A stretch of DNA of 64,000 bases from an uncultured Chloroflexia bacterium (GCA_963793875.1 CAWCBS010000007.1:23489-87488); one strand, 5' to 3'. Positions 1-64,000 are shown, numbered from the stretch's first letter. Notes: a model not told the origin generated them from the letters alone. A program made the numbers and translations.

Positions 1-22
1 AGGACGGTCACTTGACCTCCCG

Positions 23-589
23 TTAGAGCGCCCGATGATCTGGAGGTGTGGCGTCCTCGCCGAGAGCCACCAGCCTCGTCTCAAGCTCGGGGTGGCCCGC
101 GAATTTGCTCACGAGCTCGGCCGGCCCGCCGATGCACGTCCAGTCGTCGTCCCACAGCGTGGATAAGAGCCAGGAGTGGTCGGCAGGGAACATCAAGTCC
201 GGCAAGGGCCCGTTCCAGAACGGCCCCGGGCCGCTTCGGCGCCAGGTGGCGGCCTGCTCCGCCCCAGCCTCGACGAGCACGTAATGCCACCCCGCGTACA
301 AGGTCACCTTCGGCGCGTCGGGGAAGACGATGTCATTGGCGCCCGTGTCGAGATAACCAAGCCACCACGACTGGTCTGCTGACTGCTCGCCAAGCAGGGC
401 CAGAATGGCCCGGTCATGCCTGTCCCACGCTTCAGCGTCGTGCGGGAGCACCACCGTGGCATAGGCCTCGAACGTGGGCGGGATGGCGGCGGTGATGGTC
501 CGGCCTTCGGATGTTCCGCTGGCGATCCACGCGACCTCGACGTCTGTCCCGATACGCCAGGCACCGTCGTCCCGGCTCCGCCTGACCAT
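23..589 (-). CDS. hypothetical protein (188 aa), no domain recognised
   Basis: Only frame here with normal composition (W/D/L-rich, e.g. ...HSWLLSTLWDDDWTCIGGPAELV...). Overlapping ORFs are Arg/Pro/Ala-rich antisense artefacts. Confidence 0.5.
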   Translation of the reverse strand: MVRRSRDDGAWRIGTDVEVAWIASGTSEGRTITAAIPPTFEAYATVVLPHDAEAWDRHDRAILALLGEQSADQSWWLGYLDTGANDIVFPDAPKVTLYAGWHYVLVEAGAEQAATWRRSGPGPFWNGPLPDLMFPADHSWLLSTLWDDDWTCIGGPAELVSKFAGHPELETRLVALGEDATPPDHRAL

Positions 590-707
590 GCCTCCAGCTT
601 AGATGCTGTCAGCCATGGCCCGAGAATCCCTGTAGCCTTCCCGGAGAGTCCATCGCGTCCGATCGGATCGAAGCGCCTGATACAAGTGAGGTTGCATAAC
701 ACTGAGC

Positions 708-928
708 TGGCCCAGACTGACCACGCCAGGGTGCCCCCGGGGTGTCCGGTCGTCGGGCCAGATGCTGCTAGCAGAACCCCGCGGGGAACGGCCAGAGACC
801 TTTCTATCCCAACCACTTCCTAACGTGGCAGGCGGCCGGTGCTTTGCACCTTCATTCACGAGGCAGATGGTGCAAATGAATTCGCAAGGTACTATGCGAT
901 CGCCTAATCAATAGACTGGCCGCCTTCT
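708..928 (+). repeat. Copy A (221 bp) of the tRNA-Arg-associated repeat; ends ...GGCCGCCTTCTA
   Basis: Aligns over its full length with 8593-8812 (copy D). Its core aligns with 4281-4395 (B) and 5401-5547 (C). Shared strings include CTTTCTATCCCA, CTTCCTAACGTGGCAGGCGGCCG, GAATTCGC and GGTACTA. Confidence 0.9.
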
Positions 929-929
929 A

Positions 930-2586
930 GCCTCGATCTTTCAGTAAGGGCCGCCGACAGCGGTGGATGACGGATCGGAGGCGATCACCGGCAGGTGTTG
1001 GAAGAGCCAGGCCTGCCGATGACGAGGATCGGCGTGGTCGGGTGCGGCCACGACGGGACGGCAGCGGTGTGGGCGGAGAACATAGCCGCTGGTGGGGTCG
1101 CCGAAGAGCTCGGCCGGGGAAGCGTGCGGAGTCGGGGTCAGGCGGCGGGGAGGGAGCGCATTCGCTCGAACGCTGAACCGAGCAGCCCCGCCCAGGGCCA
1201 GCAGCGCTGCCGACGCAGGTACAGCCGTCGCCCACTCCGGGCCAGGCGGGCAGCGACGTGGAAGAGGCAGTAGCGGAGGCGCTTCGGTTCCCAGTGGGCG
1301 GCCTCGCCGGTGAGGCAGAGGCGCTGTGTCCAGGCGACCAGGTCCTGGGCGACCAGCACCAGTTCGAGCCAGACCTCGTTGGCCGCGAAGTCGCGGAAGG
1401 GCAGGTTGCGCAGCCCCGATGCCTTGCCGCAGCGGATGCGGTCCTCGACCCGGGCGTGGGCGCGGTGACGCGCCTCCAGGGCCGCCAGATCGGGGTCAGC
1501 CTGGTCGGTGATGAACACCTGAAAGCGAAACCCGTCGTGGTCGGTGAAGGAGAGTTGAGCGCCGGGATGGGGCCGCTCCCGCCGGCAGATGGCCCGAGTG
1601 GCGGTGGGCCAGGCGCTGAGGTCGAGATCGTGCAGCTCGCCGACGGCGGCACCGTCACGGGGGTCGCCGTCCTGGGTGATGGCGGGCACCCAGGCGTCCG
1701 GGGAAAGCGCAAGCACGGCCTCCCGAACCGGCTCGGTGAGGTCGAAGCCGACGGAGAAGAGCAGGCCGCGCTCCCGCAGGGCATCGAGGAAGTCGTGGGT
1801 GGCACCGGCGGAGTCCGCACGGGCCAGCATCGGCGGATCGTTCTCAGCCCGCGGCGGGAGCTGCCCGAGCGCGGCGTCGAGGACCCGGATGTGATCGCCG
1901 GCGTGGTTGGCGCCGGCATTGCCGGGACGGAGCAGCCCGGCGACGATCTCGTCGGTCTCGCCGACGCTGCAGAGCAGCGGATGGAAGCCGAAGCCGCGCT
2001 TGTACGTCCCGGCGGCGCCCTGCTTGTCCGAGTGGGCGGTGACCAGGGTGGCGTCGAAGTCGAGGGTGACGTGATCCGGACGGACGCCGTGCTTCCAAGC
2101 GTGAGCCCGAGCCTGGGCCCGGGCCTGGCGAACCGGAGCGAGGTCGAAGTCGGTGGCGAGTGCATCGATCACCCGCCAAGCGGTGGGGACCGAGGCCACT
2201 TCCCCGAAGAGGTTCGGCTGGTTGTGCAGGACCGTCAGGTCGGAGAGGCAGTCCCCACCGTCGGCGATGCTGACAGCGAGGTCACGCAGCACCTCACCGG
2301 GGTCATGAGCGCGCCGACGCTGCTTCAGGCAGGCGAGCCCCCGGGACAGCGCCGCGGTCAGCCCGACCCGGTCGGCCAACTCGACCAGAAGGTAGCTGCC
2401 GGCGTGAGAAACCACCCCGTCGCCGTCCGTCGTCACCACCGGTCGCGGCCGCTTGGTACCCTTCATCTTGAAAGTGCCCCCCTCTTCGGGATCCTCGAGC
2501 GTTCAGCAACCCGAGTATCCCTTGTCAGGTGGGGCACTTTCTCGTTCCCGCCCCAGCGGGCCAGCTACCTCAATGAAAGATCGAGG
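930..2586 (-). mobile_element. IS1380-family insertion sequence (1657 bp) with 4-bp target duplication CTAG
   Basis: Terminal inverted repeats CCTCGATCTTTCA (930-942) and TGAAAGATCGAGG (2574-2586). CTAG is present at 926-929 and 2587-2590. A single transposase ORF lies inside. Confidence 0.85.
1138..2466 (-). CDS. IS1380 family transposase (442 aa)
   Basis: Family-typical blocks such as ...DATLVTAHSDKQGAAGTYKRGFGFHPLL... and ...FRFQVFITDQ.... The ORF is flanked by the IRs above. Confidence 0.85.
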   Translation of the reverse strand: MKGTKRPRPVVTTDGDGVVSHAGSYLLVELADRVGLTAALSRGLACLKQRRRAHDPGEVLRDLAVSIADGGDCLSDLTVLHNQPNLFGEVASVPTAWRVIDALATDFDLAPVRQARAQARAHAWKHGVRPDHVTLDFDATLVTAHSDKQGAAGTYKRGFGFHPLLCSVGETDEIVAGLLRPGNAGANHAGDHIRVLDAALGQLPPRAENDPPMLARADSAGATHDFLDALRERGLLFSVGFDLTEPVREAVLALSPDAWVPAITQDGDPRDGAAVGELHDLDLSAWPTATRAICRRERPHPGAQLSFTDHDGFRFQVFITDQADPDLAALEARHRAHARVEDRIRCGKASGLRNLPFRDFAANEVWLELVLVAQDLVAWTQRLCLTGEAAHWEPKRLRYCLFHVAARLARSGRRLYLRRQRCWPWAGLLGSAFERMRSLPAA

Positions 2587-3354
2587 CTAGGCAGGCACCA
2601 CCTCCACCAATTGAACATCAGCGAAGCACCAGCGCAGCCAGAAGGTGCTCTCCACATCCCAGTGCATCGTCGCCAGACTACGATCGTGATCCGCTAGGCA
2701 AAGACCCTGCACCGCTGCGATTGCGGTGGCTGTCACGTGCACCCCCTCGTAATCCTGCGATGCGGCGATCCAGTTGGGAAAGATAAGGCCATCCAGCTCC
2801 GTCGCATAAGAATGGACAAAGTCCATCCAGTCAGATGCCGTCGCCACCTCACGTATCCTTGCCCTCGAATCCACTCCGACGGACCAAACATGCCAGGGTC
2901 GCGAGTCGATGCCATACAGATCGAGATACACTCGCCACATCCCTTGGGCCCCGAGAACGCCGCTGCAAGTGAACAATCCGACCCGGAAGGGCTTCGTGCT
3001 CGGCTTCCCCGCCAGTTTGCCCACAGGGGTGAAGTGCTCCTCTGCCAAGATGGGAACTCCGGGTGCCAAATGAGCGGGTCTCCTCCGGGAGATCCAGTAC
3101 TGGCCATCACGCCACAAGGGGCCGGTGACCACATGGGGAGATGAACGTCGGAGGTGGCGCAGAAGACGGCATCGCGCTAGACATTGGTCGGCATCGGCGG
3201 GCGCCACCGTTAGCATGTCAGAGGGGTTCCGGGGGTCCGCGCTCGTCGCACCGACCATGACGTCGATAAACCGCGCTATGTCTCCGTTGGGGGGGGGCAC
3301 ACCCTGGGCGTCGAATGCCTCCATCCTGCGCAGGAGGTAAGCGATGCCGTCCAC
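2587..3354 (-). CDS. hypothetical protein (255 aa)
   Basis: Long ORF with balanced composition in a locally lower-GC segment. Its stop codon (CTA on the + strand, 2587-2589) lies inside the IS1380 target duplication. No domain recognised. Confidence 0.55.
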   Translation of the reverse strand: MDGIAYLLRRMEAFDAQGVPPPNGDIARFIDVMVGATSADPRNPSDMLTVAPADADQCLARCRLLRHLRRSSPHVVTGPLWRDGQYWISRRRPAHLAPGVPILAEEHFTPVGKLAGKPSTKPFRVGLFTCSGVLGAQGMWRVYLDLYGIDSRPWHVWSVGVDSRARIREVATASDWMDFVHSYATELDGLIFPNWIAASQDYEGVHVTATAIAAVQGLCLADHDRSLATMHWDVESTFWLRWCFADVQLVEVVPA

Positions 3355-3393
3355 GGGCTTACCCGCCCCCCAATGACTACTTACTCTGTCAAC

Positions 3394-3984
3394 TCAGCAC
3401 TGAATGAAGATGTAGGGGCTTTGAACCTCGGCAAACTGCGGATTCGGTTCGTATCCAGGCGGGAACGTGTTGGTTATCGAAGTGAACGCGTCCCACACAT
3501 CCGCAGTTGGTGTCGGGCAAGGCGCCACGGCAGTACCATTCTTGTTCGCGGTACCGTAGCTTGTTGACGGCTGGGGTCCGTACAACGTGCCAGCTGTCTC
3601 GTCGTACAGGTACATGTCAATGGCGATGTTCGCCATGGGAGCTGAACACGTCTCTCGAAACAGGGCATCGACAGTATCAGGCACGTGATAGGACGCATGG
3701 GGGTACATCTGTTGCGCGTTGCACGTGATGATGTTATCAGCCGCGGCGAGCCCTGTCGCGGGGCTCGTCGATCGTGTTGCGGTGAAGGTGAGCGCGGAGG
3801 GAAGTCCCTGGGGTATCAGCGGGTCTCCGGGGGCCAGCGGGGATATCGACGCACCAGTCGACGGAGGGGCAGCTGCAGCCGGGGCTGCCAAGACGACGCC
3901 CGTGAATGAGAGCAACAACAGCATGCCCAAGAGTGCCTGGCTCAGTTTCGCGCGCTGTCTCACCATGGTCCGTCTCCTTGGCAC
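3394..3984 (-). CDS. secreted hypothetical protein (196 aa) with N-terminal signal peptide
   Basis: N-terminus ...RQRAKLSQALLGMLLLLSFTGVVLAAPAAAAP is signal-peptide-like. The mature part is Cys-containing and Thr/Pro/Tyr-rich. The segment is low-GC (63/120 G+C by hand count at 3361-3480). Confidence 0.6.
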   Translation of the reverse strand: MPRRRTMVRQRAKLSQALLGMLLLLSFTGVVLAAPAAAAPPSTGASISPLAPGDPLIPQGLPSALTFTATRSTSPATGLAAADNIITCNAQQMYPHASYHVPDTVDALFRETCSAPMANIAIDMYLYDETAGTLYGPQPSTSYGTANKNGTAVAPCPTPTADVWDAFTSITNTFPPGYEPNPQFAEVQSPYIFIQC

Positions 3985-4056
3985 GGTTCCCTGTCGCTGA
4001 CATGGGGAAGCGACAGTCTAGGTGGCGGCGTCCAGCCGAAACCGGAGCGGACCTAA

Positions 4057-4221
4057 AGTACCACAGCTTACCTAACGTGTCTAGTAGGGGCCAGCGTCTA
4101 CAGCGTCTATCTCGGCTTCGAGGACGCGATGACCGGCCGCTGGGTGGGGGACGACCAAACGATCTGGACCACGACCGACGGCGGGAACACCTGGACGGCG
4201 CGGACGTTCGCGATCGGGTAG
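4057..4221 (+). pseudogene. C-terminal fragment of a BNR/Asp-box repeat protein (about 40 codons, no start)
   Basis: The frame ending at TAG 4219-4221 reads ...VYSVYLGFEDAMTGRWVGDDQTIWTTTDGGNTWTARTFAIG*. TTDGGNTW fits the Asp-box S/T-x-D-x-G-x-T-W. An in-frame TAA lies at 4054-4056 and no initiator follows it. Confidence 0.4.
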
Positions 4222-4280
4222 GTGGCGATCCCCAGGCACCGGCAGCGGTTGCCCTAGCCCGAAAGCGCCCGCGCAGAGCC

Positions 4281-4395
4281 CGGAAACCTTTCTATCCCAA
4301 CCACTTCCTAACGTGGCAGGCGGCCGCTGCTTTGCAGCTTCATTGACGAGGCAGATGATGTACCTGAATTCGCGAGGTACTAAGCGACCGCCTTC
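4281..4395 (+). repeat. Copy B (core only, about 115 bp) of the tRNA-Arg-associated repeat; ends ...GACCGCCTTC
   Basis: Aligns with the cores of A, C and D. Relative to C it lacks AATCAATAGGCCAGCCGCCT, the stretch between two CCGCCT direct repeats. Similarity stops after CTTC at 4395. Confidence 0.85.
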
Positions 4396-5295
4396 GACGT
4401 GCTGGGCGCCGTGACCTCGACCGGCGGTGTCACCTCTCTTGCCTACGGGTTCGTGCGGGCGGCGAGCAACGGCTGGGGCGACGTGCTGACCATCGGCGCG
4501 TTCGCGGTCGGCATGGTGCTGCTCGGCCTGTTCATCACCATCGAGAGGCGCGCCGCGGAGCCGATCACACCGCTGCAACTCTTTGCCGACCGCAGCCGCA
4601 ACGCCTCGTACGTGGCGCGGCTCTTCCTCGTGGCCGGCATGTTCGGGATGTTCTTCTTCCTCACGCAGTTCCTCCAGGACGTGCTCGGGTACGACCCACT
4701 CCAGACCGGCCTGGCCTTCCTGCCCTTCAGCGTGGCGCTCTTCGTCATGTCCCAGCTCAGCGCGCGGCGGTTGATCGAGCGCTTCGGCGGCAAGCCGCTG
4801 ATGGTGGCGGGCATCAGCCTCTCGACCCTCGCGATGCTCCTCATGACGCAGCTGTCGGCATCCAGCACCTATCTCTTCGTGCTGATCCCTGTGCTGCTGT
4901 TCGGGACCGGCAACGGGCTCGCGTTCGTGCCTCTGACGAGCGCCTCCCTGGCCGGGGTGCGCCGGGGGGACGCCGGCGCGGCGTCGGGGCTGGTCAACGT
5001 GATGCAGCAGATGGGCGGTGCGCTGGGTCTCGCGGTGCTGGTGTCGGTGTTCGGCTCGGCCGGCCACGTGATCGCGGGTCAGTCGGCGGCAAACGCGCGG
5101 GCCGCGTTCGTGGTCGGCGCAGACCACGCTTTCATCGCTTCCACGCTGTTCGTCGGTGCGACGGTGCTCGTACTGGCGGTGGCGATTCGCGGGCGGCGCG
5201 CGACCGCCCGCGCCGCCGCGGCCGCTGTTGTCGAGCCGGAGTGGGTGCGCGAGCTGGGTCCTGCTGCGGCGGTGCCGGAGGCCGCTGAGGCCTGA
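4396..5295 (+). pseudogene. 5'-truncated MFS (EmrB/QacA-type) transporter, C-terminal about 300 aa only
   Basis: The translation is a run of TM helices typical of the C-terminal half of 14-TMS drug:H+ antiporters (...LFLVAGMFGMFFFLTQFLQDVLGYDPLQTGLAFLP...GTGNGLAFVPLT...). Coding begins directly at the copy B junction and no N-terminal half lies upstream. Confidence 0.65.
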
Positions 5296-5400
5296 TCGCT
5301 GCCGATGGGCGGCTGGCCCGGCCAACCGGCAGAGCCCGGGGGTAGGATCGGGTGGTGGCGACGATCCTCGTCTACCTTGTGGCCGGGCTGGTCGCCCTCT

Positions 5401-5547
5401 GGGGACGGCCAGAAACCTTTCTATCCCATCTACTTCCTAACGTGGCAGGCGGCCGGTGCTTTGCAGCTTCATTGGCGAGGCAGATGGTGCATCTGAATTC
5501 GCGAGGTACTAAGCAACCGCCTAATCAATAGGCCAGCCGCCTTCTAA
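5401..5547 (+). repeat. Copy C of the tRNA-Arg-associated repeat, continuous with a tRNA 3' half
   Basis: Near-identical to copy D over the core (5416-5547 vs 8681-8812). Its upstream part differs from that of A and D. Confidence 0.9.
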
Positions 5548-5583
5548 GCGCGCAGGTCGCAGGTTCGAGTCCTGCAGGGGGTA
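5541..5583 (+). tRNA. partial tRNA-Arg(UCU): anticodon loop to 3' end only (not a functional gene)
   Basis: Parts read in order: loop CTTCTAA, 3' anticodon stem GCGCG, variable CAGGTC, T-arm GCAGG-TTCGAGT-CCTGC, acceptor AGGGGGT and discriminator A. Upstream bases GCCGC pair only 3/5 with GCGCG. No D-arm or RCCCCCT acceptor strand is present. Confidence 0.8.
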
Positions 5584-5812
5584 GTGCTCCGGTGTATGGA
5601 TCCGCATTCCAGACACTGCCATCGAGGCCGTGAAGATCCCGGAGGTGTCGTCAGCATCCACCTTGGGCGACGCAGTTGGGGTCCCCGAGAAGTCGCCTGA
5701 TAGCGGCGTCGGCCGTTGGGCGGCCAGGCACGGGCTGCTGAGTGACCACGGCCTCATTCATCGCTATGAGATTACCGATCGGCCACCCTGGGCCGGGGTC
5801 GCGTGCGCTACG

Positions 5813-6157
5813 TCAAGCAGCCTTGCGAGGTGGCCTCGCCGCAACCTGCAGACGCACTCCGACTGCGGCTGCGAACCGCGCCACGGTGGAGATACGGGCG
5901 TCCAGCGCTCCGCCCTCCATCCGGGCCACCGCGGACTCCGAGGTCCCCATCCGAGCCGCTACGGCTGCGCGGCTCAGCCCCGCCGCCTTCCGCGCCGCCT
6001 TGAGTCGGGTCATGATCGCCAGCCGCTCCTCGGCAGCAGCCAGGGCAACCGGAAACTCCGGGTCCGTCGCCGACCAGTCGGCGATCAGAGCCTCGAGGTC
6101 GTCGCGCTCGTCGTCGTTGCGCATGATCTCATTCCTACCTAATTGAGCATACCTCAT
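5813..6157 (-). CDS. XRE-family HTH antitoxin (HigA-like), 114 aa
   Basis: C-terminal HTH ...KAARKAAGLSRAAVAARMGTSESAVARMEGG.... It lies immediately downstream of a RelE/HigB-like remnant on the same strand. Confidence 0.7.
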   Translation of the reverse strand: MRYAQLGRNEIMRNDDERDDLEALIADWSATDPEFPVALAAAEERLAIMTRLKAARKAAGLSRAAVAARMGTSESAVARMEGGALDARISTVARFAAAVGVRLQVAARPPRKAA

Positions 6158-6166
6158 CTGGTCTGC

Positions 6167-6421
6167 TCACCCTTGCTGGTCACGCGCCCGCCACTCGGCC
6201 AGGCGCCGCTCGGCCAGCCGGCTCGCCTCCGGCGGGGTCCGCTGCGTCTTCTTGTGCAGGGCCTCCAGGGCGAGCAGGACCCGCCCCCGCCCCTCCTGCG
6301 CGAAGAGCACCCGGAAGCTCTGGCGATCACCCTCCCCCCGCACCTCGTGGATCTCCCCCGGAGGTGGCGAGCTGCGGTCACGCCCTCCCGCACCACCCTG
6401 GCGAAGGCAAGTTAGTGAGAG
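6167..6421 (-). pseudogene. N-terminally truncated RelE/HigB (Gp49-like) toxin remnant
   Basis: The frame ending at TGA (6167-6169) reads ...GEIHEVRGEGDRQSFRVLFAQEGRGRVLLALEALHKKTQRTPPEASRLAERRLAEWRARDQQG*, which matches the family C-terminal core (ELR...yRvlf...vlL..f.KKtqktP). An in-frame stop lies at 6422-6424 and no start codon follows it. Confidence 0.6.
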
Positions 6422-6471
6422 TCATTCACGCTCGCGTGCTAAGGTTGAATAAGCGACCGAGTTGTTCAAGG

Positions 6472-7782
6472 ATGACGCTGATGCCCGAGTACGTCAATCG
6501 GATCTGGGAGCCGCCGAGTGAGACCGGGGCGATCCTGCCCCGTCGGGACCGAGTGAGCGTTCGGTTCCGCGCGTTCGTCCCGGACCCAATTGCGGATCTG
6601 GACGTGCGGACCTCCGCGGAGACCGGAGGGGCGCTCGAGGCAGCGGAAGAGGCGATCCGCCGGCTGGACGGGCAAGCTCGGCAGGTGGCGCCGCTGGAGG
6701 CGCTGTCACGCCTTCTCCTCCGCGCCGAGGGCATCAGCTCGTCGCGCATCGAGGGCTTGGTCGTCGGGCACCGGCAGCTTGCCGAGGCTCTCTTCGACCC
6801 GGTACATTCGCGCGCGGTGGCGCGCGACGTGGTCGGGAACGTTCTGGCCATCGGGGCGGCGATCGATATCGGGGCGGGAGCTGCTCCATTCACGCCGGAG
6901 GTGCTGCTGAGCATCCACGGGACGCTGCTGGGTGCGGGCGCGAGCGGGGGTGGGCGCTTCCGCACGGTGCAGAACTGGATCGGGTCGGCGACGTCGGTGT
7001 CGCCGCGTACGGCGGAGTTCATCCCGCCACCGGAGGGCGAAGTGCCGCGGCTCGTGTCGGACCTGTGTGCGTTCCTGGCTCGGCGCGACGTCTCGCCGCT
7101 GGCCCAGGCGGCGATCGCGCACGCGCAGTTCGAGACGATCCACCCGTTCGAGGATGGGAACGGGAGGGTGGGCAGGGCCCTGATCCACGCGGTGCTGCAG
7201 CGCCGGCGCGTGGTGGAGCGCCAGGTCCCCCCGCTGAGCATCGTGCTCGCGGCTAACCCGCGGACCTACATCGGCGGGCTGACGAGCTTCCGGGAGGGCG
7301 ATCGCGAGGCGTGGCTCGGCATAGCCGCGCGAACGGCGCTGGTTGCCTGCAGAGGCACGGAGCGGTTCCTCTCGGCGGTGAGCGACTTGCAGGTCGTGTG
7401 GCTGGAGCGGGCGGGGCTACCGCGGCGCGATTCGAGTGCACGGCGGCTCATTGAGCTGCTGCCGGGGATCCCGGTGCTTGATGTGCGGCTGGCAGCTGCG
7501 GAGCTGGGCGTGTCGTTCCAGTCAGCCAACGAGGCGGTGTCCCGGCTGGAGGCTGGCGGGGTCCTGCGTCGGCACGAGGTCGGCGCCCAGCGTGACCGGC
7601 GCTGGAGCGCGCCAGAACTCTTCGAGCTGTTGGATAGCTTCCAGTGGGAGACGAGCGGCCCTGCTGTCGAGCTGGACGGCGTGGGGGAGCATCGGCCGTC
7701 TCCGCCGGGGAGCCACACGGGGCGCTGGCGTGTGAGGGGTGGGCGGGCCGGGGCGGAGGGGCACGGCTCCGCGCACCAGTGA
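6472..7782 (+). CDS. Fic/DOC family protein with C-terminal winged-helix region
   Basis: Fic motif HPFEDGNGRVGRALIH is present. I place the start at MTLMPEYVN (6472) rather than the ORF-track 6364, which overlaps the toxin remnant. Confidence 0.8.
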   Translation: MTLMPEYVNRIWEPPSETGAILPRRDRVSVRFRAFVPDPIADLDVRTSAETGGALEAAEEAIRRLDGQARQVAPLEALSRLLLRAEGISSSRIEGLVVGHRQLAEALFDPVHSRAVARDVVGNVLAIGAAIDIGAGAAPFTPEVLLSIHGTLLGAGASGGGRFRTVQNWIGSATSVSPRTAEFIPPPEGEVPRLVSDLCAFLARRDVSPLAQAAIAHAQFETIHPFEDGNGRVGRALIHAVLQRRRVVERQVPPLSIVLAANPRTYIGGLTSFREGDREAWLGIAARTALVACRGTERFLSAVSDLQVVWLERAGLPRRDSSARRLIELLPGIPVLDVRLAAAELGVSFQSANEAVSRLEAGGVLRRHEVGAQRDRRWSAPELFELLDSFQWETSGPAVELDGVGEHRPSPPGSHTGRWRVRGGRAGAEGHGSAHQ

Positions 7783-7792
7783 TGGCTACCGT

Positions 7793-8062
7793 ATGCCCCT
7801 CGAGGTTGGGATCGGCCGTGACGATCTCGTCTGGCCGGCGTTGTTCCGAACTCGCCAGATCGCCTTGGGCGACGTGCAGCAACTCCGCCGCACTCGCTGG
7901 CCTCAGGGGTTCGGCGTCCTAGTGCTCGCAGGAGGCGAGCGCATGCTGGTGCGAAAGCGCAAGGATTTCGTGGAGTTCGCGGTGGAGTTGGGTCGGCTCG
8001 TCCCCACTTTGCGGATCTCCGCCTGGCTCCCTCTCCGCAGGAAAGTTGAAGAGCGGACATGA
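7793..8062 (+). CDS. small hypothetical protein (89 aa)
   Basis: Balanced composition (MPLEVGIGRDDLVWPALFRTRQIALGDVQQL...). No domain recognised. The start choice is uncertain. Confidence 0.3.
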   Translation: MPLEVGIGRDDLVWPALFRTRQIALGDVQQLRRTRWPQGFGVLVLAGGERMLVRKRKDFVEFAVELGRLVPTLRISAWLPLRRKVEERT

Positions 8063-8592
8063 GAACCGAGATGTCCAGCCTTGAAGTGGCGGCGACAGTA
8101 CCCGGGCCTGGGCCAAGGTGACCTCGCCATGCCGGGTGCTCCTTGCGCCGTCCCTCCCGGCGGACAGAAAGCTCAGGCGCTTTCGCGGCCGTCTCGGGGT
8201 TGAGCGAGCACGTCCGCGTAAGTAGCCGGAGCGGAGATCATGCCCAGCGGTCGCGTCTCGGATCTCCGCCGAGTGCTAGACACTCACGGCAAAGGCGTCC
8301 ACTGCCTCTCAAGCGGCGCCGGCCGCGCCTTCCACAGAGGGTCCGCGGCCGGAGGAGGCGGCCCACCCCCCGATAGTGGATGAGGCCATCGTCGGGGTTC
8401 GCGAGCATCTCCCGGCCCCCGAAGCCGATGAATGCCACCCATGGCTGAGCTGGAACGGGCACCTCTGGTTGGTCGGGGTTCGCCCCGGATTCAGGCACCG
8501 ATACAGCGTACCGCCGGACCCTCCCCCGTCTGCCTCAAGCACCGCGCAGGGATGCCGTCGAGCTCCTCGAGGTAGCTTCAGCCATGCTCGCG

Positions 8593-8812
8593 TGGCCCAG
8601 GCTGACCACGCCAGAGGGTCACCGGGGTTCCCGGTCGTCAGGCCAATGCTGCCAGCAGAACTACGCGGGGACCGCTCGAGAACTTTCTATCCCATCTACT
8701 TCCTAACGTGGCAGGCGGCCGGTGCTTTGCAGCTTCATTGGCGAGGCAGATGGTGCATCTGAATTCGCGAGGTACTAAGCAACCGCCTAATCAATAGACC
8801 AGCCGCCTTCTA
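8593..8812 (+). repeat. Copy D (220 bp) of the tRNA-Arg-associated repeat, split from its tRNA 3' half by an IS
   Basis: Full-length alignment with copy A. The core is near-identical to C. It ends ...CAGCCGCCTTCTA at the IS30 junction. Confidence 0.9.
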
Positions 8813-8994
8813 ACAGGGGCCGGTTTCAATGTCGACGGTCACGCAATGAGGCCACTCACGGTCAGGTGATGAGGCCACTTGCGGTCACCTAATGGAGCCA
8901 CTCGCGGTCACCGAATGAGGCCACCCTCCTGACCTCATCAGACCGCCCGGTGCCACAGCGACGATGGCCGGACCGAAAGCTCAAGGAGGGAGCG

Positions 8995-10539
8995 ATGGCC
9001 GGCAGGAGATTCGAGGTGGCAGATGTGGCAGCAGTGCTCCAGCACTGGCAGGCCGGACGCAGCCGGCGGCAGCTGGCCCGCAGCTTCGGCATGGGGAGGA
9101 ACCGGGTCGACCGGATCGTGGGGGTGGCCGAGGCGGCGGGGCTGACCCCGGGTGGCCCGCCGCTCAGTCGGCCGGAGTGGGAGCGGCGAGTACCCGAGCT
9201 GTTCGCGGAGCGGGTGGCCCCGGCCGCGGCACCGCCGACCCAGGAGCTGGTGCGGTTCCATGCGGCGATCGTCGAGGGTCTGGCGGCGAGCACGGTGACC
9301 ACGGTGTGGCAGCGGTTGTGCGACGAGCAGGGGCTGACCGTGAGCGTGTCGACCTTCCGCCGCTACGTGCGCCGCCACATCCGGGGAATGAGCCCGGAGG
9401 ACGTGACGGTGCCCAAGGAGGTGACGCCGCCGGGCGAGGTGGCCGAGGTTGATTACGGCCTGCTGGGGCGGTGGGAGGACCGGCTGAACGAGAGGACGCG
9501 CAAGGTGTGGGGCTTCGTGATGGTCCTGCCCTTCAGCCGGATGACCTTCGTGTGGCCGGTGCTGATCTGCGACCAGGGTGCGTGGGTGGCGGCGCACGTC
9601 GCCGCCTTCCGCTTCTTCGGGGCGGCGCCGCGGCAGATCCGGGTCGACAACCTGAAGACGGGGGTGCTCCGACCTGACGTGTACGACCCGCTGGTGAACC
9701 GGTCCTATGCGGAGTTGGCCGAGCACTACGGCGTGCTCCTCGACCCCTGCCGGGTGAGGAAGCCGAAGGACAAGCCACGGGTGGAGCGGGCCATGCCCTA
9801 CGCCCGGGACAGCTTCTGGAGCGGGCGCGAGTTCGCCATGGTGCCGGCGATGCGCGAGGCGGGGGCGGAGTGGAGCCGGGGCACCGCGGCCAAGCGGCCC
9901 CACGGGCTGCTGCCCGGGACCGTCGGCGAGATCTTCCAGGCGGTGGAGCGGCCGGCCATGCTGGGTCTGCCGGCGGAGCCCTTCGAGCTCGCCCACTGGG
10001 CCACGGCCACAGTGCATCCCGACTGTCGGATCCAGGTGCAGCGCCGCTTCTTCTCGGTGCCCTGGCCCCATGTCGGCAAGCGGCTGGAGGTCCGAATCGG
10101 CGAGCGGGTGGCCCGCATCTACGACGGCACCACCCTGGTCAAGACCCACGCCCTGCAGCCGGGTGAGCGCAACTACGTCGACCACGCTGACTATCCAGAG
10201 CAGAAGGTCGCCTTCCTGCAGCGAACGCCGAGCTGGTGCCGGCGCCGCGCTGTCGAGCTCGGCCCGGCGGTACAGGCCCTGGTCGACGACCTCCTGGCCG
10301 GGCCCCATCCGCTGGCCTGTCTGCGCCAGGCCCAGGGCATCCTCCGGCTCGCCGACACCCACGAGCCGGGGCGGCTGAATGCCGCATGCCAGCGCGCCCT
10401 GGTCGCCGACGGCAGCCTGCGCACGGTGCGCAACATCCTCACCCGTGACCAGCAAGTCGACGAGGACGAGCCGGCCGTCAGCACCGCCGGCGCTTTCCTC
10501 CACGGCGAGCAGCAGCTGCTCGAAGGGACACGGTGGTGA
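8995..10539 (+). CDS. istA: IS21 family transposase IstA
   Basis: N-terminal HTH plus a DDE region (...EVDYGLLGRWEDRLNERTRKVWGFVMVLPFSRMTFV...). AAGGAGGG lies 5 nt upstream of ATG 8995. Confidence 0.9.
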   Translation: MAGRRFEVADVAAVLQHWQAGRSRRQLARSFGMGRNRVDRIVGVAEAAGLTPGGPPLSRPEWERRVPELFAERVAPAAAPPTQELVRFHAAIVEGLAASTVTTVWQRLCDEQGLTVSVSTFRRYVRRHIRGMSPEDVTVPKEVTPPGEVAEVDYGLLGRWEDRLNERTRKVWGFVMVLPFSRMTFVWPVLICDQGAWVAAHVAAFRFFGAAPRQIRVDNLKTGVLRPDVYDPLVNRSYAELAEHYGVLLDPCRVRKPKDKPRVERAMPYARDSFWSGREFAMVPAMREAGAEWSRGTAAKRPHGLLPGTVGEIFQAVERPAMLGLPAEPFELAHWATATVHPDCRIQVQRRFFSVPWPHVGKRLEVRIGERVARIYDGTTLVKTHALQPGERNYVDHADYPEQKVAFLQRTPSWCRRRAVELGPAVQALVDDLLAGPHPLACLRQAQGILRLADTHEPGRLNAACQRALVADGSLRTVRNILTRDQQVDEDEPAVSTAGAFLHGEQQLLEGTRW

Positions 10540-11456
10540 GGCCGGCAGAGCTGCAGAGCAAGCTCAAGACCCTCAAGCTCGGCGGCATGCTGCTCACCCT
10601 GGAGATGCGGCGGGCGCAGGCCGAGGACCAGCGGCTTGGCCACGTCGAGTTCCTGGCGTTGCTGCTCGACGACGAGATCGATCGGCGGCAGTCGAAGATG
10701 CTGGCCCAGCGGCTCCACCGAGCCCGCTTCGAAGAGCCGAAGACCCTCGAGGAGTTCGACTTCTCCTTCAACCCCCAGATCCCCGCCGAGCAGCTGCGCA
10801 ACCTAGCCACCTGCGGCTTTGTCGAGCGTCACGAGTCGGTGCTGCTCTGTGGGCCGGTCGGGGTCGGCAAGACCCACGCGGCGCAGGCGTTGGGGCACGC
10901 CGCCTGCCGTGCCGGGTACACCGTGCTCTTCACCAAGACCTCGGCCTTCCTGCGCGACCTGGCCGGAGGCCGGGCCGACGGCAGTTGGGAGCCTCGGCTG
11001 CGCCGCTACCTGCAGAGTGACGTGCTCATCCTCGACGACTTCGGGATGCGCGAGTTCACCCCCTCCCAGGCCGAGGACCTCTATGAGCTGATCTGCCAGC
11101 GCTTCCGGGTCGGCAGCCTGCTGGTCACCAGCAACCGCGCCCCCAAGGACTGGTACCCACTCTTCCCCAACCCCGTCCTCGCCGAGAGCGCCCTCGACCG
11201 CTTGGTCAACAGCGCCCACCACGTGATCCTGCGAGGCCGCAGCTATCGGCCTTTCCGGCGGCCGGACGGAGGCGGTTACCCAGCCGTCAACGACCCCGAT
11301 GACACCCCAGCCGGCCAGCCCGGCCGAGCGCTCCAGGCGCGACCCGCTGAGACGCCCCCGGAGGCCAGCGACGACCTCGACCAGATGTCGGATACCCCCC
11401 TTCCGGAGGCCGCCACCCGACCACACAGGAGGGCCGCCAACCCACTACCATCCTGA
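10533..11456 (+). CDS. istB: IS21 family ATP-binding helper IstB
   Basis: Walker A GPVGVGKTH and Walker B VLILDDFG are present. The gene overlaps the end of istA. Confidence 0.9.
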   Translation: MVRPAELQSKLKTLKLGGMLLTLEMRRAQAEDQRLGHVEFLALLLDDEIDRRQSKMLAQRLHRARFEEPKTLEEFDFSFNPQIPAEQLRNLATCGFVERHESVLLCGPVGVGKTHAAQALGHAACRAGYTVLFTKTSAFLRDLAGGRADGSWEPRLRRYLQSDVLILDDFGMREFTPSQAEDLYELICQRFRVGSLLVTSNRAPKDWYPLFPNPVLAESALDRLVNSAHHVILRGRSYRPFRRPDGGGYPAVNDPDDTPAGQPGRALQARPAETPPEASDDLDQMSDTPLPEAATRPHRRAANPLPS

Positions 11457-11549
11457 CCAGAAGACGGGGCACCGGGTGGCCTCATCGCGTGACCGTGAGT
11501 GGCTCCATCACGTGACCGCGGGTGGCCTCATCGCGTGGCGTTCGACATT

Positions 11550-12548
11550 TCAACCGGTCGTTGCAACAGGGCTCTCCAAGAGCTGGCTGAAGGCCTCGGC
11601 TGGCGTTCGCCACCCGAGTGTACGGCGAGGCCGGCCGTTCAGCCGGGCCGCGATGTCCTGCAGGGTGGCTGGGTCGCTCGGCATCACGGAAGCGCTGGGC
11701 AGGTACTGGCGGAGAAGGCCGTTGGTGTTCTCGTTGGTCCCTCGTTCCCATGGGGATCGGGGATGAGCGAAGTACACGGCGACACCGGTGTCAATGGTGA
11801 ACTGCCGATGCTGAGCCAGCTCAGTCCCCTGATCCCAGGTGAGCGACTGCCGGAGCGAAGTCGGCAGAGTGACGATGGTCTCGGCGATGGCCAGGCGAGT
11901 GGGCTCGGCGGCGCGTCCTCGGGGTAGCGGGACCAACATGGTGAAGCGCGTCGTTCGTTCCACGAGGGTCCCCACCGCGGAGTGCGCCCCCTTGCCAACC
12001 ATGAGATCGCCTTCCCAGTGCCCGGGAACCTTGCGGTCGGCGACCTCGGCGGGGCGCTCGTCGATGCTCACCATGTCGGCGATCCGATGGCGTCCGTAGT
12101 GGCCGCGGCGCTCCAGGCCGCGATGCTCCTTACCCTGCCTCAGGCCGGCCAGGAGCGAGCGCTTCAGCTCACCCTTCGGCAGAAGGTAGAACCAGGTGTA
12201 GATCGTCTCGTGTGACACGTGCATCGCCCCGTCGCTGGGGTTCTCCAGCTTGATCCTCTCAGCCACTTGCTGCGGTGACCAGCCCCTGGCCATGCCGGCG
12301 CACACCTGGGCCCGCAGCGGCGTCCCCTCCGCCAACTTCCGCACCTTAGGACGCCGTCGTCGCCAGCGGGCAAGCTCCGCGGCCCTGACGGCACGGTAGC
12401 CCGACCTCCCTCCGCCAGCTCGAACCTCGCGACTCACCGTCGCCGGGTTCCGGCCCAGCTGGCGAGCCAGCTGACGCATCGAGATGTCGCCGGACATCCC
12501 CAGCGAGATCTCCTCTCGCTCCTGCAGGGTCAACCTCGTTCTGAGCAC
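11550..12548 (-). CDS. IS30 family transposase (332 aa)
   Basis: Family blocks HWEGDL, TWDQGTE, YFAHPRSPWERGTNENTNGLLRQYLP and LNGRPRRTLGWRTPAE. Confidence 0.9.
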   Translation of the reverse strand: MLRTRLTLQEREEISLGMSGDISMRQLARQLGRNPATVSREVRAGGGRSGYRAVRAAELARWRRRRPKVRKLAEGTPLRAQVCAGMARGWSPQQVAERIKLENPSDGAMHVSHETIYTWFYLLPKGELKRSLLAGLRQGKEHRGLERRGHYGRHRIADMVSIDERPAEVADRKVPGHWEGDLMVGKGAHSAVGTLVERTTRFTMLVPLPRGRAAEPTRLAIAETIVTLPTSLRQSLTWDQGTELAQHRQFTIDTGVAVYFAHPRSPWERGTNENTNGLLRQYLPSASVMPSDPATLQDIAARLNGRPRRTLGWRTPAEAFSQLLESPVATTG

Positions 12549-12622
12549 GTGGCACCTCTGATGGCGGCTGTTCGCCAGATCAGATCACCCCGTTGCGTTC
12601 ACCAGTTGAAACCGGCCCCTGT

Positions 12623-12661
12623 TAAGCGCGCAGCCCGCAGGTTCGCGTCCAGCAGGGGGTA
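12623..12661 (+). tRNA. partial, degenerate tRNA-Arg(UCU) 3' half (completes copy D)
   Basis: TAAGCGCGCAGCCCGCAGGTTCGCGTCCAGCAGGGGGTA aligns with 5545-5583. It has an A:A mismatch in the T-stem (GCAGG/CCAGC). Confidence 0.7.
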
Positions 12662-12891
12662 CTGGCCGGTCTCAATTCCGGCACGGCGGCGAGTTACGTC
12701 CCGCATCGCGGTGGGAATTGAGGCCCTCTCCGCGTGCTGACCGGGTACACAGAGAAGGCCACCGTGAGGTTCTCTTCGGACTGCTCAACCTTCAAGGAGA
12801 TTCACGAATGGCCCACCCCCACAGGCTACGCGACGTCCTCACGGAGGACAATGGATGCAGCTTCCGTCGGAGCCCCTCAAGGAGGCCTGAA

Positions 12892-13488
12892 GTGGGTCGA
12901 ATCGTTGTTATGAACCATGTGACCTTGGATGGAGTTATGCAGGGACCGGGACGCCCTGATGAAGACACCCGAGGCGGGTTCACGCAGGGCGGTTGGGGTA
13001 GCCGGTCCACATCGGCTGGCGACGCTGCGGGCAAGGCGATGGGCGAGAGGATGGCGGCCGGGGGCGGCCTGGCAGGGTGGCTGTTCGGGCGGCGCACCTA
13101 TGAGGGGCTGCTGGCGACCTGGAACGCTCGCGGTGGTCCGTTCAAGGAATCGCTGATCAACTCGCCCAAGTACGTCGCATCGACCACTCTCGAGGAACCG
13201 CTGCCGTGGCCCAACTCGACGCTGCTGGGCGGCGATGTTGCTGAGGCCGTGGGCGCGCTCAAGGCGCGATCTGATGGCGTCCTGGCAATCATGGGCAGCG
13301 GCGAGTTGATCGGCTCGCTGATGTCTGCCGACCTGATCGACGAGTACCTGCTGATGATCCACCCGCTGGTGCTAGGTGGCGGACGGCGACTGTTCCCGGC
13401 TAATGTGCGTGCAGCGCTTCGGCTGACCGACAGTGTCACCACGGTCAGCGGCGTAGTCATCGCCACCTACGAGCCGGCACGAGGTTGA
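12892..13488 (+). CDS. dihydrofolate reductase family protein (RibD C-terminal domain type)
   Basis: ...RIVVMNHVTLDGVMQGPG...GGWLFGRRTYEGL...VASTTL... matches the family pattern. I chose the GTG start at 12892 because AAGGAGG (12878-12884) lies 7 nt upstream. Confidence 0.75.
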   Translation: MGRIVVMNHVTLDGVMQGPGRPDEDTRGGFTQGGWGSRSTSAGDAAGKAMGERMAAGGGLAGWLFGRRTYEGLLATWNARGGPFKESLINSPKYVASTTLEEPLPWPNSTLLGGDVAEAVGALKARSDGVLAIMGSGELIGSLMSADLIDEYLLMIHPLVLGGGRRLFPANVRAALRLTDSVTTVSGVVIATYEPARG

Positions 13489-13528
13489 TACAGGCAGTAA
13501 GCGCTCCAACTCAGGTGAAATCCAGGAC

Positions 13529-13571
13529 AGCGGGAGACGGGGCTCGAACCCGCGACATCCAAGCTTGGAAG
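13529..13571 (-). tRNA. partial tRNA-Gly(UCC): anticodon loop to 3' end only
   Basis: The minus strand reads CTTCCAA-GCTTG-GATGTC-GCGGG-TTCGAGC-CCCGT-CTCCCGC-T. The T-arm and Gly-type acceptor with U discriminator are present. The upstream sequence cannot form the anticodon 5' stem, D-arm or GCGGGAG strand. Confidence 0.7.
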
Positions 13572-13744
13572 TCAGTAGCTGCCCTTCGCGTCGCACCGAC
13601 GGCCTCGGCTGAATCCGGGCCGAGCGCTCGCCTGTCGCACCGGCGCCGTTAGCAGGGTGCGGAAGAACCCCCTGAGGGGCTTGCCAGGTTAAACAGGGAT
13701 GTGAGAGTCTTGCGGGGACGCGCCGTCCCAGCAGGAGATCTCGA

Positions 13745-13894
13745 ATGCGTGGCAGCCCCGATCTGCAGATGACGATGCTGACCACGGTGAGCACGGAGGC
13801 GATGGTCCCGGCGGATCACCCCCTGCGCCGGATCCGGACCATCGTGGACGCGGTCCTGGCGGAGATGGATGGCGACTTCGAGGCCATGTACTCT
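13745..13894 (+). pseudogene. IS5/IS1182-type transposase, N-terminal about 50 codons only
   Basis: MLTTVSTEAMVPADHPLRRIRTIVDAVLAEMDGDFEAMYS matches the InsH-type N-terminal domain. Similarity ends after ...MYS, where GRPS would be expected. Confidence 0.6.
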
Positions 13895-13899
13895 CGAGC

Positions 13900-14049
13900 A
13901 TCACCCCCAGCACCAACCTCCCCGGCAATTCGGACACCCAACTCCAGGCCGTGACCTGCGTGAGCGCCGGCGGCTGCTGGGCGGTCGGCTACCCCGGGGC
14001 CTCTGCCGGCCAGGTGGTGCTCGAGCTGACGGATCCGCCCGACGGCTGA
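13900..14049 (+). pseudogene. C-terminal fragment (49 codons) of a Cys-pair repeat protein
   Basis: The frame reads ...NSDTQLQAVTCVSAGGCWAVGYPGASAGQVVLELTDPPDG*. This is one repeat of the family seen at 14618-15811 and 46485-47939. It abuts the transposase remnant. Confidence 0.6.
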
Positions 14050-14090
14050 GCCGCCATCGCCGTACCTGCTTCCCAGACGCGCGACGTCCT

Positions 14091-14119
14091 GACCGCCCGG
14101 TCTCTCCCCCCGGGCGGTC
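14091..14119 (+). terminator. GC-rich hairpin downstream of the gene fragment (possible terminator, no U-tract)
   Basis: GACCGCCCGG (14091-14100) pairs perfectly with CCGGGCGGTC (14110-14119) across a 9-nt loop. It is followed by CCCCTCCTCTC rather than a T-run. Confidence 0.3.
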
Positions 14120-14617
14120 CCCCTCCTCTCACCTCGCTGCTGAGCCGATCGCCGCCGGAACCTCGCTGGGCAGCGTCTCCTGGGTCGTGAAGGTCAGCTC
14201 GACCGCGCCCGGCCTCCTCCAGACGGCCATCGTGGTGACGGACGCCCGACGACCAGTCGGCCGTCCAGAGTGCCTCGGCCGCTCTGACCTCGGTCCCAGC
14301 TCCTCACCGCCGATCCCTGCCACCGGGTCGCGCGTCGGCGGTAGCCTGCCGTGGGCGGCCGCGTTGGCGCTGATCGCGGCCGGCCTGACGACGCTCGCCG
14401 GGCGGCGCCGGGTCCTGATGGTGCTCCGACGCTCGCGCTGAGAGGTTGCGGCTGGAGACTGCTGTAGCTCGACAGGGGTGCTCCGGCTCGACGCGAACCC
14501 GGCCCACCGGCCCGCGCAGTGGCTCAGGAGCGGTGGCCCGGGTGCCGTCTCTTGGAGGCGAAGCGTGCCCTCCCGGCTACGGGGACAGCGAGCGGGACTT
14601 CCACATTCAGCAAGCGC

Positions 14618-15811
14618 TCACGAGTACCTCTCCACCAGGGTGTCCTGCACGCTGCCGTTGTAGTCATTGCCCACCGCCAGGCAGAACTGAGAGCTGCCAC
14701 TGACCGTGCAGCTGACCCCGGGGAGCAGATCGTACGGGCTCGTCGGGTCCACGGTGGTGACGATGCTCCACGTCGCGCCGTTCCACGCCTCGTTCAGGGT
14801 GCTGACGGTGTCCGGCGTCGTGTTCGAGCTGTATCCCGAGGCCATGCAGAAGGCGGACCCCGTGCACGAGACCGACGTCAGCCACGTGCTCTGGCCGCTG
14901 ATGTTGGGGGTGCTGAGCACGCTCCAGCTGCTCCCGTTCCACTCCTCGGCGAGGCTGTTCTCGTTGGGCCCACCGGAATACGAGGTGCCCACCGCCATGC
15001 AGAAGGTGGTGCTGCGGCAGCGCACCGCTGCGGGGTTGAGGTCGCTGGTGGTGTCGTCGACGATGCTCCAGGACGAGCCGTTCCACCGGACGATGAACTG
15101 GTCAAGGCCCGTGTAACCGACCGCCATGCAGAAGCTGGCGCTGGTGCAGCTCACGCCGGAGAGCTGCATGTCGTCGGTGCTGCTGGGCGCCGGCACCGTC
15201 TCCTGGCTCCAGGAGCTGCCGTTCCACTTCAGGCTGAAGGGATAGGTCGGCTCAATCGTGTAGGACCCGACCGCGATGCAGAACGTGGTCGCCTTGCAGC
15301 TGACGCCGTAGAGGTCGACCGTGGCGCCCGGTCCGAAGATGTGGGGCACGGGCATGGAGACCAGCGCGGTGCCGTTCCACTTGTCGAGGATCATGTGATC
15401 GGCGCCGCCCTTGTAGTAGCGACCCACGGCGACGCAGAAGGTGGTGGAGACGCAGCTGACGGCGTTGAGCTCGGCTTCCGTGTACCCGGCGCTGGGTGCC
15501 GCGGTGACGACGGACATCGTGGTGCCGTTCCATCGCTCGCCGAAGGTCCGGTCGTTACCGGAGGTTTCTTAGATGCCGACCCCGAGACAGAAGCTGGCAC
15601 TGGTGCAGCTCACCCCCGAGAGGCCGGAGAAGGTGGAGGGGCTGGGGGAGCTCACCACGCTCCAGTTGGGATCCGCGGCCATGGCTCCCGGCCCGCTGAG
15701 GAGGACTGCGGCCAGCACGGCCACGGCGATGCTTGCGGTTCGGAGGCCACGCAGGCCGAGCAGCCTCGCCGCCCGCCTGTCTGTGGAGGCAACGGTCGGT
15801 CGGTCTTCCAT
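14618..15811 (-). pseudogene. secreted seven-repeat Cys-pair (beta-propeller-like) protein interrupted by an in-frame TAA
   Basis: ORFs 15569-15811 (signal peptide plus repeat 1) and 14618-15517 are in the same frame. Read-through gives ...SFCLGVGI*ETSGNDRTFGERWNGTTMSVV..., with the stop at 15566-15568. There are seven repeats of L-x-G-V-S-C-x4-6-C-x-A-V-G ... W-N-G-x-x-W. Confidence 0.75.
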
Positions 15812-15899
15812 GGACGCTCTCCCTGGCGGGGGAGGCTCGAAGCCCCCCTGACGAACTGGACCCGCTTCCTCGGTCCCACCCTCTCGTCGCCGAGCTCTC

Positions 15900-17435
15900 C
15901 TACGCCCGGGCCGGCTCCTCCGCCTCCCGGCGCGACCCCACCAGCGCCAACCCTTCGGGTTCCCGAATGTCCTCGTAGGCGACCGTCCGCTGGGTGAAGA
16001 ACCCGTTCTTGTTGACGAGCGCCGCCACCACCGTCAGGGGGATGCCGAGGCCGAGGGTGATCAGCACCGGGATGGCGGCACCCACCCCTTGGACGATCAC
16101 CTGGTAGCCGATCCAGAAGAGGAAGGCACCCCCGATGAGGGGCAGGATCCCGATCAGGACGAGGTTCCGCACGCTCTTGAGCAGCACCTTCCGGAAGGCC
16201 CAGGCACAGGCGATGCCGGTCGCTCCGTAGTAGATCGCGACCAGGATGCCGATGTCCGAGATCATGTTGGCGAAGGTGCTGTTGATGTTCGCGTTCAGGG
16301 TGGTGAGCAGGATGCCCAGGCTGCAGAGCAGGAAGGTGATGATGGTCCCCACCCAGGGCGTCTGCCAGCTCTTGTGGATCAGCCCGAATATCCCGGGGAA
16401 GACCCCATCGCGGGCCATGGCGAAGCTGAGCCGGCTCGAGGGCAGCAGGGTGGTCTGGGTGGTGGCGAGGCTCGAGCTGAGGATGGCGATGGCCATCAGG
16501 AAGCTGATCGGGGCGGGCGCCAGCCGGGTGGCGAAGTACACCAGCGTGTTGGCTCCCTGGTTGTTGATCTGAGCCGCTCCGAGCAGCGACTGCATGGCGG
16601 TGGCCGCGATCAGGAACAGCGCCAGCAGGATCACCATGCTGATCATCCCGGCCCGTCCGGGGTTCTCACGGTTGTCGCTCCCCTCCTCGTTGAGGTTGGC
16701 GGCGGTGTCCCAGCCCCAGAAGAAGAAGACGCCCAGCACGGCTCCGCCGGCCAGCCCGGTGAAGCCCTGGAGCGAGAAGGGGTTGAACCACGACCAGGTC
16801 ACCCCGATCGAACCGGCCGGGTGGGAGGTCAGCACCTTGACGAAGGCGAGCACGGAGAAGAGGAGGACCACCAGGTACTCGATGGTGACCATCACCCACT
16901 GGGCGTTGGCGGTGATCCGGATCCCCCGAGCCACCATCCAGGTGACGAACGCGAGCAGGGCGAAACCGGCCAGCGCGATGAGCGCGCTGTTGGTGGCGGC
17001 TCCCGAGCTGATCCAACCGAACTGCCCGGGCCCGAGGAGCGCGAGCCCCACCGAGGCAGCGAAGAGCGGCGCCGAGATGCAGAAGATGACGTTGCAGGCT
17101 AGCTGGACCCAGCCCGTGAACCAGCCGATGTGGGGGTTGACGGTCCGCGCGATCCAGCTGTACGAGGCGCCGCAGTTGGGGTCCCGGCGGTTCAGGTAGC
17201 TGTACGCCATGGCGATGAAGAAGACCGGGAAGAAGCTCACCAAGATCGCCGCCGGGGCGGCGAGCCCCACCCCGGTGGCGGCCACCACCAGGAAGAGCGT
17301 GGTGCCGAGGCTGTAGGCGGGAGCCACGCTCGCGGTGGCGACCGCGGTGGTGTCGAGGAGGTTGAGCTCGCCAGCCTTGAGCCCCTGCGCCGGGGGCGGG
17401 AGCATGTCGGGAGCAGCCAGCATTATCTCCGCCAT
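15900..17435 (-). CDS. APC-family amino acid permease
   Basis: About 12 TM segments with typical APC blocks. I place the start at MAEIMLAAPD (17435), with GAGGAG about 8 nt upstream. Confidence 0.8.
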   Translation of the reverse strand: MAEIMLAAPDMLPPPAQGLKAGELNLLDTTAVATASVAPAYSLGTTLFLVVAATGVGLAAPAAILVSFFPVFFIAMAYSYLNRRDPNCGASYSWIARTVNPHIGWFTGWVQLACNVIFCISAPLFAASVGLALLGPGQFGWISSGAATNSALIALAGFALLAFVTWMVARGIRITANAQWVMVTIEYLVVLLFSVLAFVKVLTSHPAGSIGVTWSWFNPFSLQGFTGLAGGAVLGVFFFWGWDTAANLNEEGSDNRENPGRAGMISMVILLALFLIAATAMQSLLGAAQINNQGANTLVYFATRLAPAPISFLMAIAILSSSLATTQTTLLPSSRLSFAMARDGVFPGIFGLIHKSWQTPWVGTIITFLLCSLGILLTTLNANINSTFANMISDIGILVAIYYGATGIACAWAFRKVLLKSVRNLVLIGILPLIGGAFLFWIGYQVIVQGVGAAIPVLITLGLGIPLTVVAALVNKNGFFTQRTVAYEDIREPEGLALVGSRREAEEPARA

Positions 17436-17486
17436 GGGGGCTCTCCTCGCCGGAGCATAACTACTGCCTAAGAGCAGATTGAAAAA

Positions 17487-17515
17487 ACGGTAAAGGACCC
17501 GGGAGAGCGTGTCAA
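17487..17515 (-). promoter_or_regulatory. candidate sigma-70-type promoter for the permease
   Basis: The minus strand has TTGACA (17515-17510), a 17-nt spacer and TACCGT (17492-17487), about 50 nt upstream of the ATG. Confidence 0.4.
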
Positions 17516-17530
17516 GCCTGGCGTCCCAAC

Positions 17531-17559
17531 TTGACCCGGCCACCGGCCTCCACTACCCT
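17531..17559 (+). promoter_or_regulatory. candidate sigma-70-type promoter for the aminotransferase (divergent from the previous one)
   Basis: TTGACC (17531-17536), a 17-nt spacer and TACCCT (17554-17559). Confidence 0.4.
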
Positions 17560-17662
17560 TCGAGGTAATCCTGCAAGGGTTCGCCGGCCTTCGTGACCCT
17601 GGCGCCGCGCAACCCCTGCACCGGAGAGGGCGCCTGGGCCCGGCGCCTCGAGGGAGAACCCC

Positions 17663-19030
17663 ATGCTGACATCCGCGTCCGCGCCGCCGGCGGCCCGCAC
17701 CCGCGAGCTGATCGCACGGGAGAAGGCGTCGTTTCGCGCTCATCGCACCGTTTCGCTCGAGATGTGGCGCACCGCCACGGAGCACATCCCCGGCGGCGTG
17801 GCCAGCTCCTTCCAGGACAAGCCACCCCAGCCGGTGTTTATCGACCGGGGCCAGGGCAGCCGGGTCTGGGACGTGGACGGCAACGAGTACGTCGACTTCC
17901 ACAACGGCTTTGGGGTGATGCTGGTCGGCCACGCCCACCCCACCGTGGTCGCCGCGGTGGGGAGGCAGCTCGCGCGCGGCACCCATTTCGCCCAGCCGGT
18001 GGCCGAGGACGCGGTGGTCGCCGAGGAGCTGAGCCGCCGCTTCGGTCAGCCCCAGTGGCGCTTCACCAACAGCGGCACCGAGTCCACCCTGGATGCGGTG
18101 CGGATCGCCCGCGGCTTCACCGGGCGGGATCGCATCGTCAAGATCGAGGCCTCATATCACGGCCACCACGACGCCGTGCTGGTCTCCGTGGAGCCCCCCG
18201 CCGCCCGGATGGGACCAGTGGAGGCGCCGGTGTCGGTGCCGATGTGCGAGGGCATCCCGGATTCGACCGTGGAGCTCACCAGCGTGGTGCCCTTCAACGA
18301 CCTGGAGGCCCTGGGGCGCGTCTTCGCCCGCCACCCCGACGTCGCCGCGGTCATCCTCGAGCCGGTGATGATGAACATCGGCATCGTCTTCCCCGATCCC
18401 GACTACCTCACCGGGGTGGTGGAGCTGGCCCACCGGCATGGGGCGCTGGTCATCTTCGACGAGGTCAAGACCGGGGTGACCATCGCCCCGGGCGGGGCCA
18501 GCCAGCGCTTCGGCGTGGTCCCCGACCTGGTCTGCCTGGCCAAGGCCATCGGCGGTGGCCTTCCCTGCGGCGCGGTCGGCGGGCGGGCCGACGTGATGCG
18601 CACCATCAGCGACGGCCGGGTCGCCCAGCTGGGGACGTTCAACGGCAACCCGCTGACCATGGCGGCCTCGCGGGCGACCCTCTGCGAGGTGCTCACCCCC
18701 TCCGCCTACGCCCATTTCGACGCCCTCGCCGAGGAGCTCGGGGGGGAGCTCAACGCCGTGATCGACGAGCACCGCCTCCCCTACCACGTGGTCATCGCCG
18801 CCTCCCGCGGCTGCATCACGTACCGGAGCGAGCCGGTGCGCAGCTACCGCGACTACCTCGAGATTGACCCTTCGATGGCCTACCTCTCCTGGCTCTACCA
18901 GTCCAATCGGGGGGTCCTCATGGCCCCCGGGGCGGAGGAGAACTGGACGCTCTCGGTGCAGCACTCGGTGGAGGACGTGCGCCGGTACTCCGACAACTTC
19001 CGCGCCCTGGCCGAGGAGCTGACGGCCTGA
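17663..19030 (+). CDS. class-III aminotransferase (glutamate-1-semialdehyde aminomutase-like)
   Basis: ...FTNSGTESTLDAVRIARGFTGRD...FDEVKTG...LAKAIGGGLP... are family-typical blocks, including the PLP lysine context. Confidence 0.8.
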   Translation: MLTSASAPPAARTRELIAREKASFRAHRTVSLEMWRTATEHIPGGVASSFQDKPPQPVFIDRGQGSRVWDVDGNEYVDFHNGFGVMLVGHAHPTVVAAVGRQLARGTHFAQPVAEDAVVAEELSRRFGQPQWRFTNSGTESTLDAVRIARGFTGRDRIVKIEASYHGHHDAVLVSVEPPAARMGPVEAPVSVPMCEGIPDSTVELTSVVPFNDLEALGRVFARHPDVAAVILEPVMMNIGIVFPDPDYLTGVVELAHRHGALVIFDEVKTGVTIAPGGASQRFGVVPDLVCLAKAIGGGLPCGAVGGRADVMRTISDGRVAQLGTFNGNPLTMAASRATLCEVLTPSAYAHFDALAEELGGELNAVIDEHRLPYHVVIAASRGCITYRSEPVRSYRDYLEIDPSMAYLSWLYQSNRGVLMAPGAEENWTLSVQHSVEDVRRYSDNFRALAEELTA

Positions 19031-19428
19031 GACGGCCGGCCGTTCGCACCCCGAACGACTGATCCCATCACCCCCCAGAGCCGGTTGGCCCGCGGAGAGC
19101 AGCCGGCCGTCGTGCCGCCAATCGCTCTGCCGACATGAACCCTGGCCTCACCGATGTCTCATCGCTGGTGCTCGCCGATCACCTCGGCGTCATCGACGTC
19201 GCCAGCCTGGACGAGCGGTGCTTCCGCGCGGTGCGGCCTCTGACCCGCTCCCTTGCCTTCCGCCTCCTGCCCAGCGGTGGCTGGCCGAAGACCAGACCCG
19301 GAGGAGGCCGGGTCGGTCGATGCCATCGATTCCTGGGTCGCCGGAACGGTGGACCGGCTCAGGCGATCGCCATGGTTGGCCGGAACATCACGAAGACGTG
19401 GCTCCGGCCGGTAATCTCCACACCATCC

Positions 19429-20778
19429 TCATCCCCTGGCCGGTTGGCCAGCCGCCAGTACCTGAGCGCGCAGCGTCTTGAGCGCAGGGACGAAGATCTC
19501 CGCGAAGGTGGGGAACGGCTGGATGGTGTCCCTCAGGACCTCGAGGGGTACGTGCGCCCGGATCGCCAGGGTGGCCTGCTGCATCCACTCACCAGCCTCG
19601 GGACCGAGGGCGTACGCACCGACCAAGCGCTCACCGTCGCTCAGGAGTGTCAGGAAGCCATTGGCCTGGGCGTACGCCCGGGTGTAGGTGGCGGTCTTGG
19701 CCACGTCCGCGATCCGCGCCGTCGCACTGAAGGGGGCATCGGAAGCGCCCACTGAGGCGGCCTGCGGATCCGTGTAGACGACTGAGGGCACCGCCTCGTA
19801 GTTGGCCTGGCGGCTCTCGCCGGCGATGTTGGCGGCGACGACCTCACCCTGGTACTTGCCGATGTGGGTCAGCAAGCGCACCCCGGTCACATCACCGATC
19901 GCCCACAGGCCCTCGGCGGCGCGCAGGTGACTGTCCACCGGAATCCCGCGCGCATTCGCCGTGACCCCGACCGTCTCCAGGCCGAGCCCATCCACCCGGG
20001 GGCGCCGACCCGTCGCCACCAGCAGCTGGTCGCCGCGCACCTCGCGGCCGTCGTCGAGGGCGAGCACATAGTCGTCACCCTCCCGCCGTGCGGCGGCGGC
20101 GCGCACACCGAGGAGCAGCTCGACACCATCGTCCCCCAAGACCTTGCTGAGGGCATCACCCAGCGGTGCCGGCTCTCGTCCGAGCAGCCGCTGCCCAGCC
20201 TCGATCACGGCCACCTGGCCGCCGAGACGGCGCACGACCTGGGCCATCTCAACTCCCACCGGCCCGCCGCCGAGCACCAGCAGTCGCCGCGGGACTGCCC
20301 GCATGCCGGTGGCGTCGCGGTTCGTCCAGACGCCTTCCAGCTGAGCCAGACCTGGGATCGGCGGCATGATCGGGTCCGAACCCGTTGCGATGACCACGTG
20401 GCTCGCGGAGTGATGGACACCCTCCACCTCCACCTGCCCAGCTCCGGTGAGGCGTCCGGTGCCGCGCAGCAGGTCGATTCCCTTGCTCGCCAGCCATCGC
20501 TCCTGGCCGGCGTCTGAGTAGTTCGAAACCATGAAGTCTCGCCAGGCGAACACCGCGGCGGCGTCCAGCTCAGCGGCGGCTCCGGCCTCACGGGCTTCAT
20601 GGACAGCCTCGCCGGGGCGCAGCAGCGTCTTCGACGGGATGCACGCCCAGTACGAGCACTCCCCCCCCACCAGTTCGCGCTCGACGAGAGCGACCCGCAG
20701 CCCCAGATCCGCCAGCTCTCCGGCGCAGTGCTCACCCGGAGAGCCACCGCCCACGACGATGACGTCATAGCTGCTCAC
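19429..20778 (-). CDS. FAD-dependent pyridine nucleotide-disulfide oxidoreductase (LpdA-like)
   Basis: YDVIVVGGGSPGE dinucleotide fold and the redox-active GGECSYWACIPSK motif. I prefer the GTG start at 20778. Confidence 0.8.
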   Translation of the reverse strand: MSSYDVIVVGGGSPGEHCAGELADLGLRVALVERELVGGECSYWACIPSKTLLRPGEAVHEAREAGAAAELDAAAVFAWRDFMVSNYSDAGQERWLASKGIDLLRGTGRLTGAGQVEVEGVHHSASHVVIATGSDPIMPPIPGLAQLEGVWTNRDATGMRAVPRRLLVLGGGPVGVEMAQVVRRLGGQVAVIEAGQRLLGREPAPLGDALSKVLGDDGVELLLGVRAAAARREGDDYVLALDDGREVRGDQLLVATGRRPRVDGLGLETVGVTANARGIPVDSHLRAAEGLWAIGDVTGVRLLTHIGKYQGEVVAANIAGESRQANYEAVPSVVYTDPQAASVGASDAPFSATARIADVAKTATYTRAYAQANGFLTLLSDGERLVGAYALGPEAGEWMQQATLAIRAHVPLEVLRDTIQPFPTFAEIFVPALKTLRAQVLAAGQPARG

Positions 20779-21326
20779 GCGCTTCCTCCACTGCCACAGC
20801 AAGACCACTCCACCCGGGTTCGGCGACCCGGCATGCGACTGATGACTTCCTGAACGAACCCGGCATTGCGGTTCGGATCGCTGGACGACAGACACGAGCC
20901 GTGGCTCCCGGGATCGGCTGCTGGGCCCGGTGCCCGGGCCGTCGTCCGGGCGCGGTAAAGGACGCCTCCGGTGTCATGAAACCCCTCAGCCCACCTCGAC
21001 CGCCGCCCATCAGGTGCCGCCGGGCGCGGTCGATTGAGGGCGACCCTGAGCCGTCGCCGCGCGACACCGCTGCCCAAGATGATCGAGCATGCCGAACCGG
21101 GCGGCGCCAGCTGGACGACGCCAAATGCACCGCCGTGCCCGGTCTGCATCAGCCACGGGGACGCCCATCACCTCGAGCCTCCTCTCCACCGCCTACCGCC
21201 GCCCCGCCCCAGGCAGGCCCCGCCATCCCGCCTCACCGCAGTCGATCCTGGTGCGCAGATTAGCGCCTCGTCCTGGGGCGCACCAGCCGGGATCCGAGCC
21301 AGGCGGCAGTAGGATTCCTGCTACCG

Positions 21327-21743
21327 ATGAGGCTGGATGGGCAGGCCACGGAGCGTGACGCCAGGATCCGCGCCCGGCTGGAGGAGCACTGGAAAGCCTC
21401 CGACCGCGGGGAGACCGACACCGAGCACGCCATCTATGCCGCGGACGCGATCCTTGACTATCCGCAGTCAGGAGAGCGCTTCCGGGGCCGGTCAAAGATC
21501 GAGGCGCAGCGGGGCGGGCACCCGGCCGAACGCCGCTTCACCGTCCTGCGGATCCGGGGCAGCGGCGATCTCTGGGTGAGCGAGTGCGTGATCACCTACG
21601 ACAAGGTGCCCACCTACTCGGTGAGCGTCATGGAGTTCGCCGGCGATCTGGTGACCCACGAGAGCCAGTACTTCGCCGACCCCTTCGAGGCGCCCTCCTG
21701 GCGAGCGGCGTTGGCCGAGACGATCCCGGCCCCCGATCCATGA
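21327..21743 (+). CDS. NTF2/SnoaL-like family protein
   Basis: Size and pattern (...DAILDYPQSGERFRGRSKIEAQRG...LWVSECVITYD...) fit SnoaL-like polyketide cyclase-fold proteins. Confidence 0.6.
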   Translation: MRLDGQATERDARIRARLEEHWKASDRGETDTEHAIYAADAILDYPQSGERFRGRSKIEAQRGGHPAERRFTVLRIRGSGDLWVSECVITYDKVPTYSVSVMEFAGDLVTHESQYFADPFEAPSWRAALAETIPAPDP

Positions 21744-21880
21744 CCTCGCGCGGCCGCAGGGCGAGGGACCGCATCGCGCGTGCCCCTGCGCTCAAGGCCG
21801 GGAGGCGGGATCCCTCCCCCTCACCGGTCAGGGATTGCCGCCCCGCCCTGGTTCCATGGGTGAACCCGGCCGCGGGGGTG

Positions 21881-21932
21881 GGCGAACCAACCCGGATTCC
21901 CTTGCTACTCCCTGAGTGACGGACCCAACCAC
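21881..21932 (+). promoter_or_regulatory. conserved 52-bp block, copy 1 (candidate ECF-dependent promoter/leader)
   Basis: Ungapped alignment with 22701-22752 gives 40/50 identical positions. Perfect stretches are GGCGAACCAA and GGACCCAACC, plus ACTCCnTGAGTGA. Confidence 0.45.
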
Positions 21933-21945
21933 GAGCGAGGCGGCC

Positions 21946-22350
21946 ATGGCCAAGATCGAGATCACCCCCACCTCCCTGGTCGTCCACATCGAGGGCTTCG
22001 ACCGCTTTCTGGCGCTCATCTCCGGCCTCTCCGGCGGGGTCAAGGCCCGGCTGGAGGTTCCCCTGGCGCATGTCGCCGGGGTCGACACCTCGGTTCCCGA
22101 GGCCCGTCAGACCTGGAAGGGCTGGACCGTCGCCGCGCTGAGCGTGCCCCACTCGGTCACCGTCGGCCGCCTGATCCACGTCTTCGGGGAGCGCCGCGGC
22201 GAATGGTCCTTCTGGGACGTCACCGATCCCGACAAGGCGATCGCCATTCACCTCCACGACGAGCACTACGCCAGGCTCGTGATCGGGGTCGACGATCCGT
22301 CCGGGGTGGCGGCGGAGATCCACCAGGCCGTCGCGGCGGCGGCGCGGTAG
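21946..22350 (+). CDS. hypothetical protein (134 aa)
   Basis: Balanced composition (MAKIEITPTSLVVHIEGFDRFLALISG...). I moved the start downstream of the conserved DNA block. Confidence 0.5.
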   Translation: MAKIEITPTSLVVHIEGFDRFLALISGLSGGVKARLEVPLAHVAGVDTSVPEARQTWKGWTVAALSVPHSVTVGRLIHVFGERRGEWSFWDVTDPDKAIAIHLHDEHYARLVIGVDDPSGVAAEIHQAVAAAAR

Positions 22351-22358
22351 GCCGTCTC

Positions 22359-22547
22359 ATGGTGCGGCGTCGGACGCTCGGAGTGCCGGCCTTCACCACG
22401 GTCGTCGGAAGTGCGGCCCTGGTGGTGGCGATTCTCGAAGTGGTGCTCGTCCGCCTCGGGCTGGTGCCGGTGATCGACGTCGTCCTGGGCCTGATCGCCG
22501 CCTGGGTGGTGGTGACGCTCGTCGCCAGCTGGCTGACCCGCGGTTGA
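22359..22547 (+). CDS. small membrane protein (62 aa, two predicted TM helices)
   Basis: MVRRRTLGVPAFTTVVGSAALVVAILEVVLVRLGLVPVIDVVLGLIAAWVVVTLVASWLTRG. It starts 9 nt after the upstream stop. Confidence 0.45.
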   Translation: MVRRRTLGVPAFTTVVGSAALVVAILEVVLVRLGLVPVIDVVLGLIAAWVVVTLVASWLTRG

Positions 22548-22700
22548 TGCGCCACCACCCCGCCCGCGCCGCGCGGCCATCACCGCGTGGTGCGGGCATG
22601 CTCTACCCTCGGGGTGCTGGCGGCCGGGCTCCGCTGGGTCCCGAGGAGGCGTATGGCGCCGCTCTGGCGGGGTGCCATCCGGACCCTCGCTGCGGGGATC

Positions 22701-22752
22701 GGCGAACCAAACCGGCCTTCAGAGCCACTCCATGAGTGATGGACCCAACCTC
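22701..22752 (+). promoter_or_regulatory. conserved 52-bp block, copy 2, upstream of the ECF sigma gene
   Basis: See copy 1. The two copies fall in different reading frames relative to the downstream ORFs, so conservation is at the DNA level. Confidence 0.45.
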
Positions 22753-22785
22753 CCGCCGCGATCGTCGTTGAAGGTGGTGCCTCGG

Positions 22786-23385
22786 ATGACCACCAGCAAC
22801 GATCTGCCGATGGGGTTCTCCGCAAGCGCGGAAATCGAGGAGGACCCCGACCTCGCCCTGCTGCGCCGGATCGCGACCGGCGATCAGAGGGCGATCGAGG
22901 AGCTGTACGGCCGCCACAGCCGGCTCCTGCTCGGCCAGCTTCAGTTCATGGTCGGCCAACCGGCCCTCGCGGAGGAGATCCTCCAGGACACCATGCTCGC
23001 CGTCTGGAGGGGAGCGCGCACCTTCCGGGGCGGCTCGCGGGTGCGCACCTGGTTGCTCGGCATCGCGCGGCGGCAGGCCCGCGACCGGATGCGGCGGCAG
23101 CGGCCCGTGCCCCTGGCGGACTCCGAACTGGCCCAGCGGCCCAGCCCGAACCCCGGTCCCGAGGCGGTGGCCGTCGAGCGGGCCGAGGTTCGGCGGATGG
23201 TGGCCGCGCTCAGCACGCTGACATTTCCGCACCGGGAGGTCTTGGGCCTGGTCTTCGGAGCGGACCTCGGCCTCGCCGAGGTCGCTCGGATCCTGGAGGT
23301 CCCCCTGGGGACCGTCAAGAGCCGGCTTCACGCGGCGCGTGCCGCGCTCAGCCGGGCCATGAACGAGAAAGGTACGAACGAATGA
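22786..23385 (+). CDS. ECF-type RNA polymerase sigma factor
   Basis: Region 2 (...LLGIARRQARDRMRR) and region 4 (HREVLGLVFGADLGLAEVARILEVPLGTVKSRLHAARAAL). The start is uncertain (22732 or 22786). Confidence 0.8.
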   Translation: MTTSNDLPMGFSASAEIEEDPDLALLRRIATGDQRAIEELYGRHSRLLLGQLQFMVGQPALAEEILQDTMLAVWRGARTFRGGSRVRTWLLGIARRQARDRMRRQRPVPLADSELAQRPSPNPGPEAVAVERAEVRRMVAALSTLTFPHREVLGLVFGADLGLAEVARILEVPLGTVKSRLHAARAALSRAMNEKGTNE

Positions 23386-24461
23386 AGACCGAGACACGTC
23401 ATCTCACCATCGAACAGCTCCTCTCCGTCGCGGGCGGCCAGGACCTGGACGGGGAGGCGGCTGCCCATCTGGGGGCCTGCACGGCGTGCAGCGTTGAGGT
23501 GGCTCAATGGACGGCGATCGCGGGCGGTGTCCGCCAGGTCACGGCCGGGGTCGAGCCGCCTCCGTGGTCGCCGCAGCCATCTCTGCTGGAAGCCCAGAAG
23601 GGACCAGGCTGGGGGGAGCGGCTTCGGGATGCGGTGCGCGCATCGATCGGGCCGCGGCGCCGGCTGATCGCCGCGTTCACCGCCACCGCCCTGGTCGCCG
23701 CCGCCGCCGTCTCGTATGGCGTGGTCGTCCTGAGCGGAGCCGGCCGCACGCCGGGCCCGACGGTCTCCCCGGGCTCGAGCGGCAGCGCGCGACTCGTGGT
23801 GCTGGACAGCGTGCAGGCGACGACGGCCCAGTCCTACGACGCCACCTTCAGCTTCAGCGAGACCACCAGCTATGGCCCCTACGGCCAGACGCCGACCACC
23901 GTCACCCTGCCCCTTCAGATCCAGGCCGAGAGCTCAACGCGGGAGCAGACGACCGTCATCGGGACCGTGGCCGGGACGCCGGTCGACGTGGTGACGATCA
24001 CCTACGACGGCACCGCTTACCAGTCCACCGACGGCGGCGGCACTTTCCGGACCGAGCCCCTCTCCGCAGCCAATCAGTACGGCATCCAGAACGAGCTGCA
24101 ACTGCTGCAGTCGGTGGGGACCGTGAGCGACCAGGGATCGGGGACGGCTGACGGCGTGGCCGTGGAGAGGTATCACGCCCTGATCGACCCGGCCAAGATC
24201 CAGAAGGAGCTGATCTCGCTCCTCCCGGACGTCAGCGGGCAGGCTCGGAACGTCCTCAGCGCGGTGACCATCACCGCCGCGACCGTGGACGTGACCATCG
24301 ACGGCTCGGGCCGCATCGTCACCCTGAATTCCGACCTGACCGCCTCCGTCAACGGGTCGGCGCTCGGTATCTCCGGGAACCCCACCGTTCACGAGACCTG
24401 GTCGGGGCAGTTCTTCAACTACGGCGCCAACATCGTGGTGCAGCCTCCCCCCACCAGCTGA
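23382..24461 (+). CDS. anti-sigma factor (zf-HC2) with one TM helix and a large extracytoplasmic domain
   Basis: ATGA overlap with the sigma gene. It has H-x6-C-x2-C (AAHLGACTAC) and the TM segment LIAAFTATALVAAAAVSYGVVVL. Confidence 0.75.
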   Translation: MKTETRHLTIEQLLSVAGGQDLDGEAAAHLGACTACSVEVAQWTAIAGGVRQVTAGVEPPPWSPQPSLLEAQKGPGWGERLRDAVRASIGPRRRLIAAFTATALVAAAAVSYGVVVLSGAGRTPGPTVSPGSSGSARLVVLDSVQATTAQSYDATFSFSETTSYGPYGQTPTTVTLPLQIQAESSTREQTTVIGTVAGTPVDVVTITYDGTAYQSTDGGGTFRTEPLSAANQYGIQNELQLLQSVGTVSDQGSGTADGVAVERYHALIDPAKIQKELISLLPDVSGQARNVLSAVTITAATVDVTIDGSGRIVTLNSDLTASVNGSALGISGNPTVHETWSGQFFNYGANIVVQPPPTS

Positions 24462-24602
24462 GCCTCCAACCGGCTCACGCAGGCCGGGCCGGGCCCGGCC
24501 TGCGGAGCTGAGCCCGGGCCTCGATGGCGGCCAGGCGACCCCGACCGGACCGGGGCGCAGCTCGACGGATGGCCGGCCGCCGCCCCGGGGTGGATGGCCG
24601 GC

Positions 24603-24965
24603 TCACTGGCGGTTCATGGACACCATGGTCTGCGCACAGCCAGCGCAGACGGCCAGGCCGGCTCTCACGGCCAGGGCGGTACAGGGAACGAAGGGTGGTC
24701 CCTGCTCCGGCGCATCGCTCCTGCCGCAGAAGGCGCAGGTCACGGTTCCCAGATCGGCTCGAGAGAAGGCGGAGGCACCCGCCGCGATGGGAGTGGCAGC
24801 GTCGGGACTGGCCAGGAGCGCAGCCGCCTCCTCGACGCAGTCGGCGCAGATGACGAGCCTCTCCCGTGGCCCCTCGGGTCCAGCCCCCTGGCCGGTGATC
24901 AGCCTCGCTCTCCCTCCGCAGAAGGTGCACGTCTCGCGGCGAACCGGCTCCGGCACGACGTGCAT
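24603..24965 (-). CDS. protein with two ClpX-type C4 zinc-ribbon motifs (120 aa)
   Basis: CTFCGG...VICADC and CAFCGRS...AVCAGC. Each is CxxC...CxxC in a ClpX N-terminal-like context. Confidence 0.6.
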   Translation of the reverse strand: MHVVPEPVRRETCTFCGGRARLITGQGAGPEGPRERLVICADCVEEAAALLASPDAATPIAAGASAFSRADLGTVTCAFCGRSDAPEQGPPFVPCTALAVRAGLAVCAGCAQTMVSMNRQ

Positions 24966-25076
24966 TCTGGAGGGTGAGCGGTCCGCGCTTCAGAGGCTCA
25001 GGCGAACAGCGGCCGGACTCGACGCCGTCCCCGAGCGGGCCTCCTCAAACTAGCGCACGGCGGCCGCCCGGGAGGC

Positions 25077-25895
25077 TCAGCGCGGTGCTGGCCCACCGGC
25101 GAGGCTGCGTTGCCAGAGGTCGAGGGTCCGTTCGAAGTGGCGCTCGCAGGCGTCGTGATCGTAGACGGGGAGGTCTGCCATGGCGAAGCCGTGCGAGGTG
25201 CCTGGCAACCGCTCCACCACGCCCCGGACGCCCCGCCGCTTCAGCTCCTCACGAAACCGGTCGACGAGCTCCGGGGTGGCCGAGCGGTCGTTCTCTGCGA
25301 AGGCGAAGTAGAGCTCACCGCGCACCCCGGCCAGGTCGTGGTGGGGGGAATCGGGCGCCTCGGTGACCAGGGCGCCGGGGTGGATGCCCGCCGCGGCGAC
25401 AACCTGGCCGGCGAGCGCGGAGGCCGCGTGGAGCGCCAGGCGCCCGCCCATGCAGTAGCCGACGCAGACCTTGGGCCCCTGGCTGGCCATGGGATCCGGA
25501 TCGATCGCTGCCAGGACGGCCTCGGTGTCGGCGATCACCGCGTCGGGCGTCACGCTCCGCACCACGGCCATCAGACGCTCCGCCGCCGGCCCCGCCATTC
25601 CCTCCGCGGCCAGCTTGGCCATGTCGAAGGTCAGCCCCTTGCCGGAGCGGTAGAAGAGATCCGGCGCCACGCAGTAGTAGCCGTCGGCAGCGAACCGGCG
25701 CGCGTTCTTCTTCACCTGATCGCGGTAGCCGATCCCGTCCATGTACAGCACCGCGACCGGGTAGGGCCCCTCGCCATCGGGGTGAACGACGAAGGTGGTC
25801 ATCTCTCCGTCGGGTGTGCGCACCCCGATCTCCCTCTCGCCCACGGGCCTCACTCCTTCTGGGCCCTCGCCGGTGAGGGCCCCGCCAGCCTCCAA
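25077..25895 (-). CDS. dienelactone hydrolase family protein
   Basis: G-Y-C-M-G-G nucleophile elbow (Cys type) and ...YFAFAENDRS...SHGF.... The start is uncertain. Confidence 0.75.
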   Translation of the reverse strand: MEAGGALTGEGPEGVRPVGEREIGVRTPDGEMTTFVVHPDGEGPYPVAVLYMDGIGYRDQVKKNARRFAADGYYCVAPDLFYRSGKGLTFDMAKLAAEGMAGPAAERLMAVVRSVTPDAVIADTEAVLAAIDPDPMASQGPKVCVGYCMGGRLALHAASALAGQVVAAAGIHPGALVTEAPDSPHHDLAGVRGELYFAFAENDRSATPELVDRFREELKRRGVRGVVERLPGTSHGFAMADLPVYDHDACERHFERTLDLWQRSLAGGPAPR

Positions 25896-25980
25896 GTATC
25901 CTCAGCTGCACGGCTCGAGACCAGGCTTGGGCCGCCGGACGAACGCCACGACGGCTGCCAGCCTCTGAGGAGGGCGAGCG

Positions 25981-26370
25981 ATGGGGACGCGGCACATCAA
26001 CCCGGCGGGGCTGCATCGCAGCCCGGCCTTCAGCCAGGCCGTCGTGGTCGAGCAGCCGGTGAAGACGATCTACATCGGTGGGCAGAACGGCGTCGACGCC
26101 GACGGGAAGGTGGTTGGGCCCACGGTCCGCGAGCAGACCGGCCAGGCGCTCCGCAACCTGGCGACGATCCTGGCGAGCGAGGGCGCAAGCCTGGCCAACA
26201 TCGTGCACTGGTCGATCGCGGTGGTGGACGGCCACCCTTTGGAGGAGGGCGTGGCCGCCTTCCAAAGGGCATGGAACCCGGCCGACCCACCGCCGGCCAT
26301 CACCGTCCACGTGGTCGCCGGCCTGGGGCCCGGGTACCTCGTCGAGATCGACGCCGTCGCCGTCATCTGA
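25981..26370 (+). CDS. RidA/YjgF family protein
   Basis: 129 aa. ...IYIGGQNGVDADGKVVG...QTGQALRNLATILASEGASLANIV...LVEIDAVAV matches the family pattern. Confidence 0.8.
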   Translation: MGTRHINPAGLHRSPAFSQAVVVEQPVKTIYIGGQNGVDADGKVVGPTVREQTGQALRNLATILASEGASLANIVHWSIAVVDGHPLEEGVAAFQRAWNPADPPPAITVHVVAGLGPGYLVEIDAVAVI

Positions 26371-26388
26371 CCGGCTTCCCCGGCCACG

Positions 26389-27915
26389 TCAGAGGACGGC
26401 GATCACGATCCCCAGCACCTTGAGCACGCCGAGGACCGCCGAGGCCACCGGGGCCGCGACCTCCGCCACCTTCTGGGCGGTCTGAATCAGGCTGGTGCCC
26501 AGGGCTCGCAGCGTCCCCTTCTTCGGCTCCTGCTTGCCACTCTCCTCGGTGAAGCTCTGAAAGGTCTCGGCGACCTCCTTGGCGGCGTCCGGGTCCTGCT
26601 TCGCGAGCGCCTGGACCAGCGCCGTGATGCTGTCGCGCAGCGTCGTCATCTGCTGCAGCAGCTCGTCCTGATCACCGCGGTTGGCGGCGAACGCATTGAA
26701 GCTGTTGCTGATCGTCTGGGTGCTGTCGATGGCGATCGGGGCGTTGATGTCACCGGCGTGAATGCTCTTGTCCACTTTCATCCCCTCCACGAGGTCTCCT
26801 CCGACGATGTTGATCTGGGGGCGGAGCGCATCCCGCTCGGCCGCGAAGGCCTCGGCCTTGCGGCGGATCTGCAGGCGCATCCCGTCCAGTCCCTGACGCC
26901 GACGGGCAACGATGTCGGCCCGGCTGACCGCTGCGCCGACGGCGTACGCGTCGCGCACCGCGGATGCCTTGAGGCCGTACTTGTAGGTGCTGTCCAGGAG
27001 CTGGGTGGCGCGATCGACGTACGACTCCAGCCGCTGCGCCGCATCCGATCCGGGGTGGAAGTCGAGCTCCCCATCGTCGACCCAGGTGATGATGCGGTCC
27101 AGCACCTCCTGCTCCGCGTGCATTCTCAGCAGGCATATCCGCAGGTTGCGATGCAGGTCGGTGTCCGCATTCGCCGCCGGCCCCAGATACCAGGTTGGGA
27201 TCTGGCTGTCGCGAACCCTGGCGAGCTCGAAGCCGACGGCGACGCGACCCTGGGTCACGGCACTGGCATCAACGAGGCTCGGCGGCAGGGCCACGCTGTC
27301 CTTGCCGATGAGGTCGACGATCACGGTCGGTGCGCCCGATGCCACCAGCCCGCGATCCCCGGACGGCCGCGGCGTGGACGCGGTGCGGAAACGGGCCGCA
27401 AGCCGCGGGCCCTGGCCGAAGAGGCCACCTGACTGGCCAGTTCCTGCCCGCGGAACCATCGCAGGGAGCCGCAGCACGCTGCCGACGGCCGCCCCGGCGC
27501 TCATGGGGACGGTCGACGTCGGCGCCGGCTCTACGCTGAACCCCACCTCGACGCGGGCCACGCAGGTGCCGTCGTGGAACAGGCGGCGAAAGCGGCAGGC
27601 GACGTCGAATGCCGAGGTCCCGTCGGCGGGCTGGATGCGACGCTTCACCAGGGAGGGCAGCCGAAGCGCGCTCGTCGCCAGTGCAAAGCAGGCCTCGTCG
27701 GTCCAGGCCGGGTCCGCCTCCTCCTTGCGCTCGACGACGCGGCCGAAACCCCAGACGAAGTCCCCGGCGACGCCCAGCCGGGGCGCCCGCCAGCTCGGGC
27801 GCGGGAGATACCCGCCCGGGACGTCGAGGAACCGGCGGGCGTCCGCGATGGGAAACTGGACGACGACGAGCACGAGCGGGGGACCCCCCTTGGGTCGAGG
27901 GCCGCGGGGGCGCAA
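26389..27915 (-). CDS. large hypothetical protein (up to 508 aa) with an extreme C-terminal hydrophobic segment
   Basis: Continuous ORF of normal composition. No domain recognised. The C-terminus is a Lys/Glu-rich helical region followed by VAEVAAPVASAVLGVLKVLGIVIAVL. The start is uncertain. Confidence 0.6.
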   Translation of the reverse strand: MRPRGPRPKGGPPLVLVVVQFPIADARRFLDVPGGYLPRPSWRAPRLGVAGDFVWGFGRVVERKEEADPAWTDEACFALATSALRLPSLVKRRIQPADGTSAFDVACRFRRLFHDGTCVARVEVGFSVEPAPTSTVPMSAGAAVGSVLRLPAMVPRAGTGQSGGLFGQGPRLAARFRTASTPRPSGDRGLVASGAPTVIVDLIGKDSVALPPSLVDASAVTQGRVAVGFELARVRDSQIPTWYLGPAANADTDLHRNLRICLLRMHAEQEVLDRIITWVDDGELDFHPGSDAAQRLESYVDRATQLLDSTYKYGLKASAVRDAYAVGAAVSRADIVARRRQGLDGMRLQIRRKAEAFAAERDALRPQINIVGGDLVEGMKVDKSIHAGDINAPIAIDSTQTISNSFNAFAANRGDQDELLQQMTTLRDSITALVQALAKQDPDAAKEVAETFQSFTEESGKQEPKKGTLRALGTSLIQTAQKVAEVAAPVASAVLGVLKVLGIVIAVL

Positions 27916-28146
27916 TCAAAACTTGACCGTCCCGAAGACGGTCTCAGACCGCGCCGTCAGTCGAATGCCGCAGTCGCGACCCGCCAACAACTTTAGGGGC
28001 CGCCGGCCCGGCTGTCCAGGGACGCGGACCTGCACAGATCTGGTCCGGCCGCCCTGGCGTCCACGCCGCCCGTCGGCTCTGTCTCTGGGGACGGGCGCCG
28101 GACCGCGCTTCGACCGACCTGCAGGCAGCCACCGGCCCGCGCTGGG

Positions 28147-28351
28147 TCAGGTCGGGCGACGCGGGTGCTGCCTCTTCTGAGCGCGGAGCGCGACGGGGAG
28201 CTGCAGCAGCATCACCAGGGCTCCGGACACGACGAGCGCCGTCGTGATGGCGTGGCTGGGGCCACGGAACCCATGCGCCCAACATCACCAGCGCGAAGCC
28301 GGCGACGGAGAACTACCGCCCCAGCACGAACCAGCCGACGATGATCCCCAC
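28147..28351 (-). pseudogene. disrupted small membrane protein downstream of merR-like gene
   Basis: A GTG at 28351 opens VGIIVGWFVLGR, followed by an in-frame TAG (28313-28315) and then FSVAGFALVMLGAWV. A third hydrophobic segment, AITTALVVSGALVMLLQLPVALRAQKRQHPRRPT*, is in another frame. Confidence 0.3.
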
Positions 28352-28369
28352 TCAGTCAGTCTGGCACGC

Positions 28370-29305
28370 TCACGGCGTGGGGAGCGAACTCCGCAGCGCG
28401 GCGATGAGCCAGTCGTAGGCGGGCCAGCGGCTCGGCTGCGGCGGCCATCCGTTGACCATCCCGATGAGCTGCCAGTACCGCTCGACCCGCCGGTCGCTGA
28501 ACCGCTCCAGCTGGGTGACGAGCTCGACGCGGTACTCCGGGCCGTCGGCTCGGCGGGCGGCACGGGCGAAGCGGCCGGCGAGCTCGTCGGCGATCGGCAC
28601 CGCGCCCGCGGAGGCGGGGTCGATGCCGGTCGCAAGGGCCGCCCCGGCCCTCTCGACGACCGCCTGGCCGGCCTCCTGGGTGGCGAGGTCCGTCGGGCTT
28701 GCCGGGGCCGCCGCTCGCTGGCGCTCGCCCTCGACGACCATCTCCCGCACCCGCCCCCGGAAGGAGACATCGCTCAGCAGGGTGGCGAGCTCGATCCAGG
28801 CGTCGATCTGGTCCTGCGACGGATCGTCCGGGAGCACGGGGAGCCTGTCCCGCATCATCGCGGCGAAAGGGTCCTGCTCATGATCGGCGAAGACGGCGGA
28901 GAGGAAGTCGTCCATGGTCCGGCGAGCCTCCTCGGCCGAGGCCCTGGCGAAGTCGGCCATGCGTCGTACCTCCTCCGGCCGGGAGAGCCCGCGGGCGATG
29001 GCTCGCAGCACTCCACGGCGCAACCTGAGCTGGCGGATGTGAGCGTCGGCGGCCTCAGCCTGGGCGGCCGCGACCGTCTCGATCTCGGTCACCCGATCGG
29101 CCACCCGGCGGGTGGTGGGGATGTCGAGCCCGAGCTCGCGCAGGGTGCGCATCAGCTCGAGCCGGGCGAGCGAGGTCTCGTCGTAGCGGCGGTATCCGGC
29201 GGCGGTCCGCCGCGTCTCGGGCAGGAGCCCGATGTCGCTGTAGTAGCGGATCGTCTTCACCGGCACGCCGCTCAGGCGGCTGAGCCCACCGATCGAGAGG
29301 TCCAT
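28370..29305 (-). CDS. MerR-family transcriptional regulator with a long C-terminal domain
   Basis: N-terminus MDLSIGGLSRLSGVPVKTIRYYSDIGLLPETRRTAAGYRRYDE is a MerR HTH. Confidence 0.8.
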   Translation of the reverse strand: MDLSIGGLSRLSGVPVKTIRYYSDIGLLPETRRTAAGYRRYDETSLARLELMRTLRELGLDIPTTRRVADRVTEIETVAAAQAEAADAHIRQLRLRRGVLRAIARGLSRPEEVRRMADFARASAEEARRTMDDFLSAVFADHEQDPFAAMMRDRLPVLPDDPSQDQIDAWIELATLLSDVSFRGRVREMVVEGERQRAAAPASPTDLATQEAGQAVVERAGAALATGIDPASAGAVPIADELAGRFARAARRADGPEYRVELVTQLERFSDRRVERYWQLIGMVNGWPPQPSRWPAYDWLIAALRSSLPTP

Positions 29306-29717
29306 GCCACGAGCATGCGGCCTCCAGTAAGTGGAGAGTCAAAGCCCGTCCGGGCACCCCGGCCGGGCCTGCCCCGGCTTCGGGTCCGATCCGGCCCGGC
29401 ACGCGGATCAGCGTCTCGTCACCCGTGATCCATCGCCGGCGGCAGCCCACCGATCCGAGACTGCTGGGCGAGCACCGGGAGTGGTGCCCGGGGCCGCAGC
29501 CGGAGACGGGGGACGGGGGGCGACAGCCCTCCGCTCGTGGCCAGCCGGCCTCAGCAGGTTCGCTGGCCGGCGCTGCGGCCTGCTCCCGCCCGGTCACCGG
29601 CTGGGCGGGCACCCCCGTGGAGCGCTCACCGACGGGCCCGCCCAGCGGGCCAACCCGCGCCCTGAGATCGAGCTCACCGCGTGTGACGATCTTCCATGAG
29701 GATGTGACGGTTCCGCG

Positions 29718-32297
29718 ATGCGGTTGCTCCGGGGCGGGGCCACGCTCTCCCCGATGGGGGCAGAAACGGCTGGCCTGCAACTCAACGTCCTCACGCACCT
29801 CGGACACCGCCTCCCCGGGGCCACCAGCCCCCAGAAGGCGGCCGCCGAGATGGTGCGGACCCTGGTTCGCCTGGGCGTCGCCGCCGCGGTGAGCACCGTC
29901 GAGGCCGACCAGGCCCTGGTGGTCGCCGTGGCCGCGCCGCGCCCCGCCGACGTCCAGCATGTGCTTCCCTCCGCCGCCCGAATGGTGGGCCTGCGCATTC
30001 CCATCGACCGCTTCCCCTGGATGAGCCGTCCGGTCCGGCTGCGCCGCGCCTACAGCGGCCCGGCGACCGGGATCGACACCCTGCGGACCCTCGCCCCCGA
30101 GAGCGACTCCTCCCCTCCCCTTCCGGGGCTGGGCCCGGGGATCCAGATCGTGGGCGTTCCGGCGATGGTCCACGACCAGGTCGTTGCCACCGTGCACGCC
30201 TGGAGCACCGAGCCGCTCGACGATCTGGTCCCCACCCTGGAGGCGGCAGCCGCCATGCTCGCGGCGGTCTGGGAGCCCGAGCGATCGGCGACCGCCGGGC
30301 GCTTCGAGGTGGGGACGGCACGGCGCGCGAACCCCCAACTGCGGGCCGAGCTCGCCGCCCTCATCGAGGACGGGAGGATCGCGACCGCCCTCCAGCCGGT
30401 GGTGCGCCTGGTCGACCATTCGATCGTCGGCTACGAGGCCCTCACCCGCTTCTCGCCCCGCGCCCTCTTCTCCACCCCCGACGAGCTGTTCGCCGCCGCC
30501 TCGGCGCTGCACATGGAGAAGGCGGTCGACCTCGCCTGCCTGCAGGCCGCGCTCAGCAACATGCCGAGCCTCGGCCCCGTCGACATCTTCGTCAACGTGC
30601 TGATCGGAACCCTGCTCAGCGAGCGGCAGGGCCTGAGCGCCCTGGAGGAGGCCGTCCACAACGCCGGGCTGGACCCATCGTCCGTGGTCCTCGAGTTCAG
30701 TGAGCGCGACCCGGTGCCCAACCTCTCGCGGCTGCAGCGGATCGCGGCCCAGCTCCGCTCCGCCGGCTACCGGATCGCGGTCGACGACGCCGGCGCCGGG
30801 CACGCCAGCATGCAGGTCATCGCCGAGCTCCGGCCGGAGTTCATGAAGGTCGACCGGGCCCTCATCCACGCCGTCGACTCGCACCGGGCCCGCCGGGGCC
30901 TGCTGGTGTCGCTGCTCTCCTTCAGCGGACACATCGGAGCCCGGCTCATCGCCGAGGGCGTCGAGACCCAGCGGGAGCTGGACACCCTGCTCTCCCTGGG
31001 CGTGCAGTACGGCCAGGGATGGATGCTGGGACGGCCGGTGCTCACCCAGTCGGTCGAAGGGCTGTCCGACGGCACCGTCATCGACCCGGGGTGGTTCACC
31101 CGCCACCGGGTGTGGCGGCTGCGCACCCCACCGGCCCCGCCCCTGGCCCTGCCCGAGCCCCCCGATCCGAGCGCCGACGGCGCCGTGGCACCCGACCTGG
31201 CCCGTGCCCTCAGCGACGCCGCCCAAGCCCTGCAGAGCGAGCACGACCCGATGGGCATCCTCGGGGTGATCGCCGCGCAGATGCAGCGGGTGGTGCCGGT
31301 CGCCGAGATGGCGATCTACATCGCTAACTACGAGACCCAGCGCTTCGTCCCGGTGCTCGCCACCGGGCCCGAGGGCGACGCCCTGCTCGCCGAGAGCTTC
31401 TCGCTGGACTCCGGGATCTCCGGCTGGGCCTTCGCCCGCGGCACGCCCGAGAACGTGGCCGACACCTGGTCTCACCCCGCGGCCCGCCAGGTCCCGGGGA
31501 CCTCGGTCGTCCAGGAGTCGCTGCTCCTGGTGCCGCTCATCGCCGGCGAGCGCAAGCTGGGCATCATCGACGCCTGGCGGATGGGGGTCGGCCGTTTCAG
31601 CGACGATGAGCTGGAGGCGGCCTCGCTCTTCGCCCATATCGCCGCCGCCGCCTGGCACAACGCCCAGCTCTACGCCGAGCTCCAGGCGGCGGCGGTCACC
31701 GATCCGCTCACCGGGCTGTACAACACCCGCTGGCTGCGCGACGCCGGGGAACGCGACCTCGCCTCCTGCTCCCGCGACCACACCAGCCTCGCCCTGCTGC
31801 TGCTCGACATCGACCATTTCAAGACGGTGAACGACACCAGCGGCCACGCCGCCGGCGACCTCGTGCTGCAGCGCCTGGCCACCCGGCTGCGGGGGTCGGT
31901 GCGCACCGAGGACGCGGTGGTTCGGTATGGCGGGGAGGAGTTCGTGGTCCTGCTGCGCCGCTGCGGTACCGCCGATGCGTTCACCATCGCCGAGACCCTG
32001 CGGGGCGCCGTGCGGCAGGTCGCGCTCCCGCCCGGCTGCCCACTCCCCAAGCTCACCGCCTCGATCGGCGTGGCCGCCTACCCCGACGACGGCACCGACC
32101 TCGACCTCCTGCTCGGAGCCGCGGACCGTGCCATGTACATGGCCAAGCACGCCGGCCGCGACCGGGTGATCTGTGCGCCCCCGCCACCACCCGGCGCAGC
32201 GGTGGTCGCCCTGCCCCGGCGGTCGGCCGCGGCCAGCCGACGGCGCGGGCGGGTGAGCGAGGACCGCGCCGCCCCCGCCGCCCCGTCGTACAGCTGA
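29718..32297 (+). CDS. c-di-GMP turnover protein: N-terminal sensor region, EAL, GAF, GGDEF
   Basis: EAL-domain blocks (GYEALTRF, EFSERDP, RIAVDDAGAGHAS, IAEGVETQ, GQGWMLGRP), a GAF-like middle region, and a GGDEF domain (RYGGEEFVVLL). Confidence 0.85.
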   Translation: MRLLRGGATLSPMGAETAGLQLNVLTHLGHRLPGATSPQKAAAEMVRTLVRLGVAAAVSTVEADQALVVAVAAPRPADVQHVLPSAARMVGLRIPIDRFPWMSRPVRLRRAYSGPATGIDTLRTLAPESDSSPPLPGLGPGIQIVGVPAMVHDQVVATVHAWSTEPLDDLVPTLEAAAAMLAAVWEPERSATAGRFEVGTARRANPQLRAELAALIEDGRIATALQPVVRLVDHSIVGYEALTRFSPRALFSTPDELFAAASALHMEKAVDLACLQAALSNMPSLGPVDIFVNVLIGTLLSERQGLSALEEAVHNAGLDPSSVVLEFSERDPVPNLSRLQRIAAQLRSAGYRIAVDDAGAGHASMQVIAELRPEFMKVDRALIHAVDSHRARRGLLVSLLSFSGHIGARLIAEGVETQRELDTLLSLGVQYGQGWMLGRPVLTQSVEGLSDGTVIDPGWFTRHRVWRLRTPPAPPLALPEPPDPSADGAVAPDLARALSDAAQALQSEHDPMGILGVIAAQMQRVVPVAEMAIYIANYETQRFVPVLATGPEGDALLAESFSLDSGISGWAFARGTPENVADTWSHPAARQVPGTSVVQESLLLVPLIAGERKLGIIDAWRMGVGRFSDDELEAASLFAHIAAAAWHNAQLYAELQAAAVTDPLTGLYNTRWLRDAGERDLASCSRDHTSLALLLLDIDHFKTVNDTSGHAAGDLVLQRLATRLRGSVRTEDAVVRYGGEEFVVLLRRCGTADAFTIAETLRGAVRQVALPPGCPLPKLTASIGVAAYPDDGTDLDLLLGAADRAMYMAKHAGRDRVICAPPPPPGAAVVALPRRSAAASRRRGRVSEDRAAPAAPSYS

Positions 32298-32730
32298 GAG
32301 CGGGGGCCGGCCGGCCCGACCGGGCCATCCCGCAGCTGCCCCACGGCTGCCGCGGTCCCGCCCCACCAGGCGGGCTGAGCAGCGTCAGATGACCCGAGCC
32401 CGGTCCCGGTGGCCCGTTGCAGCTGAGCCGCATCCTCTTCGGGCGCTGCGCTCCAGCCCGTCCGCCCGGGGAGGAGGTCACCCCGGTCGAGGCCCTGCCG
32501 GCGCTCTCCCTCGACGCGCTGACCTGGGTGGCGTACGGCCCCGGGGGCGGGTGGCCGCCACCGGGTGGTGGTGCTCGTCCCGGTGGCACCGGGCCCCCCG
32601 CGACCACCGGGACCCGGGCCTCTCCGCACTCTCCGGCGCAGCCCAACCTCCGGGTTGCCCGGCTGCCGCTCCCGCTCCGCCGGGAGGGGGACGCGGCGCC
32701 GTGGCCCGCGGCCGAGCGAGAATGCGCGCC

Positions 32731-33276
32731 ATGGCGGAGGGAACGGCGCTGCTGGTCATCGACATGCAGGAGGCGGTGCTCGCCCCCTGCGCCGGGGTCC
32801 CCGGGGTGGTGGCGCGGATCAACGCGCTGGTCGGGCGGGCCCGGCAGGCCGGCGTCCCCATCGTCTTCGTCCAGCACCAGGACGCCGGGGACCCGGAGAT
32901 GACCGCCGGCAGCCCGGGCTGGCGGATCGTCGAGAGCCTGGACCGCCGACCCGCCGACCCGGTGGTGGCCAAGCGCCACCGGGACGGCTTCGCGGCCACC
33001 GAGCTGGGCACGACCCTCGACGGCGTGGGCGCGCGGCGGCTGGTGGTCACCGGGGCGCAGTCGGACTTCTGCGTCCAGACCACTGCGCTCTCCGCCCTCT
33101 TCCACGGGTACGACCTGACCCTGGTGAGCGACGCCCATGCCACCGAGCCCGCCGCCCTGCCCGGCGGAGAGGTGTCGGCCGACAGCCTCATCGAGTTGAT
33201 CAATAGCCGCTTCGCGACACTCCGCCAGCCGGGGCGGACGATCGAGGTGGTGCCGGCGGCCGCGCTCGTCCTCTGA
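32731..33276 (+). CDS. isochorismatase-family cysteine hydrolase
   Basis: ALLVIDMQ and VVTGAQSDFCVQTT (catalytic Cys context). Confidence 0.75.
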   Translation: MAEGTALLVIDMQEAVLAPCAGVPGVVARINALVGRARQAGVPIVFVQHQDAGDPEMTAGSPGWRIVESLDRRPADPVVAKRHRDGFAATELGTTLDGVGARRLVVTGAQSDFCVQTTALSALFHGYDLTLVSDAHATEPAALPGGEVSADSLIELINSRFATLRQPGRTIEVVPAAALVL

Positions 33277-33531
33277 GCGCCGGGAGGCCAATCCCGGGGC
33301 TGATCACGGCATTCGCGTCAGCAGTGACGGCTGCGCCGCCACGCCGACCGGCGGCGCGCGCCGGAGCGCTGTACAACCGGCGCGCGAGCGCTGTGGATCG
33401 CTGTTCGGGACAGCCCTGCCAAGCCGGGTTACGAGGCCGTACCAGGCTTATGATGGCCGTCTCGAATCACAGAGAGCCTGATGGACCATGACCCTCGACG
33501 GGGATCAATGGGTCATGCGTGAGGCGTTCCT

Positions 33532-36111
33532 ATGGCCATTGCGGCGAAGCCGGGCGAGCATCCGAAGATCGGGGTCCTCTCCCACCTGGTGGCAGGCACC
33601 TACACCGCCAACCTGATCGCCGGGGTCACCGCCGCGACCCGGGCGTCGGGGACCAGGGTGGTCGCCATCCAGACCCTGGACCTCGACTTCGGCGCCAATC
33701 AGGGGCAGCTCAACTCGTCGGTCCCGCGCGGCAGTCAGGACGGTGAGTACCTGGGCTGGCCTCTGGGCAGCGAGGCACTGGTGCCGCACTTCAAGGTCCG
33801 CGTCGCCTGGGAGCAGGTCGCCGGGTTCCTGGTGGTGGTCAACGCCGTCGAACCCTGGTACCTCCAGGCCCTCCGTGACGCCGGCAAGCCGGTGGTGATG
33901 CTGAGCCATGCCGTGGAGGGCTTCGCCTGCCCCGTCGTCCGCGCCGACAACCGCAACGGGATCCTCCAGGCGGTGTCCCACCTGGTGGAGCACGGGCACC
34001 GGCGCATCGCCTTCGCCGGGTCCATGGTCCAGACCGACATCACCGAGCGCCTCGCCGCGTACCAGGAGGCCCTCGCCGCCCACGGCATCCAGGCCGAGGA
34101 GGATCTCGTCTTCGAGGCCACCGACAACCTCGAGGGTGGGGGGGACTACGCGGCCAAGCAAATGCTGGCGGCCGGGATGCCATCGACGGCGGTGGTCGCG
34201 GCCACCGACTACAACGCCCTGGGGATCATGAGGACGCTCCGCGCGGCGGGTCTTCTCCTACCTCGAGACCAGGCCATCATCGGCTTCGACGACGTCCCCG
34301 CCGCCACGGCGTCGCAACCCACCCTCGCCACCATCCATCAGAGCTTCGAGGAGATCGGCCGCGTGGGCGCCACCCTCCTGCTCGAGATGCTGGAGGGGCA
34401 CGAGGTCCCGCCCGACCGCCATCTCGTGCCCGCGGTCCTGGTACCGCGCGAGTCCTGCGGGTGCACAGCCGCGGCGCGGATCCGGGACACCGACGATCTG
34501 GACTCGGTCCCCGCTCAAACGGCAGCCGAACGCCTGCTGCGCCGCCTCGAGCGACGCCTGGTCGAGGGCGAGGCGCCCACGGCGGAGCAGACCTCCGCCC
34601 TGGCGAGGGCGGTCGATGTGATCGTCGCCTGTCTGGAACCGGCGTCCGGCGACCCGGTGCCGACCGGCCTCGAGGAGGCGGCGGCCACCCTCTACTCGGT
34701 CAACCCGCGCTGGACCACGATCAGCGCTGTTGTCGCCTGCCTCCGGCAGTACCAGAAGGATCTCGGCAAGCGTCCCGGCCGCACCCAGGGCGCGGCCCGC
34801 CTCCAGCCGGGCATCACCGAGATGGCGATCGAGCTCTCCCGTTGCGTCACCCAGGGGGAGAGCGCCGCCCGGGCCGCCCTCCACGACACCATGACCCTGG
34901 ACCACGAGCTGAGCGTGTCGCTCCTGAGCGGCACGGCCGGGGATCCCAAGGCGCTGCTCTGGCTCTCCCACACAACGGCACGAGCCGGATGCCTCGGCCT
35001 CTGGTCCGCCGATCTCGCCGGCGGCGCTGAAGAAGCCAACCGCCAACTCGACGTCGCCGGCTTGTACCTCCGAGGAGGAGGTCGGCTGCGCCTGCCCGCC
35101 CAGACCCGCGTGGAGCAGTTCCCGCCCGACGGGCTCCTCGAGGAGCTGGAGTGGGGGCCCGGGGAGCTGGCCATCGTCTTCCCCACCAAGACGCCGAGCG
35201 TCGACCTCGGGCTGCTCGCGGTGGTGACCCCGCTCCGGCCGGCCGAGGAGTCCGGTCGCGACCGCCTCTTCGAGAACAACGCCCTGCTCAGCGTCTCGCT
35301 CGAACGCGAGGTGATGACCGAGCGGCTGCGCCGCTCCAACGCCGACCTGGCGACCTTCAGCCACGCCATGGCCCACGACCTGCGCAACCCGCTGGCGACC
35401 ATCTCGATGTGGGCCGCGGTGGCCCGGATGCGGGCCGGTCCCGGTGACGACGCGGGGCCCGTGCTTCAGGTCGTCGACCAGATCAAGGACGTGGCCGACT
35501 ACGCCAACGAGCTGGTCACCGACCTCCTCCAGTACGCCGAGCTGGACCGCGGGGTCAGCTCGGTGGAGCCGGTCGACCTCAACCAGGCCGCGGCCCGGGT
35601 GATCGCGACCATCGGCTCGAGCATCGCGCAGCACGGTGCGATGATCGAGACCGGCAACCTGCCGACCGTCCTCGGCCGGCCCGGCGAGCTCCAGGTGGTG
35701 CTCCAGAACCTCGTCGAGAACGCCATCAAGTACCGCGGCGATCAGCCGCCCCGAATCCGGCTCGACGCCGTCCGGGACGGGGGCGCATGGAAGATGAGCT
35801 GCCGGGACAACGGCCAGGGCGTCCCCCTCGACTCCCGCGAGCAGGTGTTCGAGCCGTTCACGCGCGGGCACAGCTCCCTTCCCGGCAGCGGGCTCGGTCT
35901 CGCCACCTGCCGTCGCATCGTGGAGGGCCACGGCGGACGCATCTGGATCGCCGCCAGCGGGAACCTGGGGACGACGGTGGCCTTCACCCTCCCCGCGATC
36001 CCCGAGCCGGATCCCGGCGCGGTCGACGCGCCAGAGACCGGGCCGCCCGCCGCGTCTGAGCCCGGCGACAGCGCCGAGGTGGGCCCCGACCGATCCTGGC
36101 ACGTGGCCTGA
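33532..36111 (+). CDS. cytoplasmic histidine kinase with an N-terminal LacI-type (periplasmic-binding-protein fold) ligand-binding domain
   Basis: The N-terminal about 300 aa resemble the LacI/PurR effector domain (...IIGFDDVPAA...) but have no HTH. The C-terminus has HisKA (FSHAMAHDLRNPL) and HATPase_c (GSGLGLATCRRIVEGHGGRIW). No TM helices are evident. Confidence 0.75.
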   Translation: MAIAAKPGEHPKIGVLSHLVAGTYTANLIAGVTAATRASGTRVVAIQTLDLDFGANQGQLNSSVPRGSQDGEYLGWPLGSEALVPHFKVRVAWEQVAGFLVVVNAVEPWYLQALRDAGKPVVMLSHAVEGFACPVVRADNRNGILQAVSHLVEHGHRRIAFAGSMVQTDITERLAAYQEALAAHGIQAEEDLVFEATDNLEGGGDYAAKQMLAAGMPSTAVVAATDYNALGIMRTLRAAGLLLPRDQAIIGFDDVPAATASQPTLATIHQSFEEIGRVGATLLLEMLEGHEVPPDRHLVPAVLVPRESCGCTAAARIRDTDDLDSVPAQTAAERLLRRLERRLVEGEAPTAEQTSALARAVDVIVACLEPASGDPVPTGLEEAAATLYSVNPRWTTISAVVACLRQYQKDLGKRPGRTQGAARLQPGITEMAIELSRCVTQGESAARAALHDTMTLDHELSVSLLSGTAGDPKALLWLSHTTARAGCLGLWSADLAGGAEEANRQLDVAGLYLRGGGRLRLPAQTRVEQFPPDGLLEELEWGPGELAIVFPTKTPSVDLGLLAVVTPLRPAEESGRDRLFENNALLSVSLEREVMTERLRRSNADLATFSHAMAHDLRNPLATISMWAAVARMRAGPGDDAGPVLQVVDQIKDVADYANELVTDLLQYAELDRGVSSVEPVDLNQAAARVIATIGSSIAQHGAMIETGNLPTVLGRPGELQVVLQNLVENAIKYRGDQPPRIRLDAVRDGGAWKMSCRDNGQGVPLDSREQVFEPFTRGHSSLPGSGLGLATCRRIVEGHGGRIWIAASGNLGTTVAFTLPAIPEPDPGAVDAPETGPPAASEPGDSAEVGPDRSWHVA

Positions 36112-36309
36112 CCGACCTCCGGAGCCACCGATGGCGGCCCGCGAAGCGGTCTGGCGCCTCGCCAGCCACCCCGGGCGCGGGCTGACCCCCTGCCGGCGGC
36201 GCCGGGGCGAGGGTAAGATGGGGGGCAGGTACAAGACCCCGCTCTCGCGATCGGGCTCCCCCGGCAGGTGCGCGCCCGACCGTCGAGAACGGGCCAGGCC
36301 GAGGTCCCG

Positions 36310-37056
36310 ATGCCCTCCGTCGAACGGCGCGGCGGTCCACGCAGCAACCGGATCCTGGACGCCCTCCCGGCGGCTGACCGCCAGCGCCTCACGGCCGGCA
36401 TGGTCCCGGTGGCGCTCGGCATCAAGACCGTGCTCTTCGAGCCGGGCGAGCCGATCCCCGCCGTCCACTTCCCCCTGGACGGGGTGATCTCGCTGGTCAC
36501 GCCCCTGGACGATGGCGCCATCGTCGAGGTCGCCACCGTGGGCAACGAGGGCATCGTGGGCGTGCCCATGGTGGTGGGGGGCTCGCTCAACGTGCGCGCC
36601 ATCTCGCAGGTCTCGGGCAACGCGCTGCGCCTGGATGCCGGCGCCTTCCTCGAGGAGCTGGGGCGCGGAGGGGCGTTCGCCGTCATCGTCCACCAGTACG
36701 AGCAGGCGCTCTTCGGCCAGATCGCCCAGGCGGCCGCCTGCAACCGGCTCCACACCAATGAGGAGCGGTTGAGTCGCTGGCTGCTGATGAGCCACGATCG
36801 GGTGGGCGTCGACGACTTCGCGATCACCCATGAGTTCCTGGGCCAGATGCTGGGCTCACGCCGGGCGACCGTGACCCTCTCGGCCGGGATCCTCCAGGCC
36901 GCCGGGCTGATCCGCTACCACCGCGGTCACGTCACCATCCTCGATCGTGATGGTCTGGAATCCGTCTCCTGCGAGTGCTACGCGGTCATCAAGCAGCAGC
37001 TCGACCGGGTGGTGGAACCGTCCGGCAACGGCGAGCACCCGGGCGTCACCGCCTGA
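36310..37056 (+). CDS. Crp/Fnr-family transcriptional regulator
   Basis: A cNMP-binding-like barrel followed by the HTH (...GSRRATVTLSAGILQAAGLIRY...). Confidence 0.8.
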   Translation: MPSVERRGGPRSNRILDALPAADRQRLTAGMVPVALGIKTVLFEPGEPIPAVHFPLDGVISLVTPLDDGAIVEVATVGNEGIVGVPMVVGGSLNVRAISQVSGNALRLDAGAFLEELGRGGAFAVIVHQYEQALFGQIAQAAACNRLHTNEERLSRWLLMSHDRVGVDDFAITHEFLGQMLGSRRATVTLSAGILQAAGLIRYHRGHVTILDRDGLESVSCECYAVIKQQLDRVVEPSGNGEHPGVTA

Positions 37057-37299
37057 TCCGTACGCCAGCGCGCAGACGGCAGGCAGGCGGGCCCATACTC
37101 TGACCAGCTTGTCAGACGCACGCTGTCCGCTCCTCCGTGCCCGTCGCGGATGGGGAGGTCGGGTGGCCGCCGTCACGTCACGTGGTTCGACGCAGCCACC
37201 CGACCCAGGGAATCTGACGCGGAAGACCGGAACCGACGGGTCGTCAGCGTGGCGCGCACCCGGGGGAGATGCCCAACCGAAGCTGCCGGCTCGCCGCCG

Positions 37300-38109
37300 A
37301 TGGAGGAGCGCTTCGTCGTCCTCGGCGGCAGGAGGGTGCGCTACCTCATCGGCGGCGAAGGCAAACCCCTGGTGCTCTGCCACGGCTTCATCAGCTCGGG
37401 CGAGGAGTTCGGCGGCCGCTTCGCGGCGCTGGCGGCCCAGCGCACCCTGATCGCCCCCGACCTCCCCGGCAACGGGCAGTCCGACCCCCTGAAGGTGCGG
37501 CACAGCGCGGAGGCGATGGCCGGCGCGGTCTGGGCTCTGCTCGCCCACCTCGACGTCCGCAGCTTCGACCTGGCCGGGCTCTGCCTGGGCGCGTCGGTCG
37601 CCTGCGCCATGGCCCGCGACCACGAGGCCGCCGTCGACCACCTGATCTTGCACACCCCGCTGCTCGGCGAGGCGCTGATCCGGGCGCAGTACCGGTGGCA
37701 GGTGCGGATCCTCGCCTCCCGGGCGCTCTGGCCCACGGTGGTGTGGCTCAGCCGGCAGCGCGCGGTCAGCGACCTGTACAAGCGGCTGGCCATCGAGGGT
37801 AAGGACGTGGACGCCTACACCGCCGACGTCAACTACCTCAACCAGCGCCGCGCCAACCCTCGGGCCGCCCGGGAGTGGCTCAACGACGCCCTCGGCCGCC
37901 AGGACCTGGAGCTGGTCCGGAGCCGCTCCAGGCCGACCATGATCATCGTCCCCGAGCACGATCGGCTGGTCAACGTCGGCCGCCTCCGCGACATGGTCGC
38001 GCCGCTCGGCAACGTCGAGTTGGTGGTCGACGGCCAGGGCGGGCACGGCTGGAGCCCGGACGCGGTGGGGCGGCATCTCGCCGCCATGAGGCTGGCCCTC
38101 GCCGACTGA
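37300..38109 (+). CDS. alpha/beta-fold hydrolase with Cys at the nucleophile elbow
   Basis: PLVLCHGF is present. The elbow reads G-L-C-L-G (AGLCLGASVA) instead of G-x-S-x-G. A C-terminal H lies in ...GQGGHGW. Confidence 0.7.
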   Translation: MEERFVVLGGRRVRYLIGGEGKPLVLCHGFISSGEEFGGRFAALAAQRTLIAPDLPGNGQSDPLKVRHSAEAMAGAVWALLAHLDVRSFDLAGLCLGASVACAMARDHEAAVDHLILHTPLLGEALIRAQYRWQVRILASRALWPTVVWLSRQRAVSDLYKRLAIEGKDVDAYTADVNYLNQRRANPRAAREWLNDALGRQDLELVRSRSRPTMIIVPEHDRLVNVGRLRDMVAPLGNVELVVDGQGGHGWSPDAVGRHLAAMRLALAD

Positions 38110-38240
38110 TTCGGAGCGGGATCCCACCGATCGAGGTGGGCGCCGAATCCGAACCGATCCGGCCGGAACCTGCAATCGCACGCCGGCAACCGCCATGATG
38201 AGCAGGCGAGCCGCCCCGCGATCCCGCCTGGAGGCCGGCC

Positions 38241-39046
38241 ATGACGACCCTCCTGCTGGTGCATGCGCACCCGGATGACGAATCGATCCTCACCGGAGGG
38301 GTCATGCTCCACGCCCACCGGGATGGCCACCGAGGGTCCTGGTCACGGCGACCCGGGGGGAGGAGGGCGAGGTCCACCACATGGACGAGGCGGCGTCGCG
38401 CCCGCGCCTGGGAGAGATCCGGACCGAGGAGCTGCTCGCCGCCTGCACCATCCTGGGGGTGGACCGCCAGGAGTTCCTCGGCTACCGCGACTCAGGGTCG
38501 AGCGGGGCTCCGAGCAACGCTCACCCCCAGTCCTTCGACCGCGCGCCGCTGGGTGAGGCGGCGGCCCGGGTGGCGGTGATCCTGCGCAGCGAGCGCCCCG
38601 AGGTGGTGGTCACCTACACGTCGGACGGCACGTACCGTCACCCCGACCACCGCAAGGCCCACGAGACGACCATGGCCGCCCTGGACACGCTGGCCGGGGA
38701 GGGGTGGGCCCCGATCAAGCTGTACCTCAACGCGGTACCCCGCAGGTTCGTCTGCGGCATCGTCGCGGTGGCGCGGGATGCGGGCATCGCGCTCCCCGGG
38801 GAGCTGGGCCAGGCCGAGGGCGTCCCCGACGGCGAGATCACCACCGAGGTCGACGTCTGCGACGTGCTGGACCTCAAGCTGGCCGCCTGCGTCAGCCACC
38901 TCAGCCAGATGCACCCCGGGCTCGCCCTCGCCGCCCTGGCTGCCGAGCTCTTCGAGGCAGCCTTCGGCATCGAGCGATACGTCCTGGCTCGCGGCGTCCC
39001 GCTGCGGGACCGGCCGGAGCGCAGCCTCTTCGCCGGCGTTGGCTGA
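38241..39046 (+). pseudogene. PIG-L/LmbE-family deacetylase (MshB/Mca-like) with a frameshift near 38333-38337
   Basis: Frame 1 reads MTTLLLVHAHPDDESILTGGVMLHAHRDGHR. The expected continuation VLVTATRGEEGEVHHMDEAAS...LGYRDSG is in the frame offset by 2 (38336 onward, same frame as ORF 38381-39046). The shift is at a GGG run. Confidence 0.7.
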
Positions 39047-39114
39047 GCAGCCCCGCCGCGTGTGGCCGCCGACCGGCGCGGTGACCCGCGCCGGCCGGTG
39101 GACCTCATCGAGTG

Positions 39115-39315
39115 CTAGGCGGCGCGCACCTGACGCGCGCGCGGGCCCTTGTCACTCGTCTCGACGGCGAAGCTCACGCGCTCGCCGACCGCCAGGCTCT
39201 CGAAGTTGAGCGACGGGTCGAGTCCGCTGCGGTGGAAGAAGTACTCCGCGCCATCCTCAGCGGTGATGAAACCAAAGCCGCGCTCCTGCACGACTTTCTT
39301 GACGGTACCAGTCAT
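39115..39315 (-). CDS. cold-shock-domain protein (66 aa)
   Basis: MTGTVKKVVQERGFGFITAEDGAEYFFHRS... contains an RNP1-like GFGFI. Confidence 0.8.
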   Translation of the reverse strand: MTGTVKKVVQERGFGFITAEDGAEYFFHRSGLDPSLNFESLAVGERVSFAVETSDKGPRARQVRAA

Positions 39316-39537
39316 GCCTGGTCTCTCCTGTCCTTCTCGGATCACTCACGACGCGCGGGTCCGTTCGAGAAGGGGAAGACCACGAGCGACTCCCGCCCGA
39401 ATTGGGCGGCTCCCCGTAGCGTACCCCAATCCCGGGAAACCACGCGGTCCGCGACCCATCCGTGCCGGGTTCGGCGCGTCAGCCACGATCTCTCCGCCTG
39501 GGGCCGGGGGCGACCCCGGCCGTGGCCGGCCGGCGGG

Positions 39538-39981
39538 TCAGGCCCGGGTGGCCAGCAGGACCGGGATCTGACGCGAGGTCTTGGTCTGGTACTCGGCGTA
39601 CGGGGGGTAGGCGGCGACCGCCCGCTCCCACCACACCGCCCGCTCGTCTCCACTCAGCTCGCGGACCGCGACGTCGAACGGCGCCGGGCCGTCCTGGATC
39701 ATCACCTCGGTGGGGCTGGCGGCCAGGTTGTGATACCACTCCGGGTTCTCGGGGGTCCCCCCTTTGGAGGCCACGATCGCGTACTCGCCGCCGTGCTCGA
39801 CGCGCATCACCGCGATCTTGCGGACCTTGCCGGAGCGGTGACCGCGCATGGTGACGATGATCACCGGCCAGCCGGTGTCGCCCAGCGTGTTGCCCCGCGT
39901 CCCACCGGACAACTCGTACTCGGCGACCTGGTCGCGCACCCACTGGGCGGGGCTGGGCTCGTACTCACCGCTGACGGGCAT
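39538..39981 (-). CDS. nitroreductase-family deazaflavin (F420)-dependent oxidoreductase (Ddn-like)
   Basis: ...TMRGHRSGKVRKIAVMRVEHGGEYAIVASKGGTPENPEWYHNLAASP... matches the family signature. Confidence 0.75.
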   Translation of the reverse strand: MPVSGEYEPSPAQWVRDQVAEYELSGGTRGNTLGDTGWPVIIVTMRGHRSGKVRKIAVMRVEHGGEYAIVASKGGTPENPEWYHNLAASPTEVMIQDGPAPFDVAVRELSGDERAVWWERAVAAYPPYAEYQTKTSRQIPVLLATRA

Positions 39982-40057
39982 GGAGGGAGTTTAAGCCGCG
40001 CCCGCGCCCCGGCGCCATCCCGGGCCCCGCCCCGGGCGCGCCCCCGACCGGCGGAGA

Positions 40058-40583
40058 TCAGGCGTAGGCCCGCGCCTGGAGCTGGAAGAGATCGGCGTAG
40101 AGGCCCCCCGCCGCCATCAGCTCGCGGTGGGAGCCGAACTCGATCAGCCGGCCGTGCTCCAGCACCGCGATCAGATCGGCCATCAGCACCGTGGAGAAGC
40201 GGTGCGAGACCAGCACGGTGACCCCGCCCACCTCCCGGCTCGCCCGCCCCGCCGAGGTTCGCGTAGCGCTCGAAGAGGCTGTGCTCCGCGGAGGCGTCCA
40301 GCGCTGCCGCCGGCTCGTCGAGGATCAGCAGGAGCGGGGTCCGGCGCATCAGGGTGCGGGCCAGGCCGACGGTCTGCCACTGACCGCCGGAGAGCTCGGC
40401 GCCGTGCTCATACTCGCGGCCCACGTAGCCGGCGAGGCCGCCGCTCACCACGCGCACCACCCGCTCGGCGTGGGCGTCGGCCACCGCGGCGGCGACGGCC
40501 GGCGGATCGGAGAGCCGGGGGACGTCACCCAGGCCGGCCTCCGTCTCGGAGCTCGGCGCGGCGAGCGCGGGTATCCTCTCCGC
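40058..40583 (-). pseudogene. ABC transporter ATP-binding domain remnant (no Walker A or TMD) with an internal frameshift
   Basis: The upstream frame reads ...[45 protein letters not shown]. The downstream frame reads [55 protein letters not shown]. The 34-nt G-rich linker (40226-40259) is not a multiple of 3. An in-frame stop at 40584-40586 cuts off the N-terminal part. Confidence 0.75.
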
Positions 40584-40585
40584 TC

Positions 40586-41266
40586 ATGGAGCCGGGACTC
40601 TCGGTGGTGTGCGGGGCGAGCGGGGGACTGGGTCCCGCGGTCCTCGACGCCATGACCGCGTTCGGCGATCCGGTGGTCGGGGTCGCGTCGCCGCGCTCCG
40701 ACCCCGAGCGGCTGGCGGCGCTGAGGCCCGGGGTCCGCTGGGAACGCGCCGAGCTCTCCGACCCGGCGGCGGTCGAGGCGCTCTGGGCCCGTGTCGACGC
40801 CCTCGGCGAGGTGCGGCGGCTGGTCAACGTCACCGGCGGCTTCGCCCCCGGCACGGTCGCCGGCGGCTCACCGGAGCTGGTGCGCCAGATGCTCCGGCTC
40901 AACCTCGAGACGGCGTGGTGGTCGTGCCGCGAGGCGGCCCGCCGGATGACCGCCGCGGGCGGCGGCGGGGCGATCGTCAACGTGGGCTCGGCGTCCGGAA
41001 TCCGGCTGGGTGGCGGCGCCGCCGCCTACGCGGTCTCCAAGGCCGCGCTCCACGCCCTGACCCGGGTGCTGGCGGCCGAGCTGGCCGGCGAACTGATCCG
41101 CGTCAACGCGGTGGCGCCGGGAACCATCGACACCCCTGCCAACCGGGCGTGGATGGGCGCCGCCGACCTCGCGGCCGCAGTCTCGCCGGAGCGCGTCGCC
41201 GCGACCATCGCCGCCCTCTGCTCGGGCGGCGACGGTGCCACCGGAACCGTGGTGGAGGTCGGCTGA
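40586..41266 (+). CDS. short-chain dehydrogenase/reductase
   Basis: GASGGLG nucleotide-binding motif and YAVSKAAL (YxxxK). Confidence 0.8.
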
Positions 41267-41333
41267 CCGCCCCACCCGCCGAGGGTCGCCCCCCGGGTCC
41301 TCGCGCCGGAGACGGACCGCCGTCCCGCGCGGC

Positions 41334-42266
41334 TCAGCCGGGCTTGAAGAACATGCCGATGAGGGCCGGTCCGAGCAGGATCACGAAGACGCAGGGGAAG
41401 ATGCAGCCCATCATCGGCATCAGCATCAGCACCGGAGCGCGGTGACCGGCCTCCTCGGCGCGCTGCTTGCGCTTGCGCCGCAGCTCCTCTGACTGGATGC
41501 GCAGCACGTTGACGACGCTCACCCCGAGTGGCTCCGACTGAACCACCGAACGGCAGAACTCGGTCAGCTCGTCGACGTCGTTGCGCTCGGCCATGGCCAT
41601 CATCGCCTCACCGCGCGGGCGGCCGAGCCGGATCTCGTTGAGCAGCTTCTGGAACTCCTTGGAGAGCAGTGACTCGTCCGACTCGCCGACCCGCATGATC
41701 GACATGTCCAACGACAGCCCGGCCTCCATGCAGACGGTGAGCAGATCCATGACGCCCGCCAGCGCGAGCTGGATGTCCTTCTGCCGCTTCTTCGCCTTGC
41801 GGTCCAGCGAGAGGGTCGGATACATGTACATGCCGATGACACCGGCCCCGATCAGGAGCAGGTTCTGGGGAGGCTTGAGGTCGGCGAGCTCGGCGAGGCC
41901 GAGGCAGACCGCCGCTCCCGCGAAGGGGAGGATGAGGCGGAGCGCCAGCAGCGTCTCGGGCCGCTGTCGTGAGCCCGACTTGGCGACCAGCTTGCGGAGC
42001 TGCTGGAGCTGTCCCTCCTTGGTCCGCTTGGCGATCATGTTGCCGATCCCGCTGAGCACCGGCAGCACCAACCGCTCGAAGGCGGGCTGGGTGAACTCGC
42101 CGGTCTCCAGATCGATGTCGTAGGTGACCGCGTTGGGCACGCTGGCCAGACGCTGCTCCAGGATGCTGCCGAGCGGTGCCGAGGGCACCATCAGCCAGAC
42201 GGCCAGGAACACCACCACGGCGATCACCGCGCCGGCGCCGACCAGGATCACGAGGTTGGAGCTCAT
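41334..42266 (-). CDS. tadC: type II secretion system F-family protein (TadC-like)
   Basis: T2SSF-domain pattern with N- and C-terminal TM helices. ATGA overlap with the upstream gene at 42263-42266. Confidence 0.75.
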   Translation of the reverse strand: MSSNLVILVGAGAVIAVVVFLAVWLMVPSAPLGSILEQRLASVPNAVTYDIDLETGEFTQPAFERLVLPVLSGIGNMIAKRTKEGQLQQLRKLVAKSGSRQRPETLLALRLILPFAGAAVCLGLAELADLKPPQNLLLIGAGVIGMYMYPTLSLDRKAKKRQKDIQLALAGVMDLLTVCMEAGLSLDMSIMRVGESDESLLSKEFQKLLNEIRLGRPRGEAMMAMAERNDVDELTEFCRSVVQSEPLGVSVVNVLRIQSEELRRKRKQRAEEAGHRAPVLMLMPMMGCIFPCVFVILLGPALIGMFFKPG

Positions 42267-43234
42267 ACCTTCACGTTCACGATCTTGCGGATGATTCCGT
42301 AGCCGCAGAGGATCATGAAACCGGCCAGCCCGAGCATGATCTGTCCGGGGGTCGTCTTCAGCATCGGGTCGAAGTAGGTCGGGGCGATCAGCATCAGGAT
42401 CGCGGTCATGCCGAAGGGCAGGGCGATCAGCACCCACCCCGAGGCGCGGGCCTGGCCGGTGAGGGACTTGATCTCACCCTTGATCCGGATCCGCTCGCGC
42501 ACCGTGTACTCGATGGTGTCGAGGATGTGGGCGAGGTTGCCGCCCACCTGCGACTGGATCTGGACGGCGATGAGCATGAGGCGGAGGTCCTCCGAGTCGT
42601 TGCGATGGACCATCCGGGCGAGGGCCTCGTTCATGGGCAGGCCGAGCTGCACCTCGCGGGTCACCCTCCCCAGCTCCGCCCCCATCGGGACGGGGAGGTT
42701 CTTGGCCGCGAGGTCGACGGATTGCGCGAAGGTGTAGCCGGCCTTCATCGCGCCGCTGAGCTGGAGGATGGTCGGCGACAGCTGGGCGTTGAAGGCCTTG
42801 GTGCGCTTGGACTGGCGGTAGCGGAGGAAGAACTGCGCTCCCATGTACCCCACCAGCACCCCGATCGGGAAGAAGAGCAGGGCTCCGAAGCGGAGGTAGA
42901 GCAGGGCTCCCACCACCAGCGCGGTGCCCGCCGAGATCAGGATCCACTCGGTCGGTCGCACCTTGAGGTTGGCGCGGGCCAGCCGGTCGGCCAGGCGCGA
43001 GCCCCGATCGGTGCGCTCGAACCGGCTGCCGACCGCCGACTGGACCACGTGGCGGAGCTGGCCGACGGGATCACGCGGCGCCTGCGCCTCCTTGGTGACC
43101 AGCGGGGCCAGATCGCCGAGCTGGCGAAGCCGGTCGTGGAGCATCGAGTCCGCGCCCGGGAGGATGAACACGATGATGGCGAGGAAGAGGGCGAGCGCCC
43201 CGACGCCGGCAAGGAGGATGGCGGTCGAGCTCAT
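42263..43234 (-). CDS. tadB: type II secretion system F-family protein (TadB-like)
   Basis: T2SSF-domain pattern (...LPMNEALARMVHRNDSEDLRLMLIAVQIQSQVGGNLAHILD...). Confidence 0.75.
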   Translation of the reverse strand: MSSTAILLAGVGALALFLAIIVFILPGADSMLHDRLRQLGDLAPLVTKEAQAPRDPVGQLRHVVQSAVGSRFERTDRGSRLADRLARANLKVRPTEWILISAGTALVVGALLYLRFGALLFFPIGVLVGYMGAQFFLRYRQSKRTKAFNAQLSPTILQLSGAMKAGYTFAQSVDLAAKNLPVPMGAELGRVTREVQLGLPMNEALARMVHRNDSEDLRLMLIAVQIQSQVGGNLAHILDTIEYTVRERIRIKGEIKSLTGQARASGWVLIALPFGMTAILMLIAPTYFDPMLKTTPGQIMLGLAGFMILCGYGIIRKIVNVKV

Positions 43235-43261
43235 CTCGGATCGCTGCGGGCTCCCAGGCCC

Positions 43262-44134
43262 TCAGCCTCCGAAGTAGGTGTTGGGGGACGTCCCCGAGAT
43301 GCTCCCCGGCTGAGCTCCGATGGCGGGCACCGGCGAGGCGCCGGCGGTCGGGTAGTCGTTGGAGGAGACGATCAGGTACTGGAGGACGTCACTGTTGTCG
43401 GTGGCGGCGATCAGGGCGGCGGCATCCTGGGCCGGCAGCTCCACCATGAGCAGGGCGGAGGTGCTGGAGCTGGCCGCGCTCGACGAGGCGGCCGCCCCAG
43501 CACTGCTGGGGGCCGCGGTGGCAGCGCTCCCGGAACCCTGGCCGATGGCGAGGACCAGGACCTTCTGGTAACCCCAGTAGAGGGTGGTCCCGGTGGGGTT
43601 GTAGACGAGGATGTCGATCCGGTCGAGGGCTTGGATGTACCCGCCGGTTCCCTCGCCCGTGCCACTGCTGGCTTCGGGGGCGTAGGGGATCGACACCGCG
43701 ACGTAGCCGGAGGGGAGCACGGCCGGAAGCCCGGCGGCCGCCGGCGCCGCGCTGGCGGCGCTGGTCGTGACCATCGAGCTGAGCACGGGGAGCCCGGCGA
43801 AGATGGTGGTGGACGCGTAGTGAGTGGTCTGGGTGAGCGAGGCGATGGTCGTGTAGTCGGTGCCCCCGGCGGTGGTCAGGATGGTCATCAGGTTCTGGGG
43901 GACGGGCTTGGTGGTGAGGTCGGCCGCGGTGAGCGGGGCGCCCGCGGCGATGTTCGAGGCGGCCTCGACCACGGTCACGTTCGGAATGGGCGGGGTGGTG
44001 TTGTTGGTGGAGTTCCCGGTGGAGGTCGGGGTCTTACCCGTGTACTCCATGGCGAGATAGAAGGCGCCCGCCGCGATGAGGGCGGCGACGACGGCGACGA
44101 GAGCGCGGCGGCGGCGCTGAGCACTGACAGCCAC
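43262..44134 (-). CDS. cpaB: Flp pilus assembly protein CpaB/RcpC-like (SAF domain)
   Basis: N-terminal TM helix and SAF-like VTVVEAASNIAAGAPLTAADL, plus ...GYVAVSIP..., ...DRIDILV... and ...VLVLAIGQ.... It carries an Ala/Ser-rich low-complexity insert. Confidence 0.7.
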   Translation of the reverse strand: MAVSAQRRRRALVAVVAALIAAGAFYLAMEYTGKTPTSTGNSTNNTTPPIPNVTVVEAASNIAAGAPLTAADLTTKPVPQNLMTILTTAGGTDYTTIASLTQTTHYASTTIFAGLPVLSSMVTTSAASAAPAAAGLPAVLPSGYVAVSIPYAPEASSGTGEGTGGYIQALDRIDILVYNPTGTTLYWGYQKVLVLAIGQGSGSAATAAPSSAGAAASSSAASSSTSALLMVELPAQDAAALIAATDNSDVLQYLIVSSNDYPTAGASPVPAIGAQPGSISGTSPNTYFGG

Positions 44135-44377
44135 TGTTTCCTTCCTGTCGTTCCGCGATGGGCACCGGTCCCCGGAAGCTCCGAGCCGTGGGGAGACCGC
44201 ACGGTCCTGAGGGTCCTGGGGTGGATCCGTTCTGCAGATCGTGCAGGGACGTCAAGGTGGGCGAACGAGCGCGTCATCGAACTGTGAATGCCCTGCGGCA
44301 TCTCGGGCACCCGGTGACGGACGGGTGGTTACCGCGTGCCGGGATGGACGCTCCGCCCCGCTTGGTAGCATCCGGGC

Positions 44378-45046
44378 GTGTCGCAGCGCGCCCGGCTCTA
44401 CCTCGTCCGCCACTGCGACGTCGCCAACCCGCGCCGGGTCCTCTACGGCTACCTGCCCGGCTTCGGCCTCAGTGAGAAGGGCCTCGCCCAGGCCGAGTCG
44501 CTCGGCGAGCGTCTCGCCGGACAGCCGATCCGGGCGATCCGGACCAGCCCCCTCGAACGGGCCCGGCAGACCGCCGGGATCATCGCCGGGCATCTCGACG
44601 CTCCGGAGGTGATCCCCGACGACGACCTGGTCGAGGCGCGCTTCAGCCTCTACCTCCAGAGCGTCCCGTACGCCCAGGTCCCGTGGCGCCGGCCGCTGTG
44701 GTGGGTGCACATGGTCTTTCCCGGCCTGCTCCGGCGGGACGAGAGCGTGACCAAGATGGCGGATCGCGTGGAGCGCTCCCTGCAGCGCCTGCTCGACAGC
44801 TTCCCCGAGGGGAGCGGGGTCTGCGTTAGTCATGGCGACCCCATCCAGGCCTTCTGGATCCGTCACCTGCGACGCCGGCCCTGGGCACTTCACCACCTCC
44901 AATGCGCCAAGGGCGGCATGCTGGTCGTCGATTACCTCGACCGGCGGCTGACGAGCGTCCACTACGTCGCCCCTCAGGTGGGGAGCGATCCGGCCGGCGC
45001 GGCGGCCGCGGACGGGACGCCGCCCGCGAGCCCCGCTCACGCCTGA
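44378..45046 (+). CDS. histidine phosphatase (phosphoglycerate mutase-like) family protein
   Basis: LYLVRHCDV (RHG-type motif variant), SPLERARQTA and CVSHGDP. Confidence 0.7.
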   Translation: MSQRARLYLVRHCDVANPRRVLYGYLPGFGLSEKGLAQAESLGERLAGQPIRAIRTSPLERARQTAGIIAGHLDAPEVIPDDDLVEARFSLYLQSVPYAQVPWRRPLWWVHMVFPGLLRRDESVTKMADRVERSLQRLLDSFPEGSGVCVSHGDPIQAFWIRHLRRRPWALHHLQCAKGGMLVVDYLDRRLTSVHYVAPQVGSDPAGAAAADGTPPASPAHA

Positions 45047-45379
45047 CCGACCGAGGCTCAGCCCGCACATTCGCGTGGTCGGCCATTCGGCACCCGCACC
45101 ATGATTGCGGTCGCCATGTCGGCGTTCGTCAGCAAGGGGGACGACTTCGACCTCCTGCCGGCCGCCATCCATGGCGCGGACGTCATGCCCACGGAGTCGG
45201 ACTACCGGTTCCTCCTCCACCACCGCGCCACCGGGATGCTCCGGCGCTCCGAGCCGCGCGCCCTCGGCCTCGCGGGCCGGAGGAGCGCCGGCGGCTCGGC
45301 GGCCCTGGTCAACCCCGGCTGAGGTCACGGGGAGACCTCGGAGCGGGTGCCGCCCAGATCCCGGCGGGCCCGGCTGGGC

Positions 45380-46024
45380 TCATCCCTCGAGCAGCAGCCC
45401 CTGGGGATCGAAGACGGCGACCAGCTCCTCCACCGGGCCGGCTCCGGCCGGCCCTGCCACCTCGACGGCCACCCCGACCGGCACCAGGCGGAGATGGGCG
45501 GCGACGATCGCCGCCAGCCGGCCCCGGCTCCCCAGCAGCAGCGAGGTGACGTCGTAGCCGACCACGTCCTTGAGGACGGCGGCGCCGGCCATCATCGGTG
45601 CGCCGCCGGGAAGCACCGCCTCGATGCCGGTGAGGCTGCGCCGGGGCAGCTCGCCCCGGGCGACCAATTCGCCGACGTGCTCCGCGCCCGGGTGGGCGCC
45701 CAGGCCCGGCACGGCCATGCCGGCGGCGGCGAGTGCCGCGTCGAGCGCGGCCAGCGTCGCCCCCGCCTCCGCCCGAACGATCCCGCGCGGGGCGTCGACG
45801 CCGATCACCGCGAGCCCGGCGAGGCTGAGGACGGTCACCGCCTCCGAGCCGCTGACGCCGGTGGCGGAGCCGCTGCTGATCCGCAGGCGCAGGCGGTGCT
45901 CCTGGGCGATCCGCAGGACGGCGGCGACTCCGCCCGCTGAGGCGGGCACGAGAAGCGCGCCGTCCCGGAGCACGCATCCCGCCCCCAGGGCCTCGGTCAG
46001 CGCTCGGCGGAGGCTCGCGTCCAC
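45380..46024 (-). CDS. FAD-binding (FAD_binding_4, GlcE-like) domain protein, short (214 aa)
   Basis: ...ALLVPASAGGVAAVLRIAQEHRLRLRISSGSATG...RAEAGATLAALDAAL...KDVVGYDVTSLLLGSRGRLAAIV... matches the family pattern. I chose the GTG start at 46024. Confidence 0.6.
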   Translation of the reverse strand: MDASLRRALTEALGAGCVLRDGALLVPASAGGVAAVLRIAQEHRLRLRISSGSATGVSGSEAVTVLSLAGLAVIGVDAPRGIVRAEAGATLAALDAALAAAGMAVPGLGAHPGAEHVGELVARGELPRRSLTGIEAVLPGGAPMMAGAAVLKDVVGYDVTSLLLGSRGRLAAIVAAHLRLVPVGVAVEVAGPAGAGPVEELVAVFDPQGLLLEG

Positions 46025-46121
46025 TGGCGGCTGAGTGTAGGGGTCCGCAACTGGCGTCCCCCGATCAGGTCCGCGGCCCTCCCCCCCTGCCGGCTCCGCC
46101 TCCCCGCAAGTGCCGACCCGG

Positions 46122-46316
46122 CTACGAGCTCTTGGGCTTGGCCCAGGTGACCACGGTGGTCTGACCGGGGCGCTCGCGGCGCGAGATGAGCTCCCAGCCG
46201 GCAGCGCCCAGGAGCTTCGCCTCGGCCCTGAGCTCCTCGTCGCTGTCGGCGCGCTCCAGCAGCAGCGAGCCATCGGGGAGGCGCTCGGCGCTGGCCAGAT
46301 CTTCCGCGGAGAGCAT
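46122..46316 (-). CDS. small hypothetical protein (64 aa)
   Basis: These are the last 64 codons of an otherwise artefactual 789-aa antisense ORF. They have normal composition (MLSAEDLASAERLPDGSLLLERADSDEELRAEAKLLGAAGWELISRRERPGQTTVVTWAKPKSS). Confidence 0.4.
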   Translation of the reverse strand: MLSAEDLASAERLPDGSLLLERADSDEELRAEAKLLGAAGWELISRRERPGQTTVVTWAKPKSS

Positions 46317-46484
46317 GGGCTGAGAGTACGAGCACACCTCGGGCGCGCCGGGGATGGATGGGTGACGGAACGCCGATATCGGGTCACAAGGGGCACCACG
46401 GATCACACAGCGCCGCGTCGGCCGGTGGCGCTGCCACCGGCGGGCATGGCCTCCACCCCACGACCGGATGACGCCTTCAGTAAC

Positions 46485-47939
46485 ATGCGCGAGGGCGCCC
46501 GCATTCACTCGCGACGCGCGACGGGGGGCGCCCGTGGGGAGGCGGGGTTGGCTGGTTCTGGATTCCTGGGGCGGGGGCCGCGCGGAGTCCGCGCGGTCCG
46601 CCGGCACGCCCTCGGGGTGAGCCGCCGGGGTGGGACCGACCGGCGACGCCTGGCCCTCGCCGTCGCCGGCGGGGCGCTCGTGGTGATCGCCTTCTCCGGC
46701 TGCTCCCTCGGCTCCCCGGGCCAGACCGGCAGCGTTCGGGGCGCCTCCACCACCCCGACCCCGGCGGGGCCGGGCGGGGTCACCGCGGTGACCCCGGCGG
46801 TCGCAACGCCGGGTGCCCTCACCTCCGCCACCGGTGCCAGCATGTCGCTCCAGGCGGTCACCTGCGTCGCCACCGCGGACTGCTGGGCGGTCGGATGGTC
46901 GACCGCCGACGCCACCGGCCAGCCCCAGACGCTGATCGCCCAGGGTGGCGGGGCCGGCTGGCAGGTCCTGTTCACCCCGCCGGTGCCGGGCAGCACGGGC
47001 AGCGAGCTCGAGGCCGTCAGCTGCACGGCCCCGGAGGAGTGCTGGGCGGTCGGCGACTCCTGGCAGGGTTCGGGCACCGACCGGGACACGGCGCCGCTGA
47101 TCGAGCTGGAGACGCCAGCGAGTGGCTGGACCGTCGTCTCCAGCCCCGCCCCGTCCGGCACCCAGGACAGCGCCCTCGACGGGGTCGCCTGCGCCGCGGG
47201 TGGCGGTTGCTGGGCGGTTGGATACTCCTCCACCTCGACGGCGTCGGGCACGCGGTCGGAGACGTTGCTCGAGCAGGAGACCGCAACCGGGTGGAGCATC
47301 GTGGCGAGCCCTGTCCTCCCGGCCACCGGCACCGGCGGCCAGCTCGCCGGCGTCGCCTGCGCGGGCTCCGACTGCTGGGCCGTCGGCCACTGGGACGATG
47401 CCGCCGGCACCCCTCATGGCCTCATCGAGCAGTACGCGGGGAGCGCGTGGACCATCGTGCCCGGCCCGAAGGCCAGCCCCAAGGCCAGCCCGACGCCCGG
47501 TCGCGCCGCCACGACGACCCCGGGGAGCCTCCTCTCCAGCGTGACCTGCATCGGTCCGAGCACCTGCTGGAGCGCCGGCTCCGTCCTGCCAGCCAAGGGA
47601 ACGTTGCAGGGACTGCTCGAGGAGTACGACGGTGCCGGCTGGAGCAGCGTTCCCGCCGCGGCCACAGGGAGCCAGCTCCTGGGGGTCGCCTGCTCCGCGG
47701 CCGGGAGCTGCTGGGCCGTGGGTGCCTCCACCGCGGCGGGCTCCGGCACCCTGATCGAGCAGGAGACGGCCGGCGGCTGGAGCGTCGTCCCCACCTCCCC
47801 CTCCTCGGTGACCACCGACCCCCAGCTCAACGGGGTGGCCTGCGTCGGCTCCGGCGAGTGCTGGGCGGTCGGCGGCCCCGCGCGGCCGTCGGGCAGCGGT
47901 CCGATGATCCTCGAGCAGATGGCCGCGGGGCCGGCCTGA
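46485..47939 (+). CDS. lipoprotein with seven Cys-pair repeats (beta-propeller-like)
   Basis: Lipobox-like ...VVIAFSGC. There are seven repeats of L-x-[GA]-V-[STA]-C-x4-5-C-W-A-V-G. It is a paralogue of 14618-15811. The start is uncertain (46446 or 46485). Confidence 0.75.
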   Translation: MREGARIHSRRATGGARGEAGLAGSGFLGRGPRGVRAVRRHALGVSRRGGTDRRRLALAVAGGALVVIAFSGCSLGSPGQTGSVRGASTTPTPAGPGGVTAVTPAVATPGALTSATGASMSLQAVTCVATADCWAVGWSTADATGQPQTLIAQGGGAGWQVLFTPPVPGSTGSELEAVSCTAPEECWAVGDSWQGSGTDRDTAPLIELETPASGWTVVSSPAPSGTQDSALDGVACAAGGGCWAVGYSSTSTASGTRSETLLEQETATGWSIVASPVLPATGTGGQLAGVACAGSDCWAVGHWDDAAGTPHGLIEQYAGSAWTIVPGPKASPKASPTPGRAATTTPGSLLSSVTCIGPSTCWSAGSVLPAKGTLQGLLEEYDGAGWSSVPAAATGSQLLGVACSAAGSCWAVGASTAAGSGTLIEQETAGGWSVVPTSPSSVTTDPQLNGVACVGSGECWAVGGPARPSGSGPMILEQMAAGPA

Positions 47940-48000
47940 CCGGCTGCCCGGCGAGATCAGGTTGACGCCGCAACCGACCAGCCCGTATAGTTCGCCGACG

Positions 48001-48078
48001 ATGCACGTCGCGCACGCCTCGAAAGAGCTCGCCGGACGCAAAGCCCTCGCAGGGGCCAAAGCCGCCGGAACGAAGTAG
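48001..48078 (+). promoter_or_regulatory. candidate Lys-rich leader peptide ORF (25 codons) upstream of the lysine operon
   Basis: ATG...TAG encodes MHVAHASKELAGRKALAGAKAAGTK. It has 4 Lys, three of them AAA codons, in a high-GC genome. It lies between the upstream gene and a strong terminator hairpin. No clear SD is present. Confidence 0.35.
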
Positions 48079-48112
48079 AGGCGCGCGCCGCAAGGCGCTC
48101 CCGCCGCCAGCG

Positions 48113-48153
48113 GAAGAGGGCTCCCCCAGAGCGAGGGAGCCCTCTTTGTTTGT
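48113..48153 (+). terminator. intrinsic terminator / attenuator hairpin
   Basis: AGAGGGCTCCC (48115-48125) pairs perfectly (11 bp) with GGGAGCCCTCT (48135-48145) across a 9-nt loop. TTGTTTGT follows. Confidence 0.65.
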
Positions 48154-48191
48154 CTCCGCCCATCTCGAGCAGCCAACTCCGTGGGAGTCCC

Positions 48192-49298
48192 ATGAGCATC
48201 CAGAACCCAGCCCAGCCGATCCAGGTCGTCGTGCTGCCCGGCGACGGCATCGGCCCGGAGGTCGTCGCCAGCGCGGTGAGCGTGCTCCAGCACTCCGCCG
48301 CGGCCCACCGGCTCGACATCCTGCTCACCGAGCGGCCGATCGCCGGAGCCGCCATCGAGGCCGAGGGCCGCCCCCTCCCCGAGCCGACCCTGCAGCTCTG
48401 CCGCGAGGCCGACGCCGTGCTCTTCGGTGCCGCCGGGGCCCCGCGCTGGGACCATCTGCGCGGCGACGCCCGGCCGGGGGCGGCCATCCACGGGCTGCGC
48501 CAGCGGCTCGGCCTGAGCGTCAACCTCCGCCCGGTCCGCGCCTTCCCCGCCCTCTCGGGCTGCGGCCCGCTACGGCCCGAGGTGACCCGCGGCAGCGACT
48601 TCATCGTGGTCAGAGAGCTGGCCGCCGGCGCCTATTACGGCGCCCACGGGCGGAGCGGCGAGGGCGACGCGGAGCGCGCCCACGACACCATCACGTACAG
48701 CCGCCGCCAGATCGAGCGGGTGGTCCGCTTCGCCTTCGCCCTCGCCCGGAGCCGGAACCGCCACCTCACCTCGGTGGACAAGGCCAACGCCCTCTGGACC
48801 GGGCGGCTCTGGCGCGACGTCACCGCCGAGCTGGCTGCGGAGAACCCCGACGTCAGCCTCGAGCACCAGCTCATCGACAGCTTCGCCCTGCGCATGCTCC
48901 TGCAGCCGTCACGGCTGGACGTGGTGGTCGCCGAGAACCTCTTCGGCGACATCCTGAGCGACGAGGCGGCGGCGATCAGCGGCTCGCTCGGCATGATGGC
49001 GTCGGCCAGCCTCAATCCCGACGGCGGCCCCGCCCTGTACGAGCCGATCCACGGCACCGCCCCCGACATCGCCGGGCGCGGCATCGCCAACCCGGTCGGC
49101 GCCATCCTGAGCGTGGCCCTCCTCTTCGAGCACTCGCTGCGCCGTCCCGAGGTCGCCGCAGAGATCCGCAGCGCGGTGGACGCCGCCCTCCAGGCCGGCG
49201 CACGCACCCCCGACCTGGGCGGCGGCAGCACCACGGCCGAGATGACCGACGCCATCCTTCACGCGCTGCGCGGCGCGCCGGCGGGAGCGGGAGCATGA
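48192..49298 (+). CDS. homoisocitrate / 3-isopropylmalate dehydrogenase family enzyme
   Basis: ...VLPGDGIGPEV..., ...NLRP..., ...VRELAAGAYYG... and ...ENLFGDILSDEAAAISGSLGMMASASL... are family blocks. The lysine-pathway role is inferred from operon context. Confidence 0.8.
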   Translation: MSIQNPAQPIQVVVLPGDGIGPEVVASAVSVLQHSAAAHRLDILLTERPIAGAAIEAEGRPLPEPTLQLCREADAVLFGAAGAPRWDHLRGDARPGAAIHGLRQRLGLSVNLRPVRAFPALSGCGPLRPEVTRGSDFIVVRELAAGAYYGAHGRSGEGDAERAHDTITYSRRQIERVVRFAFALARSRNRHLTSVDKANALWTGRLWRDVTAELAAENPDVSLEHQLIDSFALRMLLQPSRLDVVVAENLFGDILSDEAAAISGSLGMMASASLNPDGGPALYEPIHGTAPDIAGRGIANPVGAILSVALLFEHSLRRPEVAAEIRSAVDAALQAGARTPDLGGGSTTAEMTDAILHALRGAPAGAGA

Positions 49299-50428
49299 GC
49301 GTCGCGCGCATGGCCATCATCGACTCGACCCTCCGCGAGGGCGAGCAGTTCGCCGGGGCCGATTTCACCACCGCTCAGAAGCTGGAGATCATCGCCGCCC
49401 TCGACGAGTTCGGGGTCGACTACATCGAGATGACCTCGCCGGCGGCCTCGCCCCAGTCCGAGGCCGACCTCCGGGCGGCGGTGGCGGCCCGTCCCCGGGC
49501 CCGGCTCCTCACCCACACCCGCTGCTCCATCGAGGATGTCGACCGGGCGCTCGCCGCCGGCATCGACGGCGTCAACGTCCTCTTCGCGACCTCGGAGGTG
49601 CTCCGCCGGGCCAGTCACGGCCGCTCCCTGGGCGAGGTGGTGGAGATCGCCTGCGGGGTGATCAGCCATGTCCGCAGGGCCGGCCGCGAGATCCGCTTCA
49701 GCTGCGAGGACGCCTTCCGCAGCGACCTCGAGGAGATCCTCGCCGTCTACCGGGCCGTCGACGCCTGCGGACCCGACCGGGTGGGCATCGCCGACACGGT
49801 CGGGGTCGCCACCCCGCGCGAGGTCGAGGAGCTGGTGGTGGCGGTGCGCGCCGCCGTCGGCTGCGACATCGAGTTCCACGGCCACAACGACACCGGTTGC
49901 GCGGTGGCCAACGCCCTGGCCGCCCTGGAAGCCGGCGCCACCCACATCGATACCACCGTGCTCGGCATCGGCGAGCGCAACGGGATAGCCTCCCTCTCCG
50001 GGCTGATCGCCCGGATCGGCACCGTGGCCCCCGCCCGGGTCGACCCCTACCGCCTCGACCTGCTCCCCCAGCTCGACGCCCGGGTGGCCGGGATCCTCGG
50101 CATCGGGGTGCCCTTCAACGCCCCCATCACCGGGGCCTTCGCCTTCACCCACAAGGCCGGGATGCACAGCAACGCGGTGCTCCGCGACCCGCGCAGCTAC
50201 GAGGCGCTCCAGCCCGAGCGTTATGGACTGGATCGGCAGATACTCGTGGGTCACCGGCTGGTGGGCCGCCACGCCATCCGCGACCGCGCCCTGGTCCTGG
50301 GGCTCGACCTCGACGAGACCCAGATCGCCGCGGTCACCGCCCAGGTCAAGCGGCTCGCCGACGCCGCGACCCTGTCCGACGACCAGGTGGACGACCTGCT
50401 GCTCCGCTGGCCCAGCCCGGCCGCCTAG
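49295..50428 (+). CDS. homocitrate synthase-type enzyme (short LeuA/NifV family, no LeuA regulatory domain)
   Basis: IIDSTLREGEQ and HGHNDTGCAVANALAALEAGATHIDTTVLGIGERNG are present. 377 aa. ATGA overlap with the upstream gene. Confidence 0.8.
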   Translation: MSVARMAIIDSTLREGEQFAGADFTTAQKLEIIAALDEFGVDYIEMTSPAASPQSEADLRAAVAARPRARLLTHTRCSIEDVDRALAAGIDGVNVLFATSEVLRRASHGRSLGEVVEIACGVISHVRRAGREIRFSCEDAFRSDLEEILAVYRAVDACGPDRVGIADTVGVATPREVEELVVAVRAAVGCDIEFHGHNDTGCAVANALAALEAGATHIDTTVLGIGERNGIASLSGLIARIGTVAPARVDPYRLDLLPQLDARVAGILGIGVPFNAPITGAFAFTHKAGMHSNAVLRDPRSYEALQPERYGLDRQILVGHRLVGRHAIRDRALVLGLDLDETQIAAVTAQVKRLADAATLSDDQVDDLLLRWPSPAA

Positions 50429-50455
50429 CCCACACATCAGGAGAGCCGAGAAGAG

Positions 50456-51688
50456 ATGGGAACACTCGTCGAAGAGATCTTCACCCACCGCCTGGGGCGG
50501 CCGGTGCATGCCGGCGACACCGTGGTCGCCGAGGTGGACGCGGTGATGGCCCACGACGTCACCGGGCCGCTCGCCATCGACGCCTTCCGCAGCCTGGGGA
50601 TGCCGCTCTGGAACCCGGCCCGCACCGTCTTCAGCTTCGATCACGTCTTCCCCTCCAACAGCGTGGCGGCCAGCGAGCTGCACCGTCGCATCCGCGAGTT
50701 CGCCGCCGAGCACGGCATCCGCAACCTCTTCGCCGAGGGAATCTGCCATCTGGTGATGGTCGAGCGCGGCTTCGTCCGCCCCGGAGGGATGGTGGTCGGC
50801 GCCGACTTGCACAGCACCACCTACGGCGCCCTGGGCTGCTTCTCCACCGGGATGGGCTCCACCGACATCGGGGTCACCATGGCCACCGGGCGCTCCTGGT
50901 TCCGGATTCCGGAGACCCTCCGCATCGAGGTGACCGGGGAGCTGCGCACCGGGGTCCAGGCCAAGGACGTCGCGCTCACCGTCATCCGCCGGCTCGGCGC
51001 CGAGGGCGCCAACTACCTGGCCGTCGAGTGGGGCGGGCCGGCGGTCAGCGCCATGGGGATGTCGGAGCGCCTCACCCTCGCCAACCTCTCCGTGGACTTC
51101 GGGGCCAAGTGCGGCCTCTGCGAGGTCGACGCCACCACCTGGGCCTACCTCGGTCTCCCCGACGGGGGCACGCAGCAGCCGCGCGACCCCGCCTACGCGG
51201 AGGTCCTGCGGGTCGACGTCGGCGAGCTCGAGCCCCAGGTCTCGGCGCCGCCCGCGATCGAGAACGTGCGCCCGCTCTCGGAGCTGGCCGGCACCCCGCT
51301 CGACGAGGTCTTCATCGGCAGCTGCGCCAACGGGCGGATCGAGGACATGGCGGTGGTCGCCGGGATGCTGGAGGGCCGCCAGGTCAACCCCACCACCCGG
51401 ACCATCATCATCCCGGGCACCCGCACCGCCTACGTGCAGGCCCTGGAGCGCGGCTACATCGACACCTTCGTGCGCGCCGGGGCGGTGGTGATGGCCGCCG
51501 GCTGCGGGCCCTGCCTGGGCCGCCAGCACGGCACTCTCGGCCCCGGCGAGCGGGCCCTCTCCACCAGCATGCGCAACTACCCGGGGCGGATGGGCAGCCC
51601 CGACGCCGAGATCTACCTGGCCAACCCGGCGGTGGCGGCGGCGTCCGCGCTGGCCGGGATGATCGCCGACCCCCGGGAGGAGCGCTGA
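50456..51688 (+). CDS. homoaconitase / 3-isopropylmalate dehydratase large subunit
   Basis: Aconitase-family blocks (...MAHDVTGP..., ...GSCANGRIEDM..., ...CGPCLG...). Confidence 0.85.
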   Translation: MGTLVEEIFTHRLGRPVHAGDTVVAEVDAVMAHDVTGPLAIDAFRSLGMPLWNPARTVFSFDHVFPSNSVAASELHRRIREFAAEHGIRNLFAEGICHLVMVERGFVRPGGMVVGADLHSTTYGALGCFSTGMGSTDIGVTMATGRSWFRIPETLRIEVTGELRTGVQAKDVALTVIRRLGAEGANYLAVEWGGPAVSAMGMSERLTLANLSVDFGAKCGLCEVDATTWAYLGLPDGGTQQPRDPAYAEVLRVDVGELEPQVSAPPAIENVRPLSELAGTPLDEVFIGSCANGRIEDMAVVAGMLEGRQVNPTTRTIIIPGTRTAYVQALERGYIDTFVRAGAVVMAAGCGPCLGRQHGTLGPGERALSTSMRNYPGRMGSPDAEIYLANPAVAAASALAGMIADPREER

Positions 51689-52185
51689 TGGCACGGGTCT
51701 TCCGCTTCGGCGACGGCGTCTCGACCGACGCCATCATGCCCGGCCGGTACAACCTCACCACCGACCCGGCGGCGCTGGCCCGGGCCTGCTTCATCGAGAA
51801 CCGCCCCGACTTCCACGAGTCGGTGCGCCCCGGCGACGTGATCGTGGCCGGCAGCAACTTCGGCTGCGGCAGCTCGCGCGAGCACGCGCCGCTCTCGATC
51901 AAGGCCTGCGGGGTCAGCGCCGTGGTGGCCCGCTCGTTCGCCCGCATCTTCTACCGCAACGCGGTCAACCTCGGGCTGCCGGTGATCCGGTGCGCCGACC
52001 TGCACGCCGCCGTCCACGACGGCGACCAGGTGGAGGTCGACGTCCTGCTCGGAACCATCACCGCCGCTGGCCGCACCTTCCAGGGCGAGCCGCCGTCGGC
52101 GGTCGCGCGCCGGATCAGCGAGGCCGGCTCGCTGGTGGAGCTGATCCGCGTCCACGGCTGGGCCGCCATCGAGGAGGTGGTCTGA
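51688..52185 (+). CDS. homoaconitase / 3-isopropylmalate dehydratase small subunit
   Basis: ...VAGSNFGCGSSREHAP... swivel-domain motif. The start overlaps the large-subunit stop (TGATG). Confidence 0.85.
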   Translation: MARVFRFGDGVSTDAIMPGRYNLTTDPAALARACFIENRPDFHESVRPGDVIVAGSNFGCGSSREHAPLSIKACGVSAVVARSFARIFYRNAVNLGLPVIRCADLHAAVHDGDQVEVDVLLGTITAAGRTFQGEPPSAVARRISEAGSLVELIRVHGWAAIEEVV

Positions 52186-52292
52186 GCCGTGCTCACCCCG
52201 ACCCGGCATCCCACCGCCCCGCCAGAGGCGATCTGGAGCGTGCTGACCCCCGCGCCGGCATCCCCGGCGCCCACCCCGGAGGAGACCTGATC

Positions 52293-52469
52293 ATGGCCAC
52301 AGCGACCGCCGCCTGCCCCGAGTGCGACGCCCAGGTGGACGTCGGCGACGACGCCGAGGTGGGCGAGATCGTCACCTGCCCGGAGTGCGGTGCGGACCTG
52401 GAGATCCGCAGCCTCGCCCCGGCACGCCTCGACGTCGCGCCGCCCGAAGAGGAGGACTGGGGCGAGTGA
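52293..52469 (+). CDS. lysW: LysW-type amino-group carrier protein (58 aa)
   Basis: Zinc-ribbon CPEC...CPEC and the acidic C-terminal tail ...PPEEEDWGE. Confidence 0.85.
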
Positions 52470-53377
52470 CGGCTCCCCGCATCGGCATCCTCTGCTCCCG
52501 CATCCGGGTCGAGGAGAAGCTGCTCCTGCAGGCCCTGCGCGCCCGCGGCGCGGAGCCGGAGAGGCTCGACGACGACCAGGTGGTCCTCGCCATCCGCGGC
52601 CAGGCGGGCCGCGGCGGAGGGCCCGGAGCGGCAGCGGCAGCGCCGGCCTGGGACGTGGTCTTCGACCGCAGCCTCAGCCAGACCCGGGCCCTGGCGGCGC
52701 TCCGCATCCTGGAGGCCCAGGGCGTCGTCACCGTCAACACCGCCCGTGTGGTGGCCACCTGCGGCGACAAGGTCGCGACCAGCGCGGCCCTGACCGGCCG
52801 CGGCCTGCCCTCCCCGCGCACCCTGGTCGCCTTCACCCCGGAGGCGGCGCTGCGGGCCGTCGAGGAGCTCGGCTACCCCGTCGTGATCAAGCCCGCGGTC
52901 GGCTCCTGGGGCCGGATGGTCGCGCGGCTCAACGACCGGGACGCCGCCGAGGCGGTGCTGGAGCACAAGCGCGCCCTGGGCAGCGCCGCCGACTCCGTCT
53001 TCTACGTCCAGGAGCACGTCGACAAGCCGGGCCGCGACATCCGCAGCTTCGTGATCGGCGGCGAGACCATCTGCGCCATATACCGGCGCTCGGAGCACTG
53101 GATCACCAACACGGCGCGCGGCGGCGAGGCCTCCAACTGCCCGGTGACCGGCGAGGTCGACCGGCTCTCGCGCGCGGCCGCCGAGGCGGTCGGGGGCGGG
53201 ATGGTCGCGGTGGACCTGATGGAGCGGGGCGACGGCGAGCTGCTGATCTCCGAGGTCAACCACACCATGGAGTTCCGCAACAGCATCGACACCACCGGGG
53301 TCGACATCCCCGGCCGGATGGCCGACCACGTGCTCGCGCTGGCGGCGCAGGGGACGCCCGTGGGTGCCGCATGGTGA
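52466..53377 (+). CDS. lysX: RimK-family ATP-grasp ligase (LysX-type)
   Basis: GTGA overlap with lysW. ATP-grasp blocks (...[14 protein letters not shown]..., ...[10 protein letters not shown]...). Confidence 0.8.
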
Positions 53378-53576
53378 GCGCCCGCCGCGGAGCGGCTCGG
53401 GTGGGGCACGCCGTCGACGTGGGCGGTTGCGCGGGCGGCGGCGCCATGCCGCCGGTCGGGGTCCCCGCCCGGCCCGCCACCGGGGGTGAGACCGCAGGCC
53501 GCCGACGCCACGGGCGTCGGACCAGCGTCCCCGCGGCGACCGCAGGCCGCGGCGGCACCATCACGGGCCGCGCCGG

Positions 53577-54647
53577 ATGACCGCGGCCTCCCCCACCACC
53601 GCGGCGCCCCCCCTCGCGGTCGCCGACCTCCTGCTCGAGATGCTCGCCATCCCGAGCCCGACGGGCAGCGAGTGGCGGCTGGCGGCGGCGCTCCGGGAGC
53701 GGCTGGCGGGCGCCGGCTTCGCCGCCGAGATCGATCCCGCCGGGAGCGTGGTGGCCAGTCGGGGCGACGGGCCCCGCGAGGTCATGCTGCTCGGCCACCT
53801 CGACACCGTGCCCGGGACCATCCCCCCCCGCCTCGAGGCCGGCCGCATCCACGGCCGCGGCGCGGTCGACGCCAAGGGCCCGCTGGCCGCGGCCGTCGTC
53901 GCCGCGGCGCGCCGGCCCCTCGACCCGCGGATGCGGGTCACGCTGATCGGCTGCGTCGACGAGGAGGGCAACTCCCGCGGAGCCCGCCAGGTCGCGACCC
54001 GCCCCGCCCCCGACGCCCTGATCGTGCTCGAGCCGAGCGGCTGGGAGGCGGTGACCGTGGGGTACCGGGGGATCGTGCGTGCCGAGCTGCACCTGGAGGA
54101 CGCCCTCCGGCACCGGGCGGCGCCAGCAGCGACGGTGGCCGACCGGCTCGTGGCTCTGCTCGCCCACCTCCAGCGCGACCTCGACGAGCGGGGCGCGGGA
54201 CGCAGCTCGTTCCACCGCGCCGACCTGCGGGTCACCGGGCTGGAGGTGATCGGCACCGGGCTGCGCGAGACGGCGCTGGCGCGGCTCCAGTTCCGGCTCC
54301 CCCCGGACCTCCCCGCGGCGGAGCTGCTCGACTGGCTGGACCGGGAGCGGGGCGAGGCCGAGCTGCTGATCCAATTCGCCGTCGACGCGGTCCACGCCCC
54401 CCGCGACAGCCGGGTGGCCCGAGCCCTGGCCCGCGCCATCCGCCATCGGGGTGGGGTGCCCCACCAGAAGATCAAGACCGGGACCGCCGACATGAACCTG
54501 CTGGTCCCCCGCTGGGGCTGTCCCGCGGTGGCGTACGGCCCCGGCAACTCGCATCTCGACCACACCCCCGAGGAGGCGGTCGACGTGGAGGAGCTGGAGC
54601 GCGCGGCGGACGTCCTGGACGCCGCCCTGGGGGAGCTCAGCCGGTGA
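53577..54647 (+). CDS. lysK: M20-family deacylase (LysK/ArgE-type)
   Basis: ...LLGHLDTVPG..., ...GRGAVDAKG... and ...DEEGNSRGA... metal-ligand blocks. Confidence 0.75.
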   Translation: MTAASPTTAAPPLAVADLLLEMLAIPSPTGSEWRLAAALRERLAGAGFAAEIDPAGSVVASRGDGPREVMLLGHLDTVPGTIPPRLEAGRIHGRGAVDAKGPLAAAVVAAARRPLDPRMRVTLIGCVDEEGNSRGARQVATRPAPDALIVLEPSGWEAVTVGYRGIVRAELHLEDALRHRAAPAATVADRLVALLAHLQRDLDERGAGRSSFHRADLRVTGLEVIGTGLRETALARLQFRLPPDLPAAELLDWLDRERGEAELLIQFAVDAVHAPRDSRVARALARAIRHRGGVPHQKIKTGTADMNLLVPRWGCPAVAYGPGNSHLDHTPEEAVDVEELERAADVLDAALGELSR

Positions 54648-55687
54648 GGGCGATCATCCAGGGCGGCTCCGGGTACGCCGGGGGCGAGCTGCTCCGGCTG
54701 CTCGCCGGACATCCCGACATCGAGGTCAGCCAGGTCTCCTCGGAGCGGCTGCGGGGACGGCCGGTGACCGCCGTCCACCCCCAGCTCCGCGACCGCACCG
54801 AGCTGCGCTTCTGCGCGCGCGCCGAGCTGGAGCCGGCCGACCTCGTCTTCTCGGCGCTCCGCCACGGCGAGACCGCGCCCGGCGTCGACGCCACCCTGGC
54901 CCTGGCCCCCGTGGTCGTCGACCTCTCCGCGGACTTCCGGCTCCACGATCCCGCCGACTACCCCCGCTGGTATGGGTGGGAGCACCCGCGCCCGGAGCTG
55001 CTGGCCACGTTCTGCGCCGGGCTGGCCGAGCTCCACCGCGCCGAGATCGCCGGCGGCGACCGCCTCTCGGTGGGCGGCTGCGTCGCCACCGCGACCATGC
55101 TGGCGCTGGCGCCCTTCGTCCGGGCCGGCCTGGTCGACCCGGCGATGCCGATCGTGGCCGATGCCCTGATCGGCTCCTCGGCGGCGGGGTCGGAGCCCAC
55201 CCCGACCTCCCACCACCCCCACCGCAGTGGCGCCATGCACAGCTTCGCCCCCACCGGGCACCGGCACACCGCCGAGGTGCTCCAGGAGCTGCGGGCCTTG
55301 GGCGCGGATGGCGAGGTGGCCCTGAGCGTCACCTCGGTGGAGGCGGTTCGGGGCATCCTGGTCACCGCCCACCTCTGGCTCCGGGATCCGCTGGAGGAGC
55401 GGGAGGTCTGGCGGGTGCTGCGGGCGGCGACGGCCGCCGAGCCCTTCCTGCGGGTGGTCAAGCAGGCCCACGGCCTGCACCGCCACCCCGATCCGCGCCT
55501 CGTCACCGGGACCAACTTCTGCGACCTAGGGTTCAGCCGCGACCCGCACTCGCGCCGCCTGGTGGTGACCGCGGCCATCGACAACCTGGTCAAGGGCGCC
55601 GCCGGCCAGGCGGTCCAGGCCGCCAACATCCGGTTCGGCTTCCCCGAGACCGCGGGGCTGGAGCAGGCCGGCCTCTACCCGCTGTGA
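54644..55687 (+). CDS. lysY: N-acetyl-gamma-glutamyl-phosphate reductase-type enzyme (LysY/ArgC)
   Basis: GTGA overlap. GGSGYAGGELLRLL and the active-site GGCVATA context. Confidence 0.8.
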   Translation: MRAIIQGGSGYAGGELLRLLAGHPDIEVSQVSSERLRGRPVTAVHPQLRDRTELRFCARAELEPADLVFSALRHGETAPGVDATLALAPVVVDLSADFRLHDPADYPRWYGWEHPRPELLATFCAGLAELHRAEIAGGDRLSVGGCVATATMLALAPFVRAGLVDPAMPIVADALIGSSAAGSEPTPTSHHPHRSGAMHSFAPTGHRHTAEVLQELRALGADGEVALSVTSVEAVRGILVTAHLWLRDPLEEREVWRVLRAATAAEPFLRVVKQAHGLHRHPDPRLVTGTNFCDLGFSRDPHSRRLVVTAAIDNLVKGAAGQAVQAANIRFGFPETAGLEQAGLYPL

Positions 55688-56532
55688 CCACCGTCGTCAA
55701 GGTCGGCGGGAGCCTCGAGGTCGACGAGGCGGGTCCGCTGATCGCCGAGCTGGCCGGCTTCGACTCGCCCCTGGTGATCGTCCACGGCGCCCACCTCCAG
55801 CTCGACCGGCTGGCCACCGCACTCGGCCATCCAGCCCGGATGGTGACCTCGGCGCGCGGCGAGGTGACCCGCTACACCGATCGCCGGACCATGGACCACT
55901 TCCTGATGGCGTACTGCGGGCTGGTCAACAAGCGGTGGGTGGAGGCGCTGCGCCGCGAGGGCGCCGACGCGGTCGGGCTCTCGGCGATGGACGGCGGCAT
56001 CGCGACCGGCCGGCGCCGGCCCGATCTGCGCATCCTCGAGGCCGGCCGCCCCCGGATGCTCCACGGCAACCACGCGGGCGGCATCGAGCGCCTCGACCCC
56101 TCGCTGCTCCGGCTCCTCCTCGACAGCGGACGGCTCCCGGTGCTGAGCCCCCCGGCCATCTCCGACCAGGGCGAGGCGATCAACGTCGACGGTGATCGCC
56201 TGGCGGCGGAGGTGGCCATCGCGGTGGGCGCGGAGCGACTCGTGATCTTGATGAACGTGCCGGGGCTGCTCCGCGACCCCGCCGACCCCTCGACCCTGAT
56301 CCCGCGCCTCGGCCCCGAGCAGATCGAGACCCACCTCCCGCTGGCCCGGGGTCGGGCCAGGGTCAAGCTGCTGGCCGCCCGGCGGGCGCTGGAGGGCGGG
56401 GTGGTCGCGGTCGTCCTGGGCGACGGCCGGGGCGAGATGCCGCTCCGTCGCGTGCTGGAGGGGGCCGGGACCTGGATCAGGGACCGGGAAGGCAGGCCAC
56501 TGGCGTCGCGGGACCGGGACGCGGAAAAATAG
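55684..56532 (+). CDS. lysZ: amino-acid kinase family enzyme (LysZ/ArgB-type)
   Basis: GTGA overlap. VVKVGGS and ...NVDGDRLAAEVA... blocks. Confidence 0.8.
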   Translation: MTTVVKVGGSLEVDEAGPLIAELAGFDSPLVIVHGAHLQLDRLATALGHPARMVTSARGEVTRYTDRRTMDHFLMAYCGLVNKRWVEALRREGADAVGLSAMDGGIATGRRRPDLRILEAGRPRMLHGNHAGGIERLDPSLLRLLLDSGRLPVLSPPAISDQGEAINVDGDRLAAEVAIAVGAERLVILMNVPGLLRDPADPSTLIPRLGPEQIETHLPLARGRARVKLLAARRALEGGVVAVVLGDGRGEMPLRRVLEGAGTWIRDREGRPLASRDRDAEK

Positions 56533-56630
56533 AGGCCTGTGAGCCCACACCCGATCACCCTCGGGGCGGTCGCCCATGACCAGGTCCGCCCCCCCTGCCC
56601 GCCCTGTTCCGGCCGCCCGGGAGGCCCGGC

Positions 56631-58613
56631 ATGACCGGCGACCGCGTCAGCCAGGCCCTCCAGCTGGTGGTCGCAGCGGCGTTCCTCCTGATCGGACTGC
56701 TCGCCCTGCGGGATTGGTGGCGGGGCGGCGAGCGCCGCCGCGGCTACCTGGCGCTGGCCCTGGGCTCGCTGGGGCTGGTGGCCCTCGCCGGCGGGCTGGA
56801 ATCCCTGGTCGGCAACCAGCCCCGCCTCGACGGGCTGCTGCTCGTGCTCTTCATGCTCTCTGCGGCGGGCCTGCTCCTGTACCGGGACTCGGTGCTGCGG
56901 CTGCCCGCCGGGGTGAGCATCCTGGCCGCCATCCTGCTGGTGGGCCCCACCGCCTTCATCCTGGTGGTCGGCATCCCGGCCTCCGCCAACCCGGCCGCCA
57001 CCACGCCGATCCGGAGCGCGGCCCTCGACCTCCTGCTGGTCGTCTGGTGCCTGGCGGTGGCGGAGCCGGCGTACCGGCTCTTCCGCTTCTCGAGCCGCCT
57101 CCCCTTGATCCAGCGGGCCCGGATGCGCTCCCTCGCCGCCGGGTACGCCGGGATCATGATGGTGGTCGTCCTCCTCCTGGTCGCCTACATCGCCGGGGTC
57201 GACAACCGGGTCGGCGTCGCCCTCCAGGCCTGCGCCCTGCTCTGCGTCCCCCCCCTCTACGTCGGCTTCGCCCCGCCGCGATGGCTGCGCAAGCGCTGGC
57301 GCCGGCCGGTGGAGGACCGGCTCCGCCGCGCCACCCACGACCTCCTGCTGTTCAGCCCGGACCGGACCACCCTGGCCAGTCGCGGCCTGGAGTGGGCCAT
57401 CCGGCTGGTGGGGGGAGCCTCCGGCCTGATCGCGGACGCGGGCGGTGACCTGCTGGCCATCGAGGGGCTCTCCGAGACCGAGGCTCGGGAGATCCTCGAG
57501 CTGCCGGAGCTGCGCCTTCCCGGGCACCTGATCCGGATCGGGAGGGGTGGGCGGACCGCGGTCGTGCACCGGCTGGCGGTGAGCTCGGGCACCGGATACC
57601 TGGTGGTGCTCGCCGGCTCGCTCTCGCCCTCCATCGAGGCCGAGGAGGCCGACTGGCTGAGCGGGTACGCCGCCGCCCTCTCGATCGCCCTGGACCGAGT
57701 GCGGGTCTCGGAGCTGCTGGCCCAGACCGCCGACGAGCTGCGCGCCGCCCGGGACATGGCGGAGGCGGCGAGCCGCGCCAAGAGCGAGTTCCTCTCCCGG
57801 GTGAGCCACGAGCTGCGCACCCCGCTCACCTCGATGATCGGCTTCGCCGAGCTGCTCCTCGGTCACCAGCTGAACGCCGAGCAGGAGCGCCACGTCCGCA
57901 CCATCCTGAGGGCGGGCGACCACCTCCTCGGCCTGGTCAACGAGATGCTGGACATCTCGCGGATCGAGGACGGCCGGGTCGCGCTCACCTCGGAGCCGGT
58001 GAGCGTCCAGCAGGTGGTGGCGGAGGTCGTCGACCTCACCCGGCCCATGGCCGGCGAGCTCAACACCAGGGTACGCGTGCCCAGGATCCCGGGATCGCTC
58101 TGGGTCACCGCCGACCGTCAGCGGCTCACCCAGGTCCTGCTCAACCTGGTCACCAACGCTATCAAGTACAACCGCCGGGACGGCCGGGTGGAGATCCGGG
58201 CCACCACCTCGGACGGGCGGTGCCGGGTCTGGGTGCGGGACGGCGGGATGGGACTGCGCCCCGAGGAGGTGGAGCGTCTGTTCACGCCGTTCGAGCGGCT
58301 CTCGGCCGCCGCCTCCGCCGTCGAGGGCACGGGGTTGGGGCTCGCCCTCTCCAAGTCGCTGACCGAGGCGATGGGCGGCAGCATCGGGGTGGAGAGCGTG
58401 CTCGGCAAGGGGAGCACCTTCTGGGTGGAGCTGCCCCGGGCGGCACCGGCCGAGCTGGCGGTCGGCGGGGACGTGGGTCCCGGGATCTCGCTGGCGGGGA
58501 GCGCCGCCGGCGCGAGTGGCGGCATCGACCCTGCCGGCGCGGGTCGCGCCGTGGCTGATGACGCGGCTCCGGAGGGGGCGATGGCCGGGGAGGGGGCCGC
58601 CTCCACGACCTGA
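56631..58613 (+). CDS. membrane-bound sensor histidine kinase (orphan)
   Basis: Several N-terminal TM helices, HisKA (FLSRVSHELRTPL) and HATPase_c (GTGLGLALSKSLTEAMGGSIGVES). Confidence 0.85.
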   Translation: MTGDRVSQALQLVVAAAFLLIGLLALRDWWRGGERRRGYLALALGSLGLVALAGGLESLVGNQPRLDGLLLVLFMLSAAGLLLYRDSVLRLPAGVSILAAILLVGPTAFILVVGIPASANPAATTPIRSAALDLLLVVWCLAVAEPAYRLFRFSSRLPLIQRARMRSLAAGYAGIMMVVVLLLVAYIAGVDNRVGVALQACALLCVPPLYVGFAPPRWLRKRWRRPVEDRLRRATHDLLLFSPDRTTLASRGLEWAIRLVGGASGLIADAGGDLLAIEGLSETEAREILELPELRLPGHLIRIGRGGRTAVVHRLAVSSGTGYLVVLAGSLSPSIEAEEADWLSGYAAALSIALDRVRVSELLAQTADELRAARDMAEAASRAKSEFLSRVSHELRTPLTSMIGFAELLLGHQLNAEQERHVRTILRAGDHLLGLVNEMLDISRIEDGRVALTSEPVSVQQVVAEVVDLTRPMAGELNTRVRVPRIPGSLWVTADRQRLTQVLLNLVTNAIKYNRRDGRVEIRATTSDGRCRVWVRDGGMGLRPEEVERLFTPFERLSAAASAVEGTGLGLALSKSLTEAMGGSIGVESVLGKGSTFWVELPRAAPAELAVGGDVGPGISLAGSAAGASGGIDPAGAGRAVADDAAPEGAMAGEGAASTT

Positions 58614-58632
58614 CGGCCGGCGGAGCGCGGGC

Positions 58633-60147
58633 TCAGGTCGCCCCCGGCAGGGTCCCCGTCTGGGCCATGGTCGCGACCGTCAGCACCAGCACCACGAACA
58701 CGCCGAGCACCAGGGTGCCGGCCGCGCTCACCAGCAGCACCGCGCTCCCGGCCCGCCCGGTGCGGGGCCATGCGTATGCGGGCTGGTCCTCGGCCGGTCG
58801 CTGGAACATGATCAGGGTCACCCGCAGGTAGTAGAAGACCGAGACCGCGCTGGTGGCAATCCCCCAGAGCGCGAGCGCCACGTTGTGGCCCTGGATGGCC
58901 GCGGCGAAGACGAGGAACTTGCCGATGAATCCGGCGGTGGGCGGGAACCCCGCCAGCGAGAGCAGGAAGAAGCCCATCGCCGCCGCCACGTAGGGCCTCC
59001 GGTACCAGAGCCCGCGCAGGTTGTCGTAGCGGTCCAGGTCCTCGCCCCGGCCGCTCATCACCGTGACCACGGCGAAGGCACCGAGGTTGGTGAGCGCGTA
59101 GGCGGCGAGGTAGTAGAGGGCACCCTGGACCCCGAGCGGGGTGCCCGCCCCCACCGCGACCCCGATCAGGATGTAGCCGGCCTGGGCGATCCCCGAGTAG
59201 GCGAGCATCCGCTTGACGCTCGTCTGGGTGAGCGCGGCCAGGTTGCCGATCACCATCGAGAGGATGGCGACGGCGATCACCACCGCGCTCCAGTGGCTGA
59301 CGTAGGAGGCGAAGGTGTCGTCGAAGAGCCGGACCATGACCACGAAGGCGGCCACCTTGGTGGCCACGCTCATGAAGGTGGTCACCGAGGTCGGCGCGCC
59401 CTGGTAGACGTCGGGGGTCCAGGCGTGGAAGGGCGCGGCGCTGACCTTGAAGGCGAGCCCGACGAACACCAGGATGATCCCGCCCACCAGGAGCGGGTCC
59501 ACGGGCACGGAGCGGGTCATGGCGGTGGCGATCTGGGCGAGCTGGGTGTGCCCGGTCTCGCCGTACACCAGCGCCATCCCGAAGAGCAGGAAGGCGGAGG
59601 CAAAGGAGCCGAGCAGCAGGTACTTGACCGCGGCCTCCTGGGAGCGCTCCTCCTGGCGGGAGAAACCGCTCAGGATGTAGAGCGAGATGGAGAGCAGCTC
59701 GACGGCGAGGAAGATGACCATCAGGCTGGTGGCGCCGGCCAGCAGCATCATCCCCGCAGTCGCCGCCATCACCAGCGCGTAGTACTCGCCGTTGTGGAGG
59801 CGGCGCCGGGTGAGGTACCCGGGGCTGATCACGACGGTGAGCAGCGAGGTGACCAGGATCACGCAGTTGGCGAACACCGCCAGCCGGTCGTAGGCGAAGG
59901 CGCCGAAGAAGACGGTGCGGCCGGACGGTCCGGCGTCATACCAGCCCCAGACGCTCACCGCCAGGGCGGCGACCAGCACCGCGCCGCTGAAGACGGCGAG
60001 CCAGGTGCGGCGGGCCGGAGGCACCACCAGGTCGAGCAGCATCAGGGCGACGAAGCCGCCCGCGACGATGATCTCGGGGAGCAGGCCTAGCAGGTCGTGC
60101 CATCCCGGCGTGGCGGTGGCGAGCGGCAGCGCCGCCAGCGCGTTCAC
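58633..60147 (-). CDS. nuoN: NADH-quinone oxidoreductase subunit N
   Basis: Polytopic antiporter-like subunit. Its position after nuoM (4-nt overlap) fits the operon order. Confidence 0.85.
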   Translation of the reverse strand: MNALAALPLATATPGWHDLLGLLPEIIVAGGFVALMLLDLVVPPARRTWLAVFSGAVLVAALAVSVWGWYDAGPSGRTVFFGAFAYDRLAVFANCVILVTSLLTVVISPGYLTRRRLHNGEYYALVMAATAGMMLLAGATSLMVIFLAVELLSISLYILSGFSRQEERSQEAAVKYLLLGSFASAFLLFGMALVYGETGHTQLAQIATAMTRSVPVDPLLVGGIILVFVGLAFKVSAAPFHAWTPDVYQGAPTSVTTFMSVATKVAAFVVMVRLFDDTFASYVSHWSAVVIAVAILSMVIGNLAALTQTSVKRMLAYSGIAQAGYILIGVAVGAGTPLGVQGALYYLAAYALTNLGAFAVVTVMSGRGEDLDRYDNLRGLWYRRPYVAAAMGFFLLSLAGFPPTAGFIGKFLVFAAAIQGHNVALALWGIATSAVSVFYYLRVTLIMFQRPAEDQPAYAWPRTGRAGSAVLLVSAAGTLVLGVFVVLVLTVATMAQTGTLPGAT

Positions 60148-61742
60148 GGCGTGGCCCCCGGCGAGGGGCCGATCGCCGCCACCGGTGGCATGGTGGTGAC
60201 CCCGCTGGCGTCGGCCAGGCTCACGTAGCCCGGCACCGCCTGCGCGGTGACCGCGCCGACCGGGTGCGGGAAGACCCCGAGGAAGACGATCAGCGCGGCG
60301 AGCGGCGCCAGCACCAGGCCGTCGCGCAGGCGCAGGTCGCTCACCCTCTCGGTGCCCGGCCTGACCGGCCCGTGCATGATCCCCTGGTGCATGCGGAGCA
60401 TGTACCAGCTGGCGAGCAGCACGCCCATCCCGGCGAGCACCGCCAGCAGCCAGAAGTACTGGAAGGCCCCCAGCATGATGGTGATCTCACCGACGAAGCC
60501 GTTGGTCCCGGGCAGCCCGAGGCTGCCCAGGGTGATCACCATGAAGAGGAAGTAGAGCCAGGGCATCCGCTTCTCGAGCCCGCCCAGCTCGCGGATGTCG
60601 CGGGTCCCGGTGCGAGCCTCCACCACCCCGACCACCAGGAAGAGCCCGGCGATGATGATGCCGTGGTTGACGATCTGGATCACCGCCCCGTTGATCCCGT
60701 TCTGATCGAGGCTGAAGATGCCGAGCGCGATGAAGCTGAGGTGGGAGAGGCTGGCGTAGGCGACGATCCGCTTGAGGTCGGTCTGGCTCAGGGCCATCAG
60801 CGCCCCGTAGAGGATGCCGAGGACGGCCAGTGCCACCAGCAGCGGCTGGAGCTGGTGGGCCTGAGGTCCGAAGAGGGTGATCGCGTAGCGGATGAAGCCG
60901 TACGCCCCCATCTTGCTGACCACCCCGGCGAAGAACACCAGGGCCGGGGTCGGCGCCGACTCGTAGAGGTCGGGCAGCCAGGTGTGGAAGGGAACGAGCG
61001 GCAGCTTGATCGCGAAGGCGAGCGCGAAGGCGAGGAAAGCGAACATCGCCGGGGTGAGGGTCGGCACCGTGGTGAAGGGCAGTGGCACCCCGCTCTGGGC
61101 CGGCGTGGGGGTGGCGAGCAGCACCTCCAGGTCGAAGCTGTTGTGCCCCGCGGCGAGGGCCTGGAAGTGCAGGTAGATGATGGCGAGCAGCATCAGCAGG
61201 CTGCCGGCCACGGTATAGATGACGAACTTGAGCGTGGCTCGGCCCCGGTTCTCGTTGCCGTAGAAGGCGAGCAGGAAGTAGAGGGGGATCAGCATCCCCT
61301 CCCAGAAGAGGTAGAAGAGGAGCACGTCGAGGCTGACCAGGACCCCGGTGGTGGCCGCCTCGGCGAGCAGCAGCAGGCCGCAGAAGAGCTTCATCCGCTC
61401 GGTGGAGCGGCGCGGCACCACCACCGCGCCGAGCAGGAAGACACCGGCGTTGAGGGCGAGGATCCAGGCCGAGACGCCGTCCACGCCGAGGTGGTACGAG
61501 GCGCCGACGGCGGGTATCCAGCCGGCCTGCTCGACGAGGTGCATCGGCAGCGGCCCGCCGCCGTCGGCAGCGCCAGTCGCCACCGCGGAGACGATCATCC
61601 CGACTAGCACCGCCTCCACCGTCGCGAAGGCGACGGTGACGGCCTTGATCGCGCCGGCGGCCCGACCCGGGATGACCTGGAGCACCATGGCCCCGGCGAC
61701 CGGGAGCACGACCGCGGCGGTGAGCCAGGGGAACCCGCTCAT
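60144..61742 (-). CDS. nuoM: NADH-quinone oxidoreductase subunit M
   Basis: Antiporter-like subunit with typical blocks (...FWEGMLIPLYFL..., ...HTWLPD...). Confidence 0.85.
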   Translation of the reverse strand: MSGFPWLTAAVVLPVAGAMVLQVIPGRAAGAIKAVTVAFATVEAVLVGMIVSAVATGAADGGGPLPMHLVEQAGWIPAVGASYHLGVDGVSAWILALNAGVFLLGAVVVPRRSTERMKLFCGLLLLAEAATTGVLVSLDVLLFYLFWEGMLIPLYFLLAFYGNENRGRATLKFVIYTVAGSLLMLLAIIYLHFQALAAGHNSFDLEVLLATPTPAQSGVPLPFTTVPTLTPAMFAFLAFALAFAIKLPLVPFHTWLPDLYESAPTPALVFFAGVVSKMGAYGFIRYAITLFGPQAHQLQPLLVALAVLGILYGALMALSQTDLKRIVAYASLSHLSFIALGIFSLDQNGINGAVIQIVNHGIIIAGLFLVVGVVEARTGTRDIRELGGLEKRMPWLYFLFMVITLGSLGLPGTNGFVGEITIMLGAFQYFWLLAVLAGMGVLLASWYMLRMHQGIMHGPVRPGTERVSDLRLRDGLVLAPLAALIVFLGVFPHPVGAVTAQAVPGYVSLADASGVTTMPPVAAIGPSPGATP

Positions 61743-61770
61743 GCCGGCTGCCTCACGACGGTCGTGGGGG

Positions 61771-63777
61771 TCATTTCGCGATCCCCGCGGCCACCATCAC
61801 GGCGATGGTGAAGATCAGCACGAAGAGCACCATGTAGGAGGCGTAGTCGCGGATCAGCCCCGTCTGAGCGCTCCGGAAGGCGGCGCTGAAGTCGGTGGCG
61901 ACGCCGGAGACGCCCTTGATCCAGCTGTCCATCACCGGGTCTCCGACCCGGCGCAGCCCGCGAGCCAGGGCCCGGGTGGGCCGGACCAGGAGGGCGTCGT
62001 AGAGCTCGTCGAAGTACAGCTTGTGGAAGGAGAGCCGGGGCAGCAGGCGCAGCCCGGGGCGGGCCAGGGCGCGCGAGGGGTCGAGGTCGCGGCGCACCCA
62101 GATCCGGAGCGCGAGCCCGATCCCGATCAGGCTGCAGACCAGGCCGATGAAGAAGCCGATCAGCCCCAGGCCGGTGTTCGGCTCCTTGGCGATCGCGCTC
62201 CCGGCGCTCGTGAAGACCGGGTTGAGGAAGGCGTCGATGAGGTGGGGGCCGAAGGCGACCGGCCACTGCAGCGCCCAGCCCGCGAGCGCCGAGAGACCGG
62301 CCAGGATGACCACGGGCCACAGCATCACCGAGCGGGCCTCGTGCGCCTCGCGGGCACGGTCGGAGTTCGGCTCGCCCCGGAAGACCCGGCCGTAGAGACG
62401 GAAGGCGTAGAGGCCGGTGAGCACGTTGACGCCGATGCCGACGATGTAGAGCGCCGGTGAGCCGGGGCCGTTGATCAGGCCGAAGCCGAGCAGGTCCTCC
62501 TTGGAGAACATGCCCGCAAAGAGGAAGCCGGCCAGGGCCAGCGAGCCGACCAGGAAGCTCCAGGCGGTGACCCGCATCCGGGAGTCGAGGCCGCCCATCT
62601 CGCGGATGTCCTGCTCGTCGTGGACGGCGTGGATCACGTTGCCGGCGGCGAGGAAGAGGAGCGCCTTGAAGAAGGCGTGGAGCAGGAACTGGTACATCCC
62701 GGCGGCGTAGGCGCCGATCCCCACCGCGAAGATCATCAGCCCGATCTGGGACATCGTGGAGTAGGCGATCACCCGCTTGATGTCGATCTGGGAGAGGGCG
62801 ATGAAGCCGGCCATGACCGCCGTGCCCATGCCCACGCAGGCGACCATCCCCGAGGCGATCGGTGCCAGGTCGAAGAGGGCGTGGAAGCGGGCGATCAGGT
62901 AGACGCCGGCGGTCACCATGGTGGCGGCGTGGATCAGGGCCGAGACCGGGGTGGGGCCCTCCATGGCGTCGGGCAGCCAGGTGTGGAGGGGGAACTGGGC
63001 GCTCTTGGCGAAGGCCGCGACCGCCAGCAGAATGCAGATCAGGGTGATCAGTGGGCTGCCCGCGCCCAGCGAGGAGGCGTGGGCGAAGATCTGGGGCAGG
63101 CTCAGGGTGTGCAGGGCCTGGACTTCCTCCCCGCACCCGGAGCTGGGCGGACAAACCGGAACCACCGCAGTCAGGTTGACGAAGATCAGGAAGCCGGCGA
63201 TCACCAGGGCCACGTCGCCGATCACCTGGGTGATGAACGCCTTGCGGGCGGCCAGCACCGCGCTCTCACGCGCGTACCAGAAGCCGATCAGCAGGTAGCT
63301 GGAGAGCGCCACCGCCGCCCAGCCGATGATCAGGATCACCAGGTTGGCGGCCAGCACCAGCAGGGCCATCGAGAAGATGAAGAAGTTCATGTAGCTGAAG
63401 AAGCGCGCCACCCCCTCGTCGTGCTCCATGTAGCCGACCGAGTAGACGTGGATCAGCAGCCCCACCCCGGTGATGACCAGCAGCATCAGCACCGAGAGCG
63501 GGTCGACGGTGACGTCGACCGAGACATTGAGGTTGCCCGAGCCGAGGTTGAGCCAGTTCCAGAGGGTCGCGGTCGTCGACTGATGACCCGAGGCCGCGCC
63601 CAGGACCTCCACGAAGATGACCAGGGTGACCACGAAGGCGGCCCCGATCGAGAGGGTGCCGGCGAGGTTGACGAAGCGGCGGCCGAGCACCGGCCCGAGC
63701 AGTCCGCAGAGCGCGCTGCCCAGGAGCGGGAAGAGCAGCACCAGCCCGGCGAGCAGGGCGGCGGTCGAGGTGCTCAT
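61771..63777 (-). CDS. nuoL: NADH-quinone oxidoreductase subunit L
   Basis: 668 aa antiporter-like subunit with a long C-terminal extension (...HTWLPDAMEGPTPVSALIHAATMV...). Confidence 0.85.
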   Translation of the reverse strand: MSTSTAALLAGLVLLFPLLGSALCGLLGPVLGRRFVNLAGTLSIGAAFVVTLVIFVEVLGAASGHQSTTATLWNWLNLGSGNLNVSVDVTVDPLSVLMLLVITGVGLLIHVYSVGYMEHDEGVARFFSYMNFFIFSMALLVLAANLVILIIGWAAVALSSYLLIGFWYARESAVLAARKAFITQVIGDVALVIAGFLIFVNLTAVVPVCPPSSGCGEEVQALHTLSLPQIFAHASSLGAGSPLITLICILLAVAAFAKSAQFPLHTWLPDAMEGPTPVSALIHAATMVTAGVYLIARFHALFDLAPIASGMVACVGMGTAVMAGFIALSQIDIKRVIAYSTMSQIGLMIFAVGIGAYAAGMYQFLLHAFFKALLFLAAGNVIHAVHDEQDIREMGGLDSRMRVTAWSFLVGSLALAGFLFAGMFSKEDLLGFGLINGPGSPALYIVGIGVNVLTGLYAFRLYGRVFRGEPNSDRAREAHEARSVMLWPVVILAGLSALAGWALQWPVAFGPHLIDAFLNPVFTSAGSAIAKEPNTGLGLIGFFIGLVCSLIGIGLALRIWVRRDLDPSRALARPGLRLLPRLSFHKLYFDELYDALLVRPTRALARGLRRVGDPVMDSWIKGVSGVATDFSAAFRSAQTGLIRDYASYMVLFVLIFTIAVMVAAGIAK

Positions 63778-63790
63778 CGGCGCGTCGCCC

Positions 63791-64000
63791 TCATCGCTTC
63801 ATCTCATCGAGGTCGTCGACGTCCAGCTCTCGGCCGATGCTGAAGACCCGGGTCAGCAGCCCGAGCCCGACCACCACCTCGGCGGCGGCCACCACGATCA
63901 CCATGAAGGCGAAGACCTGCCCCTCCTCGCTGCTGAGGAAGTTGGAGTAGCCGACCAGGGCCAGGTTGACCGCGTTGAGCATCAGCTCGATGCACATGAA
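63791..64000 (-). CDS. nuoK: NADH-quinone oxidoreductase subunit K (5' end outside the window)
   Basis: ...MCIELMLNAVNLALV...FAFMVIVVAAAEVVVGLGLL... is typical of NuoK. The ORF runs off the window edge. Confidence 0.75.
   Translation of the reverse strand, partial: FMCIELMLNAVNLALVGYSNFLSSEEGQVFAFMVIVVAAAEVVVGLGLLTRVFSIGRELDVDDLDEMKR

Follow-up and report, generated by a model that had tools for sequence, protein, structure and literature searches.

The window analysed here spans 64,000 nucleotides, and a 12-kb stretch of it (positions 708 to 12,661) is probably the distal part of a genomic-island array that arose by repeated site-specific integration into a tRNA-Arg(UCU) gene of an uncultured peat-soil member of the Dormibacterota and was later eroded. 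The four repeats within this stretch are likely to be leftover attachment-site junctions of successively inserted mobile islands. The process is already known and the lineage is new for it: no system of this kind has been described in Dormibacterota in the literature searched.

Repeat units in the window

Four same-strand copies, A to D, are located at about 708-930, 4272-4395, 5401-5547 and 8593-8812. The initial annotation had described four co-oriented copies with a conserved core, and this description stands: they form a repeat family with pairwise core identities of 88.5-96.4%, and the additional similarity of copies A and D extends for about 85 nt further upstream. The features of the stretch are as follows.

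708-790 (+): distal arm of unit A ('class I'), in which 708-760 is a 53-nt palindrome able to form a hairpin
791-930 (+): core of unit A, matched by nhmmer over model columns 2-140, consisting of the arm, the 5' strand of the anticodon stem and the loop as far as TTCTA
931-2586 (-): IS1380-family element, transposase at 1138-2466, terminal inverted repeats CCTCGATCTTTCA..., CTAG at 927-930 and 2587-2590
2587-3966 (-): two orphan genes of lower GC content, at 2587-3354 (255 aa) and 3394-3966 (190 aa)
4084-4221 (+): 3' remnant of a BNR-repeat protein gene that is complete, ahead of a unit, in L012, L026 and L044
4279-4393 (+): unit B, cut off at model column 116 (upstream CCGCCT) and thus 26 nt short of the anticodon loop
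4394-5295 (+): 3' part of an MFS transporter gene, corresponding to nt 1522-2535 of the MFS cassette that is complete in L034
5408-5535 (+): arm of unit C, P-arm-like and non-coding, with conserved blocks GTGGCAGGCGG and GAGGCAGATGG and with ATCTGAATTC at 5491-5500
5536-5583 (+): core of unit C, with anticodon stem-loop, variable loop, T arm, acceptor 3' strand and discriminator
5593-5604 (+): 12-nt IS481-like left-end remnant, TGTATGGATCCG, 9 nt past the tRNA end of unit C
5808-8062 (both strands): cargo segment between units C and D, consisting of the next four features
5808-6125 (-): decayed HigA-like gene
6167-6343 (-): truncated HigB/Gp49 gene, 58 aa versus 76 aa in L043-L045
6481-7782 (+): Fic gene
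7793-8062 (+): 89-aa ORF
8593-8812 (+): unit D, with distal arm at 8593-8676 and core at 8677-8812, ending ...CCTTCTA
8813-12622 (-): IS30-family element, transposase at 11550-12548, 17-bp inverted repeats ACAGGGGCCGGTTTCAA, 2-bp TA target duplication
8830-11547: IS21 nested inside the IS30 element, istA at 8950-10539 and istB at 10533-11456, 6-bp TTTCAA duplication
12623-12661 (+): tRNA remainder of unit D ('E'), degenerate, with two mismatches in a 25-nt T-arm/acceptor probe and more in the variable region

The palindromic stretch at 708-760 is 85% identical to 8593-8645 and folds with -31.6 kcal/mol (z = -2.25); the distal-arm stretch of unit A is also present upstream of 13 of 25 units. 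No Pfam family was matched by the 255-aa or the 190-aa orphan gene, the latter encoding a protein whose start resembles a signal peptide.

The tRNA portion of the units and the array heads

A full unit is about 182 nt long and combines a conserved arm of 135 nt with the final 48 nt of tRNA-Arg(UCU), which begin in the anticodon stem and run through the discriminator base (tRNA positions 27-73). More than 80 units were found across peat-bog metagenome contigs and Dormibacterota MAGs, arranged in co-oriented arrays with a spacing of 0.55-4.3 kb. The tRNA part is almost invariant among them, and conservation along the arm is blocky rather than uniform (74-98% per 10-column block). The string formed by T arm and acceptor occurs twice in the window, compared with zero occurrences expected by chance, and 62 T-arm copies are present in related loci. 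The unit has no conserved ORF, as most copies contain stops in every frame, and overall dyad symmetry is absent from it.

The 48 nt repeated in the units are identical to the 3' portion of the real tRNA-Arg(UCU) gene at the heads of arrays. In L016 and L052-L060 the array is headed by an intact tRNA-Arg(UCU) gene in the same orientation as the units, and an intact co-oriented gene is also present in L051, L061, L062 and L064. Downstream of the intact tRNA, L016 and L052-L060 have a flank (CTGG(T/C)(G/T)GGTC(C/G)CGAGCC(C/T)GGACGTCC...) that in L020 follows a unit. The tRNA parts farthest out in the arrays have either degenerated or acquired a different acceptor end, as seen for 'E' in the window, for L018 and L032 (ATGGGGC-A-CCA) and for L020 (AGGGGGC). 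'E', the outermost tRNA part in the window, adjoins ordinary-looking genes (RibD_C and onward). The core of unit C is identical to the intact gene of L016 over positions 27-73, and copy C is an intact junction. The bases GCCGC ahead of the loop had been described as pairing only 3/5 with GCGCG; the same bases are present in the intact gene of L016 and L052-L060, and they form the true 5' strand of the anticodon stem, which comprises five base pairs and one bulged C. ARAGORN detected no tRNA or tmRNA gene in the window. Extending the contig leftwards, as the initial annotation had proposed, revealed neither an intact tRNA-Arg nor a recombinase in the 10 kb to the left.

In the order of integration events that we infer, the attP of an incoming element would comprise two arms, one of them about 135-230 nt long, and between them a duplicate of tRNA positions 27-73 with about 9 further nt. 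The tRNA would be rebuilt at integration from the copy carried by the element, while the older tRNA 3' part would be pushed downstream, with the arm of the newcomer now ahead of it. A unit would therefore represent an attR-type or internal attP-like junction.

A candidate recombinase

An intact integrase is absent from the window, as had been noted before, and also from the 10 kb to its left and from every array contig. In the sister strains L051, L061, L062 and L064, a 317-aa tyrosine recombinase is encoded 153 nt downstream of the same tRNA, and a frameshifted, truncated copy of it adjoins a unit in L018 and L032 (70-72% identity, aa 26-156). The arm beside the recombinase gene is homologous to DNA to the right of units in L031, L038 and L016, and the rare 10-mer ATCTGAATTC is common to this arm and to the unit arm. 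In addition, the recombinase locus occurs together with a Fic segment flanked by units in one MAG, GCA_052325885.1. As judged from these sequence comparisons, the 317-aa recombinase is the likely enzyme acting on the unit arms. The earlier reading of the repeats as arm and core scars of serial tyrosine-integrase integration is thus supported by arrays that begin at an intact tRNA and by a recombinase beside the same tRNA.

Some observations complicate this assignment. The tRNAs next to the recombinase have a different, canonical 3' part (GCGGC-CGGTG...GGGGGC-A-CCA), with a variable region found in no unit, and therefore the recombinase-bearing elements and the units could be two element families that share one target; these elements were compared from the tRNA side, and their right ends lie outside the compared sequence. 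Moreover, the Xer-sized recombinase may lack an arm-binding domain, which would leave the strong conservation of the 135-nt arm unexplained. Finally, if simple decay were the cause, a single decayed integrase would be unusually few for more than 80 units.

Erosion by insertion sequences and deletions

All four copies had been thought to break within the same 7-nt anticodon loop, a common break point that did not hold across the copies. The position at which A loses similarity, after TTCTA, is correct, and copy A stops exactly at the left end of the IS1380 element, which is flanked by CTAG. The sister contig L039 contains the same IS1380 copy together with the orphan-gene flank and differs in the other, far flank; the break of A is an IS1380-associated rearrangement. 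Unit A itself lacks the tRNA 3' part, and an identical A-type unit runs into a complete tRNA part in L004 and L005. Copy B does not reach the loop but is interrupted by a deletion into the MFS gene with a 2-nt microhomology; the TTC that follows unit B is part of the MFS gene, because the intact MFS copy in L034 shows it. Copies C and D had both been described as running directly into a tRNA 3' half. This is true for C, whereas in D the composite insertion sequence at 8813-12622 intervenes and splits the tRNA part into about 8765-8812 and 12623-12661. The break of D is a simple IS30 insertion, and apart from this split by IS30 with its nested IS21, copy D is intact. With an IS1380 rearrangement in A, a microhomology deletion in B and an IS30 insertion in D, the breaks were not produced by secondary-site recombination that captured flanking DNA. 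Since the breaks of A, B and D and the anticodon stem are now interpreted differently, the apparent 7-nt break point reflects in part a hot spot for insertion sequences and in part a misreading. Insertion sequences struck the unit at its two CTAA sites, which are rare, and also entered the 9 nt that follow the tRNA end.

The islands have been eroded by insertion sequences and deletions, and small integrase-less cargo segments were left between well-conserved units. Halves of genes were lost through deletions, and deletions mediated by insertion sequences probably took out the integrases.

Cargo segments and their possible mobility

The Fic segment of the window is bounded by att-like units on both sides (C and D) and carries no recombination or transfer genes, and several such unit-bounded segments are present in each of L016, L022, L035 and L038. 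Cargo neighbours vary by strain: the lipoprotein-383 segment and the 188-aa segment each have four different right-hand neighbours, and the Fic segment has five on the left, each of which brings a different arm. The boundaries of exchanged segments fall exactly at units, with arms travelling with the left-hand cargo and post-tRNA flanks with the right-hand cargo. This pattern places the exchange inside the tRNA-identical block.

These data allow a second reading, which we regard as possible but clearly less probable than serial integration followed by erosion, namely that the units still function in recombination and serve small cassettes that have no integrase and are mobilised by a recombinase encoded elsewhere. 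With a similarly limited likelihood, such cassettes would be cut out as circles and put back at the tRNA or at other units, so that the array would be active rather than a graveyard. The two readings overlap; what separates them is the present-day mobility of the small segments. Exchange of one cargo segment between different neighbours, with borders exactly at units, is what a cassette platform would produce, and the blocky conservation of the arm suggests constraint. Likewise, the segment beside the intact tRNA in L016 and L052 is free of an integrase, as are nine of ten such places; more than 80 units contrast with almost no integrases; and an intact recombinase and cassettes occur together in one MAG. 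The earlier idea of a small non-autonomous mobile unit is somewhat strengthened by this shuffling of cassettes between strains. On the other hand, decayed segments are numerous (the truncated HigB, the half MFS gene, the BNR remnant, and fusions such as L016.s4), the orientation of cargo genes relative to the units is mixed, and different integration histories combined with homologous recombination in the identical 48-nt block could also shuffle the cargo. Neither a circular junction nor a precise single-cassette presence/absence polymorphism was found in the sequences compared.

A rather tentative suggestion, derived from sequence comparison, is that Dormibacterota may have a cassette system anchored at the tRNA, with the units of about 182 nt as its live recombination sites. 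If so, cassettes encoding lipoproteins, toxin-antitoxin/Fic proteins, regulators and transporters would be moved in trans by an Xer-sized tyrosine recombinase that is located beside the tRNA in some strains only. Such a system would be integron-like in function, with a cassette site made of a tRNA fragment and a long conserved arm.

Comparison with known systems

Tandem genomic islands that result from serial site-specific integration at tRNA or tmRNA genes are known as tycheposons in Prochlorococcus (bioRxiv 10.1101/2020.12.28.424599), where tRNA-Arg(UCU) is among the targets, and as ssrA islands in Dehalococcoides (PMC3146451). Like the array described here, these islands have partial copies of the target RNA gene between adjacent islands, older elements displaced from the intact gene by newcomers, degraded elements and extra partial tRNAs strewn through the island, and additional conserved bases that adjoin the direct repeat. 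In contrast, the units here have a long conserved arm (135-230 nt), their segments are mostly 0.5-4 kb in size and nearly all of them lack an integrase. The Dehalococcoides islands further differ by using a CcrB-like serine recombinase and a 20-bp repeat (PMC3146451), and tycheposons carry their own recombinase and replication modules (bioRxiv 10.1101/2020.12.28.424599).

Cis-mobilizable elements (CIMEs) and their accretion, as in ICESt1/ICESt3, offer a further parallel, as far as the concept is presented where PMC3146451 cites it. In that account, CIMEs are att-flanked segments without integration or transfer functions that stand in tandem at one att site, as the segments here do; different from CIMEs, no conjugative partner was identified for the segments here, and their mobility is putative.

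Mobile cassettes of the kind considered above would be comparable to CIMEs, pseudo-SCC elements and integron cassettes. Small cargo modules, often toxin-antitoxin or orphan genes, lie between repeated recombination sites in integron cassette arrays and in Acinetobacter pdif modules. The order of modules is strain-dependent and the sites are targeted by insertion sequences, as in the arrays here, but the site here is a tRNA fragment with an arm instead of an attC or a 28-bp Xer site. An integron proper was rejected: the array head is a tRNA gene (L016) instead of IntI with attI, an integrase is absent at nine of ten heads, and the attC-type imperfect palindrome and co-oriented cassettes are lacking, the unit being without dyad symmetry and the cargo genes lying on both strands. 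The integron-integrase model of NCBIfam scored 35.8 bits (cut-off 265) with P0001, the sole recombinase scored, which belongs to an unrelated tRNA-Ser-linked family, so that this score does not cover the L051-type recombinase.

Other readings of the units

It is improbable that the unit encodes a structured RNA, copied along with neighbouring genes, that imitates the T arm and acceptor stem of a tRNA at its 3' end, a possibility raised earlier as an RNA fused to a tRNA-like 3' end. In RNAalifold predictions, the acceptor 3' strand can form a helix with CTTCCT (columns 27-32), as can GGCGG (42-46) with CCGCC (111-115); on the plus strand G-U pairs are retained after several one-sided changes, and a conserved ORF is missing. 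Nonetheless, the covariation check across the aligned copies found compensatory changes in 0 of 29 predicted pairs, and the paired percentage and the covariation score do not exceed those of shuffled controls (observed values reached by 392 and 383 of 500 shuffles, respectively). Rfam yielded no hit in the window (cmscan, gathering threshold), nor did ARAGORN, and chance alone is estimated to supply a pyrimidine run that can pair with AGGGGG about once per 130 nt. No RNA is needed to account for the tRNA-identical block, for the intact tRNA that heads the arrays or for the adjacent recombinase.

An ordinary dispersed intergenic repeat or MITE with a coincidental tRNA-like end would fit sequences that are short, non-coding and present in many copies and that have a palindrome in the distal arm, but it is very improbable, because 48 nt match the real tRNA-Arg(UCU) gene that heads the arrays, because the core search in related DNA, as proposed initially, returned units that are clustered and co-oriented (none in the window beyond 12.7 kb by nhmmer), and because the unit has neither terminal inverted repeats nor target duplications.

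Repeat copies in the window and their true ends

The repeat finder resolved a 147-nt family of four co-oriented copies in the window (784-930, 4272-4418, 5401-5547 and 8667-8813; units A to D), which has a G+C content of 71%. It also matched 53 nt at 708-760 to 8593-8645 and reported a fifth tRNA-like piece at 12618-12664. Since the four cores share 88.5-96.4% identity and the string of T-arm and acceptor occurs twice in the window with none expected, the repeats are real and not due to chance, in agreement with the initial annotation. Their ends require a different description, which involves the following features:

931-2586, IS1380-family element adjoining the end of copy A, CTAG on both flanks
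8812, end of copy D (last bases ...CCTTCTA), followed by an IS30-family element
8813-12622, IS30-family element with 17-bp inverted repeats ACAGGGGCCGGTTTCAA, transposase at 11550-12548
8830-11547, IS21 (IstA/IstB) nested in the IS30 of copy D, 6-bp duplication TTTCAA

Copy D had been described as running directly into a tRNA half, but the composite IS30/IS21 element (8813-12622) intervenes. The copy resumes at 12623 after a 2-bp TA duplication (TAAGCGCGCAG...GGGGGTA), and D and the piece at 12623-12661 ('E') therefore form one complete unit. The break of copy A, previously assigned to a recombination point in the anticodon loop, is the end of the IS1380-family element. An identical A-type unit beside the same 188-aa gene extends into the full tRNA part in L004 and L005 (L numbers denote related contigs from peat metagenomes and MAGs), and the sister contig L039 carries the same IS1380 copy and the same orphan gene with a different far flank. 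Thus, the junction between A and the orphan genes was made by an IS-associated rearrangement. The site in copy A reads CTAG where the unit predicts CTAA, a single-base difference. Copy B does not reach the anticodon loop; in the profile model it ends at column 116, the upstream CCGCCT, and continues as DNA of an MFS cassette. The complete cassette sits between two units in L034, and B joins its nt 1522 with a 2-nt microhomology (GACCGCCT/TCGACG versus GGCCACT/TCGACG). Copy C is an intact unit. ARAGORN detected no tRNA or tmRNA genes in the window.

Anatomy of the unit

Public genomes and JGI metagenomes were scanned with a 20-21-mer from the arm, which retrieved two MAGs (one Dormibacterota, one labelled Chloroflexia) and 31 peat or bog contigs; more than 80 full or partial units were mapped by profile search. 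A full unit is about 182 nt long, with a sharp 5' edge near GAAACCTTTCTATCCCA, and ends with the discriminator base and a short tail of two alleles, GTGCTCCGG or CTGG... Across 42 distinct units that were aligned, practically no variation occurs in columns 130-170, while the arm (blocks GTGGCAGGCGG, GAGGCAGATGG and ATCTGAATTC) is conserved blockwise, from 0.98 in GAGGCAGATG to 0.74 in columns 61-70. The invariant block corresponds to tRNA positions 27-73. In L016, the intact gene has the sequence GCCCCCTTAGCTCAGATGGATAGAGCA-GCCGC-CTTCTAA-GCGCGC-AGGTC-GCAGGTTCGAGTCCTGC-AGGGGGT-A; GCCGC, first taken for a poor stem partner, is the true 5' strand of a 5-bp stem with one bulged C. A distal arm of a further 90 nt or so, containing a hairpin, is common to 13 of 25 units, including A and D.

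Several variants were observed. The 188-aa gene next to unit A was also found in a chromosomal setting of another kind, unrelated to the arrays (L002 8560-8685), where similarity to the window begins within the distal-arm hairpin, 19 nt from the outer (5') edge at 708. One unit (L020 1846-2027) has the loop CTCCTAA, hence anticodon CCU instead of UCU, in an otherwise unchanged tRNA part. In L022 (7474-7719) and L028 (3586-3836), another tRNA 3' part, degenerate and with the acceptor AGCGGGT, lies about 25 nt beyond a full unit, and ARAGORN calls the L028 pair an odd 'tRNA-???'. A diverged unit without the first 17 columns lies about 45 nt from an opposite-strand tRNA-Gly(UCC) in L021 (804-1019), L025 (43-260) and L031 (59-340); the L021 and L025 copies stop at column 113-115, and a full unit follows 30 nt further on.

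Arrays at tRNA-Arg(UCU) and exchange of cargo

Units are spaced by 0.55-4.3 kb and are co-oriented, for example in L009 (three units), L016 (five units after the tRNA), L022, L031, L035 and L038. The array head has the order GDPD, tRNA-His (-), intact tRNA-Arg(UCU) (+) in L016 and in nine of ten contigs with the same GDPD gene. In L020, a unit is followed by the flank found after the intact tRNA of these contigs, as predicted by integration at the tRNA. Of the outermost tRNA parts, some are degenerate (window E, L022:7679, L028:3790) and others end in a different acceptor sequence (ATGGGGC-A-CCA in L018 and L032, AGGGGGC in L020). In the source contig, a fifth unit, Z, lies 4-8 kb left of the window and is broken by IS5, IS110 and IS1182 elements; the 10 kb left of the window contain neither a tRNA nor an integrase. 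Over the first 10,589 nt compared, the window does not match ENA contig ERZ25039473:contig_4252 (L001) base for base; coordinates drift by 1-2 nt over the shared 10.6 kb, and so the two are a few small indels apart.

The cargo is modular. Across contigs, four different right neighbours were found for the lipoprotein-383 segment and four for the 188-aa/240-aa segment, and on its left side the Fic segment borders on five different ones (MFS remnant, 546-nt segment, integrase-bearing block, BNR gene and 214-aa gene). The arm varies with the left neighbour, and the tRNA part and everything rightward are 99.6% identical, which places the exchange inside the tRNA-identical block. Site-specific recombination would explain this position, as would homologous recombination confined to the 48 nt that alone are perfectly identical. 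Decay of the cargo is seen in HigB (58 aa versus 76 aa elsewhere), the half MFS gene, the BNR remnant and the fused segment L016.s4.

Candidate recombinases

Two motif screens revealed no tyrosine- or serine-recombinase motifs in the window or the array contigs, and Pfam identified no integrase among about 40 ORFs of the window and arrays. Using tblastn with 120 integrases and with the L051 recombinase, no match was obtained in the window, and only remnants were found in arrays (L018/L032). At the GDPD locus of L051, L061, L062 and L064, the gene for a 317-aa tyrosine recombinase begins 153 nt downstream of tRNA-Arg(UCU), and variable defence genes come next (type I restriction-modification, AAA_21, Mrr_N). 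Four observations tie this enzyme to the units. Immediately behind a unit in L018/L032 lies a frameshifted and truncated copy (70-72% identity, aa 26-156). In the recombinase loci, the 50 nt that come after the tRNA show homology to the DNA on the right side of units in L031, L038 and L016. The rare 10-mer ATCTGAATTC of the unit arm is also present in these loci, 11 nt past the tRNA and as a single copy per locus of about 8-21 kb (L051, L061 and L064 checked). Finally, one MAG holds both a recombinase locus and a unit-flanked Fic segment. On these sequence grounds, the 317-aa recombinase is the likely candidate for the units' enzyme. On this reading, the recombinase-bearing elements would end in a unit-type arm, followed by the variant tRNA part and the flank CTGGTGGGTCCCGAGCC... 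The hybrid tRNA parts of L018 and L020 would fit an exchange in the T arm rather than in the anticodon loop.

At one chromosomal locus, tRNA-Arg(UCU) occurs in two forms, both predicted to fold as cloverleaves. In the common form (L016 736-811; L052-L060 ~10996-11071), which ARAGORN calls tRNA-Pyl(CUA), one base bulges from the anticodon stem, G1 lies opposite U72 and CCA is not encoded. The recombinase-adjacent form (L051 ~10996-11072; L061 9774-9850) is canonical, with a perfect stem, G1-C72 and encoded CCA, and its 3' part is carried by no unit, a point against the link between this recombinase and the units.

Other candidates were rejected. The recurring 383-aa protein beside units proved to be a lipoprotein. 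The L043 integrase, 8 kb left of a tRNA-Arg unit and cut by an IS21, is probably unrelated to the units, as its closest full-length relatives lie 190 nt after tRNA-Ser(GGA) and their GAGTCCCAA arm repeats are found beside no unit. It belongs to a second tyrosine-integrase family (L043 1-716; L046, L047, L050) of 365-400 aa with Phage_int_SAM_3 and Phage_integrase domains, in which GAGTCCCAA(N)GAGTCCCAAT repeats lie between tRNA and gene. IMG/VR contained no match to the arm, the tRNA part or the recombinase.

Insertion sequences and the clustering of breaks

The initial annotation took the clustered ends for a common recombination break point; this is mimicked by several IS families that use the same rare CTAA sites. 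Only 53 YTAR sites (CTAG, CTAA, TTAG and TTAA) are present in 64 kb, 35 of them within the first 13 kb, and two CTAA sites lie in the unit, where the DNA is dispensable. IS target preference together with tolerance of insertion explains the hot spot. IS1380 copies with 4-bp duplications occupy both CTAA sites (window A; L009/L035), an IS30-like element interrupts the loop of window D and probably that of L025, where similar terminal sequence is the sole basis of assignment, and unit Z has an IS1182/IS110 pair at the loop. Altogether, IS1380, IS30, IS1182, IS110 and IS5 were observed at or beside unit CTAA sites (window 927-931 and 8811-8813; L001 14835-19039; L009 127-244; L025 ~430; L035 6142-6209). 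For a reading from sequence only, such insertions within a displaced tRNA fragment are a trap. IS-seeded deletions could also account for the loss of integrases.

In at least ten units, an IS481-like left end, truncated in every case, lies 8-10 nt after the tRNA end (window 5593-5604, a 12-nt remnant; L016 5262-5452; L024; L028; L029; L031 2668-3231; L034; L035). It consists of TGTATGGATCC, iterated CTGAYCCTTGAC motifs and the start of an HTH transposase. The sequence TGTATGGATCC... after the tRNA was considered as a second arm and is better explained by this element, which has a 9-bp target duplication (GTAGTCCGG in L013, GTGCTCCGG in L016:12337); it could represent an IS that targets the att site. 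Each end of the nested IS21 carries iterated 23-nt repeats, CGGTCACNNNATGAGGCCACT, which are inverted relative to those of the other end (8836-8924 and 11476-11537).

RNA and coding readings

The idea of a structured RNA, raised in the initial annotation, is unsupported: the window gave no Rfam match at the gathering threshold, ARAGORN lent no support, RNAalifold-predicted helices contained no compensatory pair among the 42 distinct units, whose low variation limits what this test can exclude, and in controlled pair counting the paired fraction and covariation score equalled those of shuffled controls. A coding role was rejected on the basis of six-frame translation, which revealed no conserved ORF and stops in all frames of most copies.

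Comparison with known systems

By analogy, the array anatomy appears to match tandem accretion at tRNA or tmRNA genes, as in tycheposons (bioRxiv 10.1101/2020.12.28.424599) and the Dehalococcoides ssrA islands (PMC3146451), and the unit-bounded segments resemble the CIME concept in being att-flanked without an integrase. In contrast to these systems, the arrays combine a long conserved arm with very many units per integrase, and they occur in a different host phylum. No description of such arrays in Dormibacterota was found in the literature searched. The arrays illustrate how a flexible genome is assembled in an uncultured phylum that is common in soil and peat worldwide, with one tRNA-Arg gene as the landing pad at which defence, toxin and surface-protein genes are collected. 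If the small segments were still mobilised in trans, they would constitute a cassette-exchange system distinct from integrons.

A further window feature

A 299-aa protein encoded at 14618-15517 (-) contains six repeats of about 50 aa, each with the motifs GVSC...FC(M/I)AVG and WNG(S/T)SWS (12 cysteines). This protein explains the periodicity of 129-156 nt in the DNA repeat families D2, D3 and D5, and its single Pfam match is a weak one to DUF6087.
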